Assembly: GCA_045542075.1 (NCBI GenBank)
Contig: JAZQKI010000017.1
Span: forward strand, 2,738 to 66,737
Reading direction: 5' to 3'
Length of the DNA stretch: 64,000 bases
DNA from: Eubacteriales bacterium
GTDB taxonomy: Bacteria > Bacillota > Clostridia > Oscillospirales > CAG-272
Shown here: piece by piece, positions 1 to 64,000 of the stretch
How the letters are laid out: the number at the start of each line of letters is the position of its first letter
Position numbering within the stretch: the first letter of the stretch is position 1
Made by a program: the position numbers and the translations under genes
Notes under the pieces: model-generated
Told to the model about the DNA's origin: nothing
The model's database searches: none
Seen by the model: only the letters and a program-made list of their open reading frames with translations

Positions 1-2273
1 CCCTTAAGGGACAAGAACGTGCAGTTTGAACCGATGGAATCTATGTCAAGATACTGCGCGCCGTCGATTATAGTGAATATAATCTCCTTGCCCTCTACCT
101 TGTCGTAAAGGCCGTTGTAGACCTCCGCGATAAGTGTGGGAATCGCGCCTGTTCCCTTCTTGTCAAGGGTAATGACTGTTTCGGAAAGATCTATATAGAA
201 GGTATTGGCAAGTATCTCCTCCTCGGAGGGCGCTACGGTAAACGTAAGAACGTTACTGTCTATACGTGTGTCACCGTTTGTCGCTCTTGCCTTGATCTTG
301 ATTACCGTGCCTGCTCTTACACCGCTGTTTATTACAAGCTTATTGCCGTCCATTTTCGCATATCTTGCGCTGCCTTCAAGCAATACCCAGCTTATCTGCT
401 GTGTAGCGTCTACAGGGGTCTTTTCTACGTTGATATTGACAGTGTTTCCTGCAAGGACCTGCTCTACGCCGCCCTCTGCGGATATTTCAATGGACTCGAT
501 CAATATCTCCTCGTGAAGGGGCTTGACTGTGAACTCAAGCACTTCACTTTCAACGTCGCCTGCGATCGCCTGGACCTTGATAACAGCGTCCTTTTCAGCT
601 GTATCGCTTATGACGAGTATGTTTCCTACCATCTGGGCAATTTCACCGCCCTCAAGTATAACAAATCTTACAGTGTCCGTTGTATCTCTGGGATCAACTA
701 CACAGTTAATTTCAACTCTGCTTCCCGCTATAGGATTGAGATTATCAGTGGATATGGTTACGGACTGTGCAGGCTTTGTAACTACCTCAACCTTTACTGT
801 GAACGTAAGCTCATTACTTCCTGCCTCGTCGCCGATCGCCTTTACCTTGATAACCGTTCCGTCGGGAGCCTCGTCGGATATAACGAGAGTTTTACCAACA
901 AGTGTTGCGTGATCTGCGCCCTGAGTTATGATAAGTCTTACCTCGTCGGTGTGATTTTCGGGGAGCACGTTAACGTCAATTACTATTTCATCTCCGCGAA
1001 CAACAGTGTTCTTATTTGCGGAAATGATAATGTTCTCTGCCTTGATCTCTACGTCCTCTACCTGCTTGGGCTTTACTGTGAACGTAAGAACATCGCTCTC
1101 CACATTACCCACAGTCGCCTTTACCTTGATAACTGCGTTATCGGGAGCTGTGTCCTTAACAACGAGAATGTTACCGGACATCTCAGCGTAATCGCCACCC
1201 TCGATTATTACCCAGCTCATTACGTCTGTTGTATCGGAGGGATTTATTCTGTAGTCAATAGTAACAGTCTGTCCCGCAAGAGGTGTGAGGTTGAGCGCAT
1301 CAATGGTTATGGACTGCGCGGGCTTGGGCTCCTGTATTACCTTGAAGGTAAGCTCATTGACACTTACAGTAGTACCTGCGCTTGCCTCAACCTTTATAGT
1401 TGTGCCAACGGGAGTGCCTGCTTTTATCTTCAATACGTTTCCTATGATCTCAGCATAGTCCTCGCCCTCTACGATGTAAAATGCCACGTCATCTGTGATG
1501 ACCGCGGGCTCGGTAACTGCCGAAAGGATAACGCTGGTGTTTTCAAACAAATTATACTTTTCAGCGGAAATCGTAACCTTCGTAGCCTTGATCTCGTCAG
1601 TTGCGGACTTGACCGTAAGCACGAGCTCGTTACTTTCAACATCCTCAAATGTAGCCTTGAGCTTGATCACATCTCCTACGGATGCGTTCTCGCTTACGAC
1701 CAGCTTGTCGCCGTCCATTGTCGCGATATCAGAGCCCTCTGTTATGGTCCAGCTGATGGGCTGTGTTGCATCGGAGGGATCAAGCACCTTTGTTATTGTG
1801 ACGCTCTGACCCGCTACGGGCTTTGTCGTCTCTGCGGAAATTGTGATAGAGTTCAGCGGAACACTGACCGTGATGGTTATCGTGTTGGAGGTCGATGCTC
1901 CTTCCTTTGCCTGCACCTCTATCTTTGCTCCGTCGGGAGCTGTACTGCGCACGGTGAGAGTGTTGCCGATTATTCCGGCATAGTCCGCACCGCTGACAAT
2001 GATAAACTCAGTATCCTCGGAGGGAATGTCCTCCTGACCCTCAGCCTTGAGCACTGCGGAAAGTATTACCTTGTCTCCGCGACCTACGTTTGTCTTGTCT
2101 GCGCTGAGGTGAAGTGTGTAAACAACCTTATCCGTAGGCTTTTCATTGGGTGTAGATGGATTTTCTGATGGCTTGCTACCGTCGTTGTTGTTATTGTCAC
2201 AAGCGACAAAACATGACGAAAGTAACGCAAGTGCTACTATAAGGACCAGTATCCTTTTAAGTACCTTTTTCAT
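1..2273 (-). CDS. Surface lipoprotein with tandem bacterial Ig-like (Big_2-type) repeats. The 3' end runs off the window (partial, more than 757 aa).
   Basis: Absent from the ORF track because there is no stop inside the window. Manual translation from the ATG at 2273-2271 (AAGGAGA RBS upstream) gives MKKVLKRILVLIVALALLSSCFVAC (lipobox), an N/P/S-rich linker, then repeated ~85-aa units (..GD.V.L.A...P.D.T..V.W.I..G...A.I.G..L.V...A..G..I.V.A). I checked the frame at ~1000 and ~250 and it stays open to base 1. The 551-aa + strand ORF 513..2168 is its low-complexity shadow. Confidence 0.85.
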   Translation of the reverse strand, partial: MKKVLKRILVLIVALALLSSCFVACDNNNNDGSKPSENPSTPNEKPTDKVVYTLHLSADKTNVGRGDKVILSAVLKAEGQEDIPSEDTEFIIVSGADYAGIIGNTLTVRSTAPDGAKIEVQAKEGASTSNTITITVSVPLNSITISAETTKPVAGQSVTITKVLDPSDATQPISWTITEGSDIATMDGDKLVVSENASVGDVIKLKATFEDVESNELVLTVKSATDEIKATKVTISAEKYNLFENTSVILSAVTEPAVITDDVAFYIVEGEDYAEIIGNVLKIKAGTPVGTTIKVEASAGTTVSVNELTFKVIQEPKPAQSITIDALNLTPLAGQTVTIDYRINPSDTTDVMSWVIIEGGDYAEMSGNILVVKDTAPDNAVIKVKATVGNVESDVLTFTVKPKQVEDVEIKAENIIISANKNTVVRGDEIVIDVNVLPENHTDEVRLIITQGADHATLVGKTLVISDEAPDGTVIKVKAIGDEAGSNELTFTVKVEVVTKPAQSVTISTDNLNPIAGSRVEINCVVDPRDTTDTVRFVILEGGEIAQMVGNILVISDTAEKDAVIKVQAIAGDVESEVLEFTVKPLHEEILIESIEISAEGGVEQVLAGNTVNINVEKTPVDATQQISWVLLEGSARYAKMDGNKLVINSGVRAGTVIKIKARATNGDTRIDSNVLTFTVAPSEEEILANTFYIDLSETVITLDKKGTGAIPTLIAEVYNGLYDKVEGKEIIFTIIDGAQYLDIDSIGSNCTFLSLK

Positions 2274-2331
2274 AAAAACATCTCCTTTGATCTTCTTTTT
2301 TTGGTTTATGCTAAGCCATAAGGCTAAAACA

Positions 2332-3255
2332 TCAGTTTGAATTCAAGCCAAATTTAATATCGGCAGTTATTGTCTCGCCGTTCTGATATACGGCAGATAT
2401 TCTGACTGTTACAGTTCCTCTCTTGCTCAGGGTAAGAACTCCGCCTTCAAGAGTCGCTCTGTCCATTCCGCCAATTATCTCCATTTTTACGGAGGCGGGA
2501 TCTATTCCCTCCTCAAGCCAGAGCATACTCATAATGTCGATAACGCTTCTTGCGGAAACGTGTACGTCAGAGGAATTCTTGACTATATCGGGGTCGTTTT
2601 CAATGTCAAAATATATAGGAGGCTTGCCGTCAAGAACGGTCACAACACATGTGTCCGTCTTCTCGCCAAGAACTGTGGTAACGGTTATGGTGGCTGTACC
2701 GACTCCGCGTGCCGTTATCTTTCCGTTTACGTCAACCGATACAACATCGGGATTGTCCGAAGCATACGTTACGCTTCTGTCAAGTGAAACGGGCGCATCC
2801 ACCTCTGCCTTAAGAGTATGCGTCTGTGTAACCTTAAGTGATAACGTCTCGGGGATCAGATATACCGCAAAGGGTACGTCCGCCGTTACAGTAACCTTAA
2901 GAACAGCTATGATTCCGCTGTCGTCAGTCTTGACCGATACAGTCGTCGAGCCCCAGTGCACTCCCGTGATAACACCGTTCTTATCGACAGTGCATATCGA
3001 TTCGTCCGCGGACGAATACGTGACCTTTTGATTGGTCGCGCCCTTTGGCTCAATATTTATTATGGTTTCCTTGGTCTTGCCCTGAGCGACCTTAAACTCC
3101 TTGTCCGAGCCGTAGGATTCTCCGAGTCTGTCCACGAATTCTACCGTCTCGACGGGGATATATTCGACCTGCGCCAATATCCATCCCGCAAAAGCGATCA
3201 CCACGAGCAGAACTATGGGCAACACCGCAAGTATTATCAATATGGTTTTTTTCAT
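2332..3255 (-). CDS. Membrane-anchored protein with Big_2-type Ig-like domains
   Basis: ORF 2332..3288; I prefer the ATG at 3255 (MKKTILIILAVLPIVLLVVIAFAGW signal anchor). The track start at 3288 is TTG. Big_2-like segments are present: SSADESICTVDKNGVITGVHWGSTTVSV and ASDNPDVVSVDVNGKITARGVGTATITV. Confidence 0.8.
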   Translation of the reverse strand: MKKTILIILAVLPIVLLVVIAFAGWILAQVEYIPVETVEFVDRLGESYGSDKEFKVAQGKTKETIINIEPKGATNQKVTYSSADESICTVDKNGVITGVHWGSTTVSVKTDDSGIIAVLKVTVTADVPFAVYLIPETLSLKVTQTHTLKAEVDAPVSLDRSVTYASDNPDVVSVDVNGKITARGVGTATITVTTVLGEKTDTCVVTVLDGKPPIYFDIENDPDIVKNSSDVHVSARSVIDIMSMLWLEEGIDPASVKMEIIGGMDRATLEGGVLTLSKRGTVTVRISAVYQNGETITADIKFGLNSN

Positions 3256-3313
3256 TTTATGGATATACCTTTCTGAACGGGGAGACAAAGGATGCGCCTC
3301 GCCGATAAATAAC

Positions 3314-4918
3314 TCACATTTCTATCCTGTCGTAATTATGGTTTATTCTCAAAATCAGATTGACCACTCTGTTGAGCATGTAGATAAACGCGCCGATAAT
3401 TATCACAAGATACGGCAAAAGCTTATTTTCAACACCCGACATGAGCATTACTACCATTCCCATTACAAATCCTATGATCAATCCGACGATAAGGCACTTT
3501 GTCGTGCTCTTGCTGACTGTGGATGCCTCCTCGTCTCCCTGCGCGCTGATGGTCGGATTCTTGACGTCACAGCTGATACAGTACGCGATGTGGCCGACAG
3601 CCGCCATTGCTACCGCAACGCTTCCGAGAAGTATCTCCCACGCGGGATACAGGAACATGGATATTATCGCCGTGATAATTATCGCTCCGACGGTGAATAC
3701 TCCGTTGAACGAGAATTTTACAAGCATTTGTGTGAAAAAGTCAACGGGAATAGTCTTTGACGTGTGGAAATTGCCTCCGTCTCTCGACACCGCAGATGCG
3801 GACGAGATATTGGAAAGCATAGCAAGTATGGCAACCACCATAACGTGCGCTCCCGCTATCATTTTAGGTCCCGCCGAATTATTGGTAGCCACCGTCATAA
3901 GCAGTTTATCGTAGGAAAATACTATAAACGGCATAAGAATAGTGAAAAGGAAATACTCAAATATCTCCGCGCTTGAGCGGAATACACAGAAAAGCTCCTT
4001 TTGGAAGAGGCTGGCAAAGCGGCTTCTGCTCTTGAATTTTTTGACCTTGGGCTTTACCTTGACCGTGTTCTCTATGCTCGACATAGCGATCTTGAAGAAC
4101 AAGCGTCTTGTAAAGAGTATGGCAACAGCCGCAACGGCAACGCACAGTGCTATAAATATCGGGAAATAGTACCATTCACTGAAGCTGAGCATCGCGCGGC
4201 CAAGCGGATAATACAGCGGTATCTGTTTGCCCACCGACTGAATAAACGCATTGGTCTTAATTACCGTCTCATACTGCTTTTCAACTATGTTGAATTCGCC
4301 CGCAATATTTCCTATAAGGCTCAGGTAACCCCACAGACAAGTGCAGACCAATCCAAAAATAACAACTATGGACAAAAAGGTATGCTTTTTGAGAAACCTG
4401 ATCACCCACATTATGGGAAGACTCACAAATGCCGCGATCGCTATGGGAAATACGGGCAAAAGCAGAGTGAGTATAACCAGGGAGAGATAATAGGAAACAC
4501 CAAGTCTCGCAAAGCTTCCAAGCGTAATAAATATTGGAAGTGTGATCATTGCGTTTGCGGCGATCTCCTTGATATATATCAGAAGAAGCTTTGATATAAA
4601 GAGCTGATTCGGTGTAACGGGCAGGCAAATAAGCATTTCATTATCCTTGCAAAGATAAAGAGTGTTTATTACGTTTCCCACCGCAAACACCAACGACAGC
4701 AGCTGTGTCACAATAAGGATTATTCCCAAAAGCTCAGCGTTGATAGCAAAGCCAAGGTTAAACACCCTTGAAAGTCCAAAGCTCACCGCAAGAGTGCCAA
4801 GCCCGAGTATCAGGACCGCCTTCAGCACCGCAGGGATCATGGTCTTTGGAGACGCTGCCTTAAGAATATCCGTCTTGTTATCAATCTGCATCTTCAGGAG
4901 CGACAAAATATTCTTCAT
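3314..4918 (-). CDS. Polytopic permease of a putative ABC exporter (ABC-2 / ABC_export-like)
   Basis: 534-aa ORF with many hydrophobic segments. It is separated by only 3 nt from the upstream ABC ATPase gene on the same strand. Confidence 0.7.
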   Translation of the reverse strand: MKNILSLLKMQIDNKTDILKAASPKTMIPAVLKAVLILGLGTLAVSFGLSRVFNLGFAINAELLGIILIVTQLLSLVFAVGNVINTLYLCKDNEMLICLPVTPNQLFISKLLLIYIKEIAANAMITLPIFITLGSFARLGVSYYLSLVILTLLLPVFPIAIAAFVSLPIMWVIRFLKKHTFLSIVVIFGLVCTCLWGYLSLIGNIAGEFNIVEKQYETVIKTNAFIQSVGKQIPLYYPLGRAMLSFSEWYYFPIFIALCVAVAAVAILFTRRLFFKIAMSSIENTVKVKPKVKKFKSRSRFASLFQKELFCVFRSSAEIFEYFLFTILMPFIVFSYDKLLMTVATNNSAGPKMIAGAHVMVVAILAMLSNISSASAVSRDGGNFHTSKTIPVDFFTQMLVKFSFNGVFTVGAIIITAIISMFLYPAWEILLGSVAVAMAAVGHIAYCISCDVKNPTISAQGDEEASTVSKSTTKCLIVGLIIGFVMGMVVMLMSGVENKLLPYLVIIIGAFIYMLNRVVNLILRINHNYDRIEM

Positions 4919-4921
4919 TCG

Positions 4922-5650
4922 TCACACCTCTTCTATCTCACCGATAACGTCCATAAATATCTTCTCAAGGGACTCTCCGCGCGCACGAAGCTCGTGAAGA
5001 TCATAAACTCCCTCAAGCTTACCACCCTTTATAATACAGCAACGGTCGCAAAGATTTTCAACGACGTCAAGAATATGCGTGCTGAAGAAAACCGTGTTTC
5101 CTGCTGCCGCGTGCTGTCTCATTACCTGCTTGAGCTGATAGGAGCTTTGAGGGTCAAGACCCGTAAGCGGCTCGTCAAGCACCCAGAGCTTGGGGTTGTG
5201 CACAAGCGCGGCAATAACGGATATTTTCTGCTTCATTCCGTGAGAATAGCTCTTTATAGGGTTGTTGAACGCCGCCTTGAGCTTGAAGATCTCAAGCAAT
5301 CTTTCGGTGCGCTCCTGCGCCTCCGCGGGATCGACACGGTAAAGATTTGCTATGTGATTGACGTATTCCTGTCCTGTCAGCCTCTCAAATACCGCGTGGT
5401 TGTCAGATACGTATCCTACGTTCATCTTCGCGCGAAGAGGGTCTGTCTTTATTGAAACACCGTCAATAAGTATGTCTCCCTCCTGGAAGGGATATATTCC
5501 AACAAGGCTTTTTATAGTCGTGCTCTTTCCCGCGCCGTTTGGGCCGAGAAAGCCGTATATCTCCCCCGCTTTCAGAGAAAACGACAGGTTCTCTACAGCC
5601 TTCACCTCAGAGCTTCCGTAGCTTTTCGTAAGGTTTTTGATCTCTAACAT
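4922..5650 (-). CDS. ABC transporter ATP-binding protein
   Basis: Walker A GPNGAGKST, signature-like YSHGMKQK, Walker B LWVLDEP, and an H-loop STHIL. Confidence 0.92.
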   Translation of the reverse strand: MLEIKNLTKSYGSSEVKAVENLSFSLKAGEIYGFLGPNGAGKSTTIKSLVGIYPFQEGDILIDGVSIKTDPLRAKMNVGYVSDNHAVFERLTGQEYVNHIANLYRVDPAEAQERTERLLEIFKLKAAFNNPIKSYSHGMKQKISVIAALVHNPKLWVLDEPLTGLDPQSSYQLKQVMRQHAAAGNTVFFSTHILDVVENLCDRCCIIKGGKLEGVYDLHELRARGESLEKIFMDVIGEIEEV

Positions 5651-5665
5651 GTGAGATTCTCCTTT

Positions 5666-7105
5666 TTAGTCAATATAATATCTTGGATATCTGGATTTCT
5701 TTTTGGTTATTTTCTCAAGCAGATCTATTGCGGATTCGCGCTGCTCAAGCCAATCCTCCTCAAGTCTGTCGAACAGCTTGGCTAAAAGGAAGAAAAGCAT
5801 ACAAAGTGCCGAGAAGCCTGCATACACAACAACATACACCAGCGGGTAAACAATATATTTTCCTCCGCCCAGCACAAAGGAATAATTTTCCACAAATCTA
5901 AGGAACGGGAAATAGTCCTCAAAGGCAAGCTTGAAGTTAAACATATAGAACCAGTTTACCTTCGGATGGGCAGTGCCGTTCAGATCTCCGTTTATAATTA
6001 CTCCAAGCACGTAGCACAGGGTTACATATATCGTAAATCCGACAAAGAAATATCCTATACTCTTCTTTGATAATTTGGGGAAGATCCTGAGTGCTATCAG
6101 CATAATGGGAATTAAAAGCACCAACGAGTGCTGGTAAAGGAAATGTACGTTCCAGAATCCCATATGTCCTACTCCAAAATTGGGGACCGCAATAGCGAAC
6201 AGTGTTCCAAGCGTATTGGCGATAAAGCAGAAATGAAACAGCTTTTTCGACTTCAGCATGAACGCAATAAGATATAAGTACGTTGCCAGATTGCAAAGGT
6301 CAAGAGGCAATCTGTTAAGGGTAAGACCCATAAGATAAAGCGAATTATAATGGAAGAACAGCACGAGCACAAAGAACATTGATACCGTATATCTTTCCTC
6401 GTAGCTGCGGAAACGGAATACGTAGTAGATCACTATAATTGCCAGTATGGTGACAGCTATCCATATCAGGTGATACGAGCTGAACCATTCGGGAATTTTC
6501 ATATCCGTTCCGAAAAATGCCTGAGGAGCATACGCGGGCATGGTTACAAGCAGTGCCGCGGGAAGTCCCAACAGGTAGCTTGCCCATTCCTTGCCGCTCT
6601 TGAAATTGAACAAATGCTTCTCACTGATATGCAATATTATCGGGATCGCAAACGCCAGAGCGAGCTCGAAAATAAAATATGCGTATCTGAAGGTAGGATC
6701 GAGGTGATATCCCTTTCCCTCGGGGGCAAGGAAATATTCCATATAATCGTTAAAGAATACGGTGGAAAGCACCGTAAATGGCAACGAAAAATATCCTGCC
6801 ATGTTTTTGAAGAAGCGTCCGCTGCAGAACACCGCCACGGGCAAAACCGCATAGTTGGTAAAATATCCCCAGCGCAGTATTATCTGAAGTATGTCCGTTT
6901 GCTCATAACGAACTCCCTCATACCAACCGCCGTTGATAGCGAATATTATCGCGTCCGAAAGGAAAAAGCGAAAGAATCCAACCGCGCAGAAAACAAGAGT
7001 CAATATCTTGAGCGCAACAGTTCTCATATTTTCTTTTTTTCGGAATAGCAGCAGCACAAGCGCGGCTATAAGTGCGCCGCATAAAAAAACTATCGCTTGA
7101 TACAT
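5666..7105 (-). CDS. Polytopic membrane protein; the C-terminal half resembles the YwaF/TIGR02206 (TMEM164-like) family
   Basis: 479 aa with more than 10 predicted TM segments. Contains an NRLPLDLCNLATYLYL motif comparable to LLPLFLCSIQLI in the 56046..56816 paralog. The family assignment is from memory of the LPLxLC motif. Confidence 0.6.
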   Translation of the reverse strand: MYQAIVFLCGALIAALVLLLFRKKENMRTVALKILTLVFCAVGFFRFFLSDAIIFAINGGWYEGVRYEQTDILQIILRWGYFTNYAVLPVAVFCSGRFFKNMAGYFSLPFTVLSTVFFNDYMEYFLAPEGKGYHLDPTFRYAYFIFELALAFAIPIILHISEKHLFNFKSGKEWASYLLGLPAALLVTMPAYAPQAFFGTDMKIPEWFSSYHLIWIAVTILAIIVIYYVFRFRSYEERYTVSMFFVLVLFFHYNSLYLMGLTLNRLPLDLCNLATYLYLIAFMLKSKKLFHFCFIANTLGTLFAIAVPNFGVGHMGFWNVHFLYQHSLVLLIPIMLIALRIFPKLSKKSIGYFFVGFTIYVTLCYVLGVIINGDLNGTAHPKVNWFYMFNFKLAFEDYFPFLRFVENYSFVLGGGKYIVYPLVYVVVYAGFSALCMLFFLLAKLFDRLEEDWLEQRESAIDLLEKITKKKSRYPRYYID

Positions 7106-7262
7106 AAAATCTCCCTTAAACGCTCCGCAGATATGTGTGTATGATCCGACATAGCGTTGATAACATTAGATGAAGAGTCGAGGGTTGCCGTGAGACCCTG
7201 GCATGAGCGTGTGATTGAAGACACATTTGCGCCCAAGACCACAAATCCCCATTGTTCGCGTC

Positions 7263-7291
7263 ATTATATCATACTTCGACAGAAATGTCAA
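7263..7291 (-). promoter_or_regulatory. Sigma-70-type promoter for the 5666..7105 gene (TTGACA-17-TATAAT), leaving a ~150-nt leader
   Basis: The reverse complement reads TTGACAtttctgtcgaagtatgaTATAAT. Confidence 0.6.
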
Positions 7292-7609
7292 CCCATTCAC
7301 CCCTGTCCAATTTGTGGAAAACGACCAACAATCTATTTTTTAGTTGTGCAAAACCTACAAAAGGCATGTCTTTGTTTTGTGTTTTATAGAGAATATACTG
7401 CCCATTGGATTTACAAAACTAAACAAATTACGTCATTTTCTATAATCTTCCAATTAATGATCCCGCCTTTTTTCAACCCAAACAACAAAAAACATCCCGC
7501 AACATCAACTTGCCGAATTTTTCTACAAATCCTATAAATTTTTTCTTCCGCTCATTTTCTCTACCTATTATATAGTCGACATAAATATATAAAAGGTTAC
7601 ACATAAGCG

Positions 7610-7649
7610 AAAAAAAGAGCTTGAGTGCGGTACACTCAAGCTCTTTTTT
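7610..7649. terminator. Intrinsic terminator downstream of acpP
   Basis: aaaagagcttgagtg-cggta-cactcaagctctttt: a 15-bp stem flanked by A and T runs. Confidence 0.75.
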
Positions 7650-7656
7650 GTGTTTC

Positions 7657-7878
7657 TCAGGCGCGGGCTTCAAGAAATCTGCAAACGTCTCCAACGGTGA
7701 CAAACTTCACAGGCTCTGTGAATCTGAAGCCAAACGCCGCCTCAATCTCCATAGCGAAAAGCATCATGGCGAGCGAATCAAGGCCGAGATCCTCTATAAG
7801 TCTTGTGTCCTCCGTCACGGAGTCCATATCTATTTCCCTGTTTACCCTTGCGAGTATGGTTTTAAGCTGTTCAAGCAT
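7657..7878 (-). CDS. acpP: Acyl carrier protein
   Basis: 73 aa with an EDLGLDSL phosphopantetheine-attachment motif. Acidic, of typical ACP length. Confidence 0.9.
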   Translation of the reverse strand: MLEQLKTILARVNREIDMDSVTEDTRLIEDLGLDSLAMMLFAMEIEAAFGFRFTEPVKFVTVGDVCRFLEARA

Positions 7879-7894
7879 ATAATTTCTCCTTGTT

Positions 7895-9043
7895 TTACGC
7901 TTCCGTCCCGGTAGCGATATTTTTTATATACGAGCGGCGGCGCTTGTGCTGCTCCGCATCAAAATATTTCCATTGAGCCATTACCTGAGTGTTTGTCTCA
8001 AGATTGAGATTGGTCTCAAAATATTCTATATCACCGCTCTCAAGCATTTCCATCATGCAATTAAGCATGACCGCATTAACTCCCGCAGGTCTGTATTCGG
8101 GAAGTACCGCAACAAGAGCCAGGTCAACGACGTTGGGATGATTGACCTCGTTCAGAAGCTTGACGACCGTTGCGGGCGTCAGACGTCCCCCTCTCTTTTG
8201 CAGGGATTTTCCGAAGCCGGGAATACAAAGCGCAAAGGCTACGACCTTATCATTTTCATCACAAAGGACCATAAGATATTTCTTGTTGATCACCAGCATA
8301 AATTGATCGACAAGCTGGGCCTTCATTCTTTCCGTAAACGGAACCGTTCCGTACAGATGGCTGTAGCACTTGTCCAGACAATCAAAAATACCGTCCTTAT
8401 ATCTGTCTATGTACTCCTTTTTGGACATTTTATCCGAGTCCACAATGTGAAGATTACTAAGCTCAAGCGCACGCTGCGCAACCTTGCCAAGCATAATATT
8501 TTTTTCCTTGGGCGCGCGGATACGGAATTCAAGCCAGTCTATCTCCTTTGAGTATCCGCAGGCTTCAATCAGCGCGGGATAGTAATCGTAATTGTACTGC
8601 TCCTCAAAGGTTGAGAGCTTGTCAAAGCCCTCAATAAGCAGTCCTTCTCGCTCAAGATCGCTGTATCCGAGCGGTCCGCAGACTGTATCAAGTCCGTTGT
8701 CAATACCCCATTTTTCAACCGCGCCAAAAAGCGCTTTTGCGACGTCAACATCATCTATTGCGTCAAAACGGGAAAAGCGAAGTCTCTTTTCATGGTGTAT
8801 CTCATTAAACTGATTCTGTATGATTCCCTGAATACGTCCGACCGTCTTGCCATCCATCTCTGCAAGGTAAAAGACCGAATCACAGGTGTCCGCATAGGCA
8901 TTTTTGTCTGTGAAAATGGTCATTTCGTCTCCGTAAAGCGGCGGAACGAAATACGGACATTCCTTATAAAGCGTGAGCGGAAAGCTCACAAACTCACGTC
9001 GCTGCGCTCTTGTCTTAACTTCAATGATTTTTATATTGCTCAT
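7895..9043 (-). CDS. GNAT-fold acyltransferase-like protein of unknown function (~380 aa)
   Basis: ORF 7895..9058; I prefer the ATG at 9043 (GGAGG RBS; MSNIKIIEVKT..). Conserved-looking blocks: FPLTLYKECPYFVPPLYGDE, GPLGYSDLEREGLLIEGFD, FEEQYNYDYY. I recognise this as the widespread ~380-aa family usually annotated N-acetyltransferase. The substrate is unknown. Confidence 0.6.
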   Translation of the reverse strand: MSNIKIIEVKTRAQRREFVSFPLTLYKECPYFVPPLYGDEMTIFTDKNAYADTCDSVFYLAEMDGKTVGRIQGIIQNQFNEIHHEKRLRFSRFDAIDDVDVAKALFGAVEKWGIDNGLDTVCGPLGYSDLEREGLLIEGFDKLSTFEEQYNYDYYPALIEACGYSKEIDWLEFRIRAPKEKNIMLGKVAQRALELSNLHIVDSDKMSKKEYIDRYKDGIFDCLDKCYSHLYGTVPFTERMKAQLVDQFMLVINKKYLMVLCDENDKVVAFALCIPGFGKSLQKRGGRLTPATVVKLLNEVNHPNVVDLALVAVLPEYRPAGVNAVMLNCMMEMLESGDIEYFETNLNLETNTQVMAQWKYFDAEQHKRRRSYIKNIATGTEA

Positions 9044-9054
9044 AATTCCTCCGT

Positions 9055-9957
9055 TCATTCAAGGGGCTCATCCTCGCGTCTGATAAACGCGATTCCGTAT
9101 CCTGCAAGCCAGGGCCCCGTGTGCGCGCCGCTGACAGGAGAAACTATCATAGGCTCATGGTTTGTCTGAAGTCCGTGCTTTTCCTCTATCTCCGCAAGCT
9201 CACCCATAAGCGATGGACCTGTGTACATCTTCCAGAGAATATAATCCTCGGGCGAGCGGTCGCCGATGATATCCTTGACTATGCTGCACGTCTGGTTGAG
9301 TGCCTTCTTTTGAGTTCTTACACTCTGCATGGAGCATATTTCTCCCTCGTGAGAAAAATGTAAAATGGGACAAATACTCAGCATCTTACCCATAAGCGCC
9401 TTACCGCCCTTGAGTCTGCCATTGTAAATAAGGTAGTCAAGCTTTCCCACAACGCCGATAAACTCCTGGCGCTCCATCATCCAATGTATCTCTTTTACAA
9501 TTGTCTCTGTGGGAACCCCCTTCTCTATCATCTCCGCCGCCTTGATCGCGAGCAAGCCCTCGCCAAAGCAAGCTATTTTTGAGTCAATGACCGTTACCTT
9601 GAGCCTGCCCGCATATTCCTCGCCGATAAGACGTATCAGATTGTACGTTCCGCCGAGATATGCGCTGAGCGCGATAACTATGACCTCCTCGTATCCGTCC
9701 TCAATAGCCTTGTCAAATGCAGCCATTATTGACTCTCTCGTGGGCATAGCGGTGCTTGGGAGATTGCTTTTGGGGTCTTCCATAGTCTCAAGCTCATTAT
9801 AAAATTCTACGGGGTTAAGGTCATATCCCTCAAGGTATTCCCTACCCTTAAAATTCACGTGAATGCGTATAATATCAATGTCATACTTCTTGTATCTCTC
9901 AGGGGCGTAATCAAGACATCCCGTAGAAGTACACATAACCTTTCTGTTGCCTGCCAT
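9055..9957 (-). CDS. DegV family fatty-acid-binding protein (FakB-type)
   Basis: 300 aa with typical DegV organisation (..IIRIHVNFKGREYLEGYDL.. / ..ALSAYLGGTYN..). The start overlaps the plsX stop (TAATG). Confidence 0.85.
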   Translation of the reverse strand: MAGNRKVMCTSTGCLDYAPERYKKYDIDIIRIHVNFKGREYLEGYDLNPVEFYNELETMEDPKSNLPSTAMPTRESIMAAFDKAIEDGYEEVIVIALSAYLGGTYNLIRLIGEEYAGRLKVTVIDSKIACFGEGLLAIKAAEMIEKGVPTETIVKEIHWMMERQEFIGVVGKLDYLIYNGRLKGGKALMGKMLSICPILHFSHEGEICSMQSVRTQKKALNQTCSIVKDIIGDRSPEDYILWKMYTGPSLMGELAEIEEKHGLQTNHEPMIVSPVSGAHTGPWLAGYGIAFIRREDEPLE

Positions 9958-10940
9958 TATCTTATATCCTTTCCCTCAAACAGAGATTTGTTTTTCATCA
10001 TATTGAGCATCATACCGACGGTGTTGGATATGGTGTCCGAGTTTGCGGAGCCGCGCACCTTGACTATAAGCTTTCCAACGCCAAGCACTATGCCGCCGCC
10101 GAGAGAGTTGAAGTCATAAATACCCATAAGGTACTGCACGAGCTTCATTATCTCGGGATTTCCCGTCTTCTTTGCGTACTTGACTATATCCGTAATTATT
10201 CTGCGCGCGATGCCCTCGGAGTTTTTGAACACCTGATTGCCTGCAAAGCCCTCGGCTACAAGCACGTCACAATCGCCCGAAAGCGCGCGGTTGCCTTCAA
10301 TGTTTCCAATAAAGTTGAGGTCGTTCTCCTGTTTGAGCAGCGCGTGCGTTGCCTTAACGAGCTTATTTCCCTTTGTCTCCTCCGCCCCGTTGGATAAAAG
10401 TCCTACCGTTGGGTTCTCTATGCTGTAATACGTCTTCATGAAATCCGAGCCCATGTGAGCGAAATCCACAAGCTGGGACGGTGTGCAGTCAATATTCGCG
10501 CCCGTGTCCACAAGACACGTAAATCCACCCTTTTCGGCGGGCAGAATAGCAGCAAGAGCAGGTCTTTTGAGTTCCCTTGCGGGTACGTAGCGGAGAGCTC
10601 CCGCCAGGAGTGCTCCCGTATTTCCGCCGTTTATCATGCCAACTATGTCGTCTCTGTCCGCAAGAGCAAGAAGTCCCTTTACAAGAGAGGACTCAAGCTT
10701 GCCGTATATCGCAGCCGTAGGGGCATCGTAATTAGTTATCACATCGTCGGCGTGGATCAGCTCAACACGCCCGTGGTCATATTCAAGCCCGGAAAGCTTT
10801 GCATTTATTACCTTCTCGTCTCCGACAAGGACTACTCCAAGGTCATCATTCTCCGCAAGCGCCTTTAATGCGCCCTCAATAAGCACCTCGGGGCCGTTGT
10901 CACTCCCCATAAGGTCTATAGCTATTTTGTACTGTACCAT
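9957..10940 (-). CDS. plsX: Phosphate acyltransferase PlsX
   Basis: The N-terminus KIAIDLMGSDNGPEVLIEGA and the overall 327-aa length match PlsX. Confidence 0.9.
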   Translation of the reverse strand: MVQYKIAIDLMGSDNGPEVLIEGALKALAENDDLGVVLVGDEKVINAKLSGLEYDHGRVELIHADDVITNYDAPTAAIYGKLESSLVKGLLALADRDDIVGMINGGNTGALLAGALRYVPARELKRPALAAILPAEKGGFTCLVDTGANIDCTPSQLVDFAHMGSDFMKTYYSIENPTVGLLSNGAEETKGNKLVKATHALLKQENDLNFIGNIEGNRALSGDCDVLVAEGFAGNQVFKNSEGIARRIITDIVKYAKKTGNPEIMKLVQYLMGIYDFNSLGGGIVLGVGKLIVKVRGSANSDTISNTVGMMLNMMKNKSLFEGKDIR

Positions 10941-10949
10941 AATCTCTCC

Positions 10950-12608
10950 TTATTCTATCGCGACAAGATAATCGTATATCTCCTGACCGCTGATGTACAC
11001 CTGTATCTCCTGCTCGTCAAATCTCTCCTCAAGAGCCTCGGTCACCCTTACTCTGTCCTCGTCATCAACTCCCGCGCCGACAAACAGAGTTATAAGCTCT
11101 CGCTCATCAAGATCATCCGTCTGCTCTATCATAACGCAGAGCGCGTCAAGGGGATCAGAGGTTGATGTCACTATATCGCCGTCAAGAATTCCTATGTACT
11201 CGCCCTGTTTGACCTCAACTCCACCTATAACGGTGTCCCGTATCGCGACAGTCACCTCGCCCGAAACCACAAATTCCTTGGCAGCGATAAGGTCGGCTAT
11301 CTGCTCGTCAACATCTGTAACCGTTGGATTGAACACCGACAGCGCAGAATATCCCTCAGGAATAGTCCTTGTGGGTATAACGTGTACGTTGCCCCTGCCC
11401 CATAGCTCCGCCGCCTGACGTGCGGTCAGGACGATGTTGCTGTTGTTTGGAAGCACGAGAATATGGTCTGCGTCAAGCGCATCAAATGCCGATAAGAAGT
11501 CCTGCGTGGACGGATTTCCCGTCTGTCCGCCGTTTATTATAACGTCCGCGCCAAGCGACTCAAATAGTGCGGTCAAGCCCTCACCTGTGCCTACGGTAAC
11601 GACGCCGTATGTCTTGTGAGGCTTTTTTGCCTTCTTTTCCTGATTTTTTACACGTTCAGAATGCTGAAGGCTCATATTTTCTATCTTTATATTCAAAAAC
11701 TCGCCGTATTTCTGGCAAAGAATAAGAATATCGCTGGGTGTGTGGGTGTGCGCGTGAATTTTAAGTATATCCTTGTCCTTGAGCGAAACGATCGAGTCAC
11801 AGCCGAGAGCCTCAAGCTCCGCCGCAAGTCTTTTTTCGTCAAAGGCTTCAACATTCACCTTGGCGCGCTGGAGTCTGACAAGGCATTCCGTACAGTATCC
11901 GTACGTGAGGGTGGACTCCGACGTGAACAGGTCGTAATTCACCTCTGTCACTTCTGCGCCCGATACAGGTACAGCAAAGCCAACCTCTGCCCCGCTGTTC
12001 AGGGACTCGTACATTCCCTTTGCAATACATACGTATCCCGCTCCGCCGCTATCCACGACGTCCGCCTCGGTAAGCACGGGAAGTATTTCCTTCGTTCTCT
12101 GGAGTGATCGCTCCGCCTCCTCTATGTTGAGGCAGAAAAATTCTTCTATTGTGCTGTTCTCATCAAGGTGCTGCTTTGCATACTCCGCGCTCTCTCTGAA
12201 CACAGTAAGTATAGTACCCTCAACGGGGTTTGCGACTGCGGCATACGAGCGTCTGACTCCCGCTATATACGCCTCAGCAAGCTCTGTAGCCGTGGCAGTC
12301 TCCTTGTCCGCGAGCGAATCACACATTCCCGCAAAGAACTGCGAAAGTATAACACCCGAATTTCCTCTCGCGCCAAAAAGTGAGCCGCGCGAGAATTCAC
12401 TTGCCACGTCGCAAAGACTTACGTCATCCCGGTTTGAAATTTTGGCTATTCCGCTCTCTATTGTTCTGCTCATATTTGTGCCCGTGTCACCGTCGGGCAC
12501 GGGGAAAACGTTAAGATCGTTTATTATCTGTATGTTCGAGCGTATTCCGTCGGCGCCGCCGCAAAGAATACGTCTGAACGTAATTCCGTCAAGCTGTTTT
12601 GTTTGCAT
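10950..12608 (-). CDS. fakA: DAK2-domain fatty acid kinase subunit FakA (YloV-like)
   Basis: 552 aa with NVFPVPDGDTGTNM, GARGNSGVILSQFF, VVDSGGAGY, GYCTE and GGQTGNPST blocks. It is collinear with my recollection of S. aureus FakA / B. subtilis YloV. Confidence 0.85.
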   Translation of the reverse strand: MQTKQLDGITFRRILCGGADGIRSNIQIINDLNVFPVPDGDTGTNMSRTIESGIAKISNRDDVSLCDVASEFSRGSLFGARGNSGVILSQFFAGMCDSLADKETATATELAEAYIAGVRRSYAAVANPVEGTILTVFRESAEYAKQHLDENSTIEEFFCLNIEEAERSLQRTKEILPVLTEADVVDSGGAGYVCIAKGMYESLNSGAEVGFAVPVSGAEVTEVNYDLFTSESTLTYGYCTECLVRLQRAKVNVEAFDEKRLAAELEALGCDSIVSLKDKDILKIHAHTHTPSDILILCQKYGEFLNIKIENMSLQHSERVKNQEKKAKKPHKTYGVVTVGTGEGLTALFESLGADVIINGGQTGNPSTQDFLSAFDALDADHILVLPNNSNIVLTARQAAELWGRGNVHVIPTRTIPEGYSALSVFNPTVTDVDEQIADLIAAKEFVVSGEVTVAIRDTVIGGVEVKQGEYIGILDGDIVTSTSDPLDALCVMIEQTDDLDERELITLFVGAGVDDEDRVRVTEALEERFDEQEIQVYISGQEIYDYLVAIE

Positions 12609-12625
12609 AAAGCCTCCGTGTTTTT

Positions 12626-13177
12626 TCAGATCATTTCCTGCGAGAATATGTTTTTCTGACGAATAAGCGCCTCAAGTATTTTTGCGCTGCACTCGGATAT
12701 CTCGTCAAAATTATATTTTTTCCCCGAAAACAGGTAGTCGTTGCCTACTCTTACAAATCCGCCGATCGCAAACGACATAAGCATCAGGTCCTGGCTGCTC
12801 TTAGCCATGCTCTGACACATACGGCAAAGTCTGTCCTCAAGCTTTTCACACAAAACTCCTTGCTTTCCGCGAAAAACCGCTTTTATTTCATCGGAATTTT
12901 TCTCAAGTGCTAAAAGCAGGTTTTTTGCGTATATTCTCGGATCGTCAAAAATCTTATTCCATTCCGAGAAGCTTGCAATAATGCTGTCAATAACTCCGTT
13001 GTCTATCTCGTTTGACAGTGCTATGGAATCCGTATAATGATTGTAGAACGTGGTCTTGTTTATCATAGCCGCGTCGCAAATATCCTTCACCTTTATGTCC
13101 TCGGGCATAAGCTTCTCGCGAAGCTTCAGAAATGCCGATCTTATCTGCCGACGGGTTTTTACCATTCTAAGATCCAT
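12626..13177 (-). CDS. TetR/AcrR family transcriptional regulator
   Basis: Preferred start is the ATG at 13177 (AGGAGG RBS). N-terminal HTH: TRRQIRSAFLKLREK..VKDICDAAMINKTTFYNHY. Confidence 0.85.
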   Translation of the reverse strand: MDLRMVKTRRQIRSAFLKLREKLMPEDIKVKDICDAAMINKTTFYNHYTDSIALSNEIDNGVIDSIIASFSEWNKIFDDPRIYAKNLLLALEKNSDEIKAVFRGKQGVLCEKLEDRLCRMCQSMAKSSQDLMLMSFAIGGFVRVGNDYLFSGKKYNFDEISECSAKILEALIRQKNIFSQEMI

Positions 13178-13400
13178 GTGTGCCTCCTTTTTTACATACA
13201 TATGCAAAAATAATCAACTTTAGTTGCATAAGTACATTATAGTCGATTTTTGTCAGGTTGTCAATAGCGATTTTTACTGCTATTGGAAGATCAGGTATAT
13301 TTACCTTTTTTATGTTTTTAATTAAAATTAAAAAACAAGTTGCAAAATCTCAAAAAACGTGATAAAATAAAAGCGAATATATGGAAAAGAGGTTGTTTTT

Positions 13401-14348
13401 ATGCCGTGGTATATACCTGTCGGAATTTCAGCGTTTTTGTTTGTTTCCGCGCTGATTATCTCCTACGTTTGCTTTTACAAAACTTTTTTGAAAAGAGAAC
13501 CCAAAACCCAGGAGGAATACCCTATCCCCAAAAGTGAAGAATATGCTCCCTTCCGCGAGCTGATGATAAAATGGATGGACGACTACAAGTCCATTCCCCA
13601 CAAGGATGTTGAGATACGCTCGTTTGACGGACTGACTCTGCGTGGAAAATATTATGAGCTTACACCCGACGCACCGCTTGAAATACTTTTTCACGGATAC
13701 AGAGGGGATTCCTACCGGGATCTCAGCGGAGGCATTTCGCGTTGCTTTGAAATGGGACACAGCGCGCTCATTGTTGACCACCGAGCTGCGGGCAGAAGCG
13801 AGGGCCGAGTCATTTCCTTTAGCGCAAATGAAAGCCGCGACTGTGCTGCGTGGGTGGATTTTGCGATAAACAACATAAACAAGGACGCAAAAATAATCCT
13901 CACAGGCATATCAATGGGCGCGGCTACGGTTATGGTCGCCTCTGCAATGGATCTGCCTGAAAACGTGGTGGGTGTGCTTGCCGACTGTGGCTTTTCATCC
14001 TGCAAGAATATTGTAAAAAAGGTCGTACGCGATATGGGACATCCTGCCGATATTATCTATCCGTTCGTTCGCCTGGGCGGAATGCTGTTTGGCAGATTTG
14101 ATTCCAAAAAGGCTTCCCCCGTCGATGCTTTGAGATCCTGCAAGCTTCCCGTGATATTCATTCACGGAGACACAGATACCTTCGTTCCTTTTCAGATGAG
14201 CGTTGACAACTATAACGCCTGCGCATCGGAATACAAAAGGCTTATCACCATTGAGGGCGCGGGACACGGACTCTGCTATCCCGTAAATATGCAAAAATAT
14301 AAGGACGAGGTTGAAGCGTTCTTCAAGCCGCTGCTTGAAAATAATTGA
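13401..14348 (+). CDS. Alpha/beta hydrolase with an N-terminal membrane anchor
   Basis: Nucleophile elbow GISMGA, an HGYRGDS oxyanion region, and late IHGDTD and GAGHG motifs. Confidence 0.8.
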   Translation: MPWYIPVGISAFLFVSALIISYVCFYKTFLKREPKTQEEYPIPKSEEYAPFRELMIKWMDDYKSIPHKDVEIRSFDGLTLRGKYYELTPDAPLEILFHGYRGDSYRDLSGGISRCFEMGHSALIVDHRAAGRSEGRVISFSANESRDCAAWVDFAINNINKDAKIILTGISMGAATVMVASAMDLPENVVGVLADCGFSSCKNIVKKVVRDMGHPADIIYPFVRLGGMLFGRFDSKKASPVDALRSCKLPVIFIHGDTDTFVPFQMSVDNYNACASEYKRLITIEGAGHGLCYPVNMQKYKDEVEAFFKPLLENN

Positions 14349-14426
14349 TAAAGTCCCGCGGTGCGCAGGCTCTCACAATGCCCGAGCATGACGCACCGGT
14401 CAGCAATCATAAAAAGGAGGTGTATT

Positions 14427-15329
14427 ATGAAGCCTTTCTCTAAAAAAATACTTAAGCTTCTGCAAACAAGCTTGTTTTTGCTAGTTGGAAACGCAATACT
14501 TGCCTTTGGCGTTGCGGCGTTCATCATACCGAAAAACATTCTGATGGGCGGTACCACAGGTATAGGAATACTGCTCAGTAAGATCATTCCTATGGAGACC
14601 TCAACCATCGTTCTGATCCTGAACGTTGGACTTCTGATAGCGGGGCTGTTTATTCTCGGCAAAAAATTCTTTGTCACGACCGTCGTCAGCTCCATACTAT
14701 ACCCCATTTTGCTTGGACTAATGCAAAGAATTCCAAACATAGAGCATATCACCGATGACAAGCTGCTTTCCGTCCTTCTCGGCGGATCTATACTGGGTAT
14801 TTCCATCGGCATGGTTATGCGTGTCGGCTCGTCCACAGGCGGACTTGACGTGCTTGCGCTGATACTTAACAAATGGACTCATCTGCCCTTGGCTGTGCTT
14901 GTTTATGTATGCGACATAGTAGTCCTTGGAGCGCAGATGATACTCGGAAGCAAGCCCGAGGACCTGCTTTTCGGTATAGTACTTCTCGTTCTTCAGTCTA
15001 TATTGCTTGACAAGGTAATGATTCTTGGAAAATCACAGATACAGCTGTTTATTGTCACAAAAAAATACCGCGAGGTGCGTCTCGCATTGCTGAAGGATCT
15101 CGAGGCGGGAGTCACGATGGTGAAGATCGAGACGGGACTTTTGCGCGGCGATCAGGACGGAATTATATGCGTCATTCCCAAGCGAAAGCTGTATAACGCA
15201 AACGAGCTTATACATTCAATAGACCCCGAGGCATTTATAACCATCTCCCAGATAAACGAGGTCCGAGGACGAGGATTCACCTCCGAGCGACTGCATCTGG
15301 AGATCTCCGAGGAGCATCATAAAGAATAA
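14427..15329 (+). CDS. YitT family membrane protein (with a DUF2179-type C-terminal domain)
   Basis: Start at the ATG 14427 after AAAGGAGG. Contains GNAILAFGVAAFIIPKNILMGGTTGIG and a C-terminal soluble domain (GVTMVKIETG..). Confidence 0.8.
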   Translation: MKPFSKKILKLLQTSLFLLVGNAILAFGVAAFIIPKNILMGGTTGIGILLSKIIPMETSTIVLILNVGLLIAGLFILGKKFFVTTVVSSILYPILLGLMQRIPNIEHITDDKLLSVLLGGSILGISIGMVMRVGSSTGGLDVLALILNKWTHLPLAVLVYVCDIVVLGAQMILGSKPEDLLFGIVLLVLQSILLDKVMILGKSQIQLFIVTKKYREVRLALLKDLEAGVTMVKIETGLLRGDQDGIICVIPKRKLYNANELIHSIDPEAFITISQINEVRGRGFTSERLHLEISEEHHKE

Positions 15330-15366
15330 AAGGAGAGGCGAAAGCGAACTTCTCATAACGATGATA

Positions 15367-15400
15367 AAACCCCCGACAGATTTTAGGTCTGTCGGGGGTA
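15367..15400. terminator. Bidirectional intrinsic terminator between convergent genes
   Basis: acccccgacaga-ttttagg-tctgtcgggggt. Confidence 0.7.
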
Positions 15401-15403
15401 TCC

Positions 15404-15763
15404 TTATTTATCTTCACTTTCATTATCTGGTTTGATTTCATTTTGTTGATCGGATATTTTTTGATTTAAGAGTTCGTCAATATTGTCTTTCCAATTTCCG
15501 TCTTGTGACAAGGCATCTTGAAATGCTCTAAAATCAGGATTGTCGCTTTCTTCAAGAAAAGTCTGACGGATTCTGATTTGTTCTATCAACGAGAGAACAA
15601 TGTCTAACAATAAAATCGATAGTCCAATATATAGACAAGGCTTAGCAAATATTCCTATAATCAATAAGACAACGCCGGGAACAAAAAGCCAAAAGAAATG
15701 AAATAGTAAGTTTGATATAAATCCAATGACGAATAAGCTTGTTGGATATTTTCTGTTGTTCAT
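15404..15763 (-). CDS. Small two-TM membrane protein, hypothetical
   Basis: ATG at 15763 preceded by AAAGGAGA. The N-terminal half is hydrophobic and the tail is acidic. Confidence 0.6.
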   Translation of the reverse strand: MNNRKYPTSLFVIGFISNLLFHFFWLFVPGVVLLIIGIFAKPCLYIGLSILLLDIVLSLIEQIRIRQTFLEESDNPDFRAFQDALSQDGNWKDNIDELLNQKISDQQNEIKPDNESEDK

Positions 15764-15829
15764 AATTAAATCTCCTTTATCCCCAGCTTCGCCTCTGTAT
15801 AACAAACACATCGAGCGAAGCCTCTCTTT

Positions 15830-16231
15830 TTATTCTTCATTATCACGCTTTTCACGTTCTTGCGCTCTTTTTTGCTTTTTTGCCTTGACGGCGTTTTTTA
15901 TATCCTCGCGCATTTGCTTGAGCACGCCGAGCGTTTTTTCGTCCTTGGGAAACAGCAGTCGTAAAAGCCATATGGCAATAGCTACCGTCAGGATCTTCTC
16001 GGGAGATACCGGCAGCCACAAAAACGTCAGATATGCCCCCGACACCGCTATCATCCACGGTATCCCGAAAAGCGTTCCGACTCCCATCATAATATAAGAC
16101 CATCCGTTGGTTATGATCCACGCTATTCCAAGACACAGCAAAAGCTTGGGATTAAGCAGAAAATACAGTATTTTTTTGAGTATCCGTTTTATCTTTTGTT
16201 TTAACTCAACCTTCAAAGTAATACCTCTCAA
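15830..16231 (-). CDS. Small membrane protein, hypothetical; start uncertain (TTG at 16231 or TTG at 16216)
   Basis: 133-aa ORF with 2-3 TM segments and a K/E-rich tail. There is no upstream ATG; GAGAGG precedes the TTG at 16216. Confidence 0.5.
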   Translation of the reverse strand: MRGITLKVELKQKIKRILKKILYFLLNPKLLLCLGIAWIITNGWSYIMMGVGTLFGIPWMIAVSGAYLTFLWLPVSPEKILTVAIAIWLLRLLFPKDEKTLGVLKQMREDIKNAVKAKKQKRAQEREKRDNEE

Positions 16232-16287
16232 ATAAATAAGGTGAGGTTACCCTCACCTTATTATACTCAATAAATATTGCGGCTTTA

Positions 16288-17574
16288 TTACGATATATTA
16301 TTTTTTTCTCTTTTTTTAGAAATCACTGTTTTGTACAGCTCCTCCGCGGCAAGTCTCGCCTTGGCAACCACGTCCTTATCCTGCTTGGGGAAGCAATAAT
16401 ATATCGCCTTGTGATTTCCAAGAGCTATAACGTCCCCGATCTCATAAAAATTGAAGTCGGCGCAGATGCTGTACGACGCCTGCGGCGTGTGGATATAGTC
16501 CAGGCTTCCGCCACATCCCGTAAGATGAAATCCGTCTACAGTGTGAGTCAGTCTTCCCTCTCCCACCGAATATATCTTCCTTGCGTCTATCGCCATACAA
16601 ATATCCACGGGGATATCCATAGAATAAGTAAGATCCTCAAGCTCAGAGCGCACGCAAGCTCTCTCCCACTCAAACCAATCGGGCACGTGGGTAAATCTGC
16701 TGTCACCGTCGGTCGCCGCAAGGCTTCCGTACTCGTCAAGAATATACTGCTTGCCGCAGCTGTCACAGGTCAAAGTAACTCCTTCGCCCCGCATTTTACC
16801 CTCGACCATACAGTGGGGACACTTGTACAATACTCTGTTAAGGTAGTCCGCGCGGAAGCTCTCCGCCACTTTTATTTTTTTGCTTTGCTGCTCGGCAAAG
16901 CCGTCAAAGCTGAATTTCTGTTCAATAAGCGTCTGTATATCGTCCGCGGACATTTCCCTTACCTGCTTTTGCGAGAGCAGATATTCCATTTTCGCCGACA
17001 CGCGTACCCTTCTCTTTTGGAGATTGTTGTAGAGAGGATCCCGCAAAAAAGCACCGCTTGTGATTGTAACTACAACCGGAACGTCAAGCATCTTACAAAG
17101 CTTGCCCAATGTGTCGGGCAAGGTAGTCGCCCGTCCGTCAAAGCTGTATCCCGCCTCGGGAAACATAACGACAGAGCAGCCCGCGCCAAGCGCGTGCTTC
17201 ATATCCTTGATAAGAGAGAGCTCTGATACAAACTTTTTCGTAGGAATACATCCGATCTGTCTCAAAAGCCAATTTTTGCCCACAAAGCTATCAGTCGTAG
17301 CAATAATGCCGAAGGGCTTGGGGTACATTATGCTTGCGGCTATTTCAAGATCGATAAACGCGGAGTGATTCATAAGCATGAGACACGCCTGACCGCGCTC
17401 AAGTCTGTCCATCCCTACCTTTTCGCACTTGAAGCCTGTGCTTAAAAGATCCGGCAGACCCGCAAGCTTCATTATTGTTCTCCAAAATATATTTGGCTTT
17501 TTGGGGAGCTTGTGGGGTTCGGGAGGCAGAGCTATGACCTCGTCATAGCTTTTCTCTACAAGTTTTATTTTCAT
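16288..17574 (-). CDS. PlsC-type lysophospholipid/glycerolipid acyltransferase with a zinc ribbon and a C-terminal beta-rich domain
   Basis: HX4D motif NHSAFID, FPEAGYS block, then CPHC..17 aa..CDSC. It has the same architecture as the 62200..63420 gene. Confidence 0.8.
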   Translation of the reverse strand: MKIKLVEKSYDEVIALPPEPHKLPKKPNIFWRTIMKLAGLPDLLSTGFKCEKVGMDRLERGQACLMLMNHSAFIDLEIAASIMYPKPFGIIATTDSFVGKNWLLRQIGCIPTKKFVSELSLIKDMKHALGAGCSVVMFPEAGYSFDGRATTLPDTLGKLCKMLDVPVVVTITSGAFLRDPLYNNLQKRRVRVSAKMEYLLSQKQVREMSADDIQTLIEQKFSFDGFAEQQSKKIKVAESFRADYLNRVLYKCPHCMVEGKMRGEGVTLTCDSCGKQYILDEYGSLAATDGDSRFTHVPDWFEWERACVRSELEDLTYSMDIPVDICMAIDARKIYSVGEGRLTHTVDGFHLTGCGGSLDYIHTPQASYSICADFNFYEIGDVIALGNHKAIYYCFPKQDKDVVAKARLAAEELYKTVISKKREKNNIS

Positions 17575-17691
17575 AAAACCTCCGTTGCAGTTAACATTAT
17601 GTTAGTTTTGTAAACTTTGTGAACTAATTATAACACAATTTACAAAAAAATGCAAGGGCTATTTTTTTGATTACCATACTGCCCCAAAAAA

Positions 17692-17843
17692 GAAAAAATC
17701 GCCTATAACAAGGCGGTTTTGCACCCGCGGCAAAATCGGGCAGCAATCTCCGCTTGCGCATCGTACCAAAGAAAGCAAAATGCAGGCGTAGTTTCCTACG
17801 TCAAGCTGCTTTCAAGGAACAACGAAGTTATAGGCGATTTTTC
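17692..17843 (-). other. Long hairpin (16-17 bp perfect closing stem, ~117-nt structured interior) followed by a U-run on the minus strand
   Basis: gaaaaa(a)tcgcctataac at 17692-17709 pairs with gttataggcgatttttc at 17827-17843. The interior holds a cgtag-GAAA-ctacg hairpin and ttttgc..gcaaaa. On the minus strand TTTTTTCTTTTTT follows. Confidence 0.5.
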
Positions 17844-17852
17844 TAAGGTCAA

Positions 17853-18083
17853 TCAGTGGTTAGCAAGCCACTCGTCCGCAACCTTCTTAGACATTCTCTT
17901 GATATTCTCTACAGGGTAGATGGAATCTGCTCCACCGTTTGTGTAAAGGAAGTAGTTTCCTCCCTCAGTCACGTAGAGAGTCTCCTCGTATCCCGCGGGG
18001 TCACCGAAGTAACCGAATGTCACCTTTTTTACAACAGATGATGCATCTGTGTCGTAAAGCTTTCCGCAAATTGTCTTCTGCAT
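17853..18083 (-). CDS. Small hypothetical protein (76 aa)
   Basis: Clean ORF with ordinary composition (MQKTICGKLYDTDASSVVKK...). No motif recognised. Confidence 0.55.
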   Translation of the reverse strand: MQKTICGKLYDTDASSVVKKVTFGYFGDPAGYEETLYVTEGGNYFLYTNGGADSIYPVENIKRMSKKVADEWLANH

Positions 18084-18135
18084 AGTATTTCTCCTTTGTT
18101 TTTTTATTTATTGTTATCAAAAATTGATACCTTTA

Positions 18136-19143
18136 TTAAAGCACGCACTTCAAAAATTGCTGTGTTCTCGGGTTTTTGGGACTGTCAAACAGCTCGGCGG
18201 GAGAGCCCTCCTCGGTGATGAATCCGTCGCTCATGAACATTACCCTGTCAGACACCTCGCGCGCAAATCCCATTTCGTGCGTGACGATGACCATAGTCAT
18301 ACCCTCTGCCGCAAGCTCCTTGATAAGGTCTAGAACCTCGCCTACCATCTCAGGGTCAAGCGCGGAGGTGGGCTCGTCAAACAGCATTACCTCAGGGTCC
18401 ATCGCAAGCGCGCGGATAATCGCGATCCTCTGCTTTTGTCCGCCCGAGAGCGTAGAGGGATAAGCATCTGCCTTCTCCTCAAGTCCGATTCTCTTAAGAA
18501 GCATCATAGCCTTTGCCTCAGCCTTCTCTGTGATAGACTTCTTTGTTTCGGTAATCTCTGTTAAGGGTGCTTTTTCCTTTTTGAATATATTTGTAAAGCG
18601 TACCCACGCATTGTGACGCTTTACCTTATTCACCTTTTCCATTCCCGTCTTGATGGGCGCCAGCATGATATTCTGCTTTACCGACTTATTGTTAAAGAGG
18701 TTAAACTGCTGGAACACCATTCCCATCTTCTGACGCGCGATGTTTATATCAAGGTGGTTTTCGTTAAATATTTTCTTTATTGCCTTTTTATATTCCTTGC
18801 CCTCGGCTGCCGAGAACTTTTCGTTGAGAAGGTCCTCCGCCTTGATCTTGGCAATCGCCTCGGTCTCGTCCATACCGTCAGCTATCAGCTTTTTGTATGT
18901 GTTGGACGCCTTGATGACCTCGGGATGCAGATAAGGGTCAACGGGTGTGAGAAGCATTCCGTCCATCCAGACCTCACCAAAGGTAGGAGTCTCAAGCAGG
19001 TTCATACAGCGAAGCAGTGTCGATTTTCCCGAGCCCGACGAACCAATTATGGAAACCACCTCTCCGTTGGTTATCTCGGTTGAAACACCCTTGAGGACCT
19101 CAAGCTTGTCGAAATTCTTGTAAATATTATTGATATTAAGCAC
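18136..19143 (-). CDS. Polar amino acid ABC transporter ATP-binding protein (GlnQ/ArtP type) with two internal insertions
   Basis: Walker [18 protein letters not shown], Walker [13 protein letters not shown]-loop VTHEM. It is 335 aa against ~240 aa typical for this type. Confidence 0.9.
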
Positions 19144-19828
19144 GAGCCTTCATCCTCCTTTCAAATACACCGAGCGCCTTGGAAAGCACGAAATTCAAAA
19201 TAAAGTAAATAATACCGATTATCATAAGTATAGGAAGCGGATTGTGTGTCACGCCGACTATAATGGAATATGTGGTCATAAGCTCGCCGACATAGAAGGT
19301 AGATGCGAGGGATGTCTCCTTTATGATAGTGATAAACTCGTTGCCGAGCGCGGGAAGAATATTCTTTATTGCCTGCGGGAGAACGACCTGTATCATTGTG
19401 GTCGTGCCGTTAAGTCCAAGGCTTCTTGCCGCCTCGGTCTGTCCCTTGTCAACCGCCTCGATACCTGAACGAATTATCTCTGATACGTATGCGGCGCTGT
19501 TGAGTATCAGGGTTATTGCTATACACAGTATCGTCTTATTATTCATTTTGTTCATCGCGGGAATGATCACCGGGATCAGAAACGTGCTTATGTATAACTG
19601 AAGCAGCATTGGTGTGCCGCGGATGATCTCAACCACGGCATTGACGATCCACTTCAGCGGCTTTATTTTGCTTATCTTGATAAGCGCAAGGATCGCGCCG
19701 AAGATAGTGCCGAAAAATACCGTTATGATCGAGAGGATAATAGTCTTACTAAGGCCTTCGATCAAAAACAGGTCCCAGTATTTGATGAAGATCTTACCCA
19801 TATCCTCAAACATTGTTATTAAGTACAT
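19136..19828 (-). CDS. Amino acid ABC transporter permease
   Basis: 230 aa with an EAA-like loop (..[21 protein letters not shown]..). Overlaps the ATPase gene by 8 nt. Confidence 0.9.
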
Positions 19829-19913
19829 ATTTTTTCTCCGTTTTTGTCAGTTTTTATAACACAGCATGAGCCGCCGTACCGAAAGCCGGCACGGCAGCCC
19901 TGTTTTATATAAA

Positions 19914-20831
19914 TTATTCTGTGATCTTGTTGCCTTCATCGTCGTAGCCAAGCTCATCAAGAGTCTTGACCTGCGCGTAGATCTGGCAAGCCTCATACCA
20001 TGTATCGTAGAGACCGGCAGCCATTGCCTTTGCAAGAGCCGCGTTTACCTTCTCAAGAAGCTCATCGTCTTCCTTGTTAAGAAGGATAACGTTGTTCTTG
20101 TACTTTTCCTCAACCTCAAAGTAGAAGTCGGAAAGAACGATAGTATCGTTTGCAAGAGCTTCACCGTTGCCGTACGCAACCGCAAGTGCGTCGATCTCGC
20201 CTGTAGCAAGAGCTGTAGCCGCGATGTTGATATCCTTGTAAAGCACAAGCTCCGCTCCCTTGGGTACAAGCTGCTCCTTAACGAGAAGCTCCTGGAGAGA
20301 GCCGCCCTGTGCGCCTATCTTGAGTCCGGAGAAATCAGCCTTGTCTGCCTTGAACTGATCAGCCTTAGCCTTTGTGGTGATAAGGATTTGCTCGGTCTCG
20401 TTCTCACCCGCTACGTAGTAGTCGGAGATAAGGAATGTCTCTGCACGCTCCGCGGTCCAGGAGAATCCTGAGATCGCAAGATCTGCGTTGCCTGTGGAAA
20501 CCGCCGCCATAGATGCATCAAAGGACATGGGGGTGATCTTAAGCTTCATACCGAGCTCCTTTGCAACAAATGTAGCAAGGATAACGTCAAAGCCAACGAT
20601 AGCGTCGTCACCGGACTTTGCCGTGTCATAGAATTCCATAGGAGCGAAGTCGGGAGACATTGCTACTACGAGTGTTTCTGTGTACTTGGATGCGTCATAG
20701 TCAATAGCCGCCATAGCCTTATCGTATGCAGCGGACAGGCTATCCTCCTCGGGCTTGTCACAAGCGGCGAATATACCTACACAGCTGCAGAGCATTACAA
20801 GTGCGATAATCAAAGAAACAATTTTTTTCAT
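19914..20831 (-). CDS. Amino acid ABC transporter substrate-binding lipoprotein
   Basis: Signal plus lipobox (LCSCVGIFAAC) and SBP_bac_3-like blocks (GFDVILA.., ADLAISGFS..). Confidence 0.85.
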   Translation of the reverse strand: MKKIVSLIIALVMLCSCVGIFAACDKPEEDSLSAAYDKAMAAIDYDASKYTETLVVAMSPDFAPMEFYDTAKSGDDAIVGFDVILATFVAKELGMKLKITPMSFDASMAAVSTGNADLAISGFSWTAERAETFLISDYYVAGENETEQILITTKAKADQFKADKADFSGLKIGAQGGSLQELLVKEQLVPKGAELVLYKDINIAATALATGEIDALAVAYGNGEALANDTIVLSDFYFEVEEKYKNNVILLNKEDDELLEKVNAALAKAMAAGLYDTWYEACQIYAQVKTLDELGYDDEGNKITE

Positions 20832-21005
20832 TTTTGGGGACCTCTTTTCGTTTGATTTTGTGGTTTATGTGCATTATTATACAACGCACTTTAGGGTTTG
20901 TCAAGTACTTTTTTGAAAAAATTTTCTTTTTTCATAAAGTTTTTTCGAGTTTTTTATCCAACAATGCATAAATGCATATTTTCTGCATATTCAGTATAAA
21001 TATAC

Positions 21006-21037
21006 AAAAATCCCACGGTCGAAACCGACCGTGGGAT
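21006..21037 (-). terminator. Intrinsic terminator after the ZIP transporter gene
   Basis: tcccacggtcg-aaac-cgaccgtggga, with a T-run on the minus strand. Confidence 0.7.
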
Positions 21038-21047
21038 AAATTATCGT

Positions 21048-21851
21048 TTATCCTAAAAGCACATCCATTAAAAGCATCACGCAAAAGCCGACAAGCAAGG
21101 AATATGTCGCCCCTCTCTCCGCTCCGTGAGAATGAGTCTCGGGGATCATCTCGTCACTGACAACGTAAAGCATGGTTCCTCCCGCAAACGCGAGAGCAAA
21201 CGGTAATATATAGCTTGAGATACTCACCGCAAAATATCCGATAAGTGTTCCCACTACCTCAATAAGTCCCGTGCCGAGCGCGCACAGCAGCGTCCGCTTA
21301 GGAGTTATTCCCGCAGAAAGCATGGGCGCGATTATCACCATACCCTCGGGTATATTCTGAAGCGCAATTCCGCCCGCAATAAGCAAAGCTCCCTCGGTGT
21401 TCCCTGTGCCAAACCCAACTCCCGCTGCGATTCCCTCGGGCAGATTATGTATCGCTATGGCGAGGACAAAAAGGATTACCTTATTTATATGCGTCTTATC
21501 ATCGCAGCAGTGTCCGTCGATATCTACCCCCACAAGTCCGTGCAGATGCGGCACGAGCTTATCCATGAGGTTTACGCAGAGCGCTCCCGCAAAAACTCCT
21601 AAAATAACTATCCCTATCGAAATAAGCTTGTTTGGTGTTTCGCCGAGTCCGAGCGGGCTGATTATACCGTATCCGTAATCAAAGGATGGGATTATAAGTC
21701 CGAGTATCGCCGCCGCGAGCATTATTCCCGCCGCAAAGGCAAGCACTATATCACTGAACTTATGTGATATTTTTTTGAATATGAAGCCAATAACCGCTCC
21801 AATGACAGTCGCTCCTCCAACGCCGAGCGCAGTCAACAGAACCTCCTTCAT
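21048..21851 (-). CDS. ZIP family divalent-metal transporter
   Basis: Start at the ATG 21851 (AAGGAGGTG RBS). Contains LAIAIHNLPEGIAAGVG and ALQNIPEGM motifs typical of ZupT-like proteins. Confidence 0.85.
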   Translation of the reverse strand: MKEVLLTALGVGGATVIGAVIGFIFKKISHKFSDIVLAFAAGIMLAAAILGLIIPSFDYGYGIISPLGLGETPNKLISIGIVILGVFAGALCVNLMDKLVPHLHGLVGVDIDGHCCDDKTHINKVILFVLAIAIHNLPEGIAAGVGFGTGNTEGALLIAGGIALQNIPEGMVIIAPMLSAGITPKRTLLCALGTGLIEVVGTLIGYFAVSISSYILPFALAFAGGTMLYVVSDEMIPETHSHGAERGATYSLLVGFCVMLLMDVLLG

Positions 21852-21993
21852 ACGTTTCACCTCCTTATATACATACACACTTATATTATAGCCCAGATAT
21901 CTTGAAATGTCAAACATATTTGCATAAAAATAAAAAAATCCCCGCGCTGCCGCGCGGGGATCATCCAAACCATTTTGTTTGATAACAAAGCTA

Positions 21994-22614
21994 TCAGGTA
22001 TTTTTCATTATAACCGAGCCAATGCAGTCGCCAACGTGCTCGCACGCGTCAACGCAGTCCTCAAAGCACTCGTATATTTTACGCCAGGACACCGTGGTCA
22101 GAACGTCGCTTGAATTTTTCGTAAGCTCGCGCATGGAAGCAAGATATATCTTGTCGCACTCCTCCTCTACGTCGTTAAGCTCAACGATAAGGGTGTGTAT
22201 CTTCTTGGATTTCTTGAAGTTTTCAAATTCCGCCATTATATCACCGAGAAGCTCGCAGGATCTGACTATGTTCTTCGCGAAGCTGATCGCGTAAGGAGTC
22301 ACAGACTGAATATCGTATATATAGAACTTCTGAAGCACCTCCTCGATAGAGTCAAGCACGTCGTCGAGATTCTGGCTGAGCATGTCAAGATCCTCACGGT
22401 CAACGGGTGTGACAAACGCCTTTGCGAGAGTTGCGCTCATCTCGTGCTTCTTTATATCCGCGCTATGCTCAAAGCCGTGCATTTCCTTAAGCATTGTTTC
22501 CATATTATTTGAGTCATAATTTTCAAGGCACTCAACAAGATAGTTTGCCGCCTTCTTTGAAAGCTCGGTACATGCCGAGAAATTTTCAAAATAGAATTTA
22601 TCACCTTTAGCCAT
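21994..22614 (-). CDS. DUF47 (PhoU-like) protein, partner of the Pit phosphate transporter
   Basis: 206-aa helical protein (..HGFEHSADIKKHEM..VTPVDREDL..) lying directly downstream of pit. Confidence 0.8.
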   Translation of the reverse strand: MAKGDKFYFENFSACTELSKKAANYLVECLENYDSNNMETMLKEMHGFEHSADIKKHEMSATLAKAFVTPVDREDLDMLSQNLDDVLDSIEEVLQKFYIYDIQSVTPYAISFAKNIVRSCELLGDIMAEFENFKKSKKIHTLIVELNDVEEECDKIYLASMRELTKNSSDVLTTVSWRKIYECFEDCVDACEHVGDCIGSVIMKNT

Positions 22615-22632
22615 TTTTATAATTCCTTTCTG

Positions 22633-23685
22633 TTAGTTGAAAATAAGCAAGAACAATTTTGTCACGAGGAACGCAAGCAGTCCGCATCCGGGGAACGTAA
22701 GTATCCAAGTCATAACCATTTCCTTTACCACCCCGAAGTTTATCGCAGAAACTCTCTTAACAGCTCCGACACCCATGATCGAGGTCGTCTTTACGTGAGT
22801 GGTGGAAACAGGGAGTCCGAATACAGAGCAGAACACCAGCGCCGCCGCGGACGCGATATCAGCCGAAAATCCCTGATATTTTTCAAGCTTTACCATGTCC
22901 ATACCAACGGATTTGATTATCTTCTTGCCTCCTATAGCCGTACCCGCCGCCATAACAAGCGAGCAAACTATCATAAGCCACGTCGGGATAGAGAAGGTAG
23001 CGGCTCCGCCGCCCGTTCCCTGCAGGGTAAAGACGCAAAGCAAAATTATACCCATAAACTTCTGACCGTCCTGCGCGCCGTGCATAAACGCCCTCGCCGC
23101 GGCTCCTGTGATCTGCGCGCCTCTGAAGAACGGCTCGGTCTTCGGTCTGTCCATCTTGTAGCATATCAACGTAACCAGCTTTCCTATAAGCCAAGCCATA
23201 CCAAAGCCAAGAACCACGGATATAACGATACCGATAAGCACCTTGCTCCATTGACTCCACACTATAGCCTCAAGTCCGTTAAGAGCCATAGCTCCGCCGG
23301 TAAGTCCCGCTATAAGCGCATGGCTCTCACTCGTGGGAATACCAAATGCCCACGCAAGCGTTGCCCATATAACAATAGCGAGCATTGCCGCGCACAAGAC
23401 TATAATAACCGTTCGTCCCGAGTTGTCTCCGAAATTAACCATGCTTGTAATAGTCACGGCAACCTCGTTGCTGATCTTCGTCATTACGAAAACACCGAGA
23501 AAATTGAACACTGCCGCCATAAGTATTGCCGCCTTGGGTGGCATACATCTCGTCACAACGCAGGTGGCGATGGCATTGGGCGCATCCGTCCAACCGTTGA
23601 CCAGAATAACGCCAAGCGTCAGCGTCACGGCAATAAACAATAGCGGATTTGCCGTCATCTGCGACCAAAATTCTAAAAATTCCAT
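22633..23685 (-). CDS. Inorganic phosphate transporter, PiT family
   Basis: NGWTDAPNAIAT and GVPVSTTHV-type repeats (GLPVSTTHVKT). Confidence 0.9.
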   Translation of the reverse strand: MEFLEFWSQMTANPLLFIAVTLTLGVILVNGWTDAPNAIATCVVTRCMPPKAAILMAAVFNFLGVFVMTKISNEVAVTITSMVNFGDNSGRTVIIVLCAAMLAIVIWATLAWAFGIPTSESHALIAGLTGGAMALNGLEAIVWSQWSKVLIGIVISVVLGFGMAWLIGKLVTLICYKMDRPKTEPFFRGAQITGAAARAFMHGAQDGQKFMGIILLCVFTLQGTGGGAATFSIPTWLMIVCSLVMAAGTAIGGKKIIKSVGMDMVKLEKYQGFSADIASAAALVFCSVFGLPVSTTHVKTTSIMGVGAVKRVSAINFGVVKEMVMTWILTFPGCGLLAFLVTKLFLLIFN

Positions 23686-23814
23686 ACGCTTTCCTTCCCT
23701 TTTGATTTGTCTGACTGAAAATATTCAATTCAAATTATCGCATCTTACACCGTAGATTATATCTCATTTTTTTATTGTTTTCAAGCGTTTTTTTGATTTT
23801 CGTATAAATGCGAC

Positions 23815-23844
23815 AAAAAACCGCGGCTTTCACCGCGGTTTTGT
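23815..23844 (-). terminator. Intrinsic terminator after hppA
   Basis: aaaaaaccgcgg-ctttca-ccgcggtttt. Confidence 0.75.
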
Positions 23845-23851
23845 TATTCAG

Positions 23852-25966
23852 TTAAAATATAAGCGAAAACAACGAATAATTCACAACAAGGCTTGCAAAG
23901 ACTATGGATACCATAGAAAGAAGCTTTATAAGTATGTTTATCGAGGGACCCGAGGTATCCTTGAAGGGATCACCGACCGTGTCTCCGACGACAGCCGCCT
24001 TGTGACAGGCAGAGCCCTTGCCGCCGTGCGTTCCACTCTCGATATACTTTTTCGCGTTATCCCACGCGCCGCCCGAGTTGGACATAAATATCGCAAGCAA
24101 AAATCCTGAAATAGTCGCTCCCGCCAGCATTCCGACAACACCTGTCCAGCCGAGTATCATACCCACCGTTATAGGTGCGATGATAGCTACAATGGTAGGA
24201 ACTATCATTTCCTTAAGGCTTGCCTTGGTGCAAAGGTCAACACAGGACGCATAATCCGCCTCCGCCTTGCCCTCCATAAGACCCGCGATCTCTCTGAACT
24301 GACGGCGAACCTCAACAACAACGCTCTGCGCCGCGCGTTCGACAGCGTTCATAGTCAACGCTCCAAACACAAAGGGCAGACAAGCTCCGATAAACAGTCC
24401 CACAAGCACCGCAGGATTGGTGATCGAAAGCTGAGTCATATCTATTGTCTCGCCTGTGATGGACTTGACCTGATCTATATAGGAAACCATAAGAGCCAGA
24501 GCGGTCAGTGCCGCAGAGCCTATCGCAAAGCCCTTGCCTGTTGCCGCCGTGGTGTTTCCGAGCGAGTCAAGTGCGTCGGTTCTCTCTCTTACCTTTTCGT
24601 CAAGTCCCGCCATCTGAGCGATACCGCCCGCGTTATCCGCAACGGGACCGTACGCGTCGGTGGCAAGCGTTATGCCAAGAGTTGACAGCATTCCTACCGC
24701 CGCGAGAGCTATACCGTAAAGTCCCATAGACGCGCTCTTAGCTCCGCCCGAGACGAAATACGCGATAAGAATACAAGCCGCAATTACTACAACGGGAATA
24801 AGCGTGGAAAGCATACCCACCGAAAGACCGCCGATAACTATGGTAGCCGTACCTGTCTCGGACGTGTCCGCAAGGCGTTGTGTGGGCTTGTAGCTGTCAG
24901 AGGTGTAATGCTCTGTTGCCTGGCCGATAAGCACACCCGCAATAAGTCCCGCGAGAATTGCAAAATATATCTTCCAGTTTGCCGCGCCAAGCACAAAATA
25001 TACGAGCGGGAAAGCCGCGATTGCTATCACTATCGCCGAGAAATTAGTTCCGCGCGAGAGCGAGCGAAGAAGCTGCTTTTGAGTTGCTCCCTCCTTTGTT
25101 CTTACAAACAACGTACCGAAAACCGAGCAGATTATTCCCAATGCAGCGATTATCATGGGGAGCAGTAAAGCGTGTGAGCTTTCCATAGACGCGCTGTTTA
25201 TAGCCGCCGAAACGCCCAGAGCCGCCGCCGAGATTATCGAGCCGACGTAGGACTCGTAAAGGTCAGCGCCCATTCCCGCAACGTCACCCACGTTGTCGCC
25301 CACGTTATCCGCTATAACAGCGGGATTTCGGGGGTCATCCTCTGGAATTCCCGCCTCGACCTTACCCACAAGGTCTGCTCCGACGTCCGCCGCCTTGGTA
25401 AATATACCTCCGCCGACGCGCGCGAACAGAGCCATGCTCGACGCGCCCATGCCAAACGTGAGCATCGCGCTTGAGATCTCGTTTGTTTCAAGCTTGAAAA
25501 TAAACTTCAGGATTATGAACCACAAGGAGATGTCGAGAAGTCCGAGACCTACTACCGTAAATCCCATTACGCTTCCGGCGGAAAACGCCACTCGCAGACC
25601 CTTGTTAAGTCCCTCCTGGCACGCGTTTGCGGTTCTTGCGTTTGAATTGGTCGCTATCTTCATACCGATAAAGCCCGAAAGAGCCGAGAATATTCCGCCC
25701 GTTACAAAAGCAAACGGCGTGAATTTACTCAGAATTCCTAAGAGCGACATGGTAAGAAGCACAACAAACATTATAGCGAAGAAAATAAGTACTATTCTGT
25801 ACTGTCTTTTAAGGTACGCGTTCGCACCCTTTCTTATGGACGCGGATATCTTCTTCATAAGCTCCGTGCCCTCGGGGAATTTCATAACTCTCACCGCGGT
25901 GAACAGTGCGTAAAGCAACGCAATAACCGCGCAAGAAGCTGTGAAAATCACAATATATTTCTCCAT
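23852..25966 (-). CDS. hppA: Membrane-bound proton/sodium-translocating pyrophosphatase
   Basis: GGIFTKAADVGADLVGKVE, DNVGDNVGD and DTVGDPFKDTSGPS motifs; 704 aa. Confidence 0.95.
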   Translation of the reverse strand: MEKYIVIFTASCAVIALLYALFTAVRVMKFPEGTELMKKISASIRKGANAYLKRQYRIVLIFFAIMFVVLLTMSLLGILSKFTPFAFVTGGIFSALSGFIGMKIATNSNARTANACQEGLNKGLRVAFSAGSVMGFTVVGLGLLDISLWFIILKFIFKLETNEISSAMLTFGMGASSMALFARVGGGIFTKAADVGADLVGKVEAGIPEDDPRNPAVIADNVGDNVGDVAGMGADLYESYVGSIISAAALGVSAAINSASMESSHALLLPMIIAALGIICSVFGTLFVRTKEGATQKQLLRSLSRGTNFSAIVIAIAAFPLVYFVLGAANWKIYFAILAGLIAGVLIGQATEHYTSDSYKPTQRLADTSETGTATIVIGGLSVGMLSTLIPVVVIAACILIAYFVSGGAKSASMGLYGIALAAVGMLSTLGITLATDAYGPVADNAGGIAQMAGLDEKVRERTDALDSLGNTTAATGKGFAIGSAALTALALMVSYIDQVKSITGETIDMTQLSITNPAVLVGLFIGACLPFVFGALTMNAVERAAQSVVVEVRRQFREIAGLMEGKAEADYASCVDLCTKASLKEMIVPTIVAIIAPITVGMILGWTGVVGMLAGATISGFLLAIFMSNSGGAWDNAKKYIESGTHGGKGSACHKAAVVGDTVGDPFKDTSGPSINILIKLLSMVSIVFASLVVNYSLFSLIF

Positions 25967-26070
25967 TTATTGCCTCCTTAAAGTCATAAGGCTATGATTG
26001 ATTGAACATATATTTTACACCCTTTGGTGAAATTTGTCAAGAGGTTTACAAAAAAAGACAAGAATATCGG

Positions 26071-26709
26071 TCAGGATTCAGAGATTTCAGACTCTCCCGG
26101 CAGGTCTCTCATTGAAAAAACGCATCCGCAATAATCCTGCCTGTACATTCCGTACTCTCGGGATATCTCGACTGACCTTTTATATCCGTTTTTCTTTTTG
26201 AAATCCGACGGCAAATATTTCACGCCGTACTCCGTAGCAAGCCTCTGCCCTATCTCATTGAGCTTTTCCGCATTTTTCAGCGGGCTTATTGAGAGAGTTG
26301 TGCAAAAGTAGTCGTAATTTTGACAACTTGCCCTTTTTGCGGTCTCGCGCAAGCGAAGCTCGTAGCAGCCAAAGCACCTCTCTCCTCCCTCTCTCAGTTT
26401 TTCTTTTCCGCGCGCCATACTGTAAAAGCTGTCCTTGTCAAAATCCCCCTCAATAAAGTCTATGGGGTTTTTGGCGGGAAATTTTTTTATAAATTCCTGC
26501 TGCTCACGGACGCGGTTAAAATATTCCTCGTCGGGATAGATATTCGGGTTGTAATAAAACACGGTGATTTTGAAAAACTCCGACAGATATTCCAAAACGT
26601 AGCTGCTGCAGGGAGCACAGCAGCTATGCAAAAACAGTGTGGGTATCTCACCCGCTCTCTGATGCATCAATATTATATTTTCCGTTTGCAGCTGATAATT
26701 TTGCTTCAT
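26071..26709 (-). CDS. queH: Epoxyqueuosine reductase QueH (DUF208)
   Basis: LHSCCAPCSSYVLEYL, plus C-terminal CFGCYELRL and YCGCVFS cysteine motifs. Confidence 0.85.
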   Translation of the reverse strand: MKQNYQLQTENIILMHQRAGEIPTLFLHSCCAPCSSYVLEYLSEFFKITVFYYNPNIYPDEEYFNRVREQQEFIKKFPAKNPIDFIEGDFDKDSFYSMARGKEKLREGGERCFGCYELRLRETAKRASCQNYDYFCTTLSISPLKNAEKLNEIGQRLATEYGVKYLPSDFKKKNGYKRSVEISREYGMYRQDYCGCVFSMRDLPGESEISES

Positions 26710-26728
26710 TATATTTCTATCCTTAATA

Positions 26729-27604
26729 TCAGATCTTTATGCCACAACCCCAGCCTACTCTGCCGCCGCGCTTGAGATGCTCAACGAAGCAGCGTCTGAG
26801 CGTGGTGTTGGCGGGCAGTCTGTCGGGGTGCTTTTCTTCCGTATCAAACAGTCTCCAAAGGTCCTCGCCATCGTTATGGTCCCATTCCACCACGTCATAT
26901 TCTGACAAGAAGCGGTACGTGTTCGTATGCTCGGGAACAAAATTTCTGGTGTCGGGGTAAAGCAGCCACGAGTGGCAAACAAACGGGCAATTCTCCCCTA
27001 CCTCGTCCTTGAAAAATTCCCTTGCCTGCGCGTAAGCCCTGTCACAGCTTTCCTTGTCCATAGGCGTGCCCGTTCTGGGTATATGTACGTTTATAACACG
27101 GCTCTCATCCTTTTTAAGATCCAAGCCGCTCTTATTATAATCAAAAGGAATTTTAACAAGCTCAAACTGAAGTCTGCCAAGCGCAAATCTCGTAAGGTCA
27201 AAAAAGCCCGGGAACCAGGGCGCGACGAACGAGCCGCAAATTCCTCTTACAGCCTTGCATTCGTTGAGCTTCCATTTAAGGTCAAGCATGCTGTCGCGGA
27301 ATATCTGCATATCTATGCCCCGCTCAAGGTAGATCTCCTTGAGGTGCTTGCTGAGGCATATAAACATCAAAAGCTCGACGGTATAATTATGTATCCCCGT
27401 GATCTTTGATATCTGTCTTGCTCTACCGAATATCTCTCCGCCGTAATCCAGCTTTATGTTTGCCCCGTACGCAAAGTACGCCATTCGAGCAAGATGCGCG
27501 GAGTCCTCGTTCTCCATTATTTTATCGTACGCGCAAAGCAGTATCTGCGCGTCGCGATCCTCGTATTCAAAGTCCTTAAAAAAGCTTATAAGGTATTCTC
27601 TCAT
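26729..27604 (-). CDS. Acyltransferase-domain protein (N-terminal helical domain plus a GNAT-like C-terminal domain), function unknown
   Basis: 291 aa. I recognise it as the clostridial family usually annotated 'acyltransferase domain-containing protein' (..GSFVAPWFPGFFDLTRFALGRLQFE..HIPRTG..). This assignment is from memory only. Confidence 0.55.
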   Translation of the reverse strand: MREYLISFFKDFEYEDRDAQILLCAYDKIMENEDSAHLARMAYFAYGANIKLDYGGEIFGRARQISKITGIHNYTVELLMFICLSKHLKEIYLERGIDMQIFRDSMLDLKWKLNECKAVRGICGSFVAPWFPGFFDLTRFALGRLQFELVKIPFDYNKSGLDLKKDESRVINVHIPRTGTPMDKESCDRAYAQAREFFKDEVGENCPFVCHSWLLYPDTRNFVPEHTNTYRFLSEYDVVEWDHNDGEDLWRLFDTEEKHPDRLPANTTLRRCFVEHLKRGGRVGWGCGIKI

Positions 27605-27760
27605 TTTATTATCCTCCCCAAATTACGCAATATTGTATCGGAATATTTGTATTTTGTTTTACAAAAATCAGTATATCACGTTTTTTTATTCGTTGCAATA
27701 GAATTTTGCACACAGCACAGAAAATTTGCAATACAGTCCATTGTCAACGTGCCATAAATA

Positions 27761-28546
27761 TCATTTCACGCCCCATAACGTCTCGCTGTGTCTTTTCACT
27801 TCCGATGGATTAATTCCATATTTAGCCTTAAACGCCTTAGAAAAATTGAATTCATCGTCATATCCAACCATGTGGGCGCTCTCCTTTACAGAAAAGCCTT
27901 GCGAGAGGAATTTCGCTCCCATAGACAGTCTTACCTCGACAATATATTCCTTTATACCCTTCCCGTAACGATTTTTGAACATTCTATACAGGTAACTGCG
28001 TTCAAACCCGAAATTGCGGGCAAGACCGCTTACCGTTATAGGCAACATATAGTTGTATTTTATATATCTTCTTACCTGACGTATTCTTTCGTCACCCTCG
28101 TCATTGTGGTCCCTGCGAAAAACGCGGTCAAGCAGATCGTATATTATGGCAAGGCATGCCTCCTTTGATGCTGCTTTATCCCGCACCAGACTCATCAACC
28201 TGTCGTCAATGTGCGCAGGGGTGTCAAATACAACCGCGTCACCGTCAAAATACTCTATATTCTCCGCGCGAAAGGCTATCCACGCATATTCCCATGGGTT
28301 CTTTTGGTCTGCGATATACGTGGTGATCTCCCCCGGGCGGATAACAAAAAAACTGCCACTTTCTATACTGAATTCTCCTTGCGGATTTTTAAGCACTCCA
28401 CAACCTCTGAGGCAGAAATGTATCAGATAGCAATCTCGAACAAACGGACCAAAGCTATGTCCTCCCTCGCAGCACTGCCACCCAACAAACAGCGGAGTTA
28501 TCTTAGAGTCTACTCCATCATCAATCAAATAACTTTCCATAATCAC
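27761..28546 (-). CDS. AraC family transcriptional regulator (cupin sensor plus HTH)
   Basis: C-terminal AraC HTH (..VSGLARNFGFERSYLYRMFK.. / ..ESAHMVGYDDEFNFSKAFK..). Divergent from melA. Confidence 0.9.
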   Translation of the reverse strand: MIMESYLIDDGVDSKITPLFVGWQCCEGGHSFGPFVRDCYLIHFCLRGCGVLKNPQGEFSIESGSFFVIRPGEITTYIADQKNPWEYAWIAFRAENIEYFDGDAVVFDTPAHIDDRLMSLVRDKAASKEACLAIIYDLLDRVFRRDHNDEGDERIRQVRRYIKYNYMLPITVSGLARNFGFERSYLYRMFKNRYGKGIKEYIVEVRLSMGAKFLSQGFSVKESAHMVGYDDEFNFSKAFKAKYGINPSEVKRHSETLWGVK

Positions 28547-28676
28547 CCTCCATTAAACAACATTTTACCATATTCCTACCACAAAAATCAATACCTTTCA
28601 GTAGAAAAAGGTGATATAATTCACATAAAGAGATAAATCATTTATCAAATTTCCACAAAAAGAAAAGGAGACTGTT

Positions 28677-29996
28677 ATGAAAATTACGTTTATGGGCGCG
28701 GGCAGTACCGTGTTTGCGAAAAACGTCCTCGGCGACGTACTCGTCACACCCGCTTTGCAAAATGACCTTGAGATCGCACTCTATGACATTGACGGCGTAA
28801 GACTCGAGGAGTCCTATCTTATGATCGACCTTCTTAACAAAAAGTACAATGAGGGCAAGGCTAAAATAAACAAATATCTCGGTGTCGAGAACAGACGTGA
28901 CGCGCTTCGCGACGCGCAGTTTGTCGTCAACGCCGTTCAGATCGGTCTGTACGATCCCTGCACCATAATAGACTTTGAAATTCCCAAGAAATACGGTCTC
29001 CGACAGACCATAGCCGACACCCTCGGTATAGGTGGAATTATGCGCGGTATGCGTACAATTCACGTCCTCAAGGATTTTACGGAGGATATGGAGGCGGTCT
29101 GTCCCAACGCTTACTTCCTCAATTACACCAACCCTATGGCAATACTCACGGGCTATATGACGAGATATACAAATGTCAAGACCGTCGGTCTTTGTCACAG
29201 CGTTCAGTCCTGCACGCCCTGTCTGTTCGGACACCTGGGAATTGACCACAATATAGTCGGCAGCGAGCTTATCGCGGGCATAAACCACATGGGCTGGCTT
29301 ATCGACATTCGCGACAAGCAAGGCAACGACCTCTATCCTCTCATCAAGGAGAGAGCAAAGCAGAAAAACGCCGAGGGCAAGCACCACGACATGGTGCGCT
29401 TTGACTATATAGATAAATTCGGCTACTATTGCACCGAGTCCAGCGAGCACAACGCGGAATATAACCCCTTCTATATCAAGTCAAAATATCCCGAGCTTAT
29501 CGAGCGCTTCAACATCCCGCTTGACGAATATCCCCGCCGTTGCGTAGGTCAGATAGAGAGCTGGGGCAGACAGCGCGACGAGATCATGGCGGGAGGCAAC
29601 ATCGAGCATACCCGCAGCCTTGAATACGCGTCGCGTATTATGGAGGCGATAGTCACGGATATCCCCTACAAGATAGGCGGAAACGTGCTCAACCGCGGCT
29701 TTATTACAAACCTTCCCTCCGACGCCTGTGTAGAAGTTCCTTGTATGGTTGACGGCGGCGGAATACATCCCACCTACGTCGGCAGACTCCCCGTGCAGTG
29801 CGCGGCTATGAATATGACCAACATCAACCCCCAGCTGCTCACCATCGAGGCGGCAGTCACAGGCAAGCGCGAGCATCTTTATCAGGCGGCTATGCTTGAT
29901 CCCCACACTGCGGCAGAGCTTTCGATAGACGATATTATTTCCATGTGCGACGAGCTTATTGAGGCGCACACGGCGGCAGGATACCCTATATTCTAA
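28677..29996 (+). CDS. melA: GH4 NAD/Mn-dependent alpha-galactosidase
   Basis: MKITFMGAGSTVFAKNVLGD, FEIPKKYGLRQTIADTLGIGG, GLCHSVQ, GINHMGWL, ESSEHNAEY. It is collinear with my recollection of B. subtilis MelA. Confidence 0.88.
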   Translation: MKITFMGAGSTVFAKNVLGDVLVTPALQNDLEIALYDIDGVRLEESYLMIDLLNKKYNEGKAKINKYLGVENRRDALRDAQFVVNAVQIGLYDPCTIIDFEIPKKYGLRQTIADTLGIGGIMRGMRTIHVLKDFTEDMEAVCPNAYFLNYTNPMAILTGYMTRYTNVKTVGLCHSVQSCTPCLFGHLGIDHNIVGSELIAGINHMGWLIDIRDKQGNDLYPLIKERAKQKNAEGKHHDMVRFDYIDKFGYYCTESSEHNAEYNPFYIKSKYPELIERFNIPLDEYPRRCVGQIESWGRQRDEIMAGGNIEHTRSLEYASRIMEAIVTDIPYKIGGNVLNRGFITNLPSDACVEVPCMVDGGGIHPTYVGRLPVQCAAMNMTNINPQLLTIEAAVTGKREHLYQAAMLDPHTAAELSIDDIISMCDELIEAHTAAGYPIF

Positions 29997-30014
29997 GATT
30001 CAAGGAGAAAATCA

Positions 30015-31406
30015 ATGGATAATAAGTTGCAGAAGCGATACGGACTTTTCACCGCGATATGTATGGTGGTGGGAATAGTCATCGGCTCGGGCGTGTTCTT
30101 CAAGGCGCAGGACATACTCAATTACACAGGCGGAAATATGCTTCTCGGCATACTTGCGTGGGTTATAGGCGGCGTTATTATGATAATATGCGCCTTCAAC
30201 TTCGCAAACTTCGCCACAAGATACGTCAAGGTCAACGGTGTCGTTGACTACGCCGAGGCCATAGTCGGCCCGAGATACGCGTATATGACGGGCTGGTTTC
30301 TCTCCAGCATCTACTTCCCCGCAATGACGGCGGTGCTTGCGTGGGTGTCGGCAAGATACACGCTGATTCTGTTCAACCCCAACGCAGATATAACAAGCGG
30401 TCTTTGTATGGCGCTCGGCGGATTTTATCTCTGTCTTGCATATACCGTCAATGTCCTCTCCCCCAGGATTGCGGGAAAATTTCAGGTCAGCGCGACCGTA
30501 ATAAAGCTTATTCCCTTGGCGATAATCGTTGTGGTTGGAACGATAGCAGGTCTTGTAAACGGCAACACCGTCGAGGCGTTCTCGTCCTCGGCAAGCTCTA
30601 TGAGCGGCGGCTTTGACAGTGTCTTTGCTGGCATTGGCGCGGCGGCGTTCGCATACGAGGGCTGGATAATCGCAACGTCTATAAACTCCGAGCTCAAAGA
30701 GCCGAAAAAGAATCTCCCCCGCGCGCTCGTTATAGGCACGGCGGTGATAATGGTGATATATATTACCTATTTTATAGGACTTTCGGGCGGCGCGTCCGTT
30801 GACGTGCTTCAGACCCAGGGCTCGACTGCAGCGTTCAGAAATCTTTTTGGCGGCGTAGGCAGCACTATCCTGAACGTATTTATCGTTATCTCCTGCCTTG
30901 GAACGCTTAACGGACTTATGCTTGCGAACACCCGCTCGCTTTATTCCTTGTCCGTACGCGGAAATGGCCCATCTCCCAAGATGTTTGCGCAGGTAGACCC
31001 GCAGACCAATATGCCCGCAAATTCAAGTGCATTGACTCTGCTTTTCTGCGGCGCGTGGTTCTTCTATTTCTACGGAGCAAACCTCACAGCCCCCATCTTT
31101 GGCGTGTTCAGCTTTGACTCGTCCGAGCTGCCGATAATCACGGTCTACGCGCTTTATATCCCGATATTTATTATGTTTATCAAAAAAGAGGGCAAGCACA
31201 ATATCTTCAAAAATATCGTGATGCCAATTCTTGCGGTAATCTGCTCGCTGTTTATGATTTTCGTGGCAATATACGCCCACGGTATAGTAAAATACAGGGC
31301 GGCGGCCGCCGCGGGAGAATTCGCCTTCCCCGTGCTGTTCTACCTTATAGTTTTCGCGGTCATAATGGGGGCAGGTGCGCTGTTTTATAAGTCGAAGAAA
31401 AAATAA
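30015..31406 (+). CDS. APC-superfamily amino acid permease
   Basis: 463 aa, 12 TM; contains GSGVFFK and FAYEGW motifs. Confidence 0.85.
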   Translation: MDNKLQKRYGLFTAICMVVGIVIGSGVFFKAQDILNYTGGNMLLGILAWVIGGVIMIICAFNFANFATRYVKVNGVVDYAEAIVGPRYAYMTGWFLSSIYFPAMTAVLAWVSARYTLILFNPNADITSGLCMALGGFYLCLAYTVNVLSPRIAGKFQVSATVIKLIPLAIIVVVGTIAGLVNGNTVEAFSSSASSMSGGFDSVFAGIGAAAFAYEGWIIATSINSELKEPKKNLPRALVIGTAVIMVIYITYFIGLSGGASVDVLQTQGSTAAFRNLFGGVGSTILNVFIVISCLGTLNGLMLANTRSLYSLSVRGNGPSPKMFAQVDPQTNMPANSSALTLLFCGAWFFYFYGANLTAPIFGVFSFDSSELPIITVYALYIPIFIMFIKKEGKHNIFKNIVMPILAVICSLFMIFVAIYAHGIVKYRAAAAAGEFAFPVLFYLIVFAVIMGAGALFYKSKKK

Positions 31407-31412
31407 TAGATG

Positions 31413-31496
31413 ACCTACCCGACAGGATTTGAACTTTCACATAATTTTGCGGGGCAAAATTATGTATAACGTTTCTTCTTACCGTTCGGGTGGTTA
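31413..31496. repeat. tRNA-Arg 3'-half-derived inverted-repeat element (copy E1)
   Basis: The left arm gacctacccgacaggatttgaac is a degenerate copy of 31539-31562 (the reverse complement of the tRNA-Arg 3' half). The centre is a 12-bp hairpin acataattttgc-ggg-gcaaaattatgt. The right arm taccgttcgggtgg resembles the tRNA-Arg acceptor 3' strand. Confidence 0.65.
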
Positions 31497-31500
31497 AACG

Positions 31501-31533
31501 CAAAGCAGAGGGGCAGGCGCCCCTCTGCTTTGT
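31501..31533. terminator. Bidirectional intrinsic terminator (permease on + / tRNA-Arg on -)
   Basis: aaagcagagggg-caggcg-cccctctgcttt. Confidence 0.75.
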
Positions 31534-31536
31534 GTT

Positions 31537-31613
31537 TGGCCTACCCGAACGGATTCGAACCGTTGACCTTCAGAGTCGGAGTCTGACGCGCTATCCAGCT
31601 GTGCCACGGGTAG
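31537..31613 (-). tRNA. tRNA-Arg (anticodon CCG)
   Basis: Manual cloverleaf: acceptor CTACCCG/CGGGTAG; anticodon stem TCAGA/TCTGA with loop CTCCGAC; T-arm AACGG-TTCGAAT-CCGTT; encoded CCA. Confidence 0.9.
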
Positions 31614-31658
31614 ATGTTTCTGTATAAATTCCTTTAATCCGGAAATAATAACAGTATG

Positions 31659-31687
31659 ATTATAGCACAAAACTTTTAACAATTCAA
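31659..31687 (-). promoter_or_regulatory. Promoter of tRNA-Arg (TTGAAT-17-TATAAT)
   Basis: The reverse complement reads TTGAATtgttaaaagttttgtgcTATAAT. Confidence 0.6.
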
Positions 31688-31734
31688 CGGCTTTTACAGA
31701 TTTAGAAAATTTTTTATTTTTTTCAAAAAAGTTA

Positions 31735-31763
31735 TTGACAAACCCAAAATCTTCTGCTATAAT
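31735..31763 (+). promoter_or_regulatory. Consensus sigma-70 promoter of tRNA-Gln(CTG) (TTGACA-17-TATAAT)
   Basis: TTGACAaacccaaaatcttctgcTATAAT, 18 nt upstream of the tRNA 5' end. Confidence 0.75.
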
Positions 31764-31780
31764 GATGTGGTCATAAACAT

Positions 31781-31856
31781 TGGGGCATCGCCAAGCCGTA
31801 AGGCATCAGACTCTGACTCTGACATTTCCGGGGTTCGAATCCCTGTGCCCCAGCCA
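31781..31856 (+). tRNA. tRNA-Gln (anticodon CTG)
   Basis: U1:A72 acceptor TGGGGCA/TGCCCCA; D-arm GCC-AAGCCGTAA-GGC; anticodon stem TCAGA/TCTGA with loop CTCTGAC; T-arm CGGGG-TTCGAAT-CCCTG (one G-U pair); 6-nt variable loop; GCCA tail. Confidence 0.85.
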
Positions 31857-31891
31857 AAAATTCGACAAGTTTCAACTTGTCGAATTTTTTT
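31857..31891 (+). terminator. Intrinsic terminator after tRNA-Gln(CTG)
   Basis: aaattcgacaagt-ttca-acttgtcgaattt followed by TTTTT. Confidence 0.8.
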
Positions 31892-31893
31892 AT

Positions 31894-32082
31894 CCAAGCC
31901 GCAGGCTTGGCATATCATCGCCGCACGAAGTGCTGCGTATATCATCAAGGGCGGCAAGCCGCCCTTGTATCTCATCACGCGCCAGCGTGCATTTTCCTGC
32001 GGCTTAATGATATACAACACTTCGTGTTGGTGATATACAAGGCTTACGCCTTGATGATATCCACGCCTTCGGCGTGATTTGG
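31894..32082 (+). ncRNA. Candidate structured RNA ('hairpin ladder'): seven unrelated hairpins joined by three nested complementary linker pairs
   Basis: See the first finding. There is no credible ORF. Linkers ATATCATC x3 (31911-31976) are complementary to GATGATAT-type linkers x3 (32006-32062) in nested order. The strand of any transcript is not established. Confidence 0.4.
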
Positions 32083-32167
32083 AGCGAGTGTCGCCCTCAA
32101 TTTCCCGCAAACGCCTTGCAATCTCCCCGATTTTATGCTATACTAACATCAGAAAGGCGGTGTTGAA

Positions 32168-32404
32168 ATGAAAAAGGCAAAAACCATTATAATCATTTGC
32201 ATATTGATAGTCGTTTTGCTTTGCTTAGTTCCAATTCCTCTTAAATTAAAGGACGGTGGAACTATATATTTACGCCCTATCATACCAGCATACGAAATAT
32301 ACATTTTTAATGCGGAGTATTTCGACGATCAAACTATGAAAGGGTTGGCAATCAACCTTTTTGGAATAGAAATATACGAGAACACCTATTATGTTGATGG
32401 ATAA
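32168..32404 (+). CDS. Small membrane-anchored or secreted protein (78 aa), hypothetical
   Basis: RBS AGAAAGG upstream. N-terminus MKKAKTIIIICILIVVLLCLV, then LKDGGTIYLRP.. Possible own promoter TTGCAA-17-TATACT at 32117-32145. Confidence 0.65.
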   Translation: MKKAKTIIIICILIVVLLCLVPIPLKLKDGGTIYLRPIIPAYEIYIFNAEYFDDQTMKGLAINLFGIEIYENTYYVDG

Positions 32405-32451
32405 TTTAGACGGCATCTATTAAGGTCAGAAGAGACAAAAAACGACAATAT

Positions 32452-32472
32452 TCGACAGAAGGCTGTCGTTTT
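32452..32472 (+). terminator. Intrinsic terminator after the 78-aa ORF
   Basis: cgacag-aagg-ctgtcg followed by TTTTT. Confidence 0.6.
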
Positions 32473-32667
32473 TACTTTTTCACTCTTCACTTTTCACTTT
32501 TCACTAAAACCTCTTGTCGTTTTTTGGCAAGTAATAAGTAATAGTGAATAGTGAAGAAGTGCTGATGTAGCTTTTCTCCCGATGGTCGAAAAGCATTATA
32601 TTTTACTAGGGTTCGAAATCTTATTAAGAAACGCAAAAATATCTTTTTCGTAGTCTTTATGCAAAAC

Positions 32668-32696
32668 GAAGGACACCATCAGGTGTCCTTTTTTCG
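32668..32696 (+). terminator. Orphan intrinsic terminator (no annotated gene immediately upstream)
   Basis: gaaggacacc-atca-ggtgtcctt followed by TTTT. Confidence 0.55.
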
Positions 32697-32785
32697 TTTT
32701 GGCTGGGGCACAGGGCAATTTGAAACACGACACATAAACCGCTTGCGATTTATGTAAGGGTTCGAACCCGTTCGGGCAGGCTATC
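32697..32785. repeat. Chimeric tRNA-3'-half inverted-repeat element (copy E2): reverse-complemented tRNA-Gln 3' end, a hairpin, then a tRNA-Arg-like 3' half
   Basis: ttttggctggggcacaggg (32697-32715) is the exact reverse complement of 31841-31859. The centre is acataaa-ccgcttgcga-tttatgt. The right arm gggttcgaacccgttcgggcaggc compares with tRNA-Arg GGTTCGAATCCGTTCGGGTAGGC. Confidence 0.75.
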
Positions 32786-32836
32786 CACATAAAAACAAAA
32801 AAGACATTCCCTTCTGCATTTAACTTGGTATTTATA

Positions 32837-32866
32837 TTGACAAATCAGGGTAAATTATGCTAAAAT
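32837..32866 (+). promoter_or_regulatory. glnA promoter (TTGACA, TG-extended TAAAAT)
   Basis: TTGACAaatcagggtaaattaTGcTAAAAT. Confidence 0.6.
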
Positions 32867-32918
32867 AGATCATAATCATTCCAAGCACAATAAACAAATT
32901 TGAAAGAGAGATACAGCT

Positions 32919-34343
32919 ATGAGCAAAACAATCAAGGATATAATCACACTGATTGAGAAAAATGACATTAAAATGGTTGACTTCAAGATGGTGGACATAA
33001 ACGGTCAGTACCGTCACGTCACTATCCCCGCGGAGAACTTCTCCGAGGACACAATGAAAAGCGGCATAGGCTTCGACGCGTCCAACTACGGCTACGCGGT
33101 AGTTGAAAAGAGTGACATGGTATTCATTCCCGACCCCGACACCGCGGTAATCGACCCATTCTGCTCTATCCCTACCCTCTCTATGACGGGTAACGCAATG
33201 ATAATCGACACACCCGAAAACCGTCCTCTTGCGCAGTACCCCAGAAATATCATCAAGGCGGCTGTTCAGTATATGAAGGACTCGGGCGTTGCCGACGAGA
33301 TGAAGATACTCCCCGAATTTGAATTTTACCTCTTTGACGATGTGACCTGGTCTGTTCAGGGAAACTATATCGGCGCGTCTGTTGACGCATCCCAGTCCTA
33401 CTGGAACAGCGACACAAACGGCAAGGGCGTTATAGTTCCCAAGCAGAAGAACTACCATATAGCAAAGCCCTTTGACACCTCCTACGAGTGCCGCAGCGAG
33501 ATGTGTCTGCTTATGAAGGAGATGGGAATTGACATCAACTACCATCACCCCGAGGTTGCCGCTTCAGGTCAGTACGAGATCGAGCCCCAGCTTGGCGAGG
33601 TCGTACACATGGCAGATGCTACTATGATGATCAAGTACATCATTCACAACACGGCACTCAAGTATGGCAAGAGCGCAACCTTTATGCCCAAGCCCATCTA
33701 TGGCGAGGCAGGCAGCGGAATGCACGTCCATATGCTTCTTTTCAAGGACGGTCAGCCCGTATTCTCGGACGACAACGGCTACGCGCACCTCTCCGAGACC
33801 GCTCACTACTTTATGGGCGGACTTCTCAAGCACATCTCCTCCCTTTGCGCTATCACTAACCCCTCCACAAACTCCTTCAAGAGACTTGTTCCCGGCTTTG
33901 AAGCTCCCGTGACGGTCGGTTACGCGACCTCCAACAGAAGCGCGGTGATCAGAATCCCCGCTTACGCAAAGAGCCCCGACAAGCGCCGCTTTGAGCTTAG
34001 AAATCCCGACGCTACCTGCAACCCCTATTTCTGCTATGCGGCAATCCTTATGGCAGGTCTTGACGGTGTTAAGAACAAGATAGATCCCCACGCAAACGGC
34101 TGGGGTCCCTACGACTTTAACCTTTTCCACCTCTCCGACGAGGAAAAGGCAAAGCTTCAGGGTCTTCCCACAAACCTCCCCGATGCGCTTGACGCACTTG
34201 AGGCAGATCACGACTACCTCACCGCAGGCGGTGTATTCCCCGAGGAGCTTCTCAAGAACTTTATCAAGGCAAAGAGAGCCGAGTGTTCGGAAATGTCAAA
34301 GATCCCCCACCCCGCAGAGTTTGATAAGTACTATAATCTTTGA
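32919..34343 (+). CDS. glnA: Glutamine synthetase, type I
   Basis: 474 aa with FMPKPIYGEAGSGMHVH, NPSTNSFKRLVPGFEAP and SNRSAVIRIP motifs. Confidence 0.92.
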   Translation: MSKTIKDIITLIEKNDIKMVDFKMVDINGQYRHVTIPAENFSEDTMKSGIGFDASNYGYAVVEKSDMVFIPDPDTAVIDPFCSIPTLSMTGNAMIIDTPENRPLAQYPRNIIKAAVQYMKDSGVADEMKILPEFEFYLFDDVTWSVQGNYIGASVDASQSYWNSDTNGKGVIVPKQKNYHIAKPFDTSYECRSEMCLLMKEMGIDINYHHPEVAASGQYEIEPQLGEVVHMADATMMIKYIIHNTALKYGKSATFMPKPIYGEAGSGMHVHMLLFKDGQPVFSDDNGYAHLSETAHYFMGGLLKHISSLCAITNPSTNSFKRLVPGFEAPVTVGYATSNRSAVIRIPAYAKSPDKRRFELRNPDATCNPYFCYAAILMAGLDGVKNKIDPHANGWGPYDFNLFHLSDEEKAKLQGLPTNLPDALDALEADHDYLTAGGVFPEELLKNFIKAKRAECSEMSKIPHPAEFDKYYNL

Positions 34344-34348
34344 TTTAT

Positions 34349-34939
34349 ATGTTTTATCTGATAATAATTTTCATATCCGTAATTTTAATATCGCTTGGAG
34401 TGTTTGCGGCAGACGGAGTGTTTACCCTGCTCGCCTTTGCGAAAATACTCGGCGCGACGGCGCTTGGCGCGTTTGCGGCTTTTGCCATTGACGGAATTTT
34501 CGCTTTTATCGCACGGCGATTGCCTGAAAAATGGTTTTCGCCCGAGGCAAAAATATTTACCGTCCCGGCAGGCGAGCGCAAGCTGTACCGAAAGCTGAAA
34601 ATAAACTCCTGGAAAAAGTATATCCCCGAGCTCGGCTGCTTTACGGGCTTTCATAAGGACAAATTGCGCGACCGCAACAGCAGTCAGTACGTAGGACGCT
34701 TTCTTCTGGAGTCCAATTACGGCGTGCTGGGGCACGTGCTTGGCGCAGTCCTCGGCTTTGCCGTAATGCTTCTCCCCTTTCTGCGCCCGCTGTCAATGGG
34801 ACTGCCTATCGCGATAGTAAACTTTGTTTTGAGTATGCTACCCACGATGATTCTGCGGTACAACACCCCCTCGCTCCGCAAGGTATATCAAATGAACCTC
34901 GCCCGCGAGCAAAAAGAGCGCGAGAGCGCGGAAAAATAA
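34349..34939 (+). CDS. Membrane protein resembling the glycosyl-4,4'-diaponeurosporenoate acyltransferase (CrtO-like) family; start uncertain
   Basis: ORF 34340..34939 (TTG); first ATG at 34349. Contains ERKLYRKLKINSWKKYIPELG between TM segments. The family call is from memory of that motif. No clear RBS. Confidence 0.5.
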   Translation: MFYLIIIFISVILISLGVFAADGVFTLLAFAKILGATALGAFAAFAIDGIFAFIARRLPEKWFSPEAKIFTVPAGERKLYRKLKINSWKKYIPELGCFTGFHKDKLRDRNSSQYVGRFLLESNYGVLGHVLGAVLGFAVMLLPFLRPLSMGLPIAIVNFVLSMLPTMILRYNTPSLRKVYQMNLAREQKERESAEK

Positions 34940-34978
34940 ATAAAAAAAGGTTTTAGATACGTCAAGTCTCTAAAACCT

Positions 34979-35182
34979 TTATTTTATTTTGTCTGTTCGC
35001 CCAAGTAAATAATCAAGAGAAACGTCAAAATAGTCCGCGAATTTTATAAGCGTTTCATAATCTGCTTCGCGCTCCAGATTTTCATATCTGCTCACAGTGT
35101 TTTGATTCATGTTCAGATCAAGGGCAAGCTTCAGCTGTGATATATTCCTCTTTTTTCGCAATTCTTTGAGCCGAAATTTCAT
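34979..35182 (-). CDS. XRE-family HTH transcriptional regulator (67 aa)
   Basis: Start at the ATG 35182 (AAAGGAGA RBS). Contains LKELRKKRNISQLKLALDLNMNQNTVSRYE. Confidence 0.85.
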   Translation of the reverse strand: MKFRLKELRKKRNISQLKLALDLNMNQNTVSRYENLEREADYETLIKFADYFDVSLDYLLGRTDKIK

Positions 35183-35209
35183 TTTTATCTCCTTTTTTCG
35201 CAAAACCTC

Positions 35210-35238
35210 TTGACTTCATTATACCATTTTGGTATAAT
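35210..35238 (+). promoter_or_regulatory. Promoter of the 35321-37320 gene set, with a palindromic operator overlapping the spacer and -10
   Basis: TTGACTtcattataccattttggTATAAT. The palindrome ATACCAttTTGGTAT lies at 35221-35235, and a second half-site ccgttttggtat at 35248-35259. Confidence 0.6.
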
Positions 35239-35320
35239 GTAAATATCCCGTTTTGGTATTTTGCGTGTTTGTTGCAAAGAGTCAAAAAAATAGTGGCCCT
35301 ATTTGGCCAAGGAGGATCAT

Positions 35321-35533
35321 ATGGAAGAACAAAAGAAATTTTTACTCAACACAAATTCTAAGAAAATTCATCTCGCTAATTCGCAAGATGGCAGATGCAA
35401 AATCAAGGGTATGAGAGAAGAGTATAAGGTTTATTTCGACACCTTAGACGAAGCCTTGATGTACCCATCTAAAAAACAACCTCTTGCAAGAAAATGTTCT
35501 TTTTGTTTTATGCACTACAACGTGGGAAAATGA
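35321..35533 (+). CDS. Small Cys-containing protein (70 aa), putative zinc-binding, hypothetical
   Basis: GGAGG RBS. Contains KKIHLANSQDGRCKIKGM....FDTLDEAL....KCSFC, which recalls the KxxHxxxC...C.xC metal-binding module seen at the ends of some Gram-positive nucleases/ComEC (from memory). Confidence 0.55.
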   Translation: MEEQKKFLLNTNSKKIHLANSQDGRCKIKGMREEYKVYFDTLDEALMYPSKKQPLARKCSFCFMHYNVGK

Positions 35534-35537
35534 CATC

Positions 35538-35741
35538 ATGAAGAACTTGAATGGAATTTTAGCACTCATATGCGTAGCGGGTATACTATTTGTTAGCCTC
35601 GCTGGTTGTTTTGGCTGCACAAGCGATCTTGGAGGAGACGGCGTATCTTTGTGTAGTATTTGTGGTCAAACCCCTGTTTATTCTCAAGGTTTTTGCAAAA
35701 GGTGCTATAAAAACTTTATAAAAAGCACATATGAGGATTAA
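35538..35741 (+). CDS. Small lipoprotein-like protein with a CxxC...CxxC zinc ribbon (67 aa)
   Basis: MKNLNGILALICVAGILFVSLAGC lipobox, then CSICGQ...CKRC. Starts 5 nt after the upstream stop. Confidence 0.55.
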   Translation: MKNLNGILALICVAGILFVSLAGCFGCTSDLGGDGVSLCSICGQTPVYSQGFCKRCYKNFIKSTYED

Positions 35742-35804
35742 CTAATTATGATTTTGAAATTTATTCAAAACAATCACTTACAATAATAAAAATTGGAGGA
35801 AAAT

Positions 35805-36269
35805 ATGACACAAAGAAAGAGAGCAGTCATTATAATTATATCGTCAATATTGGCGCTTTTATTTTTACTCCTAATTGGAAATTCAATTGCTAAATCTAAT
35901 GTTCAAAAAAAATTGATTGGCAAAGTGTTCGAAGGAACCTATGAATATAACTGTCGTTATTTTGATACCAATTTAGATATAAGACTTGAAATAATTGATG
36001 AAAAATACTGCAACGTATTCTTTGATTACGAATGCGATTATACTGACAATAGTAAAGATCAGTATTGGCAAGAGGATTGTTATAATGTCCCTTACAAATT
36101 GTCAGGCGGAATATTTGGTGTCAAATTTGAGTGGTCTGGGGCGGCCGACAATCCTGCCGAACCTTTTGAAGTAAACATAAAAAACGGCGAAATTAAAAGT
36201 CTATTTACAGGGAACTACAATAGTTATGAACATGCAATGCTTTGGGTTGTATCATCTGATCATCCATAA
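35805..36269 (+). CDS. Membrane-anchored hypothetical protein (154 aa)
   Basis: ATG at 35805 after GGAGG. Has an N-terminal TM and a Cys/Tyr/Asp-rich ectodomain. Confidence 0.6.
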   Translation: MTQRKRAVIIIISSILALLFLLLIGNSIAKSNVQKKLIGKVFEGTYEYNCRYFDTNLDIRLEIIDEKYCNVFFDYECDYTDNSKDQYWQEDCYNVPYKLSGGIFGVKFEWSGAADNPAEPFEVNIKNGEIKSLFTGNYNSYEHAMLWVVSSDHP

Positions 36270-36375
36270 CAATCCTCTCTGTTCTTCCCTTTTTCGTTTA
36301 ACCCGGCGTGTAAATTAAACAAAAAGCCTAATTTCGTTTTATAAACAAATTAATCAATAGAAAGGTATATGAAAT

Positions 36376-37320
36376 ATGTCGAACGTTCAAAAAGGCAAGA
36401 CTCTCAAAATAATTATAATAAGCTGCTTGACTCTTTTAATTATTCTTGTTCCCGTTATTGTTAATGTCGCCAAAAAAGCGGAAATAAAAAAAGCCAAGCA
36501 AGAGATATTGGATTCTCTCGAAGACTATGGCGATGCTTATGTCAGCTACCTTTCGGATGAACCTTGGTTTGATGCATATATGTTAGAACTTTTACCTACA
36601 CTAAGCGATCAAGAATTTATAGACACTGTGGATGCAATGGTCACAAATCCATATCATAATTATAATGTGGAACGACTTATGACTGATAAAGAAATGGCAG
36701 ACTTGTTGATCCCAAAATTGCTTAAATTAAAAGCACATGAAATTCGGGATTATATTTCATCCTGGGACATTTTCGGATATCATAATCCCTACCTTTTAGA
36801 GGGAATACAAGAAACTCTTTCTGCCGACGGAAAAACATTAGATGAACTCTATGATTTTGTGGAAGACTTTGAGTCACTTCTCAGTTGGAAAGATTCTGAG
36901 TTTTGTGAGTACTACAAATTTACACTTTCATATTCCAAGAAAGATTTTATGGAATATGTGGACCTCTACCAACAGCCTTTTTACAAGGAGCAGGGCCTTG
37001 GCGGATATTACGACGACCAAAAGGATGGCAGCTCCTCTGGATCGTATGTAGGCAACGCAAGTTATTCTAGGTATTATGGTGATTTCTATGAACATACCCA
37101 ACATAGTATTTCATTTGATTCCTACTATAATGTGCAAAACAACATCAACCACAGTCTCTACTTCCGCGGGACAAGAATAGCTTCATCCAAGCATTTAGAT
37201 ATTGACAAGTTCAAATACTATACAGGACAATATTTGATCTATGTTGACGGAAACGATATTTCCATTGTAAAAATCAAAGGAAAAAGCTCGAGTCTTTATG
37301 GCGGAATAGTTTTAGAATAG
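36376..37320 (+). CDS. Membrane-anchored hypothetical protein (314 aa)
   Basis: N-terminal TM (LKIIIISCLTLLIILVPVIV). AT-rich codon usage like its neighbours. No motif recognised. Confidence 0.6.
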   Translation: MSNVQKGKTLKIIIISCLTLLIILVPVIVNVAKKAEIKKAKQEILDSLEDYGDAYVSYLSDEPWFDAYMLELLPTLSDQEFIDTVDAMVTNPYHNYNVERLMTDKEMADLLIPKLLKLKAHEIRDYISSWDIFGYHNPYLLEGIQETLSADGKTLDELYDFVEDFESLLSWKDSEFCEYYKFTLSYSKKDFMEYVDLYQQPFYKEQGLGGYYDDQKDGSSSGSYVGNASYSRYYGDFYEHTQHSISFDSYYNVQNNINHSLYFRGTRIASSKHLDIDKFKYYTGQYLIYVDGNDISIVKIKGKSSSLYGGIVLE

Positions 37321-37432
37321 ATTATCCTCAAGGTCTTGTTACTAGAGGCGGATTGTTCCGCCTCCTTTTTTATTGACAACCCAAATTTATTCTGCTATAA
37401 TTGTTATTAGAAAAAACAATCGGAGGTACTGT

Positions 37433-38050
37433 ATGAAGGTCTTAATAATAAACGGAAGCCCAAAGGCAAGCGGCAACACGGCACACGCGCTTGCGGAAAT
37501 GATAAAGGTATTTGAGGAATACGGCGTAGAGATCGAATATCTGCACGTCGGCAACAAGGAAATTCGCGGTTGCGTTGGCTGCGGCACCTGCTACAAGGCG
37601 GGCAAATGCTTTATGGACGACATAGTTAATCAAGCGGCAAAAACCCTTGAGGAGTGCGACGGTATGGTAGTAGGCAGCCCCGTTTATTACGCGGCGGCAA
37701 ACGGCACACTCGTAAGCTTTCTCAACAGACTGTTCTACAGTACCCGCTTTGACAAGAGAATGAAGGTGGGCGCGTCCGTCGCAGTAGCCCGCAGAGGCGG
37801 CTGCTCGGCAACCTTTGACCAGCTCAACAAGTATTTCACCATTTCGGGTATGCCCGTGGCATCCTCGCAGTATTGGAACAGCGTTCACGGAGCGAAGCCG
37901 GGCGAGGTCGAGGGCGACGAGGAGGGACTCCAGACTATGCGCACTCTCGCGCACAATATGGTCTTCCTTATGAGAAGCATCGAGCTTGGCCGCGAGAAGT
38001 ACGGTCTGCCCGAAAAGGAAAAGCCCGCAAGAACTAATTTTATCAGATAA
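37433..38050 (+). CDS. NADPH-dependent FMN reductase / iron-sulfur flavoprotein-like
   Basis: MKVLIINGSPKASGNT flavodoxin-like start and an RGCVGCGTCYKAGKC cysteine cluster. Own promoter TTGACA-17-TATAAT at 37373-37401. Confidence 0.8.
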   Translation: MKVLIINGSPKASGNTAHALAEMIKVFEEYGVEIEYLHVGNKEIRGCVGCGTCYKAGKCFMDDIVNQAAKTLEECDGMVVGSPVYYAAANGTLVSFLNRLFYSTRFDKRMKVGASVAVARRGGCSATFDQLNKYFTISGMPVASSQYWNSVHGAKPGEVEGDEEGLQTMRTLAHNMVFLMRSIELGREKYGLPEKEKPARTNFIR

Positions 38051-38085
38051 AACTCGAGGACCTTGTCCGCAAAAGGTAAGAAAAA

Positions 38086-39291
38086 ATGGGATACAATAAA
38101 AAAACCTACGAGCTTGGCAGTAAGCGCTCGGTAATACGCGAAATTTTCGAATACAGCAAAAAAAGAGGCGCGGAGATAGGGCGCGAGAACGTCTTTGATT
38201 TCAGTCTCGGCAACCCAAGCATACCCGCACCCGCACAGGTCAACGACACCATCCGAGAGCTGCTCTTGACAGAGGACTCTGTAGTCTTGCACGGATACAC
38301 CTCCGCGCAGGGCGACGCAAACACGCGTAAGGCTGTCGCGGACAGCATAGGTCGCAGATTCGGTATAAAGAGCATAACTCCCGACCACATTTATATGACC
38401 TGCGGTGCGGCAGCTTCCCTCTCAATTTGTCTCAAGGCAATAGTTGAGGATAATTACGACGAGTGCATAGTCTTTGCTCCCTTCTTTACGGAATACCGAG
38501 TATTTGTTGAGAACGCGGGCGCAAAAATGATTATAAGTCAGCCCGAGAAAAAGTCATTTCAGATCGACGTGGCGGATTTTGAAAGCAGAATAACCCCGAA
38601 CACCAAGGCAGTAATAGTCAACTCCCCCAACAACCCCAGCGGAGTTGTTTACTCCGAGCAGACTATTATCTCGCTTTGCGATATTCTCCGCAAAAAGTCC
38701 GAGGAATACGGTCACGTCATCTACCTTATCGCCGACGAGCCCTACAGAGAGCTTGTATATTCGGGCGTTGAGGTTCCGTATCTGATGAACTACTATAAAA
38801 ATACGATGGTCTGCTACTCGTTCTCAAAGTCTCTCTCCCTGCCGGGCGAGAGAATAGGTTATATCGCGGTTTGTCCCGATATGGATGAGTGTGAGAGCAT
38901 CTATCTGTCGATCTGCGGCGCGGGCCGCTCTCTCGGATACGTGTGCGCGCCGAGTCTGTTTCAGCAGGTCATAGCGCGCTGCATCGACTCCAGGGCGAAT
39001 ATTGAGATCTACCGCGAAAACAGAGATCTGTTGTATGAAAATCTGACAAGCTACGGCTATGAGTGTGTCAAGCCCGACGGTGCGTTCTATCTTTTCGTCA
39101 AGGCGCTTGAGCAGGACGCATATAAATTCGCCGAAAGAGCAAGGGCGCACGAGATACTCGTCGTTCCCTGCGACGATTTCGGTGTTGAGGGATATATCAG
39201 AATAGCATACTGCACGGATAGATCAACAGTCCTCGGCGCACTCCCCGCGTTTGAGGCATTAGCGCAGGAATATAAGATCAAGAGGAAATAA
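38086..39291 (+). CDS. Class I/II PLP-dependent aminotransferase (aspartate aminotransferase-like)
   Basis: NSPNNPSG and YSFSKSLSLPGERIGY (PLP lysine) motifs; 401 aa. Confidence 0.88.
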   Translation: MGYNKKTYELGSKRSVIREIFEYSKKRGAEIGRENVFDFSLGNPSIPAPAQVNDTIRELLLTEDSVVLHGYTSAQGDANTRKAVADSIGRRFGIKSITPDHIYMTCGAAASLSICLKAIVEDNYDECIVFAPFFTEYRVFVENAGAKMIISQPEKKSFQIDVADFESRITPNTKAVIVNSPNNPSGVVYSEQTIISLCDILRKKSEEYGHVIYLIADEPYRELVYSGVEVPYLMNYYKNTMVCYSFSKSLSLPGERIGYIAVCPDMDECESIYLSICGAGRSLGYVCAPSLFQQVIARCIDSRANIEIYRENRDLLYENLTSYGYECVKPDGAFYLFVKALEQDAYKFAERARAHEILVVPCDDFGVEGYIRIAYCTDRSTVLGALPAFEALAQEYKIKRK

Positions 39292-39292
39292 A

Positions 39293-40300
39293 ATGAAAAA
39301 GGTTTGTATTATCTACACCGGCGGCACCATAGGAATGACAAGAACCCCAAAGGGCTATGCGCCCAGCGTGGGATTTCTTGAGAAAAAGCTTAACGAAACC
39401 GACGAATTTCACCACGACAGCCTCCCCGCATGGGATATCGTGGAAATGTCCCCCCTGCTCGACTCGTCAAATATGACCGTACGCGAGTGGAACAGGATCG
39501 CCGAGGAGATAGAGAAAAGATACGACGACTATTGTGGCTTTGTTGTGCTTCACGGCACCGACACTATGGCTTATACCGCGTCAGCTTTGTCGTTTATGCT
39601 TGAAAATCTCAATAAGCCCGTCATTCTCACAGGCTCGCAGATACCCCTTTGCGAAATAAGAAGCGACGGACGAGACAACCTCACCGAAGCGCTCATAATC
39701 GCATCCGACGGCAAGGCAAACGAGGTCTGCCTGTACTTTGGCGGCAAGCTTTTGCGCGGAAACAGAGCAACAAAATATTCGGCAGACGGACTTGAGGCGT
39801 TCAAATCTCCCAACTGCCTGTATCTTGCCGAGGCGGGCATAAATATAAAATACAGCGACGAGCTGCTCCGTCCGACCTCCATGGGAGAACTTTGCGTGCA
39901 TAAGCTGCAGCCCATCCCTATTGGAGTTATCAAAATATTCCCCGGCATACAGTTTGAGCTTTTTGAGCCTATTATGACGGACAAGCTTCGCGGTATCGTT
40001 ATCGAGACCTTCGGCGCGGGCAACCTCCCCGGCGGCGGCAACGAGCTTTTGCCGATAATCAAAAAGGCTATCGCAAACGGCACGGTGATCACCGTCTGTA
40101 CGCAATGTCCGAGCGGCAGAGTGACTCTCGGCGCATACGAGACCAGTATGATGCTCAAGGACGCGGGCGCAGTCTGCGGATATGACCTCACCACCGAGGC
40201 GGCGGTCGCAAAGCTGTATTATCTGTTCAGCAGAGGGTATGATAACGCCCAAATAAAGACACTTATGGAAACCAATATTTGCGGCGAATTGAGTAATTAA
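39293..40300 (+). CDS. ansA: L-asparaginase, type I (cytoplasmic)
   Basis: IIYTGGTIGM and HGTDTMAYTASALSF motifs; 335 aa. Confidence 0.9.
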   Translation: MKKVCIIYTGGTIGMTRTPKGYAPSVGFLEKKLNETDEFHHDSLPAWDIVEMSPLLDSSNMTVREWNRIAEEIEKRYDDYCGFVVLHGTDTMAYTASALSFMLENLNKPVILTGSQIPLCEIRSDGRDNLTEALIIASDGKANEVCLYFGGKLLRGNRATKYSADGLEAFKSPNCLYLAEAGINIKYSDELLRPTSMGELCVHKLQPIPIGVIKIFPGIQFELFEPIMTDKLRGIVIETFGAGNLPGGGNELLPIIKKAIANGTVITVCTQCPSGRVTLGAYETSMMLKDAGAVCGYDLTTEAAVAKLYYLFSRGYDNAQIKTLMETNICGELSN

Positions 40301-40330
40301 AAATTTTTTTGATTTTTTTGAAAAAAAGGC

Positions 40331-40359
40331 TTGACTTTTCGGGATGACTATGATATAAT
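40331..40359 (+). promoter_or_regulatory. Promoter of tRNA-Glu (TTGACT-17-TATAAT, TG-extended)
   Basis: TTGACTtttcgggatgactaTGaTATAAT. Confidence 0.7.
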
Positions 40360-40376
40360 AGCCAAGTACCAAGCGT

Positions 40377-40451
40377 GGCCCATTGGTCAAGCGGTCAAGA
40401 CGCTAGCCTCTCACGCTGGAAACTCGGGTTCGATTCCCGGATGGGTCACCA
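40377..40451 (+). tRNA. tRNA-Glu (anticodon CTC)
   Basis: GGCCCAT/ATGGGTC acceptor; GGTCAAGCGGTCAAGAC D region; anticodon stem CTAGC/GCTGG with loop CCTCTCAC region (CTC at 34-36); T-arm CGGG-TTCGATT-CCCG; ACCA tail. Closely resembles my recollection of Bacillus tRNA-Glu. Confidence 0.9.
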
Positions 40452-40457
40452 AAAAAA

Positions 40458-40492
40458 TAAAGGAGATGCACCTGCATCTCCTTTATTTTTTT
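40458..40492 (+). terminator. Intrinsic terminator after tRNA-Glu
   Basis: taaaggagatgca-cc-tgcatctccttta followed by TTTTTTT. Confidence 0.8.
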
Positions 40493-40493
40493 G

Positions 40494-40810
40494 CTCGCCC
40501 TTCCGGGCGCGAGAAGGCGGACAACTCAAATTTGCTCGCAAATTTGAGTTGGGGGTTCAGATTCCCGGCTTTAGGCTTTCGATTACTACTCTTTTCTCGT
40601 AGAATCGGAACGATAACTCGACGCAGTCGAGTTGAAAGTTCTGATTCATACGCAAAGCATAGCTTTGCTGCCCGCTTTTTGCTTCGCAAAATAGCGCCAA
40701 AATTTTTGAGGGTTCGATGCCCTCAAAAATTTTCTCAGAAGACATCCTTGACCACCTTGATGGTGGTCTGTTCTTTTTTTGCGGACTCCGTCCGAGGAAT
40801 CGGACAACAA
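40494..40810 (+). other. Non-coding run of ~10 unrelated, mostly perfect hairpins, ending in a second terminator-like hairpin
   Basis: Examples: caactcaaatttgc-tc-gcaaatttgagttg (40522-40551), aactcgac-gca-gtcgagtt (40615-40633), gcaaagc-ata-gctttgc (40652-40668), aaaatttttgaggg-ttcgatg-ccctcaaaaatttt (40698-40732, T-arm-like apex), and gaccacc-ttgat-ggtggtc followed by T-rich sequence (40750-40780). Confidence 0.5.
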
Positions 40811-40912
40811 TATATAGCCCATATAATTTTATAAAAAATTTATTGCGTAACTCTAAGTTTTATGATATACTGATTTTAATAAACACAATTTTGTCAAATT
40901 GGAGCTGAAAAT

Positions 40913-43900
40913 ATGAAAAAGCACTTCTTGCCAATACTTTTACTTGTCACATTGATATGCGCGGCCTTACTGTTTGTCGCTTGTGATAACAACGACACAC
41001 CCAAAGAACCTGAACAAACTAAAGAGCCACAAGTAACACAACCCACAGAAACCCCTACCGGATTTCAACCCACGGAAACTCCCACCGAGCCTCTGCCTAC
41101 AGAGAAGCCCACTGAATCTCAGCCTACCGAAAGACCTACTGAGAATCCTACGGAAGCTCCCACCGTCTCCCAACCCACGGAGAATCCAACCGAAAATCCT
41201 ACGGAGAATCCCACTGAAAAGCCCACCGAAAAGCCCACCGAAAAACCCCAGGGCTGCAATCACGTCGAAGTAATTGATCCTGCGGTTGCTCCCACCTGTG
41301 AGAAAGAGGGCTTGACCGAGGGCAAGCACTGTTCCTTGTGCGGAGAGGTTTTGGTTGCTCAAACAACCGTAGACAAGGCTCCCCACGCAATAACCGAAGT
41401 TGTGGAAAAACAGCCGACCTGTACCGAGGACGGCCACAACGCCTATGAGTATTGCGCAAACTGTGATTATACCACTATTGTAGTCTTCCCTGCCGCACAT
41501 AGCATTGAATACGTAGACGAGAAAGCCGCTACCTGCACCGAGGACGGCCATAATGCGTATGAGTACTGCACAAATTGTGATTACACCACCATTGAGATAA
41601 TTCCCGCGACCCATAATCTTGAATATGTCGACGAGAAAGCCGCTACCTGCACCGAGGACGGCCACAACGCCTACGAGTATTGCACAAACTGCGATTATAC
41701 CACTATTGTGGTTTTTCCCGCCTCCCATAACCTTGAATATGTCGACGAAAAAGCCGCTACTTGTACAGAGGAAGGATATTACGCGTACGAATATTGCAGG
41801 AATTGCGATTATACTACGATTGACATAATTCCCACGATCGACCATTCATACGACACAGTTACAGTCACAGATCCCACCTGTACCGAGCAGGGATATACTA
41901 CACACACCTGTGTTTGCGGAGATTTTTATATAGATAGCTATGTTGATGCATCCCACAAATACGGCGATTGGTATCAGCTTTCCGCCCCCACCTGTGCGGA
42001 CGCGGGAGTTGAGCGTAGAGCTTGTTCCGTGTGTGGAGACTTTGAGGAAAGCTATACAGACTCAACACCCCACTTCTTTGTGGAATACAGATGTGAAAAT
42101 TGCGGATGTACGGACGAGGGCTATTTCACCTTTACTCTGCTTTCCGACGGGACCTACTCTATAGCGGCAACAAAGCCAAGCCAACTTCCCGAGGCAGTAT
42201 ATATTCCAAGTCGATACAACGGCAAGGCAGTCACCGTTATAGATTCATTTGCGTTTGTAAGCGATCCGACGGTTATAAAGAATGTTTATATTCCTAAAAG
42301 CATTACCTCCATCGCCGATTACGCATTTTATGAGTGCGGATCGCTGGAGAGTGTGATAATAGGGGAAGGCAGCCAGCTTGTATCGATAGGCTACCGTGTA
42401 TTTGAGCGCTGTAACTTGCTTGAGAATGTAAATTTCAGCGACTGCAAAAAGCTTACCTCTATTGGCGGATTTGCATTTTACGGTTGCAAGTCAATTACAA
42501 GCATCAATATTCCCGAAAGCGTTGAAACTATCTGGTCATATGCATTTGGCGATTGTTCATCTGTAACAAGTATTTACATACCTAAGAACACAACATTTAT
42601 AGAAAGAGGCGCGTTCGCAGGATGTAGCACGTCACTTGAGACCATCGCCGTTGCGGATGGTAACCAAAATTATTATGTTAAAGGCAACTGCTTGATTGAA
42701 GCAAGCAGTAAAACTCTCATTTTAGGCTGTAATACAAGTGTCATTCCTCAAAATGACGGTATAATCGCTATAAGCTTGATGGCATTCTACGACTGCAAAT
42801 TTATAACAAGCCTCACCATTCCCGATAGCGTGGTGTCCTTTGATGGCAGAACGTTTGCAAATTGCACGTCGCTCGAATCTATTATAATCGGAGAAAATTC
42901 TCAGCTAAGTGAAATAGCCTCGGACGCATTCTCCGGTTGCTCATCTCTTGTGAATATAACACTTCCCTCCAAAGTCAGCTCAATTGGTAGCAACGCCTTC
43001 TCAAATTGCTCGTCACTTAAGAGCATTCACATACCCGCCAATGTCACACATATTTATTTTGATGCGTTTAATGGATGCACGTCTCTTGAGACTGTGACCT
43101 TTGCAAAGGGTAGCAAGCTTGAATATCTCGACCGCGGCGTGTTTGCGTTTTGCAGCTCGCTCAAAAGCATTATTATTCCTGACGGGCTTACCGCTATAGG
43201 AGATATCAACTCCTCTACTGGCCACGGAACCTTTTACGGTTGTTCATCGCTGACGAGTGTTATCATTCCGAACAGTGTTGTCCTCATCGACCGTAGTACT
43301 TTTTCAGGCTGTTCGTCGTTTACAGATATCACTCTCCCGAGCAAACTCATTGAAATCCATTACGAGGCGTTCAAGGATTGCTCATCGCTTAAAAGCATTA
43401 TTATTCCCGACGGAGTCACTTCCATTAGCAGCTACACCTTCCAAGGTTGCACCTCACTTGAGTATGTGACGTTTGGCGAATACAGCAAGCTTGAAAAGCT
43501 CTGGGTTGGAGCATTCTGGGGATGCTCTGCACTCAAGGAAATCTATCTCCCAAGCAGCTTGACAGAAATATGCGATTGGGCGTTTGCTGATTGCACGTTG
43601 CTCAAAACCGTGACGTTCCCCGAAAACAGCCACTTGACTACCATCGGCAGCCGCGCGTTTTATTGCTGTTCCTCGCTCACTGACGTCACTATTCCCAAGA
43701 ACGTGACCACTATTGGAGAATACGCGTTTTCAAACTGCTCTGCCCTTGAGAGCATCAATATTCCAATTAGCGTTAAATACATGGGCGTTGGAGCACTCTT
43801 ATTGAGCAACACAAATCTTACAATATACTGTGAGGCAGAGAGCCTTCCCGACGGTTGGGATCCGTCTTGGGTCAATGTTGATACCACTGTAATCTGGAAC

Positions 43901-43921
43901 TGCGCTTCTGTCGCTGACTGA
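40913..43921 (+). CDS. Large surface lipoprotein: P/T/E-rich linker, Cys-rich repeat modules, BspA-type leucine-rich repeats
   Basis: Lipobox LLFVAC; PTE(N/K)PTE linker (aa 26-112); four 38-aa repeats EKAATCTEDGHNAYEYCTNCDYTTI..; then ~25 LRR_5-like units (..F..C.SL.SI.IP.SVT.I...AF..C..). Confidence 0.85.
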   Translation: MKKHFLPILLLVTLICAALLFVACDNNDTPKEPEQTKEPQVTQPTETPTGFQPTETPTEPLPTEKPTESQPTERPTENPTEAPTVSQPTENPTENPTENPTEKPTEKPTEKPQGCNHVEVIDPAVAPTCEKEGLTEGKHCSLCGEVLVAQTTVDKAPHAITEVVEKQPTCTEDGHNAYEYCANCDYTTIVVFPAAHSIEYVDEKAATCTEDGHNAYEYCTNCDYTTIEIIPATHNLEYVDEKAATCTEDGHNAYEYCTNCDYTTIVVFPASHNLEYVDEKAATCTEEGYYAYEYCRNCDYTTIDIIPTIDHSYDTVTVTDPTCTEQGYTTHTCVCGDFYIDSYVDASHKYGDWYQLSAPTCADAGVERRACSVCGDFEESYTDSTPHFFVEYRCENCGCTDEGYFTFTLLSDGTYSIAATKPSQLPEAVYIPSRYNGKAVTVIDSFAFVSDPTVIKNVYIPKSITSIADYAFYECGSLESVIIGEGSQLVSIGYRVFERCNLLENVNFSDCKKLTSIGGFAFYGCKSITSINIPESVETIWSYAFGDCSSVTSIYIPKNTTFIERGAFAGCSTSLETIAVADGNQNYYVKGNCLIEASSKTLILGCNTSVIPQNDGIIAISLMAFYDCKFITSLTIPDSVVSFDGRTFANCTSLESIIIGENSQLSEIASDAFSGCSSLVNITLPSKVSSIGSNAFSNCSSLKSIHIPANVTHIYFDAFNGCTSLETVTFAKGSKLEYLDRGVFAFCSSLKSIIIPDGLTAIGDINSSTGHGTFYGCSSLTSVIIPNSVVLIDRSTFSGCSSFTDITLPSKLIEIHYEAFKDCSSLKSIIIPDGVTSISSYTFQGCTSLEYVTFGEYSKLEKLWVGAFWGCSALKEIYLPSSLTEICDWAFADCTLLKTVTFPENSHLTTIGSRAFYCCSSLTDVTIPKNVTTIGEYAFSNCSALESINIPISVKYMGVGALLLSNTNLTIYCEAESLPDGWDPSWVNVDTTVIWNCASVAD
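41405..41843 (+). repeat. Tandem ~114-bp coding repeats (4 copies) inside the LRR lipoprotein gene
   Basis: Near-identical DNA blocks gagaaagccgctacctgcaccgaggacggccacaacgcctacgagta.. recur at ~41519, ~41633 and ~41747. Confidence 0.8.
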
Positions 43922-43957
43922 CGCATAGACAGCTTTGCAAAAGCATTTAATCATTAC

Positions 43958-43986
43958 AAAAAAAGAGGGGATATCCCCTCTTTTTC
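43958..43986. terminator. Bidirectional terminator between convergent genes
   Basis: aaaaagagggg-atat-cccctcttttt. Confidence 0.8.
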
Positions 43987-43988
43987 TT

Positions 43989-44705
43989 TTAATTATTTAC
44001 ATTTCTCACGTACTCAACAAGTGCGGAAAAATCTCCGTGCGGATATATAGAAATGTCAGCTCCCTGCTTGTTTATAAGGTCGCGGGGCAAAAGAAACACC
44101 TTCATGCCGAGCTGATCGGCTATCATATCCTCGTCAACGTCGTTGCCAACCATAAGGCACTCCTCCGCAGAGACACCAAGCTCATTGAGAATATCTCTGT
44201 AATAGTCAAGGTTAGGCTTGCAGTGGCGTGAGTTATCATAGGTCGTCACAAGCTCGAAGTCCTCTCTGTCAAGCCCCGCCCACCTGATACGGCTCATAGT
44301 CGCCGAGGAAGGAAACAGCGGGTTTGTCGCAAGCGCCACCTTGAACCCCATATCCTTTATCTGTTTTATAACCTTTGCGGCGTCGGGATCATATCCGCAG
44401 GACTCTCTGACCTCGCGATCAAAGTCCTGCTCGTAAAACTCGTCAAACAAATACTGCTCGGTATCCGTCCGCTCGCCGTAATAAATCCTGAAGGTATCAA
44501 AAAACACTTCTTTATTCAGCTTTTCGCCGTTATTTTGTATCATCGCACCCGTGCCATGCCAGATCGCGCCTATAAGCTCTTGGGGCTCATAACCGTGAGG
44601 CGCGAGCTTTTTTGCAAGCGCTCCAAAATACGTCTTTATAAACTTATCCTGATCCATTGGCAGAAGTGTGCCGTCAAGATCAAAAAGAATCGTGGTTGTC
44701 CTCAT
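43989..44705 (-). CDS. HAD-superfamily hydrolase
   Basis: Motif I LFDLDGTLL; later ATNP.. and GNDVDED motifs. Confidence 0.85.
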   Translation of the reverse strand: MRTTTILFDLDGTLLPMDQDKFIKTYFGALAKKLAPHGYEPQELIGAIWHGTGAMIQNNGEKLNKEVFFDTFRIYYGERTDTEQYLFDEFYEQDFDREVRESCGYDPDAAKVIKQIKDMGFKVALATNPLFPSSATMSRIRWAGLDREDFELVTTYDNSRHCKPNLDYYRDILNELGVSAEECLMVGNDVDEDMIADQLGMKVFLLPRDLINKQGADISIYPHGDFSALVEYVRNVNN

Positions 44706-44710
44706 TCTGA

Positions 44711-45163
44711 TCAGTTCTCCCCGTCATAATTATCGCATATTCTCTGGAGATTTTCCGAAATTATAGCGAGGGTTTTGTAAAACACGTCTCTTTCCCCGTC
44801 TGATACACCAACACTTGTCTCCTCAAGGATCTTGGATACCTTGAAGCAAATAACCTCCGCTGTTTGATGTCCCTTTTCGGTCAATTTGAGAGGCGCCTTG
44901 TATCTTTTCGCGTTTTTGGGACGAGGGTTGATAAACCCGTTTTCTTCAAGATATTCTACGCAACGGGAGACGTTTGCCTTGTCCTCGTCGCACACCTCGC
45001 AGAGCTGTTTTGCGGTCATTCCACCGTCTCTGTGCAAATAATAAAGGCAGGAGATGTGAATGCTTTTAAGATCAAACTCCGACATCTCCTCTATCTTTAT
45101 TCTTTTTATATTTCTGTTGATATTGGTTATGAGAGTCGTAAATAAATGGTACCTTTCTTGCAT
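44711..45163 (-). CDS. MarR family transcriptional regulator
   Basis: Start at the ATG 45163. Winged-HTH region LYYLHRDGGMTAKQLCEVCDEDKANVSRCVEYLEENGF. Promoter TTGACA-17-TATAAT on the minus strand at ~45196-45224. Confidence 0.85.
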   Translation of the reverse strand: MQERYHLFTTLITNINRNIKRIKIEEMSEFDLKSIHISCLYYLHRDGGMTAKQLCEVCDEDKANVSRCVEYLEENGFINPRPKNAKRYKAPLKLTEKGHQTAEVICFKVSKILEETSVGVSDGERDVFYKTLAIISENLQRICDNYDGEN

Positions 45164-45267
45164 GGTTTTTTCCTTTTTATGAATTTTGTTGTAAGCACAA
45201 CTAATTATATCACACTGATTTTGTGTTGTCAACAAGTCTCTTTGTATTGCTCGCCAATTTCCCGGGA

Positions 45268-45942
45268 CTAATCCTCTTTTTGCAGAAAAACCACCGAGAC
45301 GGTTTTTATCATTATTTTTATGTCAAGCCATACCGACGCATTCTTCACGTAATACGCATCCATTATTGCTTTGTTTTTATAATAGACCTTGTCTCTGCCG
45401 TTTACCTGCGCGTATCCCGAGATCCCGGGTCGCATTGTAAATACACCGAGCCGTTCTCTCATGTTGTTACAGCTCTGCTCCGCGCGAACGAGGGGACGGT
45501 AGCCAATAAAGCTCATAGTTCCCAAAAGCACGCACAGGATCTGAGGCAGCTCGTCAATTGAGTATTTACGCAGAAATCTACCCACACCCGTTTGATGCTC
45601 CTCAAAATTATCAAGCTGTGACGATGGACAGTCGCGCGGCGCGTCCGTTTTCATGGTCCTGAATTTGTAGCATTTGAATTTTTTGCCATCTCTCCCGATC
45701 CTCTCGCCGTCGAAGATCACAGGGCCCTTGCTGTCGCACTTTATGACAACCGCAATCACAAGCATAGGTATGGCGAGCAGAATCATCAGAAGCAGCGCTC
45801 CGATTATATCAAAGCCCCTCTTTACAAAGCGGTAAAGGAGTCTTTTTTTATTGTTTTGCCGAAAGTCCGATATATATTCCTCGTAAAGCTCGTCGGAATA
45901 TACCGTGCTGCCGTCAAGGTGGATATCCTTTAGTTTGTCCAT
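45268..45942 (-). CDS. Undecaprenyl-phosphate sugar phosphotransferase (bacterial sugar transferase family, small EpsL/WcaJ C-terminal type)
   Basis: KRGFDIIGALLLMILLAIPM, KGPVIFDGERIGRDGKKFKCYKFRTM, DELPQILCVLLGTMSFIGYRP. Confidence 0.88.
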   Translation of the reverse strand: MDKLKDIHLDGSTVYSDELYEEYISDFRQNNKKRLLYRFVKRGFDIIGALLLMILLAIPMLVIAVVIKCDSKGPVIFDGERIGRDGKKFKCYKFRTMKTDAPRDCPSSQLDNFEEHQTGVGRFLRKYSIDELPQILCVLLGTMSFIGYRPLVRAEQSCNNMRERLGVFTMRPGISGYAQVNGRDKVYYKNKAIMDAYYVKNASVWLDIKIMIKTVSVVFLQKED

Positions 45943-46075
45943 TTCAATCTCCTGTATATTGCTCTCTTTCTACGTAAAATTATAGCACACTCATATTGCT
46001 TTGTCAATTTGAAAAAACACCGTTTGCCATGCGCTGCGCCATCAAGGACGCAACCCTTAGCAAACGGTATTCTTC

Positions 46076-46666
46076 CTATCGATTCAGCTTCTCTACCGCT
46101 GATTTGTATTCCTCGTACGTGCAAAGGATCTTTACTGCCTCAAGCAGAGAATTTGCGGTCATACCGCAAGGCAATCCAAGCATTACCGCCAGAGCATCTC
46201 TTTTCTGAGAGCTGTTTTCCGCGCCAGAAAGTCCGTCACAATAAAAGTCTGTTTTAGTTATCTCGGAGCGGGATATTTCTGTGTCACCCTCCGCGGAGAA
46301 CGGCAAGAGCAGGTCATAGAGCAACTGCGTATCAACACCCTCGATTCCGAGAAATCCCTCGGCGGAGTCAGCGGTTTTTCTCTTTTCCCTTCCCTTTATC
46401 TGCGGAGTGTAAAGCTGGATAAGTCTATCCTTAGGAATTGCTGAGGTGATATGCGAGCGTATCACCTTTCCGCCTCCGTCGGAATCGGTCAGAACTATCA
46501 CAGGAGTCTTTTCAGCAAGTCTTTTGAGTAGAGACATACGCTCCGTGTTTTTGAAAATGCCAAAGCCGTCAGTCGTTATCACCGTACCGCAGACAATTGA
46601 CGAAAGCTTTATTTTATCGTATTTTCCCTCAACTATAATGGGGTATCTCAAAGTCAATTTTTCCAT
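46076..46666 (-). CDS. Toprim-domain protein (RNase M5-like / DUF4093 type)
   Basis: IIVEGKYDKIKL and VIVLTDSDGGGKVIR Toprim motifs; 196 aa. Confidence 0.7.
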   Translation of the reverse strand: MEKLTLRYPIIVEGKYDKIKLSSIVCGTVITTDGFGIFKNTERMSLLKRLAEKTPVIVLTDSDGGGKVIRSHITSAIPKDRLIQLYTPQIKGREKRKTADSAEGFLGIEGVDTQLLYDLLLPFSAEGDTEISRSEITKTDFYCDGLSGAENSSQKRDALAVMLGLPCGMTANSLLEAVKILCTYEEYKSAVEKLNR

Positions 46667-46669
46667 TAC

Positions 46670-47554
46670 TTAGCCTCTGATCATGAAGAATGCTATAACA
46701 AGTATGCCGAGCACGATCCTGTAAATTCCGAATGGAATAAAGCTGTGCTTTTTCACAAAGTCCACAAGGAATCTTACCACCACCAAAGACACGGCAAATG
46801 ACACCGCGGTAGCTGTGATAAGTGCGGCTATCGCCGTCCAGGGAATTGTAACGCCTGTATCTATAACGTATTTTACAAAGCTTCCGCCCTTGAGGATCGC
46901 CGCTCCGGCGATCGCGGGGATTCCGAGAAAGAAGGAAAACTCCGCCGCCGCGGGACGTGACACACCTATCATTCTCGCGCCAAGTATAGTTGAGCCCGAT
47001 CGCGACGTGCCGGGAACTATGGAAAGCACCTGGAAGCAGCCTATAGCCAAGGATTGAGTTATGCTTATATCCTCAACTCGCTCAACGTATGCTTTATTTC
47101 TGTGAAATTTCTCAATTACTATAAACAAGATTCCGTAGACTATGAGTGCCGCCGCGACGGTCTTCCAATTAAATATCCAGCCGTCTATATCCTTGCCTGA
47201 AAGTCTTTCAAGTATCTTGTCACCCACAACACCGATAAGCGCCGCGGGAATACTCGCAACCGCAACCTTTCCCCAAAGCCTCCACGTGCCCTTTTTCTCA
47301 GCAGCGGTTTTCCTGACTGAGAACGGGTTGAGCTTTTGAAAGTATATGACCGCCACGGCAAGTATCGCGCCGAGCTGTATAACCACCTCAAACATACTGC
47401 CGTATTCATCGGCAAACGTCGAGCCAAGCTCCGGCGCAACGTTCAGCTTCAGAAATTCGTCAAGCAGAATGAGATGTCCCGTGCTTGAGACGGGCAGCCA
47501 TTCGGTTATGCCCTCTACTATTCCAAAAAGAATGCTCTTTAGTATTTCGATCAT
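46670..47554 (-). CDS. uppP: Undecaprenyl-diphosphate phosphatase
   Basis: GIVEGITEWLPVSSTGHLIL and PGTSRSGSTI motifs. Confidence 0.92.
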   Translation of the reverse strand: MIEILKSILFGIVEGITEWLPVSSTGHLILLDEFLKLNVAPELGSTFADEYGSMFEVVIQLGAILAVAVIYFQKLNPFSVRKTAAEKKGTWRLWGKVAVASIPAALIGVVGDKILERLSGKDIDGWIFNWKTVAAALIVYGILFIVIEKFHRNKAYVERVEDISITQSLAIGCFQVLSIVPGTSRSGSTILGARMIGVSRPAAAEFSFFLGIPAIAGAAILKGGSFVKYVIDTGVTIPWTAIAALITATAVSFAVSLVVVRFLVDFVKKHSFIPFGIYRIVLGILVIAFFMIRG

Positions 47555-47555
47555 A

Positions 47556-48845
47556 TCAGTCTCCCGATCTCATAATATCGCCCTCGCTCACATCAAAGGG
47601 CACTCTGCACCAGAATATCATCGACGGATGAGGGGCAGACGGTATCGCCTCTCCCTTTTGAGAATAAAGCTCTGTTACGGCAAAGGGCTTGCCTATCTGT
47701 GACGGGGAGATCACCTCCGCGCTGTCACCGAGAGACACCTTGTTTCTTTGTATAAATCTGTAGAGCCTGCCGCTTTGATTTTCAAGCTCTATCCCAAGCC
47801 CCGACAAAACCTCCGCCTCTTGTTCATTATAATCCGTAGCAGTGGCGAAATATGCTTTTTCGCGTATATAACCGTTTTGCGTTGCGAGCTGGTGGTTCTC
47901 TATAGGCTTGTCAAGGTAGTATCCCGTGCAGTATTCTCTGTGGGATACACTGTCAAGCTCTCTGTACCAATCGGGGTTATATACGTAATTTTCGGGGTCG
48001 GACAAATATGCGTCTATCGCCATTCTGTACGCGTTTGTTACAACGGCGGTGTAATACGCGGATTTCATTCTTCCCTCTATCTTGAAGGAGTCGATGCCGC
48101 TTTCCATAAGCTCGGGGATATGCTCAATGGTACACATATCCTTTGAGGACATAATAAACGTACCAAGGGGAGTCTGCTCTATCGGTATTGGGGTATCTGG
48201 GCGTTTTTCCTCGTAGACCACGTAGTTCCAACGGCAGGGCTGCGTGCATTTTCCTCTGTTACCGTCTCTGCCCGTGAGCATCTGCGAGAGCATACATCTG
48301 CCGCTATATGACACGCACATAGAGCCGTGAATAAAGGCTTCAAGCTCTGTATCCGGATCAATTCCCTCTCTTATCGCCTTGATCTCGTTAAGATCAAGCT
48401 CGCGCGCAAGCACAAGTCTCTTTGCTCCAAGCGCGGCATACGCTCTTGCCGCCTCGGGCGACACTATGCTCGCTTGCGTTGAGATATGTATCTCCATGTT
48501 GGGCGCGACTCGCTTTACAAGCGAAATAACGCCAAGGTCGGCAACTATGAACGCGTCTATTCCAAAATCCTTTATCTCAAGAATAAATTTCTCAAGGTCG
48601 GCATATTCGTCGCCGTGAGGCATAGTATTAAGAGTAAGATATATCTTTTTTCCGCGCGCGTGAGTGTATTTGACAGCCTCGCGCAGCTCCTCGACTGTGA
48701 AGTTGTCCGCCGCCGAGCGCATACCGAAGTTTACGCCTGCGCAATACACCGCGTCAGCGCCGTAAAGAAGCGCCGCCTTCAGCTTTTCAAAGTTGCCCGC
48801 GGGCGAGAGCAGCTCGGGTCTTTTTATGATTTTTTTCATAGACAT
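47556..48845 (-). CDS. Peptidase U32 family protein
   Basis: ELLSPAGN.., E.FIHGSMCVSYSGRCMLS and FKIEGRMKS motifs typical of U32. Confidence 0.88.
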   Translation of the reverse strand: MSMKKIIKRPELLSPAGNFEKLKAALLYGADAVYCAGVNFGMRSAADNFTVEELREAVKYTHARGKKIYLTLNTMPHGDEYADLEKFILEIKDFGIDAFIVADLGVISLVKRVAPNMEIHISTQASIVSPEAARAYAALGAKRLVLARELDLNEIKAIREGIDPDTELEAFIHGSMCVSYSGRCMLSQMLTGRDGNRGKCTQPCRWNYVVYEEKRPDTPIPIEQTPLGTFIMSSKDMCTIEHIPELMESGIDSFKIEGRMKSAYYTAVVTNAYRMAIDAYLSDPENYVYNPDWYRELDSVSHREYCTGYYLDKPIENHQLATQNGYIREKAYFATATDYNEQEAEVLSGLGIELENQSGRLYRFIQRNKVSLGDSAEVISPSQIGKPFAVTELYSQKGEAIPSAPHPSMIFWCRVPFDVSEGDIMRSGD

Positions 48846-49038
48846 TCTCTGCCTTTCATTTTCTTATTGGTTCTTTTTTTATTTTATCATAAATAAAGTG
48901 TTATGTCAATCAGAAAATCCGCTTGAGGCGGCTTATAGAGAAAAACCTAAAAACATCTTGAATAATACAGGACATTGTGATATAATAAAAGCGTAAACTC
49001 TCGCTCTTGAGAAAAATAATGATATACGGAGGTATTTT

Positions 49039-50160
49039 ATGTATTGTCCAAAGTGCGGCGCGGAGCTGAATGACGGCTCTGTTATATGCAACGTATGCGG
49101 CGAGCATTTCGCCATAGAGCAGCAAAAGGGTAACTTCATAGCGGCAAAAAATAAAACCCTTGCCATTATTTACGACCTTTTTCATTCCAAGCTGTTTCTT
49201 TTCCTTTCGATCATCACAACCATTCTCTGCGGAGTGGGCTTTATATCCATCTTCACAGGCGGAGGAGTCGAGGCGATACTTACGTTTGCGTTCTCTCTTC
49301 CCGCTACTATTGCCTGCTGGAAGACCTACTCTGCAAAGGCAATTCCCAGCACAAGGAATATAGCAAAGATCAGAGCACTTCTTAAAGCATGGCGCATATT
49401 ATCAAAGGTTCTTTATATAATACTTATCGTATGTTTTGTCATAATGCTTATCGCCTCGGTGGCGCTCGGTCTCGCTTGGAACAAAGCGGAGGCACAGCTG
49501 GACAACGGTGAGCTTTCGCAGGCTATTGCGGACGCTTTCCTCGAGGAAGGGCTTATTACATACGAGCAAGCAGAGGAGCTTGCGACGTTTGAAATAACAG
49601 GCTGGATGATTTCCATTCTCTTTATCGGAATCGCTGTTATTTGCGCTGTGTTCGTCGCTCTTTATATCGTTTACGGCATTATGCTTAAAAAGGCCGAAAG
49701 CTACGTTCTCGATGTAGAATATACCCTTATCTCGGGCAGCTACTCGTCTATGGGCTCTCCCGGCAAATTTATGCTTGTAATGGGTATAATATACGCGGTA
49801 TCCTCCACAGGTACGGTGTCCTACTTTAGTTTCAACCTCGGAGAGTTTGAGGCATCTTTCTCGTTGCCCAACTTCTTGCCCGTAGTAATCGGCACGTTCC
49901 TTATCTGCGCGGGAATACTCTTTAATAAGATTCACGCGGCTGAAATTGCCAACAATCAAGTCCTTGCTCGCGAGGAGTTTGAGCTTGCCCGCGTAGCGCA
50001 GCTTACAAACGACGCAATCGCCGCAAAGCAGGAGGCTGAGGCTGTTGTTGAGGAGGCTCCCGTGGTTGAGGAAGCTCCCGCAGTTGAGGAGGCTCCCGCA
50101 GTTGAGGAGGCTCCCGCGGTCGAGGAAGCTCCTGTGGTTGAGGAAACACCCAACGAATAA
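49039..50160 (+). CDS. Zinc-ribbon membrane protein with a C-terminal EEAP(A/V)V tandem repeat tail
   Basis: MYCPKCGAEL..CNVCG ribbon, ~6 TM segments, and a C-terminus (VEEAPA)x5. Confidence 0.75.
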   Translation: MYCPKCGAELNDGSVICNVCGEHFAIEQQKGNFIAAKNKTLAIIYDLFHSKLFLFLSIITTILCGVGFISIFTGGGVEAILTFAFSLPATIACWKTYSAKAIPSTRNIAKIRALLKAWRILSKVLYIILIVCFVIMLIASVALGLAWNKAEAQLDNGELSQAIADAFLEEGLITYEQAEELATFEITGWMISILFIGIAVICAVFVALYIVYGIMLKKAESYVLDVEYTLISGSYSSMGSPGKFMLVMGIIYAVSSTGTVSYFSFNLGEFEASFSLPNFLPVVIGTFLICAGILFNKIHAAEIANNQVLAREEFELARVAQLTNDAIAAKQEAEAVVEEAPVVEEAPAVEEAPAVEEAPAVEEAPVVEETPNE

Positions 50161-50169
50161 ATCATTAAC

Positions 50170-50202
50170 AAAAAACGCTTGTCATGCGACAAGCGTTTTT
50201 TT
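50170..50202. terminator. Bidirectional terminator between convergent genes
   Basis: aaaaacgcttgtc-atg-cgacaagcgttttt. Confidence 0.8.
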
Positions 50203-50213
50203 GTTTTTAAGAA

Positions 50214-52181
50214 TCAAATTTGTTCATTTGGCTTTACAATACCCATGCGGTATGCCTCAAGCAGAGCCTTGAGGTCGGATTTCATATCCATAAGCTCCTT
50301 GCCCTCGTCGGTATCTGAAACCATCATTCGTCTGTTCATCATCTCAAATACCACGTCGGTCGTGGCAAGAATGTCCTTGTTTTCCTTGATAGCCGCCGCC
50401 TTGCCCTCAAACGCGCCGTGAGACACGAGTCTGAGCCCGCGCGACGAGTAGATAAGCGTATATCCCGCAATGCCCGTCGTGGTGTGATACGCCTTGCAGA
50501 AGCCGCCGTCGATAAGTATATATCTGCCGTTTGCCTTTACGGGATTCTCTCCCGCGCCCGCCTTTACGGGAACGTGTCCGTTTATTACGTGTGAATTTAT
50601 CTCGTCAAGTCCGAACTCGTGAAGTATTCTGCATATAGCTCCGTAATTATCAATAAAAGAATAATACGGGTTCTTCTTTTCCGTCCAAGCGGTCTTATCC
50701 GAGATAAAGCATCTCTCAAAGGTGGTCATCTTCTCGCGCCCGAAGAGCGGACTGTGCTTGCCGCACCAGAGATAATACATAAAATCAAGCGCATTTGCGT
50801 CACCGTTATAGTAAGCAAGTCGCGCTATTCTGTCACAGGCATCCATATATTCCTTGCCCGATACAGAGCGTCCGTCGTAAAGCGTCACGGATTGGAAATC
50901 TCCCTCCGCCGTCATGGGAATACAGCCGTGGAAAAGTAAATTCTGATTATATATCTTGTAAAGACTTCCCTTTGCATACAGGAACTTGACGTGAGCCTGA
51001 AGCGCTGCGCTATGTCTGAACGCGCGGGTGAGCGACGCCATAAGGCCCTCCTCCTCGGGAGAAAGCGCGTATGGGTCATTTATGTCAACCGTCGGAAAGT
51101 CACAGTCATCAAGATAGTATTCAGCGCCGTCGATAGTGACCGTTTTTTTGTCGCGGTCTATCTTGTCAAGCAGGAGCCTGCCGTCCATCCCGTACTCGGG
51201 ATGACGCTTGATAAGCTGTCCCTCAAGCTTGAAAAGGATTATAGCTATCGCCTTGTGAGCCTTTGAAAGACTGCTCATGTTGTTTTTGATATAGTCCTTG
51301 TCCTCTGCAGAGCGAGGCATAAATCCCGTGCTGTCGCCATACGTCTCCTGCGCAAAGCCGATAAGGTCGCGAAGGCTTATTCCGTAAGAGTTTTCAACAA
51401 GCGAAAGCGTGTTGTACTGCACCGCAAGGTTAAGGACGCTTGCAATACACGCACGGCTTCCCGCCGCGGCACCCATCCAGACTATGTCGTGGTTGCCCCA
51501 CTGAACGTCTACGTTATGGTGAGCCATGAGCATATCAAGTATCTTGTCCGCGCGCTGTCCTCTGTCGTAAATGTCGCCGACCACGTGCAAGCGGTCAACC
51601 GCCATTCTCTTGATAAGCGAGCAGAGCGCCTCAACGAATGCGGGAGCCTGACCTATCTCGATTATGGTGGAGATAATGTTTCGGTAATATTCCTGCTTGT
51701 TGTGCTCCTCACCCGAGGTGTGAAGCAGCTCGTCGATTATGTTCTGATATTCAGACGGAAGCGCGTCACGAACCTTTGAACGGGTGTATTTTGATGCGAC
51801 TGAGCGCGCAAGGTCAACAAGTCTGTAAAGCGTGAGGTCATACCACTCGGGCGTGTCCTCTCCCTTTGCGTGAAGCTCCTCTATTTTCTCTACGGGGTAG
51901 TAGATGAGCGTGCATAGCTCACGTCTCTCGCTCTCGGACACAAAGCGGTAGAAAAGATTGTCAACCTTTTCTCTGATGACTCCCGAGCAGTTGTTAAGTA
52001 TATGCTTGAAAGCCTCCGCCTCACCGTGAAGGTCGCTCAAAAAATGCTCCGTTCCCTTGGGCAGATTAAGTATAGCGTTTAGATTGACGACAGCCGCCCC
52101 CGCCGTCTGTATCGAGGGATATTGCTTTGCCAAAAGAATCAGCATTTTTATTTGTTCGGGTGTGTACGCCGTTTTTTTCAT
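50214..52181 (-). CDS. fbp: Fructose-1,6-bisphosphatase, class 3
   Basis: 655 aa with a metallophosphoesterase pattern (FLSDLHGE, VVGDIYDRG, GNHD) and the long C-terminal domain characteristic of Firmicute class-3 FBPase. Confidence 0.9.
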   Translation of the reverse strand: MKKTAYTPEQIKMLILLAKQYPSIQTAGAAVVNLNAILNLPKGTEHFLSDLHGEAEAFKHILNNCSGVIREKVDNLFYRFVSESERRELCTLIYYPVEKIEELHAKGEDTPEWYDLTLYRLVDLARSVASKYTRSKVRDALPSEYQNIIDELLHTSGEEHNKQEYYRNIISTIIEIGQAPAFVEALCSLIKRMAVDRLHVVGDIYDRGQRADKILDMLMAHHNVDVQWGNHDIVWMGAAAGSRACIASVLNLAVQYNTLSLVENSYGISLRDLIGFAQETYGDSTGFMPRSAEDKDYIKNNMSSLSKAHKAIAIILFKLEGQLIKRHPEYGMDGRLLLDKIDRDKKTVTIDGAEYYLDDCDFPTVDINDPYALSPEEEGLMASLTRAFRHSAALQAHVKFLYAKGSLYKIYNQNLLFHGCIPMTAEGDFQSVTLYDGRSVSGKEYMDACDRIARLAYYNGDANALDFMYYLWCGKHSPLFGREKMTTFERCFISDKTAWTEKKNPYYSFIDNYGAICRILHEFGLDEINSHVINGHVPVKAGAGENPVKANGRYILIDGGFCKAYHTTTGIAGYTLIYSSRGLRLVSHGAFEGKAAAIKENKDILATTDVVFEMMNRRMMVSDTDEGKELMDMKSDLKALLEAYRMGIVKPNEQI

Positions 52182-52337
52182 ATTTCAAGCTCTCCCTTTT
52201 CATATTTGCGTCTCTATATTTATTTTAACTGATATTTAGCAAAAAGTAAAGAGATTTTCCGAAAATGACTTAAAAACCATTCGATATTTTTCGCAGACCG
52301 CAAACAAAAAAGAACTTTTTATTTTGCCCTTTTGCTC

Positions 52338-52367
52338 TTGACATTCTCGCCCTCGGTGTGATATAAT
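52338..52367 (+). promoter_or_regulatory. Promoter of tRNA-Gln(TTG) (TTGACA-18-TATAAT, TG-extended) with a 15-nt perfect palindrome across the -10
   Basis: TTGACAttctcgccctcggtgTGaTATAAT. The palindrome GTGATATaATATCAC lies at 52358-52372. Confidence 0.7.
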
Positions 52368-52383
52368 ATCACAGTACAAATAT

Positions 52384-52458
52384 TGGGGTGTCGCCAAGCG
52401 GTAAGGCACAGGACTTTGACTCCTGCATTCGTCAGTTCAAATCTGGCCACCCCAGCCA
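52384..52458 (+). tRNA. tRNA-Gln (anticodon TTG)
   Basis: TGGGGTG/CACCCCA acceptor (U1:A72); anticodon stem CAGGA/TCCTG with loop CTTTGAC; T-arm GTCAG-TTCAAAT-CTGGC; GCCA tail. Confidence 0.92.
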
Positions 52459-52493
52459 AACACAAAGGGGCGCAAATGCGCCCCTTTGTGTTT
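52459..52493 (+). terminator. Intrinsic terminator after tRNA-Gln(TTG)
   Basis: aaacacaaaggggcgc-aaa-tgcgcccctttgtgttt. Confidence 0.8.
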
Positions 52494-52560
52494 GACTGGG
52501 CTAGCCGATTTGAACTGACTGCCAAGACGCTTGCGGCTTGGTGAGGGTTCAAATCTGGCC
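52494..52560. repeat. tRNA-Gln 3'-half-derived palindromic element (copy E3)
   Basis: The left arm ctgggctagccgatttgaactgac approximates the reverse complement of tRNA-Gln 52431-52455. The centre is ccaagacgc-tt-gcggcttgg. The right arm contains gggttcaaatctggcc (14-nt exact match to the tRNA T-arm). An extra ggttcaaatctggcc copy lies at 52602-52616. Confidence 0.75.
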
Positions 52561-52665
52561 TTTTCACCCTACGTGTGGTCATCATTGGCTAATTGTGTGA
52601 TGGTTCAAATCTGGCCGAAGTTTTGATTACTTTGAAGCGAGGCGCGTAAATCCGGATTTTCTTGC

Positions 52666-52694
52666 TTGAAATATTTACAAAATTGTGGTATAAT
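52666..52694 (+). promoter_or_regulatory. Promoter (TTGAAA-17-TATAAT, TG-extended), copy 1 of a duplicated promoter block
   Basis: TTGAAAtatttacaaaattgTGgTATAAT. It differs from the 53392-53420 block at one base. Confidence 0.65.
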
Positions 52695-52750
52695 AGATAA
52701 ATGGATGGGGCATCCCCCCTCACTAACAACATGGCAAAGGAGGAAGCAAA

Positions 52751-52984
52751 ATGATATTATACATAGAATCAGTATACGGGGATGTGTTATTACACGGAAA
52801 AAGAATGGAAGAATCAGAATTGCGCAAAAAAGCCAATGAACTATTGAAGCTTGTCGGCGCCAAGGATTTTCTTTCCGCTTTTTGTATGCGTTATGATTAC
52901 GAAGAACTTCCTTTTGATCCGCATATGAAGATCGATTACGTTGTAGATTTAGATACGAGTTGGGTTTATAAGCCAATATATTAA
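52751..52984 (+). CDS. Hypothetical small cytoplasmic protein (77 aa)
   Basis: AAAGGAGG RBS 8 nt upstream. The overlapping minus-strand 123-aa ORF looks like junk. Confidence 0.6.
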   Translation: MILYIESVYGDVLLHGKRMEESELRKKANELLKLVGAKDFLSAFCMRYDYEELPFDPHMKIDYVVDLDTSWVYKPIY

Positions 52985-53068
52985 TGCATAGACTCGTTTA
53001 CAAACATTGCACAGCACCTGGAAAACAGCGGTCAAATGCAACTCCATCATCGCCAAGGGGTTAGTGTA

Positions 53069-53115
53069 CCCTCTGCAAAATAAGAGTGCATCCAAATCGG
53101 ACACACGTCACAACA
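53069..53115 (+). repeat. 47-nt conserved motif, copy 1
   Basis: ccctctgcaaaataagAgtgcatccaaatcggacacacgtcacaaca; 46/47 identical to 54288-54334. Confidence 0.8.
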
Positions 53116-53147
53116 GATAAGGCTCGCCGATTGGCGAGCCTTATCTG
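53114..53147 (+). other. Perfect 15-bp hairpin immediately after motif copy 1 (no U-run)
   Basis: cagataaggctcgcc-gatt-ggcgagccttatctg. Confidence 0.6.
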
Positions 53148-53149
53148 TT

Positions 53150-53216
53150 GGCTGGGCTAGCCGATTTGAACTGACTGCCAAGACGCTTGCGGCTTGGTGA
53201 GGGTTCAAATCTGACC
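53150..53216. repeat. tRNA-Gln 3'-half-derived palindromic element (copy E4)
   Basis: 53152-53216 matches 52496-52560 at 64 of 65 positions. Confidence 0.8.
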
Positions 53217-53391
53217 TAAGCTTCTGATTGCTTTGGATAACATTCGCACACCGTAGGGGTCGACCTCCCGGACGACCCGCAAAACCGTGGACAAACGAAC
53301 CGTCGGGGACGCCGGTCCCTACAAATGCAAAATTTATTTACAAAGCCGTAGCTGCATCGGAATTTTGGATAGATCCGAACTGACGATACGG

Positions 53392-53420
53392 TTGAAATGT
53401 TTACAAAATTGTGGTATAAT
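53392..53420 (+). promoter_or_regulatory. Promoter (TTGAAA-17-TATAAT, TG-extended), copy 2 of the duplicated promoter block
   Basis: TTGAAAtgtttacaaaattgTGgTATAAT. Confidence 0.65.
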
Positions 53421-53449
53421 ATAGATAACAATAATTTTAGGAGGTTCAT

Positions 53450-54169
53450 ATGAAACGTTTTTGCTTAATTATGATAACGCTTATGATGATTCTTGGCTTG
53501 TGTTCATGTAATTCGGAATCAAATAACAATGATAATTTTGATAGTACTGAAAAACCATATATGACTACTCATTGCTCGAAAGAAGATGTTGATGCTTTTT
53601 GCGATATCATTGGAGAACTTCAAGGAGAAGGTCTACTTTCGGGATTAGTCCTCGACAAGGAAAAATGTTTCAATGTTACACCACAGGAGGTTGCGCTGGA
53701 AACCAACTATAAAATTTTCAAATTCTCCGATTCGTGTGCTTCTTTTGTAATGATTGACAACGAGGTCTACACCCTGTGTGAATGGTTTGGCGGATACGGA
53801 TTTGTCAACGCTGTTCCTTGCGATTTTGACAATGACGGAAATAAAGATCTATTAGTTGCATCATCGTGGGGGTCCGGACTGCATCGTTCAATCATTTCAA
53901 TTTTTAATTCTGTAACCAAAGAGTCTACGGTTATTTATGACACTTCAACGACAGATAATCCTCAAATTAATTTATTTGTTGCGGCAGTTTCCCCCTCTTT
54001 TTCATCCAAAGACCCTTCCGACTCATCTATTTATTATCAAGTATATTCGGCTGAAATAAAATCAAATGATAATAACCTGGCTAATTTGTCTTATGTGGCA
54101 ACAGGCATTATAGGTTCGATTTCAACTGAAAATGGAGTGATTGCTTTTATTCCAACAGAGAAATCGTAA
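53450..54169 (+). CDS. Lipoprotein with an FG-GAP/VCBS-like segment, hypothetical
   Basis: MKRFCLIMITLMMILGLCSC lipobox; DFDNDGNKDLLVASSWGSG; GGAGG RBS. Confidence 0.7.
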   Translation: MKRFCLIMITLMMILGLCSCNSESNNNDNFDSTEKPYMTTHCSKEDVDAFCDIIGELQGEGLLSGLVLDKEKCFNVTPQEVALETNYKIFKFSDSCASFVMIDNEVYTLCEWFGGYGFVNAVPCDFDNDGNKDLLVASSWGSGLHRSIISIFNSVTKESTVIYDTSTTDNPQINLFVAAVSPSFSSKDPSDSSIYYQVYSAEIKSNDNNLANLSYVATGIIGSISTENGVIAFIPTEKS

Positions 54170-54287
54170 ATCGTTTCTGACTTTATACAGGCAGGTTGAT
54201 TACATAGGCTCAGTTGCAAGCATGGCGTTAAACGTCCGGTAGAACACGGAACCTTTTAACCCCCATAACCGCTCGTGGGTTATTGCC

Positions 54288-54334
54288 CCCTCTGCAAAAT
54301 AAGCGTGCATCCAAATCGGACACACGTCACAACA
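54288..54334 (+). repeat. 47-nt conserved motif, copy 2 (5' UTR of the 54349 gene)
   Basis: ccctctgcaaaataagCgtgcatccaaatcggacacacgtcacaaca, followed by caaAGGAGaatattATG. Confidence 0.8.
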
Positions 54335-54348
54335 CAAAGGAGAATATT

Positions 54349-54663
54349 ATGACTGTATCAGCACAAATTGTATGGTTCCCCGGCGCGCCTATTACGCTCG
54401 AAGTCATTCTTTTATATTTGTCGCTCTTGCTGATTGCTATAGGCGGATACGTCCTTTTGATGACATCTATGAAAAATGACCGTTACGACAGAAGGAGAAA
54501 ATTCCATCGGGCAAATCCGTGGGAAAGGTTGGAAAATCAAAATGCTAATAAGCAGCCTCCGGAAACTGATAAATTCAAGGTGCTGCGTATAATACTTATC
54601 GCCGTTGTTTCCATACTGACATTATTCGTGCTTGCTATATTGCTCGGTTGGATAAATATTTGA
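54349..54663 (+). CDS. Small membrane protein (104 aa), hypothetical
   Basis: I prefer the ATG at 54349 (AAGGAG RBS) over the track start 54283, which would translate the repeat motif. Two TM segments flank a basic loop. Confidence 0.6.
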   Translation: MTVSAQIVWFPGAPITLEVILLYLSLLLIAIGGYVLLMTSMKNDRYDRRRKFHRANPWERLENQNANKQPPETDKFKVLRIILIAVVSILTLFVLAILLGWINI

Positions 54664-54704
54664 TAAAAAACTCAAAAACCATCTTGTCTAAAAGGTACCC
54701 TCCC

Positions 54705-55883
54705 ATGGCTTCACTACTTTTAGTTTTAATTTACATCTGCTTTATAAGTCTCGGCCTGCCCGACTCGCTTTTGGGCTCGGCCTGGCCCGTATTACACGAG
54801 GAAATATGCGTTCCTATGTCCTACGCGGGCATTATATCCATGGTCATTTTCGTTGGAACTATACTCTCAAGTCTTTTCAGCGACAAGCTGCTCCGAAAAT
54901 TCGGCGCGGGCAGAGTGACCGCAGTCAGCGTTATGCTTACCGCCATAGGCCTTTTCGGCTTTTCAACAAGCACGCGCTTTTGGATGCTGATACTGTGGGC
55001 TATTCCCTACGGGCTCGGCGCGGGCGGTGTTGACGCAATACTAAATAACTACGTCGCGCTTCATTACAAGGCGCAGCATATGAGCTGGCTTCACTGTATG
55101 TGGGGAGTCGGCGCGTCAATAAGTCCTTACATTATGAGCTTTTCGCTCATCCGTCTTGACGGCTGGAGCTACGGCTATCTTATCGTGGCAGTAATTCAGG
55201 CGGTTTTGTGCGCATTTATATTTATCAGTCTCCCCGTGTGGAAAAAGGTCGAGCGCGCCGAGGTCGCCGACGAGGCTCAGGAGCAAGCTCCCTCGCTCTC
55301 GTTCAGAGAAATTTTCTCCATAAAGAACGCCATCCCCTGCTTTCTTATGTTCTTCGGATATTGCGCGCTGGAGCTGACGACGTCGCTTTGGGCAAGCAGC
55401 TATCTTGTGCAAAGATGGGAATTTTCCCCCGAGGTCGCCGCGGGCCTTGCAAGTATGTTTTATTTAGGTGTCACAGCGGGAAGATTTATCAACGGATTTC
55501 TCGCCATGAAGCTCGGCGACCATTTTCTGATAAGAACGGGACTTGGCATAATATCCGTGGGAATTATTCTGCTGTTTATTCCGTTCAGCTCTGTATTTGC
55601 TCTTGTCGGTTTTATACTGATAGGTTTCGGCTGCGCGCCCGTATATCCTTGTATAATTCATATGACACCCGACGTATTCGGCAGGGACAAATCCCAGGCG
55701 ATGATCGGCGTGCAGATGGCTTTTGCTTACGTGGGATTTCTTATAATGCCCCCGCTTTTTGGTATTATCGCGGAGCATATCTCAATCTCTCTTTTACCCG
55801 CATATCAGCTAATCCTCCTTGCGGTCATAATCATTATGCACGAGGTATTGATGCGCGGCGCAAAGAAAAACAATCAGAAATAA
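54705..55883 (+). CDS. MFS transporter
   Basis: 12 TM segments and an MFS-like loop (..KLLRKFGAGRV..). Start taken at the first ATG (the track start 54648 is TTG inside the upstream gene). Confidence 0.8.
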   Translation: MASLLLVLIYICFISLGLPDSLLGSAWPVLHEEICVPMSYAGIISMVIFVGTILSSLFSDKLLRKFGAGRVTAVSVMLTAIGLFGFSTSTRFWMLILWAIPYGLGAGGVDAILNNYVALHYKAQHMSWLHCMWGVGASISPYIMSFSLIRLDGWSYGYLIVAVIQAVLCAFIFISLPVWKKVERAEVADEAQEQAPSLSFREIFSIKNAIPCFLMFFGYCALELTTSLWASSYLVQRWEFSPEVAAGLASMFYLGVTAGRFINGFLAMKLGDHFLIRTGLGIISVGIILLFIPFSSVFALVGFILIGFGCAPVYPCIIHMTPDVFGRDKSQAMIGVQMAFAYVGFLIMPPLFGIIAEHISISLLPAYQLILLAVIIIMHEVLMRGAKKNNQK

Positions 55884-56045
55884 AAACCTTATCTCAAAAG
55901 GCGTCGTTGACGCCTTTTTTTGTTATTTATCACAGCGCAAATATTTCTTAAAATTTCTTAAAAAGCCTCCAAGGACATACCTCTCCCAACAAAATATGCT
56001 ATAATATGACAGTAAATGACAATTTTTATGTATTCTGGAGAGATT

Positions 56046-56816
56046 ATGAAAGAATTTTTAGGATTTGGCGGATATGAGCGCACACCTGAGGGCGCGTATT
56101 CCTGGCAGCACCTTTTGCTCGTGGGCATCGTGCTTGCGACAATGATAGGGCTTGCTGTCTGGCTTGGACTTGTAAACCGAAACAAAGACGAAAAAAGCAA
56201 AAACCGTGTGCTTGTCTGGACTGCAATACTCATAGATTCTCTTGAAATATTCAAAATAGTGGTTATGTGTATGCGCTCGGATGACCCGTCGACTGCCTGG
56301 CACGGACTTTTGCCCCTGTTTTTGTGCAGTATCCAGCTTATCACGATTCCCGTTGCGGCGTTCACCCGCGGAATCGTCAAGGACGCGGCGCTTGACTTTG
56401 TGTTTATATTCGGAATTCTCGGCGCGGTGCTTGGAACTATCGGTGCGGCGCAGAATTATAACGCCTACCCCGTCCTCTCGCTCGACAACGTGGTATCGGC
56501 GCTGACTCACTCCATCTCTGGCTTTGCCTCGCTCTACATCGCAATATCGGGAATGGCAAGCATGAAGAAAAGAAATATTCCCATTACGTATTCCATACTC
56601 GGCGTATTTTGTGTTGCGGCGTTTATCACGAACAAAATTCTTGATACCAACTATATGTTCCTTGAGAGCGACGACGGCACCCCCTACTCGCTTCTGACTG
56701 CGCTCGTCGGCGGTAATCACGTGCTTTACGCGATAGGCGTCATCCTGCTTTTCGTAATATACATAGCGCTGTTTTATCTTATATTCCATCTGTGTACGAG
56801 AAAAAGCAAAAAATAA
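56046..56816 (+). CDS. YwaF/TIGR02206 (TMEM164-like) integral membrane protein
   Basis: Start at the ATG 56046 (GGAGAG RBS). Contains WHGLLPLFLCSIQLITIP and ~7 TM segments. The family call is from memory of the LPLxLC signature. Confidence 0.6.
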   Translation: MKEFLGFGGYERTPEGAYSWQHLLLVGIVLATMIGLAVWLGLVNRNKDEKSKNRVLVWTAILIDSLEIFKIVVMCMRSDDPSTAWHGLLPLFLCSIQLITIPVAAFTRGIVKDAALDFVFIFGILGAVLGTIGAAQNYNAYPVLSLDNVVSALTHSISGFASLYIAISGMASMKKRNIPITYSILGVFCVAAFITNKILDTNYMFLESDDGTPYSLLTALVGGNHVLYAIGVILLFVIYIALFYLIFHLCTRKSKK

Positions 56817-57036
56817 ATACATGGCTTAATAACGGGCGCTCCATCAGTCGCAGGTTATTGAGCCATATTTTTTTCTATGCCGGCGGTCAAAAGCAAACTT
56901 TTTTATTGACATTATTTTTCTTATATGATAAAATGAAAACAGAAGGCATTATCTCCCTATCGCCTGAAGACTTTCCGAACAGTCTTATGATCTTTCGGAA
57001 AAGAAAGGACTTAACTTTTTTGTTAAGGGTGAAAAA

Positions 57037-59955
57037 ATGAAAAAATACTTAGCTTGGATCTTAATTTGCTCGATGCTTCTCGGCGTACTGGCAGCCTGCA
57101 ATCAGGAAAAGCCTGACGGCAAGCCCACTCAGACTCCTACAGAGACACCTACGCAGACTCCTACGGAAGCACCTACTCAGGCTCCTACGGAAGCGCCTAC
57201 TCAGGCTCTTACAGAGGCACCCACTCAGGCTCCTACAGAAGCTCCCACGCAAGCTCCCACAGAAGCTCCCACAGAAGCTCCCACGGAAGCGCCTACAGAG
57301 CCGCCCTATGAGCTTCCCGATAATTCTATAGATCTTACTATTTCAAGCTCTGTTTATTCAAATCTTATAGGCGCGCACAGTTTGTCCGTTACCTTTTCGG
57401 GTGGTGTCGCAAGTCTGAACTTTACAGATTCGGGAGCAGGTTACGTTAATGACCCATACGTTACGCTGAAGCTTCCGTCTTCCCAGATAAACTGTCAGCA
57501 ATACCCATACGTTGCTATTTTGGTGAAAACAAGCGAGCCTATTCTTGAGGGCGAGCTGCGATTCAAAACCACAACTACTGGAAGCGCCTTCCCGTGTCAG
57601 CCCTTCTCTCACGAATATGATGACGGCTGGCAGCTTATAGTTTGTAATCTGACAGATCTCAGCACAGAGAAATTTTACCATCCCACCGTGCCCTTCTCGG
57701 GTTATTATACAGAGTTAAGACTCGACCTGTACTATCCCAACACGCCCGGTTCGGGAATGATTCTTCCGGACACGGAATACTACATAAAGGCATACGCATT
57801 TTTCAAGACGGAGGCTGAAGCGGCAGAATTGATAAAGTTCAAGCCCGACAGCTCATCCGATCAGGAGACCCCTAACGTGAAATACGAAGATTTCTGGCTT
57901 GGCGAGCAATTCGAAAAGCCTTCAAACGACAAAAGAATGAATTGGGTCCATTATGGATTCAAACAAAGCACAGCCCCAGTTGACATGTTCCTGAAGGAAG
58001 GCTATGGCGGCATTGTTTCCAACGTAAACTTCAATCAGAATTACCTTCAGAGTCCAAATGAATTTGCTATTCTGAAGGATGTATACGGTTACGCCGCAAG
58101 CAAGGATATGACGCTCTGGATATACGATGAATATCAGTGGCCCAGCGGCAAGGCATTCGGCCTTGTTCTTGACCGTCAGCCCGGACGTGAGTGGGAATCC
58201 ACGGGAATCGAGCATATCGTCATAAAGGGCTCGAGTGCGGTAGCATCCTACAAGCTCGGCGACAAATACGGCACCGACCTTGAGATCGGCATTATGCATG
58301 CGATCCTTACCGACAGCAGAGGCTCGACAACACTTAGAATAAACAGTGATTGCAGCATCTCCTACGGCACGTCGGGTGACTGGACGCTTGATATATACAT
58401 TCTCAGATATACCTATAATGAAACCGAAAACAGAAAGGATTTCACCACTCTGCGCGACGTTGACCTGCTCAACCCCGACGCAGTTAAATGCTTTATCGAG
58501 CTGACTCATCAGCAGTACAAGGATAATTTCGGCGAATCCTTCAAGAATATTACCGCTTTCTTTACCGACGAGCCTCAGCTCGGCAACAGAGGCATGGCGG
58601 ATTACGTCGTCTGGACAAACGGATTTGCGGAAAGATTTTACGAGACGTACGGATACGAGATAAATATCCCCAGCCTGTTCTCGGGAACAACGGATTACGA
58701 CAATATGGTAAGACTTAATTACTATCAGCTTGTCGCCACTATGTTCAAGGAATCATATATCGATCAGATAACCGAATGGTGCGAGGCAAACGGCGTCGCG
58801 TCCTCGGGACACCTTCTGTTCGAGGAGGATATGAACGACCACATCGAGACATACGGCGGTAACTTTATGCAGGTGGTCGGCGGCATGTCCATTCCGGGTG
58901 CAGACGTACTTTGGGTAGACCCCTATAACCTTCTCAGACAGAACTTTATTGGAAATTACATGGGACTTCGCTACGTCTCCTCCGCCGCTAAAAACGCTGG
59001 CAAGGATGAGGTAATGATAGAATTCAATCCCAACGCTGTAAACGCTCTCGACATGTATGAGGACGACTACTCCGTCACCATAGGAGGTCTTTCCATAACC
59101 AGACTGCTCGGCACGAACGTGTATAACGTCATAAATCCGTCAAAGGACTACTCCATATCCGAGCTGAACGGTCTGAACACATACATCGGCCGTCTTAACA
59201 CAATTCTCGACGAGACTACCGAATGCGGTCAGCTTGCGGTATTCTATCCAATCGCTACCGTTCAGGCATATCACGATGCGGACAGCGACCATTCCTCGGA
59301 AACAGGCAGCGGCAGTACAAACTCAAGTGTAATCAACACCAATTACGAAAAGCTTTGCCTTACGCTGTTGCAAAATCAGCTTCTCTATACGATCATCGAT
59401 GACGAGAGCATTCGTCAGGCAGAGATCACCTCAGACGGAAAAATGGTCATAGGTCTTGGCAGCTACTCAACCATAGTTATTCCCTTTACCGAGTACATTT
59501 CGGTTGAGGCTCTCCAAAAGCTCGCTGATTTTGAGAAAGCTGGCGGCACGGTGTTCTTCTACAAGTCAAAAATAGCTCACGGTCTTGAGCTTGACCAGGA
59601 GGCAGAGATCGCGGAGATCTTCTCTGCCATGGAAAAGGAACCCGTAAATTCAGTGAACGCTCTTACAAGGAAGGTAAAGGATGCCGTATCCACAAGCATC
59701 AGCGCAACTGTGATTACAGGCACGAAAACAAATCTTCTTATGGGAGATTTCACATCCGAGACTCATGACGTATCCTTCCTCGTCAACACAGCCTCCTCGG
59801 ATATGACGGTGCAGTGGAACTACACCGACGGCTACACAGGTAGCGCAACAATCTACTACCCCGGCTCGGGTAATATCGAGACTATTGAGCTTTCTGAAGT
59901 CGGAGAGGTAATTATCCCCGCATATGAAGGAGTACTGATAGTCCGCGAAAAATAA
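57037..59955 (+). CDS. Secreted lipoprotein with a PT(E/Q)AP linker; putative glycoside-hydrolase-like enzyme (family not assigned)
   Basis: Lipobox LGVLAAC and a (PTQ/EAPTE)n linker at aa 30-92. Blocks WIYDEYQWPSG, DLLNPDAVKCFIELTHQQY and AFFTDEPQLGN recall uncharacterised or rhamnosidase-like GH proteins. That resemblance is only from memory. Confidence 0.6.
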   Translation: MKKYLAWILICSMLLGVLAACNQEKPDGKPTQTPTETPTQTPTEAPTQAPTEAPTQALTEAPTQAPTEAPTQAPTEAPTEAPTEAPTEPPYELPDNSIDLTISSSVYSNLIGAHSLSVTFSGGVASLNFTDSGAGYVNDPYVTLKLPSSQINCQQYPYVAILVKTSEPILEGELRFKTTTTGSAFPCQPFSHEYDDGWQLIVCNLTDLSTEKFYHPTVPFSGYYTELRLDLYYPNTPGSGMILPDTEYYIKAYAFFKTEAEAAELIKFKPDSSSDQETPNVKYEDFWLGEQFEKPSNDKRMNWVHYGFKQSTAPVDMFLKEGYGGIVSNVNFNQNYLQSPNEFAILKDVYGYAASKDMTLWIYDEYQWPSGKAFGLVLDRQPGREWESTGIEHIVIKGSSAVASYKLGDKYGTDLEIGIMHAILTDSRGSTTLRINSDCSISYGTSGDWTLDIYILRYTYNETENRKDFTTLRDVDLLNPDAVKCFIELTHQQYKDNFGESFKNITAFFTDEPQLGNRGMADYVVWTNGFAERFYETYGYEINIPSLFSGTTDYDNMVRLNYYQLVATMFKESYIDQITEWCEANGVASSGHLLFEEDMNDHIETYGGNFMQVVGGMSIPGADVLWVDPYNLLRQNFIGNYMGLRYVSSAAKNAGKDEVMIEFNPNAVNALDMYEDDYSVTIGGLSITRLLGTNVYNVINPSKDYSISELNGLNTYIGRLNTILDETTECGQLAVFYPIATVQAYHDADSDHSSETGSGSTNSSVINTNYEKLCLTLLQNQLLYTIIDDESIRQAEITSDGKMVIGLGSYSTIVIPFTEYISVEALQKLADFEKAGGTVFFYKSKIAHGLELDQEAEIAEIFSAMEKEPVNSVNALTRKVKDAVSTSISATVITGTKTNLLMGDFTSETHDVSFLVNTASSDMTVQWNYTDGYTGSATIYYPGSGNIETIELSEVGEVIIPAYEGVLIVREK

Positions 59956-60096
59956 AATCAAACAAAGCGCAAAGGAACACCCGAGGGTGTTCCTTTGTAT
60001 TTGCCCGAAAAATCCAATAAAAGTTGACATCATCCCTTTTCAATGGTATAATCATTGTATAGTTTTCACTTTATATCTATAATTTTTAAGGATCTT

Positions 60097-60996
60097 ATGA
60101 AAAAAACAAAAAACGCAGGCATACTGTTAGCCATTCTTGCGGCGGCACTGTATGCTATAAATTCCCCCTTTTCTAAGCTCTTGCTTGATTATATGCCTCC
60201 CACACTTATGGCGGGACTTCTGTATATTGGCGCGGGACTTGGAATGGGTATTATCGCGCTTATCCGAAAGGCAAAAAAATCAGCGCAGAATGAGGAAAAA
60301 ATCACAAGGGCTGATTTGCCATACACCCTTGTGATGATAATTCTTGATATTGCCGCACCGATATTCTTATTGCTCGGACTCTCATACACCTCCGCCGCAA
60401 ACGCATCTCTTTTGAACAATTTTGAAATAGTTGCCACGGCGCTTATTGCCCTTATGATATTCAAGGAAAAGATCAGTCCTCGTCTGTGGACGGGAATAAT
60501 ATTCGTCACCGCCGCGTGCGCCCTTCTCTCTTTTGAGGATCTTACGAGCCTTGAGTTTTCACTTGGCTCTCTTTTCATCCTGCTTGCCTGTGTTTGCTGG
60601 GGAATAGAAAACAACTGCACCAGAAGGCTCTCGAAAAAGGATCCTCTGGAGATAGTTCTGCTCAAGGGTATTTTTTCGGGACTTGGCTCGGTGATCATAG
60701 GCTTGTGCCTTGGCGAGCGCATAACTGTCGTCTGGAGCGTGTTTGCCGTCCTCACCGTAGGCTTTGTGGCATACGGATTGAGCATTTTCTTTTACGTCTA
60801 CGCTCAAAGGCTTCTCGGCGCCGCAAGGACCAGCGCGTATTACGCGATCTCTCCGTTCATAGGCACGCTTCTGTCACTTGTGATATTCCGTGACCTTCCT
60901 CCCTATACCTACTTCATAGCCCTGGGGCTTATGGTTATGGGTGCTTGGCTATGCGCCAATGATGAGCCTGTATTCAAGCGCAAGAACAAGTCTTGA
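60097..60996 (+). CDS. DMT superfamily (EamA-type) transporter
   Basis: 10 TM segments and a duplicated EamA-like pattern (..LYAINSPFSKLLL.. / ..CWGIENNCTRRL..). Confidence 0.8.
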   Translation: MKKTKNAGILLAILAAALYAINSPFSKLLLDYMPPTLMAGLLYIGAGLGMGIIALIRKAKKSAQNEEKITRADLPYTLVMIILDIAAPIFLLLGLSYTSAANASLLNNFEIVATALIALMIFKEKISPRLWTGIIFVTAACALLSFEDLTSLEFSLGSLFILLACVCWGIENNCTRRLSKKDPLEIVLLKGIFSGLGSVIIGLCLGERITVVWSVFAVLTVGFVAYGLSIFFYVYAQRLLGAARTSAYYAISPFIGTLLSLVIFRDLPPYTYFIALGLMVMGAWLCANDEPVFKRKNKS

Positions 60997-61119
60997 ATCC
61001 GATTTTGTACAAAAACCCATATATCTGAAGTCAAGTCATATTCTTCCACTTGACAAGCGTACCCGGTATATGATACAATATTTAGGTGAGTCAAAATTTG
61101 TCGAGGAAAGGAGCGCCTT

Positions 61120-61983
61120 ATGCCAAAAATAGGAATAGTTCTCGCAGGCGGCGGAAGCCGAGGCCCTTACGAGCTTGGCTGCCTTAAAGCCATAGAGAAT
61201 TTTTTTGGACGCGAGTCTATAAAATGTATAAGCGCATCCTCTATAGGCGTTCTGAACGCCTACGCATTCGGCGTCAACCAGACGGACACTCTTATGCAGG
61301 AGTGGAAGAATATCGACGTTACAAATGCAGGCCGATTTATTTTCTCATATCCCAGCATTCCCGATATGGTGGCAAAGATCCGCTCGATCATACCGGACAA
61401 AGTATTACTTCCCTTTGAAATGTTTGGAACCGTCTGGAATTTCACAGACAGGAAGGTAGAGTATATTCCATTTCATGAGCTTAATGCCCCACTCATGCGC
61501 GACTATATGTGCGCCGCGCTTGCCGTGCCGATATTCAACAAGGGAGTTCGTCTCAACGGACGCACCCTGCTTGACGGTGCCGCGCTTGATAACATTCCCG
61601 TCTATCCTCTTGTAAACCGTGATCTTGACTATATTTTCGTGGTTTATTTTGACGGCCATAGTTATATGTTTGAAAACGAGGATTTTGACAAAAAAGTCAT
61701 AAAGCTCTATAATTTCCCCAACCAGGGAACGTGGGACAGCATGGTTTTTGACCCCAACAGAGTTGATAACATGTACGAATTTGGCGAAAAATACACTCGG
61801 GAAGTTCTTGAGGAATTGTTTGTTTCCGATGACCCGGAGATCGTTTATCAGAACATCAGGGAGCACGAGGCAAAAAACCGAAAGAACGTAGAAAAGCGTC
61901 TTACCGGCGACGTTGTTCTCAGTAGTATAAATACAATGACACGGCGATACGCAAAGCGAATGTCCAAGCGTAAGAAGCTGTAA
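61120..61983 (+). CDS. Patatin-like phospholipase
   Basis: GIVLAGGGSRG oxyanion box, ASSIG nucleophile elbow (AxSxG variant), LLDGAALDN catalytic Asp. Confidence 0.85.
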   Translation: MPKIGIVLAGGGSRGPYELGCLKAIENFFGRESIKCISASSIGVLNAYAFGVNQTDTLMQEWKNIDVTNAGRFIFSYPSIPDMVAKIRSIIPDKVLLPFEMFGTVWNFTDRKVEYIPFHELNAPLMRDYMCAALAVPIFNKGVRLNGRTLLDGAALDNIPVYPLVNRDLDYIFVVYFDGHSYMFENEDFDKKVIKLYNFPNQGTWDSMVFDPNRVDNMYEFGEKYTREVLEELFVSDDPEIVYQNIREHEAKNRKNVEKRLTGDVVLSSINTMTRRYAKRMSKRKKL

Positions 61984-62199
61984 TTTATATAAAAACAGGC
62001 GTGGGGTTAATACTCCCGCCTGTTTTTCGACATTTTTACCCATATTTCAAAAAAATTTACATTGGGTTAATCTTAAATATTCTTAAATATGATAGAATAT
62101 TAATATGGTATAATGTGATATTTATAGGGTTTTATATTGTAAAAGGTCTGTATTTGTCACAAATAACACCAAAACCAATGTGATTTTGAGGAAACGCTT

Positions 62200-63420
62200 A
62201 TGAGCCAAAAGAAATCAAAGAAAAAATGGATAAAACCCCGTCACCACGTTGTGACATTCATTTTGCGCTACACCCTTGGTATCTATTCCCGTTTGAAATA
62301 TAACATCAAGGTAGAGAAATTCAAGGAGCAGGAAAAGCGTCCATACCTTATTTTGTTAAATCATCAGACAGCCTTTGACCAGTTTTTCGTAGGTCTGGCA
62401 TTTAAGGGCCCGCTTTATTATCTTGCATCCGAGGACCTGTTTTCAAAGGGCTTTGTGTCCTCTCTTATAAAATTCCTCGTCGAGCCAATACCGATAAAAA
62501 AGCAGACCACGGACATAAGAGCCATTCTTAATTGCATAAAGGTTTCCAAGGAGGGCGGAACGATCGCCATAGCTCCCGAGGGAAACCGCACGTATGACGG
62601 AAAAACAGTATATATGAACCCCTCCATCGTAATGCTCGCGCGTAAGCTGAACGTCCCGATTCTTCTTTTCAGGATCGAGGGCGGATACGGCGTACACCCC
62701 CGCTGGAGTGACGTCGTCCGGCGCGGCAGGATGCGCGGCTATATCTCACAGGTCATATACCCCGAGCAGTACAAGGATATGTCCGACGACCAGCTTTTCA
62801 CAGTCATTCACGAAGGACTCAACGTCAATGAGGCGAGAGATGACGGCGAATACCACCACAAAAAGCTTGCGGAATACCTTGAGCGCGCGATGTACGTCTG
62901 CCCCTATTGCGGACTTTCAGAATTTGAGAGCCGCGGCGATATTATCGAATGTAAAAAATGTCACAGACAGATAAGATATCTTCCCAACAAAAAGCTTGAG
63001 GGTGTCGGATTTGACTTTCCGTATGAGTTTGTCTCGGATTGGTACGAATATCAGAAGAGCTACATAAACAGTCTTGACGTGACCTCTATGACCGACACTC
63101 CCATATACACTGACACCGCCAGCTTTTCCGAGGAAATTGTATATCAAAAGAAGATACTTCTGCACAAAAGCGTAAATATTTCCCTGTACGGAGATAAGAT
63201 TATAATAACCGCCGAGGACAAGGAGGCATACTATCTCCCCTTTGGCGAAATATCCACCCTTACCGTGCTTGGTAAAAACAAGCTTAACATATATTATAAG
63301 GACCACATTTATCAGGTAAAGGGCGGAAAGAGATTCAATGCGCTCAAATACGTAAATATCTTCTTCCGTCACAAGAACATCAGCAAAGGAGATAAAAATG
63401 ATACATTTTTGGGACTCTAG
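62200..63420 (+). CDS. PlsC-type acyltransferase with a zinc ribbon and a C-terminal beta-rich domain (paralog of 16288..17574)
   Basis: NHQTAFD (HX4D), IAPEGNRT, then CPYC..12 aa..CKKC. Confidence 0.8.
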   Translation: MSQKKSKKKWIKPRHHVVTFILRYTLGIYSRLKYNIKVEKFKEQEKRPYLILLNHQTAFDQFFVGLAFKGPLYYLASEDLFSKGFVSSLIKFLVEPIPIKKQTTDIRAILNCIKVSKEGGTIAIAPEGNRTYDGKTVYMNPSIVMLARKLNVPILLFRIEGGYGVHPRWSDVVRRGRMRGYISQVIYPEQYKDMSDDQLFTVIHEGLNVNEARDDGEYHHKKLAEYLERAMYVCPYCGLSEFESRGDIIECKKCHRQIRYLPNKKLEGVGFDFPYEFVSDWYEYQKSYINSLDVTSMTDTPIYTDTASFSEEIVYQKKILLHKSVNISLYGDKIIITAEDKEAYYLPFGEISTLTVLGKNKLNIYYKDHIYQVKGGKRFNALKYVNIFFRHKNISKGDKNDTFLGL

Positions 63421-64000
63421 TGTATGGAGCTGGATGCTTTTGTTCGGTGTACTGTTTGGCAGCTTATTGCTCGGTCACCTGCTCAAAAAGATCCCTCTTC
63501 TGAAAAAATCTCTTATTCCCACGTCGGTTCTCGGCGGTGCGATTATTCTTCTCGTAACGGGAATTTACAAGCTCATCACAAAGGACAGCTTTTTTGATGC
63601 CGAAGTCTTCAACGGCAAGGGCTACAGTACCCTTGAGGTAATTACATATCACGCATTGGCGCTTGGATTTATCGCATCAGCGCTCAAGACCTCAAACAAC
63701 AAAATGACAAAACAGCGCTCAGTCGAGATATTCAACACAGGCGTGACTACAGTATCCACCTATCTTATTCAGGCTATATTCGGCATTGGAATTACCATAA
63801 TTGCCGCCCTCGTTATGAAAAACTTCTTCCCTGCGGCAGGCGTGCTTTTGGCATTTGGCTTCGGTCAGGGTACAGGACAGGCGATGAATTACGGCTCTAT
63901 ATATCAGGCAAACGGATTTATCAACGGAACAAACTTCGGTCTTGCCATCGCCGCTATCGGCTTCCTTTCCGCAAGCGTTGGCGGTGTCGTACATATGCAT
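63398..64000 (+). CDS. Sodium/glutamate symporter (GltS family), N-terminal part; runs off the window
   Basis: Not in the ORF track (no stop). ATG at 63398 after AAAGGAGA, overlapping the upstream gene by 23 nt. Translation: MIHFWDSSVWSWMLLFGVLFGSLLLGHLLKKIPLLKKSLIPTSVLGG...GFGQGTGQA. Confidence 0.75.
   Translation, partial: MIHFWDSSVWSWMLLFGVLFGSLLLGHLLKKIPLLKKSLIPTSVLGGAIILLVTGIYKLITKDSFFDAEVFNGKGYSTLEVITYHALALGFIASALKTSNNKMTKQRSVEIFNTGVTTVSTYLIQAIFGIGITIIAALVMKNFFPAAGVLLAFGFGQGTGQAMNYGSIYQANGFINGTNFGLAIAAIGFLSASVGGVVHMH

Follow-up and report, generated by a model that had tools for sequence, protein, structure and literature searches.

The intergenic DNA behind the tRNA-Gln(CTG) gene of the window (the whole stretch of 64,000 nt that was analyzed) carried a hairpin ladder, one of the many copies of a strongly conserved element that is widespread between the genes of gut Clostridia. 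The repeat was modular, with one 10-nt AT-rich word and one variable GC-rich hairpin per unit, and it recombined unusually fast, at the unit boundaries. The reading that we prefer, with a probability of about 0.4, is that the ladder is a DNA-borne mosaic repeat which would fold as a single strand in the manner of REP/BIME elements. The sequences show how the ladder is built, its family and context, how it covaries, the shuffling of its hairpins and the replacement of the cassette. Its action at the DNA level, a factor that binds the words and a role in recombination we only infer, and DNA-level readings in general were considered at least as likely as the RNA reading.

Layout of the ladder

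The ladder extended from 31890 to 32078 of the window (~190 nt), with a GC-rich hairpin between consecutive words, and the words followed the plan of GYATATCATC three times, a centre, and GATGATATRC three times in inverted orientation. The seven hairpins and six linker words described in the earlier note were all found in place when the sequence was re-read. The features of the ladder and of its upstream anchor were as follows.

31735-31763: promoter of the tRNA-Gln gene itself, perfect (promoter scan)
31781..31856, + strand: tRNA-Gln(CTG), upstream anchor of the ladder (ARAGORN; Rfam tRNA, 53 bits)
31856..31889, + strand: intrinsic terminator of A-run, 16-bp perfect stem and T-run (inverted repeat, 100% complementary)
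31892..31910, + strand: left boundary ATC and terminal hairpin T (= H1, hairpin 31894-31910), CCAAGCC-GCA-GGCTTGG
31910..31976, + strand: left half, in the order GCATATCATC, H2, GTATATCATC, H3, GTATCTCATC
31910-19, 31937-46 and 31967-76: left words GCATATCATC, GTATATCATC and GTATCTCATC
31920-31936: hairpin H2, with one C.T mismatch
31947-31966: hairpin H3
31977..32005, + strand: centre, made of H4, a truncated word GCAT with a T-rich spacer (GCATTTT, 31989-31995) and segment C
31977-31988: hairpin H4
31996-32005, + strand: segment C, CCTGCGGCTT
32006..32078, + strand: right half, in the order AATGATATAC, H5, GGTGATATAC, H6, GATGATATCC, H7, right boundary GAT
32006-15, 32029-38 and 32053-62: right words (inverted) AATGATATAC, GGTGATATAC and GATGATATCC
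32016-32028: hairpin H5
32039-32052: hairpin H6
32063-32075: hairpin H7

The 5' arm and loop of hairpin T (31896-31905) were exactly complementary over 10 nt to segment C (31996-32005). Matches to GATGATATAC with at most one mismatch numbered 11 in the window, 6 of them inside the 190-nt ladder; 3.7 would be expected by chance in the whole 64 kb, and 0 of 100 shuffles reached 11. Folding compared with shuffles gave z = -7.1 and -6.4 for the two strands. Since H2 and H5 happen to complement each other, the MFE structure of the window ladder differed from the clean nested ladder. The promoter scan detected no promoter that could drive the ladder on either strand of the window, and BLAST of the ladder against phage and plasmid collections gave no match. 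A coding reading was rejected, since the unit lengths varied and were out of frame and the 117-aa ORF had no Pfam match.

The family of hairpin ladders

The family was collected by two pattern scans with one genome per species, which yielded hundreds of matches, mainly in MAGs of Acutalibacteraceae, Oscillospiraceae, "Clostridia/Eubacteriales bacterium" and Christensenellaceae from ruminant and human guts. There were 111 clusters with at least four words and 92 two-orientation (dyad) clusters, in which the GYATATCATC copies always stood 5' of the GATGATATRC copies. After orienting and de-replicating, a family set of 70 non-redundant elements was obtained, almost all from Acutalibacteraceae, Oscillospiraceae or other Clostridia MAGs, and the exact 3+3 architecture was present in 43 of the 70. 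All elements opened with TTTTT-ATCC-hairpin T and nearly all closed with a hairpin followed by GAT(T). The TTATCC with the T hairpin was kept across the 70 elements, as was the central layout, and the window ladder fitted their consensus of T-run, terminal hairpin, N units, complementary centre and N inverted units. Several ladders were found within a single 8-kb locus in L259, L233 and L244, with up to four or five per locus.

The hairpins had been called unrelated to each other, a description that has to be replaced: each was a member of a position-specific pool of types common to several genomes. The types of H2, H4, H5 and H7 of the window recurred in other genomes, and the H6 stem AATTCC was shared by 25 of 43 elements. 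Besides the dyads, word arrays of one orientation only were found in L112, L115, L123/L140/L150 and L214. Those in L115, L123 and L214 lay inside apparent transcription units, and one array ended in a terminator. An inversion switch between T and C was also considered and rejected, the word order being the same in 92/92 dyad clusters with no inverted state.

Covariation of hairpins and of the terminal hairpin with the centre

Covariation was evaluated in an alignment (A1) of 29 sequences, and the spacer set comprised 260 inter-word spacers, of which ~170 were distinct. Watson-Crick pairs occupied 96% of the stem positions in the 260 spacers, and 28 of the 41 local hairpin stem pairs of the 29-sequence alignment had changed on both sides, a covariation which supports the local hairpins. 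The pairing of the apical segment with H1, which the earlier note had offered as a possible pseudoknot or alternative fold, became the best-supported interaction of all: the T:C helix was 99.0% paired with compensatory changes in 6 of 10 pairs (62 cells), and slid controls reached 31-44%. Seven classes of T were distinguished, each with a matching C.

The three nested linker helices, in contrast, could not be upheld as maintained helices. Their complementarity of 93-95% resulted only from the conservation of the words; 15 of their 29 pairs were invariant and any double change was seen in just 2 pairs. At position 5 of the innermost word helix the counts were A-T 21, C.T 17, A.G 4 and C-G 1, and at position 2 of the other word helices C.A and U.G outnumbered C-G. 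The word variants were position-specific, and rare variants broke the pairing. Arrays with words in one orientation exist (L112, L115, L123, L214), and the words are therefore kept as sequence rather than as helices. The clean nested ladder was the RNA MFE in 21 of 43 family members; as an RNA fold the full nested ladder is possible, with no demonstrable selection for it.

Only a 5-nt linker separated T from the first word, which by geometric inference makes T:C incompatible with a fully stacked ladder. T:C and the stacked ladder would then be alternatives, or T:C would form with the words unpaired. A true long palindrome was rejected, since the similarity between left hairpins and the reverse complement of right hairpins was no higher within elements than between elements, and the complementarity of H2 and H5 in the window is therefore an exception.

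Polarity of the units and loop types

The loops of the left half were of the G..A type (cGAAg, cGCAg, cGTCAg, cGTTAg and similar) in 69 of 134 spacers, 5' of GTATATCATC. The T..C type, its reverse complement, was found in 89 of 126 spacers of the right half. Loops of the crossed type were T..C in 2 spacers of the left half (cTTCg) and G..A in 0 of the right half. This mirrored arrangement indicated that the unit is 5'-hairpin(G..A)-GTATATCATC-3' and that the right half consists of inverted units, and therefore no single transcript has the preferred loops in both halves. Most loops were C-closed GNA triloops or GNNA tetraloops of the non-GNRA kind. C-closed GNA/GNNA loops are the rule for very stable DNA mini-hairpins, e.g. 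d(GCGAAGC), and the ladder loops followed this rule more than that of RNA tetraloops. The ratio of G.T to A.C mismatches on the + strand was 13:3 in the left half and 4:6 in the right half; against a DNA mosaic, the 13 G.T and 3 A.C of the left-half sense strand fit RNA equally well.

Genomic context

In every copy (70 elements; all oriented loci) the T-run of an intrinsic terminator immediately preceded the ladder. The tRNA neighbourhood pointed out in the earlier note proved to be a general property of the family, a tRNA gene on the same strand lying 51-65 nt upstream in 29 of 70 elements, with 16 different anticodons. The remaining elements followed terminators of other genes, tRNA relics or locus edges. 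No tRNA was present within 150 nt of 41/70 ladders, some of which stood between ordinary genes or within operons. At the other end, in 20 of 70 elements the final TTGAT(T) of the ladder doubled as the -35 of the promoter that follows, with a 17-bp spacer and an often TG-extended -10. A PF05635 "23S rRNA IVS" four-helix-bundle gene was driven by 10 of 70 elements, after different tRNAs, and other ladders drove small membrane or lipoprotein genes with a common TTTTATGCTATAAT...AAGGCGGTG module, which the 78-aa gene of the window has too. A consistent downstream gene was nevertheless rejected, since the neighbours were diverse and PF05635 accounted for just 10 cases. The punctuation of terminator, ladder and promoter was repeated along contigs L244, L233, L259 and L172.

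In the window the downstream promoter lay 40 nt beyond the ladder, and the features on this side were as follows.

32116..32404, + strand: adjacent cassette with promoter TTGCAA-17-TATACT (TG-extended), AAGGCGGTG ribosome-binding site and 78-aa ORF
32168-32404, + strand: 78-aa membrane-like ORF (ORF list; no Pfam match)
32610..32655, + strand: module X, a pseudo tRNA 3' end (GGTTCGAAATC...) followed by AAAAATATCTTTTT, at the right edge of the strain-variable block
32700-32715: tRNA-Gln 3'-end relic, reverse-complement copy (read from the sequence)
32758-32781: tRNA-Arg-like 3' half (read from the sequence)

An exact look-up of the 78-aa protein returned no record. In tblastn with an approximate IS200 TnpA query, a search of limited sensitivity, 0 of 66 ladder loci were matched; RAYTs act in trans. 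With an approximate XerD query, also at limited sensitivity, 1 of 66 was matched.

Turnover between strains and at orthologous sites

The near-identical strain L343 was compared with the window. Its GlnA protein was identical, and the DNA identity was 98% over window 32611-34400 (spacer and glnA) and 93% around the tRNAs. The terminator, T, the first word, H4, the spacer and segment C were kept identical in L343, and H2, H3, H5, H6 and H7 were other hairpin types from the shared pool, the H6 type of the window reappearing as H7 of L343. In L343 a different 142-aa gene, whose promoter abuts the ladder, took the place of window 32039-32610, the segment with the promoter, the 78-aa gene and its tail. 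Homology resumed at 32611, in module X, and tRNA 3' relics lay at the flanks of the exchanged block. This module directly abutted the ladder in L015, L106 and L182, and its copies were closer to each other than to the local tRNA.

In the search for orthologues by the permease, synteny was mostly lost and the informative loci were L274, L263 and L304. At the orthologous tRNA-Gln site, L274 carried a Gut-1-like ladder with the word ATGAAATC, and L263 and L304 carried no ladder. The two ladders of L259 had swapped T and C types. This turnover between strains and at orthologous sites indicated that the ladder is accessory and modular and sits at a recombination-active cassette junction. No strain-level pair of empty and filled sites with a clean insertion boundary was found, nor a target-site duplication.

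Gut-1 and other word families

Gut-1 (Rfam RF01706) was rated certainly an RNA, without a function given, by Weinberg et al. 2010 (PMC2864571). Apart from this paper, full-text searches with the exact words and with RF01706 brought up nothing of relevance, and nothing was added by the literature on REP in Clostridia or by the paper of Fremin & Bhatt. The right half of the window ladder (32005-32085) scored 16.9 bits with E = 3 against the Gut-1 model, whose gathering score is 50, and at the gathering threshold of Rfam no Gut-1 match was obtained anywhere in the window. ROOL, GOLLD and raiA, which had been raised as candidates, were not matched either: cmscan of 31400-32600 with E up to 10 returned just two tRNAs and the weak Gut-1. 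The earlier remark that the ladder was not recognised as any named RNA class has to be amended, since Gut-1 has the same design of hairpins and words and the right half of the ladder gives this sub-threshold match.

Both elements consist of variable, covarying GC hairpins split by a short conserved AT-rich word (GUGAAAU in Gut-1), and both occur in gut Clostridia. In L172 and L259 Gut-1 resembled the ladder further, with dyad words, a terminal hairpin complementary to the centre and a position directly after a terminator or tRNA. The Gut-1 word has 7 nt, whereas that of the window ladder has 10 nt (GAUGAUAUAC, inverted GUAUAUCAUC), and the Rfam model of Gut-1 covers only one arm of three hairpins. 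L172 held two Gut-1 matches facing each other, with GTGAAAT four times and then ATTTCAC four times, a terminal hairpin beside a terminator and a complementary central segment. In L259 a tRNA terminator was followed by a Gut-1 ladder and then by a ladder of the window's type.

A generic scan for hairpin arrays revealed other word families. A ladder with the word ATGAAATC was found in L274, and one with ATGTAAT in L179, where the TTATCC-T hairpin and the GATTT end were also kept. The common plan was present with other words in L172, L259, L274 and L179, and ladders of other word families had their ends in common with the present one. Arrays with ATTCCATA (L214, fused to six GATGATATAC units), TCGATAT (L115 and L246) and CATCAT (L259) were also found. 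These results showed a superfamily of hairpin ladders that includes Gut-1 and has at least six different linker words. The window ladder is not a member of RF01706 but a sister of the same design.

Discussion

The reading of the ladder as a mosaic repeat of DNA is favored because its words are conserved without covariation, its polarity is mirrored, its loops are of the DNA type, no promoter was found, its modular turnover is rapid and parallel word families coexist. In this proposal the words would serve a putative family-specific factor as sequence-specific recognition words and would not be kept as helices. The hairpins and T:C would form in a single strand, either ssDNA during replication or recombination, or read-through RNA. 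The ladder might persist in the harmless niche behind terminators, recombination at the repeated words could shuffle hairpins between copies, and the ladder would mark a junction for the exchange of small promoter-gene cassettes beside tRNA genes.

The REP, BIME and REPIN elements of Proteobacteria resemble the ladder in their extragenic position at the 3' ends of transcription units, in having units of both orientations and of varying number, in dyads whose single strands fold, in mosaic shuffling and probably in occurring many times per genome. In REP the palindrome is conserved, whereas in the ladder it is the linker word, with ~170 distinct palindromes among 260 spacers, and this exchange of the conserved part also weighs against a mosaic of the REP/BIME type. 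Furthermore, no RAYT/Y1 transposase was found near the ladders by tblastn of 66 loci with limited sensitivity, the host phylum is another, and T:C has no counterpart in REP. Other observations against the DNA mosaic were that, apart from the single XerD match, tblastn of 66 loci (limited sensitivity) found no transposase or recombinase near the ladders, that one-orientation arrays lie within apparent transcription units and that the sister Gut-1 was rated RNA.

Like attC sites of integrons, the ladder keeps its structure while its sequence varies, folds as a single strand and stands at junctions of small exchangeable cassettes. Unlike attC, it has no R''/L''-L'/R' boxes or GTTRRRY core, no integron integrase was found, its cassettes have their own promoters, and it is a multi-hairpin array instead of a single imperfect hairpin. 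CRISPR arrays share with it the short identical repeats and regular variable segments that differ between close strains. However, the ladder repeats are 10 nt (vs 23-47 bp) and in two orientations, the spacers are palindromic and come from a shared pool, and no cas genes or leader were seen with the ladder, so that it is not a CRISPR array.

In a wider interpretation, which we regard as unlikely, the ladders, Gut-1 among them, would make up a new class of sites in Clostridia that fold as single strands and serve recombination or "punctuation". Word-specific factors would read a branched fold of perfect four-way junctions that is locked or switched by T:C, and would exchange hairpin modules and cassettes behind terminators and tRNA genes; alternatively, the ladder would be a natural RNA "origami" with a regulatory switch. 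If the former were true, cassettes would be exchanged much as in integrons, but with a site and an enzyme unrelated to theirs.

Since 2010 Gut-1 has stood as an orphan motif, and it is now seen as one arm of a larger dyad element. It and its relatives occupy a precise place, with a terminator on one side and the next promoter on the other, and show strong enrichment behind tRNA genes. They have a covarying long-range pairing and are hot spots where modules recombine and close strains exchange cassettes. The carriers are abundant, mostly uncultured gut bacteria. This unexplained alignment can be turned into testable questions, namely which strand folds, what binds the words, and whether transcription is insulated or gene cassettes are turned over.

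The first alternative to the DNA mosaic is a structured, Gut-1-like RNA from terminator read-through or a 3'-UTR, which we consider a serious alternative, somewhat less likely than the DNA mosaic. It would contain the hairpins and T:C, possibly with the word helices in stacked four-way junctions, and could protect the downstream promoter in cis, either as a further barrier (insulator) or as a signal for processing or decay; it could also be a stand-alone ncRNA. Such an RNA would account for the strong covariation of hairpins and T:C, the folding z-score of -7, the nested ladder as MFE in 21/43 members, the left-half ratio of G.U to A.C (13 to 3 on the sense strand) and the constant placement of terminator, ladder and promoter. 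One-orientation arrays in transcription units, one of them ending in a terminator, are also consistent with it, and Gut-1 was classed as RNA by its discoverers (PMC2864571). On the other hand, the window ladder lacks a promoter and lies directly behind a strong terminator, and the word helices lack covariation. The right-half loops are the complement of the preferred G..A, so that no one transcript has favourable loops throughout; most loops are GNA or non-GNRA GNNA and differ from the usual RNA tetraloops, and the 5-nt link makes T:C and the full coaxial ladder mutually exclusive by geometric inference. Furthermore, the words are not U-tracts, and therefore the units are not intrinsic terminators. 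An array of intrinsic terminators was also rejected by a lax scan, which passed only H4 with CATTTTCC, the words having 4 non-contiguous U per 10 nt.

The ladder as a relic or working arm region of a tRNA-targeting integrative element is quite improbable. The words would then be arm-type sites for a family-specific integrase or excisionase, and the integrated DNA would supply the tRNA 3' end, the terminator and the ladder, with cargo between the ladder and the displaced copy of the tRNA 3' end. The distance from tRNA to first word, fixed at 51-65 nt across 16 anticodons, points in this direction, and so do module X with its pseudo tRNA 3' end, right next to the ladder or behind the cassette, the tandem stacking of tRNA, terminator, ladder, relic, terminator and ladder in L259, and the ladders at the edge of the prophage-like contig L172. 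Three inverted and three direct 10-bp sites also resemble arm-site arrays, as in attP of the lambda type. Nevertheless, a tyrosine recombinase was found in only 1/66 ladder loci, 41/70 ladders have no tRNA within 150 nt and some are inside operons, and module X is closer to other X copies than to the local tRNA. On the right side of the window ladder the tRNA-Gln copy (32700-32715) is inverted, not direct, and module X is only tRNA-like; an adjacent integrase together with a direct tRNA 3' repeat, as in attP/attL arms, was not found. We know of no arm sites that are separated by covarying hairpins, which also counts against this reading.

Even less probable is an operator or nucleoid-protein array on double-stranded DNA, in which a repressor or architectural protein on the six 10-bp words would control or insulate the promoter at the right end. 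It would explain why the words are kept as sequence and not as pairs, and would agree with the final TTGAT as -35 with a 17-bp spacer in 20/70 and with the same PF05635 gene behind 10/70 ladders. But the words were spaced by anything from 9 to 35 bp, which leaves no helical phasing; a protein that binds the duplex has no need of spacers that are palindromic (96% Watson-Crick) and have strand-polar loops; and the T:C covariation is left unexplained. In addition, at least two word families coexist in one genome, and the promoter of the window lies 40 nt past the ladder. The proposal of an array of -10-like RNA polymerase sites was not supported in the form given, the word having no conserved final T of a -10 and the spacing being 9 to 35 nt. 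The attP-arm and operator-array readings each explain some of the context and fail their defining tests, and gyrase or curvature phasing was dismissed on the variable spacing of the words.

Genes beside ladders, and ladder-like arrays

A gene of the PF05635 family, the 23S rRNA intervening-sequence or Avd-like four-helix-bundle family, was located downstream of ten ladders (the intergenic arrays of 10-nt words and variable hairpins) in loci from other genomes or contigs (L012, L029, L075, L198, L208, L213, L226, L228, L229 and L240), with its own promoter lying between ladder and gene. These ten pairs sat behind differing tRNAs, and the homology between the loci stopped at the stop codon. The PF05635 protein is a candidate partner of the ladder.

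A conserved sequence of about 50 nt, aatcctcggttttcaggcacatttcattcgtgtcattaagttcaaactaccc, was detected in L233 (2130-2180), at two sites in L259 and in L219 (about position 700). It occupied the place expected for a tRNA 3' end, immediately 5' of the A-run and the terminator, and in L233 and L259 this arrangement was followed by a ladder. The sequence had no match in Rfam; possibly a small RNA that has escaped annotation ends here, with this stretch as its 3' end.

Word-hairpin units facing one way, without the inverted half, were also observed. In L214, six GATGATATAC units passed directly into six ATTCCATA units as a compound one-orientation array, and another ATTCCATA array was present 2 kb away.

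Array regions of L214
2288-2620, array region
4510-4640, array region

Two arrays were found in L115 (3650-4120), one with the word ATGATG and the other with TCGATAT, both preceded by the same leader of about 50 nt, ccgaccaacgtRtaaYYcgtaggggcgagcattgctcgtccgagatatg. A phage-borne variant was identified in the IMG/VR contigs L123, L140 and L150 (for example, L123 8600-8790). It opened with a long hairpin, continued with a series of five to six GATGATATGC units that all faced the same way, and closed with GATTTGG followed by a terminator; it was positioned behind an ORF, like a 3' UTR.

Other tRNA flanks and neighboring repeats

Compared to the window, the near-identical strain's locus (L343, 100-1640) had gained 1.4 kb between the permease gene and that for tRNA-Arg. 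This insert was bracketed by repeated tRNA-Arg 3' fragments and contained two small genes, both of which shared one promoter/RBS module (TATAAT...AAGGCGGTG). This is a tRNA-site cassette insertion without a ladder.

On the 3' side of tRNA-Gln(TTG) and its terminator, window 52500-52620 held two partial direct copies of this tRNA's own T-arm/3' region, gagggttcaaatctggcc and gatggttcaaatctggcc, and a ccaagacgcttgcggcttgg hairpin similar to hairpin T, the ladder's terminal hairpin; together these look like remnants of successive integrations. Downstream of tRNA-Glu(CTC), several hairpins and the T-arm-like pieces gggttcagattcccggc and gagggttcgatgccctc were present in window 40490-40790, a further tRNA-flank scar region, this one lacking a ladder.

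Immediately 3' of the terminator of the 78-aa gene downstream of the window's ladder, a run of CTTTTCA repeats lay opposite AGTGAA-rich repeats (window 32463-32560). Rfam matches to a leader or miRNA there were weak and judged spurious; the repeats make up an imperfect, AT-rich inverted repeat.

Follow-up and report, generated by a model that had tools for sequence, protein, structure and literature searches.

A tRNA-Gln-anchored array of putatively self-promoted gene cassettes in uncultured gut Clostridia

Introduction

The textbook cases of bacterial gene banks whose content is shuffled from strain to strain are integrons and rAID-1 clusters; they occur in Gram-negative bacteria or in Bacteroidales and are defined by a linked recombinase. 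The cassettes of integrons are promoterless and expressed from a common Pc, and the intI gene is adjacent. The attC site is an imperfect palindrome, which is bounded by R'' (RYYYAAC) and R' (GTTRRRY). Moreover, Saunders and Snyder are said to have described in 2002 the minimal mobile elements of Neisseria, alternative cassettes in one chromosomal slot that replace one another via homologous recombination within conserved flanks. The rAID-1 loci are recombinase-associated acquired interbacterial defence clusters of the Bacteroidales (Ross et al. 2019, bioRxiv 10.1101/471110; 10.1101/2025.05.03.651265). Heterogeneous polyimmunity loci are thought to be polycistronic and often lie beside XerC/D (Zhang et al. 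2012, PMC3482391).

Here, we describe a locus from an uncultured gut Clostridia lineage (Eubacteriales or Oscillospiraceae-type MAGs) that would be an equivalent strain-variable cassette array, with a tRNA gene as the anchor, insulated transcription units and no visible recombinase. It lies in a stretch of 64,000 nt that was analysed as a whole and is called the window hereafter. The original prediction had divided the locus into two tandem modules with the same order of parts, a tRNA-derived palindrome, a short similar stretch, a promoter block, an unrelated gene and a 47-nt motif. The reading that we regard as probable is that the window contains a two-cassette, arguably three-gene, array anchored on tRNA-Gln(UUG), in which the cassettes are self-expressed and recombination in the shared frame swaps the cargo.

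Architecture of the array

All features described here are located on the plus strand. The array starts at a tRNA-Gln(UUG) gene (52384-52458), which was detected by ARAGORN and by the Rfam tRNA model (60.6 bits). It is preceded by a predicted promoter with 12 of 12 consensus positions in the promoter scan (52338-52367; the anchor part spans 52338-52458) and followed by the putative terminator hairpin A (52459-52493), identified from its inverted repeats. The window array is anchored on a genuine tRNA-Gln gene, which corrects the original prediction. Terminator hairpin A, the 3' half of the tRNA and the left arm of the adjacent element E1 form a near-perfect palindrome of about 90 nt, for which a DNA fold of -43.6 kcal/mol (z -12) and also an RNA fold were computed.

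As predicted, the tRNA-derived palindrome is present in both modules. Repeat analysis, shuffles and DNA folding delimit E1 at 52492-52561; within it, the tRNA 3' end is copied in inverted orientation (52494-52519), followed by an inner hairpin (52520-52545) and by a T-arm copy in direct orientation (52546-52561). E2 (53148-53217), found by repeat analysis, is identical to E1 at 68 of 70 positions, with a 60-nt core that is the same in both copies (no match expected from shuffles), and the two copies are direct repeats on either side of module 1. The left arm of E is the reverse complement of 3' sequence of the neighbouring tRNA-Gln(UUG) gene, exactly over 13 nt and imperfectly over a longer stretch, and 14 nt of the T-arm, GTTCAAATCTGGCC, recur at the right end as an exact direct copy. 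This 14-mer occurs four times in 52435-53216, where 0.04 occurrences are expected. As DNA, E folds to a hairpin of -16 kcal/mol (z -4.7). A further T-arm copy (52603-52616) ends a unit of 55-56 nt (52562-52616), which emerged from the analysis of repeat families and has tandem copies in the related loci L002 and L071. T-arm copies cluster close to the tRNA and before each module, and the distal array end yielded none.

Leader 1 and promoter block 1 occupy 52617-52694, with the block at 52666-52694 (TTGAAA, a 17-nt spacer and TGgTATAAT), and leader 2 and promoter block 2 occupy 53218-53420, with the block at 53392-53420. The two blocks differ at one position, as had been noted before, and no such repeat is expected by chance. 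Both match the sigma-70 consensus at 11 of 12 positions in the promoter scan and have a TG extended -10 region, suggesting promoter activity. The spacer of the 29-nt block includes an ACAAnnTTGT dyad. It is near-invariant across hosts, and its conservation beyond what a promoter needs hints at a role in protein binding or recombination. Two further features of leader 2 are a REP-like palindrome at about 53254-53322 and, at 53366-53386, an inverted box that resembles the T-arm. The idea that the leader box is a copy of the local tRNA was rejected, because the match to the own tRNA is no better than that to foreign ones (8.49 versus 8.59). The short similar stretch after E proved to be the weakest item of the original prediction, as the modules differ there by an indel and resemble each other only loosely.

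The two cargo genes are mutually unrelated. Cargo 1, ORF77 (52751-52984; GC3 0.35), encodes a small alpha/beta protein, and cargo 2, ORF239 (53450-54169; GC3 0.31), a predicted beta-rich lipoprotein that resembles part of a beta-propeller. The GC3 of the cargos (0.31-0.35) contrasts with values of 0.54-0.60 in the neighbouring genes. Elsewhere, ORF77 belongs to a cassette with two genes, in which it follows a gene for a PF05635 four-helix-bundle protein; the 5'UTR of ORF77 in the window retains a relic of the 3' end of this gene. The predicted structure of ORF77 (pLDDT 89) had no PDB neighbour in a fold search, and that of ORF239 (pLDDT 79) gave only weak partial beta-propeller matches (TM about 0.28, E at least 5e-3). 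An exact look-up of the ORF239 sequence returned no record. Neither PADLOC nor Pfam nor the PDB fold search provided a functional match for either protein, and a sub-threshold FG-GAP match of ORF239 is the sole Pfam match for the two, in line with the earlier description of cargos without recognisable enzyme motifs, one of them FG-GAP-like. Downstream of cargo 2 lies ORF104 (54349-54663; GC3 0.44), which encodes a small membrane protein with two TM segments. ORF104 lacks its own promoter and is probably transcribed together with cargo 2; both L236 and L238 have this gene, and L001 and L002 lack it.

Tail 1 (52984-53118), together with the putative terminator hairpin B (53111-53150), forms the 3' part of module 1 (52984-53150). 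Tail 2 (54200-54334) runs from TTACATAGG via tail hairpin A to the 47-nt motif at its end. A terminator is absent here and present in module 1 only, and tail 2 continues directly into the RBS of ORF104. The 47-nt motif lies where it had been placed (53069-53115 and 54288-54334; one mismatch, none expected), but this repeat widens to 72 nt with 86% identity (53044-53115 and 54263-54334) and the conserved tail really comprises about 130-170 nt. Tail hairpin A is paired in 91% of the cells, as compared to 40-58% with the partner slid, and shows covariation (65 double-change cells versus 27.9 in shuffles, 0/500). Besides this hairpin, the tail holds tandem direct repeats of the form TGCATCTAAATC.G.CACAC. 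The tail was also considered as a decayed copy of tRNA-Gln and this was rejected, since the alignment of the family consensus is no better than shuffles; only the window's own tails, with the downstream terminator included, align highly to tRNA-Gln. An Rfam scan of the window returned tRNAs and chance hairpin matches only, and Gut-1 RNA (RF01706) gave nothing at the gathering threshold of 50 bits. The hairpin arrays between the cassettes of L080 scored 46.4, 36.1 and 33.8 bits with the same model, below this threshold.

Differences between related loci

A near-identical strain, L236, was found via ORF104. It is 99.3% identical to the window over 50152-52561, from fbp through the tRNA gene to E, and 96% identical over the right flank (54200-59497). 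L236 is devoid of module 1, with a gap relative to the window of 656 nt, exactly one period from E to E. Since the single E of L236 is joined to terminator A, module 1 represents a 656-nt insertion or deletion difference that is bounded by E. In the slot of module 2, ORF239 is replaced in L236 by a PF01555 DNA methyltransferase and a 385-aa gene. Other cargos fill this slot in more distant relatives: L238 has a CPCC protein, and L001 and L002 have a single module with a 282-aa gene. L004 carries ORF77 with two other genes, and here terminator B lies immediately 3' of the tRNA. The proposed shuffling is thus supported, as both cargo and module number differ among these relatives and the locus alignment revealed variation instead of invariance.

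Compared with L236, the swapped cargo has its right break point at tail 2. Moreover, positions 53384-54245 of the window are 97.8% identical at the nucleotide level to positions 6935-7795 of L131, which are part of an unrelated array; around this segment, the leader, the tail end and the neighbours all differ. The left break points vary with the comparison (about 53325 versus 53384), and homologous exchange therefore fits better than a fixed crossover site. The sequence of leader 1 and promoter block 1 is 95.7% identical in L001 and 92.9% identical in L002, and the neighbouring MFS gene reaches 81-87%.

The exact 58-nt core of E had no match among the species-representative genomes of genome_contigs, and E in its exact window form is lineage-specific. 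In the relatives, the outer arms of E are kept and the inner hairpin is different yet self-complementary. E-like elements were also found behind tRNA-Arg and tRNA-Glu genes, where the T-arm and acceptor copy matches the respective tRNA. Tandem E units without cargo occur in L071, and in the parallel array of L112 the unit of tRNA, terminator, E, leader and promoter is present twice, around a cargo. E is missing from most arrays of the family. The element described for each module is therefore a feature of both modules in the window but not of the family frame: E stands outside the universal cassette frame and is a tRNA-derived hairpin element that is confined to the window lineage and also occurs behind other tRNAs.

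A cassette family in gut Clostridia

Considerably more than 100 species-level MAGs of gut Clostridia, all uncultured, contain the cassette frame. In genome_contigs, the promoter block is present in 53 stretches and the tail motif in 86, all of them from uncultured Clostridia-type MAGs, and a promoter-block scan of metagenomes added only 17 contigs, most of them short. The ORF downstream of the promoter block differs from case to case, and the leader upstream is conserved. The arrays contain up to six cassettes in 8 kb in the order tRNA, leader, promoter, cargo and tail, and the universal frame consists of leader, promoter, RBS, cargo, tail and terminator. The observation that conserved non-coding pieces enclose differing cargo therefore extends beyond the window, as the frame surrounds dozens of unrelated genes elsewhere. 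A co-oriented tRNA-Gln(ttg) gene lies upstream of the first cassette in 36 of the 44 informative loci (median distance 299 nt). The tRNA-Gln genes of the array hosts differ at many positions and comprise 26 distinct sequences. The host Clostridia reach high abundance in gut samples from ruminants and horses and in some from humans. It was also observed that a PF05635/Avd-like four-helix-bundle gene is often the first gene after the tRNA. Taken together, the arrays constitute a widespread family of putatively self-promoted gene cassettes that is apparently undescribed.

The 90 complete cargos have a median length of 192 aa and represent 48 unrelated families; their GC content is 35%, as compared to 44% for the loci holding them. 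The Pfam types comprise SMI1_KNR4 (a weak match below the cutoff, E = 4e-4), Ank, DUF2691, DUF4304, Gmx_para_CXXCG, DMP19, RDD, N6_N4_Mtase and Cys_rich_CPCC; some cargos, such as GH43 and rhamnose mutarotase, are plainly metabolic, and XRE-type regulators are frequent in the arrays. In the 33 cargo families that were scanned, no Pfam 'Imm' family was matched and a minority match families of immunity type. The immunity label applies to this minority, since most cargos are without any Pfam match and some are metabolic. The guess that the cargos are of immunity type thus finds partial support in the cassette family and none in the two window genes, which gave no functional match.

Recombination and alternative explanations

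Two crude six-frame regex scans of the window and 138 loci (about 1.3 Mb) yielded no credible tyrosine or serine recombinase motif and returned spurious antisense ORFs only. Clustering of 158 loci (1.0 Mb) gave no recurrent recombinase family, the precomputed Pfam annotation of L131-L143 and L236-L238 contains no integrase, and integrase remnants were not seen near the arrays. The statement that the window encodes no recombinase holds as far as the crude motif scan and the precomputed Pfam annotation reach, and a divergent gene may escape such a method; since the relatives are without exception MAGs or short contigs, a recombinase gene located farther away would have gone unnoticed. With regard to possible vehicles, the promoter block and the tail motif had no matches in viral_contigs, and the 601-nt frame had none in the PLSDB plasmids or the INPHARED phages.

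We propose that each cassette forms its own transcription unit with a leader, a near-consensus sigma-70 promoter, a strong RBS, one or sometimes two low-GC cargo genes, a tail and usually an intrinsic terminator. As separate transcription units, the cassettes would allow every cargo to be expressed at any array position. The conserved frame may serve as portable homology arms, recombination in which would exchange a cargo, either alone or together with its promoter, after horizontal transfer. In the window lineage, whole modules could also be gained or lost via recombination between the flanking 70-nt E hairpins. The break points suggest that this recombination is homologous and not site-specific. 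The array would then be a strain-variable bank of constitutively expressed accessory genes with a partly immunity-like or defence-like content, to judge from cargos such as SUKH, ankyrin and DMP19 proteins, a DNA methyltransferase pair and many small membrane proteins and lipoproteins; an immunity or defence role of the cargos is likewise conjectural.

However, homologous recombination alone leaves unexplained why 48 unrelated genes lie within a few tens of nt of the same promoter and tail in the first place, which argues for an unseen capture mechanism. It is possible, and we suggest this tentatively, that the locus is an integron-like but differently built platform of Gram-positive gut anaerobes for capture and expression, which is anchored in the 3' flank of tRNA-Gln(UUG), carries cassettes that each come with or acquire a promoter, RBS, structured tail and terminator of their own, and uses the tRNA-derived hairpins and T-arm copies as insertion sites for an unlinked or unrecognised recombinase. 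The PF05635/Avd-like four-helix-bundle gene and the recurrent XRE-family proteins are candidates for accessory factors. An integron-like site-specific system in the full sense, in which a recombinase encoded elsewhere or on a transient element moves circular cassettes, appears unlikely, albeit worth serious consideration. In such a system, the 3' flank of tRNA-Gln would take the role of attI, and the candidate sites would be the T-arm copies and E hairpins, the tail with hairpin A and its repeats, or the promoter block. This would account for the tight cargo boundaries (a few tens of nt from start and stop), the T-arm copy and similar junction before each cassette of the window lineage, the cargo-less E units of L071, the length of module 1 of exactly one E period, and the promoter spacer that stays near-invariant despite 26 distinct tRNA-Gln sequences. 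Moreover, the E-like elements at tRNA-Arg and tRNA-Glu match their own tRNA as hybrid att sites would, and the tail hairpin with its tandem direct repeats resembles arm-type binding sites. By contrast, the searches described above gave neither a tyrosine or serine recombinase motif in the window or 138 loci nor a recurrent recombinase family in 158 loci, a given cargo travels with neither leader nor tail, the left break points vary, most arrays lack E, and the GTT...AAC hairpin is the reverse of attC.

The exchange of cargo by recombination in the shared frame was also weighed against readings that dispense with it or assign another role to the cargos. The shared pieces could be leftover att sites and ends of tandemly accreted tRNA-integrating islands, i.e. 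integrase-less, CIME-like relics without function as a system. We regard this as very improbable in spite of the directly repeated tRNA 3'-end fragments, the low cargo GC, the position in the 3' flank of a tRNA gene and the E-like elements behind other tRNAs, because decay would not maintain such a frame: about 300 nt with intact promoter, RBS and hairpin have been retained around no fewer than 48 unrelated genes across over 100 species-level genomes, are better conserved than neighbouring coding genes (95.7% versus 81-87%) and show compensatory changes; remnants of an integrase were not seen near the arrays either. It is hardly credible that a promoter-gene unit was once, long ago, duplicated in tandem at this locus and that the two genes then diverged, although the same order of parts in adjacent units might point to this. 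The cargos are unrelated, the frame is common to dozens of other genes, and the 97.8% match of the module 2 cargo in the unrelated array of L131 and the lack of module 1 in the 99.3%-identical strain L236 refute it; the L236 difference, the widely shared frame and the L131 match indicate cassette exchange and not local gene duplication. That the arrays are anti-phage defence hotspots, and not banks of interbacterial-immunity or accessory genes, seems improbable. The methyltransferase and the 385-aa gene in the module 2 slot of L236 are likely a restriction-modification pair, a methyltransferase in L131 matches PADLOC mad2, and XRE-type regulators are frequent, but PADLOC recognised neither the window cargos nor most of the cargos tested, the majority of cargos are lone small proteins, membrane proteins or lipoproteins, and several belong to families reported from polyimmunity loci (ankyrin, SUKH; PMC3482391).

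Comparison with known systems

If real, the arrays would serve as a marker of strain-level variation in these Clostridia MAGs and provide a list of no fewer than 48 families of small accessory proteins, kept switched on by selection. The compact set of conserved promoter, RBS and 3' hairpin might be useful for expression in poorly tractable anaerobes. Furthermore, hairpin arrays similar to Rfam 'Gut-1' gain a genomic context, and a puzzling connection of PF05635 (Avd-like) genes with the 3' flanks of tRNAs becomes apparent.

The arrays resemble the rAID-1 clusters in their co-oriented short genes of about 100-300 codons with low GC, the repetitive conserved intergenic sequences, the strain-variable content, the gut habitat and some cargo families of immunity type (SUKH, ankyrin). 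At least two co-oriented short low-GC genes with conserved intergenic motifs, by which rAID-1 is recognised, are present here; a 5' tyrosine recombinase similar to XerD (>44% identity to BF9343_RS08045) was not encountered in the motif scans near the arrays. The cargo of rAID-1 neutralises interbacterial toxins, whereas here the family names alone (SMI1_KNR4, Ank, DMP19, DUF2691 and DUF4304) hint at such a role. In contrast to the Bacteroidales clusters, the cassettes reside in Gram-positive-type Clostridia, are anchored on a tRNA-Gln gene and have a near-consensus promoter per gene and usually their own terminator, and their intergenic frame has no detected similarity to the Rfam, plasmid or phage collections. 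The polyimmunity loci share with the arrays the unrelated small genes in tandem, the strain differences, the occurrence in Firmicutes and the ankyrin and SUKH members. However, the cassettes appear as separate transcription units in a conserved non-coding frame, and most of their cargos lack a recognised immunity domain.

Like integrons and CALINs, the arrays are ordered series of single-gene cassettes with tight boundaries and a structured repeat after each gene; the number and content of the cassettes vary between strains, and cassettes are common to several genomes. Unlike integrons, they were devoid of IntI in the motif scans (window and 138 loci), the clustering (158 loci) and the Pfam annotation of the neighbourhoods. 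Each cassette has its own predicted 11/12-consensus extended -10 promoter instead of Pc, and a tRNA gene is the anchor instead of attI. The polarity of the tail hairpin, GTTAAAAG...CTTTTAAC or GTTGCGC...GTGCAAC within a far longer conserved tail, is GTT...AAC, whereas attC reads R''(..AAC)...R'(GTT..). The recombinase that defines rAID-1 and the defining features of integrons were not found here. Similarities to tRNA-linked islands and CIMEs are the position in the tRNA 3' flank, the direct repeats from the tRNA 3' end and the tandem accretion, but an integrase beside the tRNA gene and 3'-end repeats at both ends, which characterise tRNA-integrated islands, were not found, and the units are single-gene cassettes of 0.6-2 kb with a common expression frame rather than islands that have ends of their own. 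Finally, the arrays and the minimal mobile elements of Neisseria have in common that alternative cassettes occupy one slot and are exchanged through conserved flanks. The Neisseria elements are flanked by housekeeping genes in one slot, whereas the cassettes described here are arranged in tandem between dedicated non-coding promoter and tail modules in many species.

Organisation of the tandem modules

The layout of two tandem modules at 52494-54348, as given in the original prediction, was recovered in full, and every pattern is present exactly twice in the 64-kb window. Repeat searches revealed two 70-nt copies of the hairpin element E (52492-52561 and 53148-53217; 68 of 70 positions identical), which share an identical 60-nt core, and two 30-nt copies of the promoter block (52666-52695 and 53392-53421) with one mismatch. 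The 47-nt motif that had been noticed at the end of both modules is a real repeat with a single difference, but it is only the final part of a longer tail repeat of 72 nt with 86% identity (53044-53115 and 54263-54334). The E, promoter-block and tail patterns did not occur in dinucleotide-preserving shuffles. According to a promoter scan, both promoter blocks match TTGACA-17-TATAAT at 11 of 12 positions and contain a TG extended -10 element. The better hairpin of the 47-nt motif (hairpin at 53086-53106 and 54304-54326) forms on the minus strand, where three G-T pairs correspond to C-A mismatches on the plus strand. With a T-rich run behind it, it was called as a minus-strand terminator, which may insulate the cargo, i.e. 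the gene inside the module, from antisense transcription.

The modules are directly preceded by a tRNA-Gln(UUG) gene with its own perfect promoter (52384-52458), which was absent from the original prediction. E has a left arm that corresponds in reverse complement to the T-arm and acceptor end of this tRNA, and at its right end GTTCAAATCTGGCC is copied exactly and in direct orientation. This 14-mer occurs four times within 52435-53216 (0.04 expected). The hairpin of E has a folding z-score of -4.7, and the 3' half of the tRNA, terminator hairpin A and the left arm of E together form a palindrome of about 90 nt (z-score -12). Judged from these matches, E is built from the adjacent tRNA-Gln(UUG) gene. 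In the related locus L071, three to four tandem E units are present without any cargo.

Two further tRNA genes of the window are followed by E-like elements. Downstream of tRNA-Arg(ccg) (31537-31613), an element on the minus strand (31410-31536) combines a terminator and an inverted tRNA-Arg 3' end with two more parts. One is an inner hairpin (acataattttgccccgcaaaattatgt) belonging to the family found in E of the loci L001 and L004, the other a direct T-arm/acceptor copy that matches tRNA-Arg and not tRNA-Gln. The whole resembles either a hybrid att site or a miniature tRNA-targeting element. The element downstream of tRNA-Glu(ctc) (40452-40590) comprises a terminator, hairpins and a tRNA-Glu T-arm copy (gggggttcagattcccggc, 40551-40569), followed by aggctttcgattact, the junction sequence that is also located 3' of both E copies. 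Moreover, a short GC-rich hairpin array with the constant spacer ATATCATC follows tRNA-Gln(ctg) (31890-32085). Similar arrays lie between the cassettes of locus L080 (5451-5530 and 6403-6580), the spacer outside the window being TGAAAT/ACATCATT. The L080 arrays scored 46.4 bits against the Gut-1 RNA of Rfam (RF01706), just under the threshold of 50 bits, and would give this orphan metagenomic motif a genomic context.

A conserved frame in uncultured Clostridia

Species-representative genomes were scanned with a 29-nt promoter block in which two positions were left free. The scan yielded 53 stretches, in all of which a conserved leader ending with ...GTCTGTAGACAGATTCGAACCGGCGAAACGG precedes the block. 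The RBS behind the block often reads GAAAGGCGGTG, and the ORF that comes next differs from case to case. In the reference case L080, three cassettes lie behind tRNA-Gln(UUG), and all of them comprise leader, promoter, RBS, cargo, conserved tail (about 150 nt) and terminator. The tail starts 5-40 nt past the stop codon with TACATAGG..TCGTTGCAAGCATGGCGTT, continues with a hairpin in at least two mutually compensating versions and CCCATCATCGCCAAGGGGTTAGTGTACCCTCTGCAAAAT, and finishes with TGCATCTAAATC.G.CACACACG in one or two copies, this last part being the 47-nt motif. Among 48 tails, 91% of the cells in the proposed helices are paired, versus 40-58% with the partner slid, and double changes exceed the shuffled expectation more than twofold (0/500). 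In compact arrays (L125 and parts of L131), the tail is reduced to its first portion, as far as the hairpin. A co-oriented tRNA-Gln(UUG) gene lies 5' of the first block, at a median distance of 299 nt, in 36 of 82 promoter-block loci; 38 have too little flank to tell and eight are arranged otherwise.

A search with the tail motif added 86 stretches. The hosts are all uncultured Clostridia, Eubacteriales or Oscillospiraceae MAGs, including Candidatus Flemingiibacterium. The gut samples behind them were mostly of ruminants, deer and horses, with some of human origin. The surroundings of the arrays vary between genomes, and ABC sugar permeases border that of L080. The hosts have 26 distinct tRNA-Gln sequences, yet the 29-nt block is nearly invariant. 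Leader and promoter of the window are 95.7% and 92.9% identical to those of L001 and L002, respectively, the adjacent MFS gene 81-87%. The frame had no match in Rfam, IMG/VR, phage or plasmid collections, and no published description was found in the literature.

In the window, leader 2 contains a REP-like palindrome (53254-53322; ccgtaggggtcgacc...ggtccctac) with relatives in the leaders of L086, L090, L101, L111, L126 and L127, which also carry other inserts (e.g. gccttcctccgggagg...ggagcc). Small palindromic insertions seem to accumulate preferentially in the leaders.

Cargo and array-associated genes

The 90 complete cargo ORFs belong to 48 families, among them 23 singletons. The cargos have a median length of 192 aa and a GC content of 35% (44% for the host loci); 25 contain a hydrophobic stretch of at least 18 residues and seven a lipobox-like N-terminus. 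In the window, the GC3 values of the cargo genes ORF77 (0.35) and ORF239 (0.31) are lower than those of the flanking fbp (0.60) and MFS (0.57) genes. Pfam matches were few among 33 scanned families and comprise ankyrin, DUF2691, DUF4304, Gmx_para_CXXCG, DMP19, RDD, DUF2812 and DUF6304, with SMI1/KNR4 below the cutoff; a rhamnose mutarotase and an enzyme of family GH43 were found as well. Both ankyrin and SUKH proteins have been counted among the immunity proteins of polymorphic toxin systems and assigned to 'heterogeneous polyimmunity loci' (PMC3482391). An immunity or defence role of the cargos would be based on a minority of the families.

ORF239 of module 2 has more than 285 unnamed homologues and is predicted to be a beta-rich, partly propeller-like lipoprotein, its model having no convincing structural neighbour. 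ORF77 of module 1 has only seven homologue clusters, and its model (pLDDT 89) has no neighbour in the PDB. PADLOC gave no match for the window cargos. In L139-L143, a two-gene cassette directly after tRNA-Gln contains a PF05635 four-helix-bundle gene first and ORF77 behind it. Since the 5' UTR of ORF77 in the window has kept the end of the PF05635 gene (relic at about 52715-52750), this gene was deleted here and the standard promoter block fused to ORF77.

No other gene recurs near the arrays as often as the PF05635 gene (23S rRNA-intervening-sequence/Avd-like; 22 of 158 loci, e.g. L083, L120, L139, L140, L163, L167, L168, L205, L207 and L212, also L010 and L109). In loci with a visible tRNA, the gene follows tRNA-Gln(UUG) at a distance of 200-360 nt, and it also occurs after tRNA-Arg(acg) and tRNA-Trp, so that the family is linked with stable-RNA genes. 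Furthermore, arrays at 38 loci (e.g. L131 5316-6377 and 7968-9011, L137 2073-3116) include genes for XRE-type HTH proteins whose C-terminal parts are TPR-like. These proteins belong to three families, and their genes are under a promoter other than the standard block. The small dyad ACAAnnTTGT in the spacer of the promoter block could serve as an operator.

Exchange of modules and cargos

Relatives, all of them MAGs or metagenome contigs and many of them short, were retrieved via the neighbouring fbp gene, and L236 via ORF104, a small membrane protein gene 3' of module 2. The fbp-linked relatives share the order fbp, tRNA-Gln and MFS gene and differ in the content between. For instance, L001 and L002, whose fbp is 95% identical, contain a single module in which leader and promoter block are the same and the cargo is a 282-aa gene; ORF104 is missing from both. 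L004 has an ORF77 homologue followed by two other genes.

L236, a near-identical strain, is collinear with the window (99.3% identity over 50152-52561 and 96.2-96.5% over 54200-59497). It has a single E joined straight to terminator A and shares leader 2 up to about 53325, followed by a variant promoter block. ORF239 is replaced by a PF01555 DNA methyltransferase gene and a 385-aa gene, and the tail resumes at the equivalent of 54200. Therefore, the window differs from L236 by an extra unit of 656 nt, i.e. module 1 or exactly one E-to-E period, and by a swapped cargo in module 2, and the locus is not invariant between relatives in module number and cargo. With the Cys-rich CPCC protein of L238, this orthologous slot is occupied by four different cargos (ORF239, the L236 gene pair, CPCC and the 282-aa gene of L001/L002). 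In L112, a terminator-E-leader-promoter unit is duplicated on either side of a cargo. Both genes flanking the locus also contain short tandem peptide repeats, namely a C-terminal (EEAPAV)n in a 373-aa membrane protein (49039-50160) and (PTQAPTEA)n linkers at the start of a 972-aa lipoprotein (57037-59955), the L236 alignment being broken within the latter repeat.

Cargo is also shared with unrelated surroundings. The segment 53384-54245, which spans the promoter block and ORF239 and reaches into the beginning of the tail, has 97.8% identity with positions 6935-7795 of L131 and with seven metagenome contigs. In L131, the leader, the remaining tail and all neighbours differ, and its 14.7 kb contain no other match to the window. 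The identity drops from about 98% to about 75% right after TACATAGGCT.

Mechanism of exchange

Judged by their sequence, the cassettes all have a promoter close to the consensus, a strong RBS and a 3' hairpin, in most cases with a terminator, so that the cargos should be transcribed whatever their position. Module 2 has no terminator, and there is probably read-through into ORF104 and the MFS gene.

Homologous recombination within the conserved frame would be the simplest explanation of the exchange, because the left break points vary (about 53325 versus 53384), no leader or tail variant is tied to a given cargo, and module 1 is bounded by the 70-nt repeats with their identical core. Site-specific recombination, which we consider rather unlikely, would better explain the very tight cargo boundaries, the conservation of the promoter spacer past promoter needs, the T-arm copies 5' of each module in the lineage of the window, and the E-like elements behind tRNA-Arg and tRNA-Glu, whose matched T-arm/acceptor copies resemble hybrid att sites. 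Moreover, homologous exchange cannot account for the first entry of 48 unrelated genes into the frame. However, crude motif scans revealed no recombinase near the arrays, in agreement with the previous statement that none is encoded in the window, and neither did ORF clustering of 158 loci (1.0 Mb) or the precomputed Pfam annotation of the better-annotated loci.

Comparison with known systems

The arrays do not correspond to integrons since the crude scans detected no intI near them, no attC was recognised and their cassettes are not promoterless, and the cargo content fits the label of a polyimmunity locus only in part. The closest functional analogue is rAID-1, the recombinase-associated interbacterial defence clusters of Bacteroidales (bioRxiv 10.1101/471110; 10.1101/2025.05.03.651265), which likewise vary between strains and consist of co-oriented short genes with low GC content and with conserved intergenic motifs 'reminiscent of integrons'. 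However, rAID-1 is defined by a XerD-like recombinase, none of which was detected near the arrays described here, and the host clades are different. Strain-variable cassette arrays are thus of a kind already known, and it is a real possibility that those described here have a new capture mechanism.
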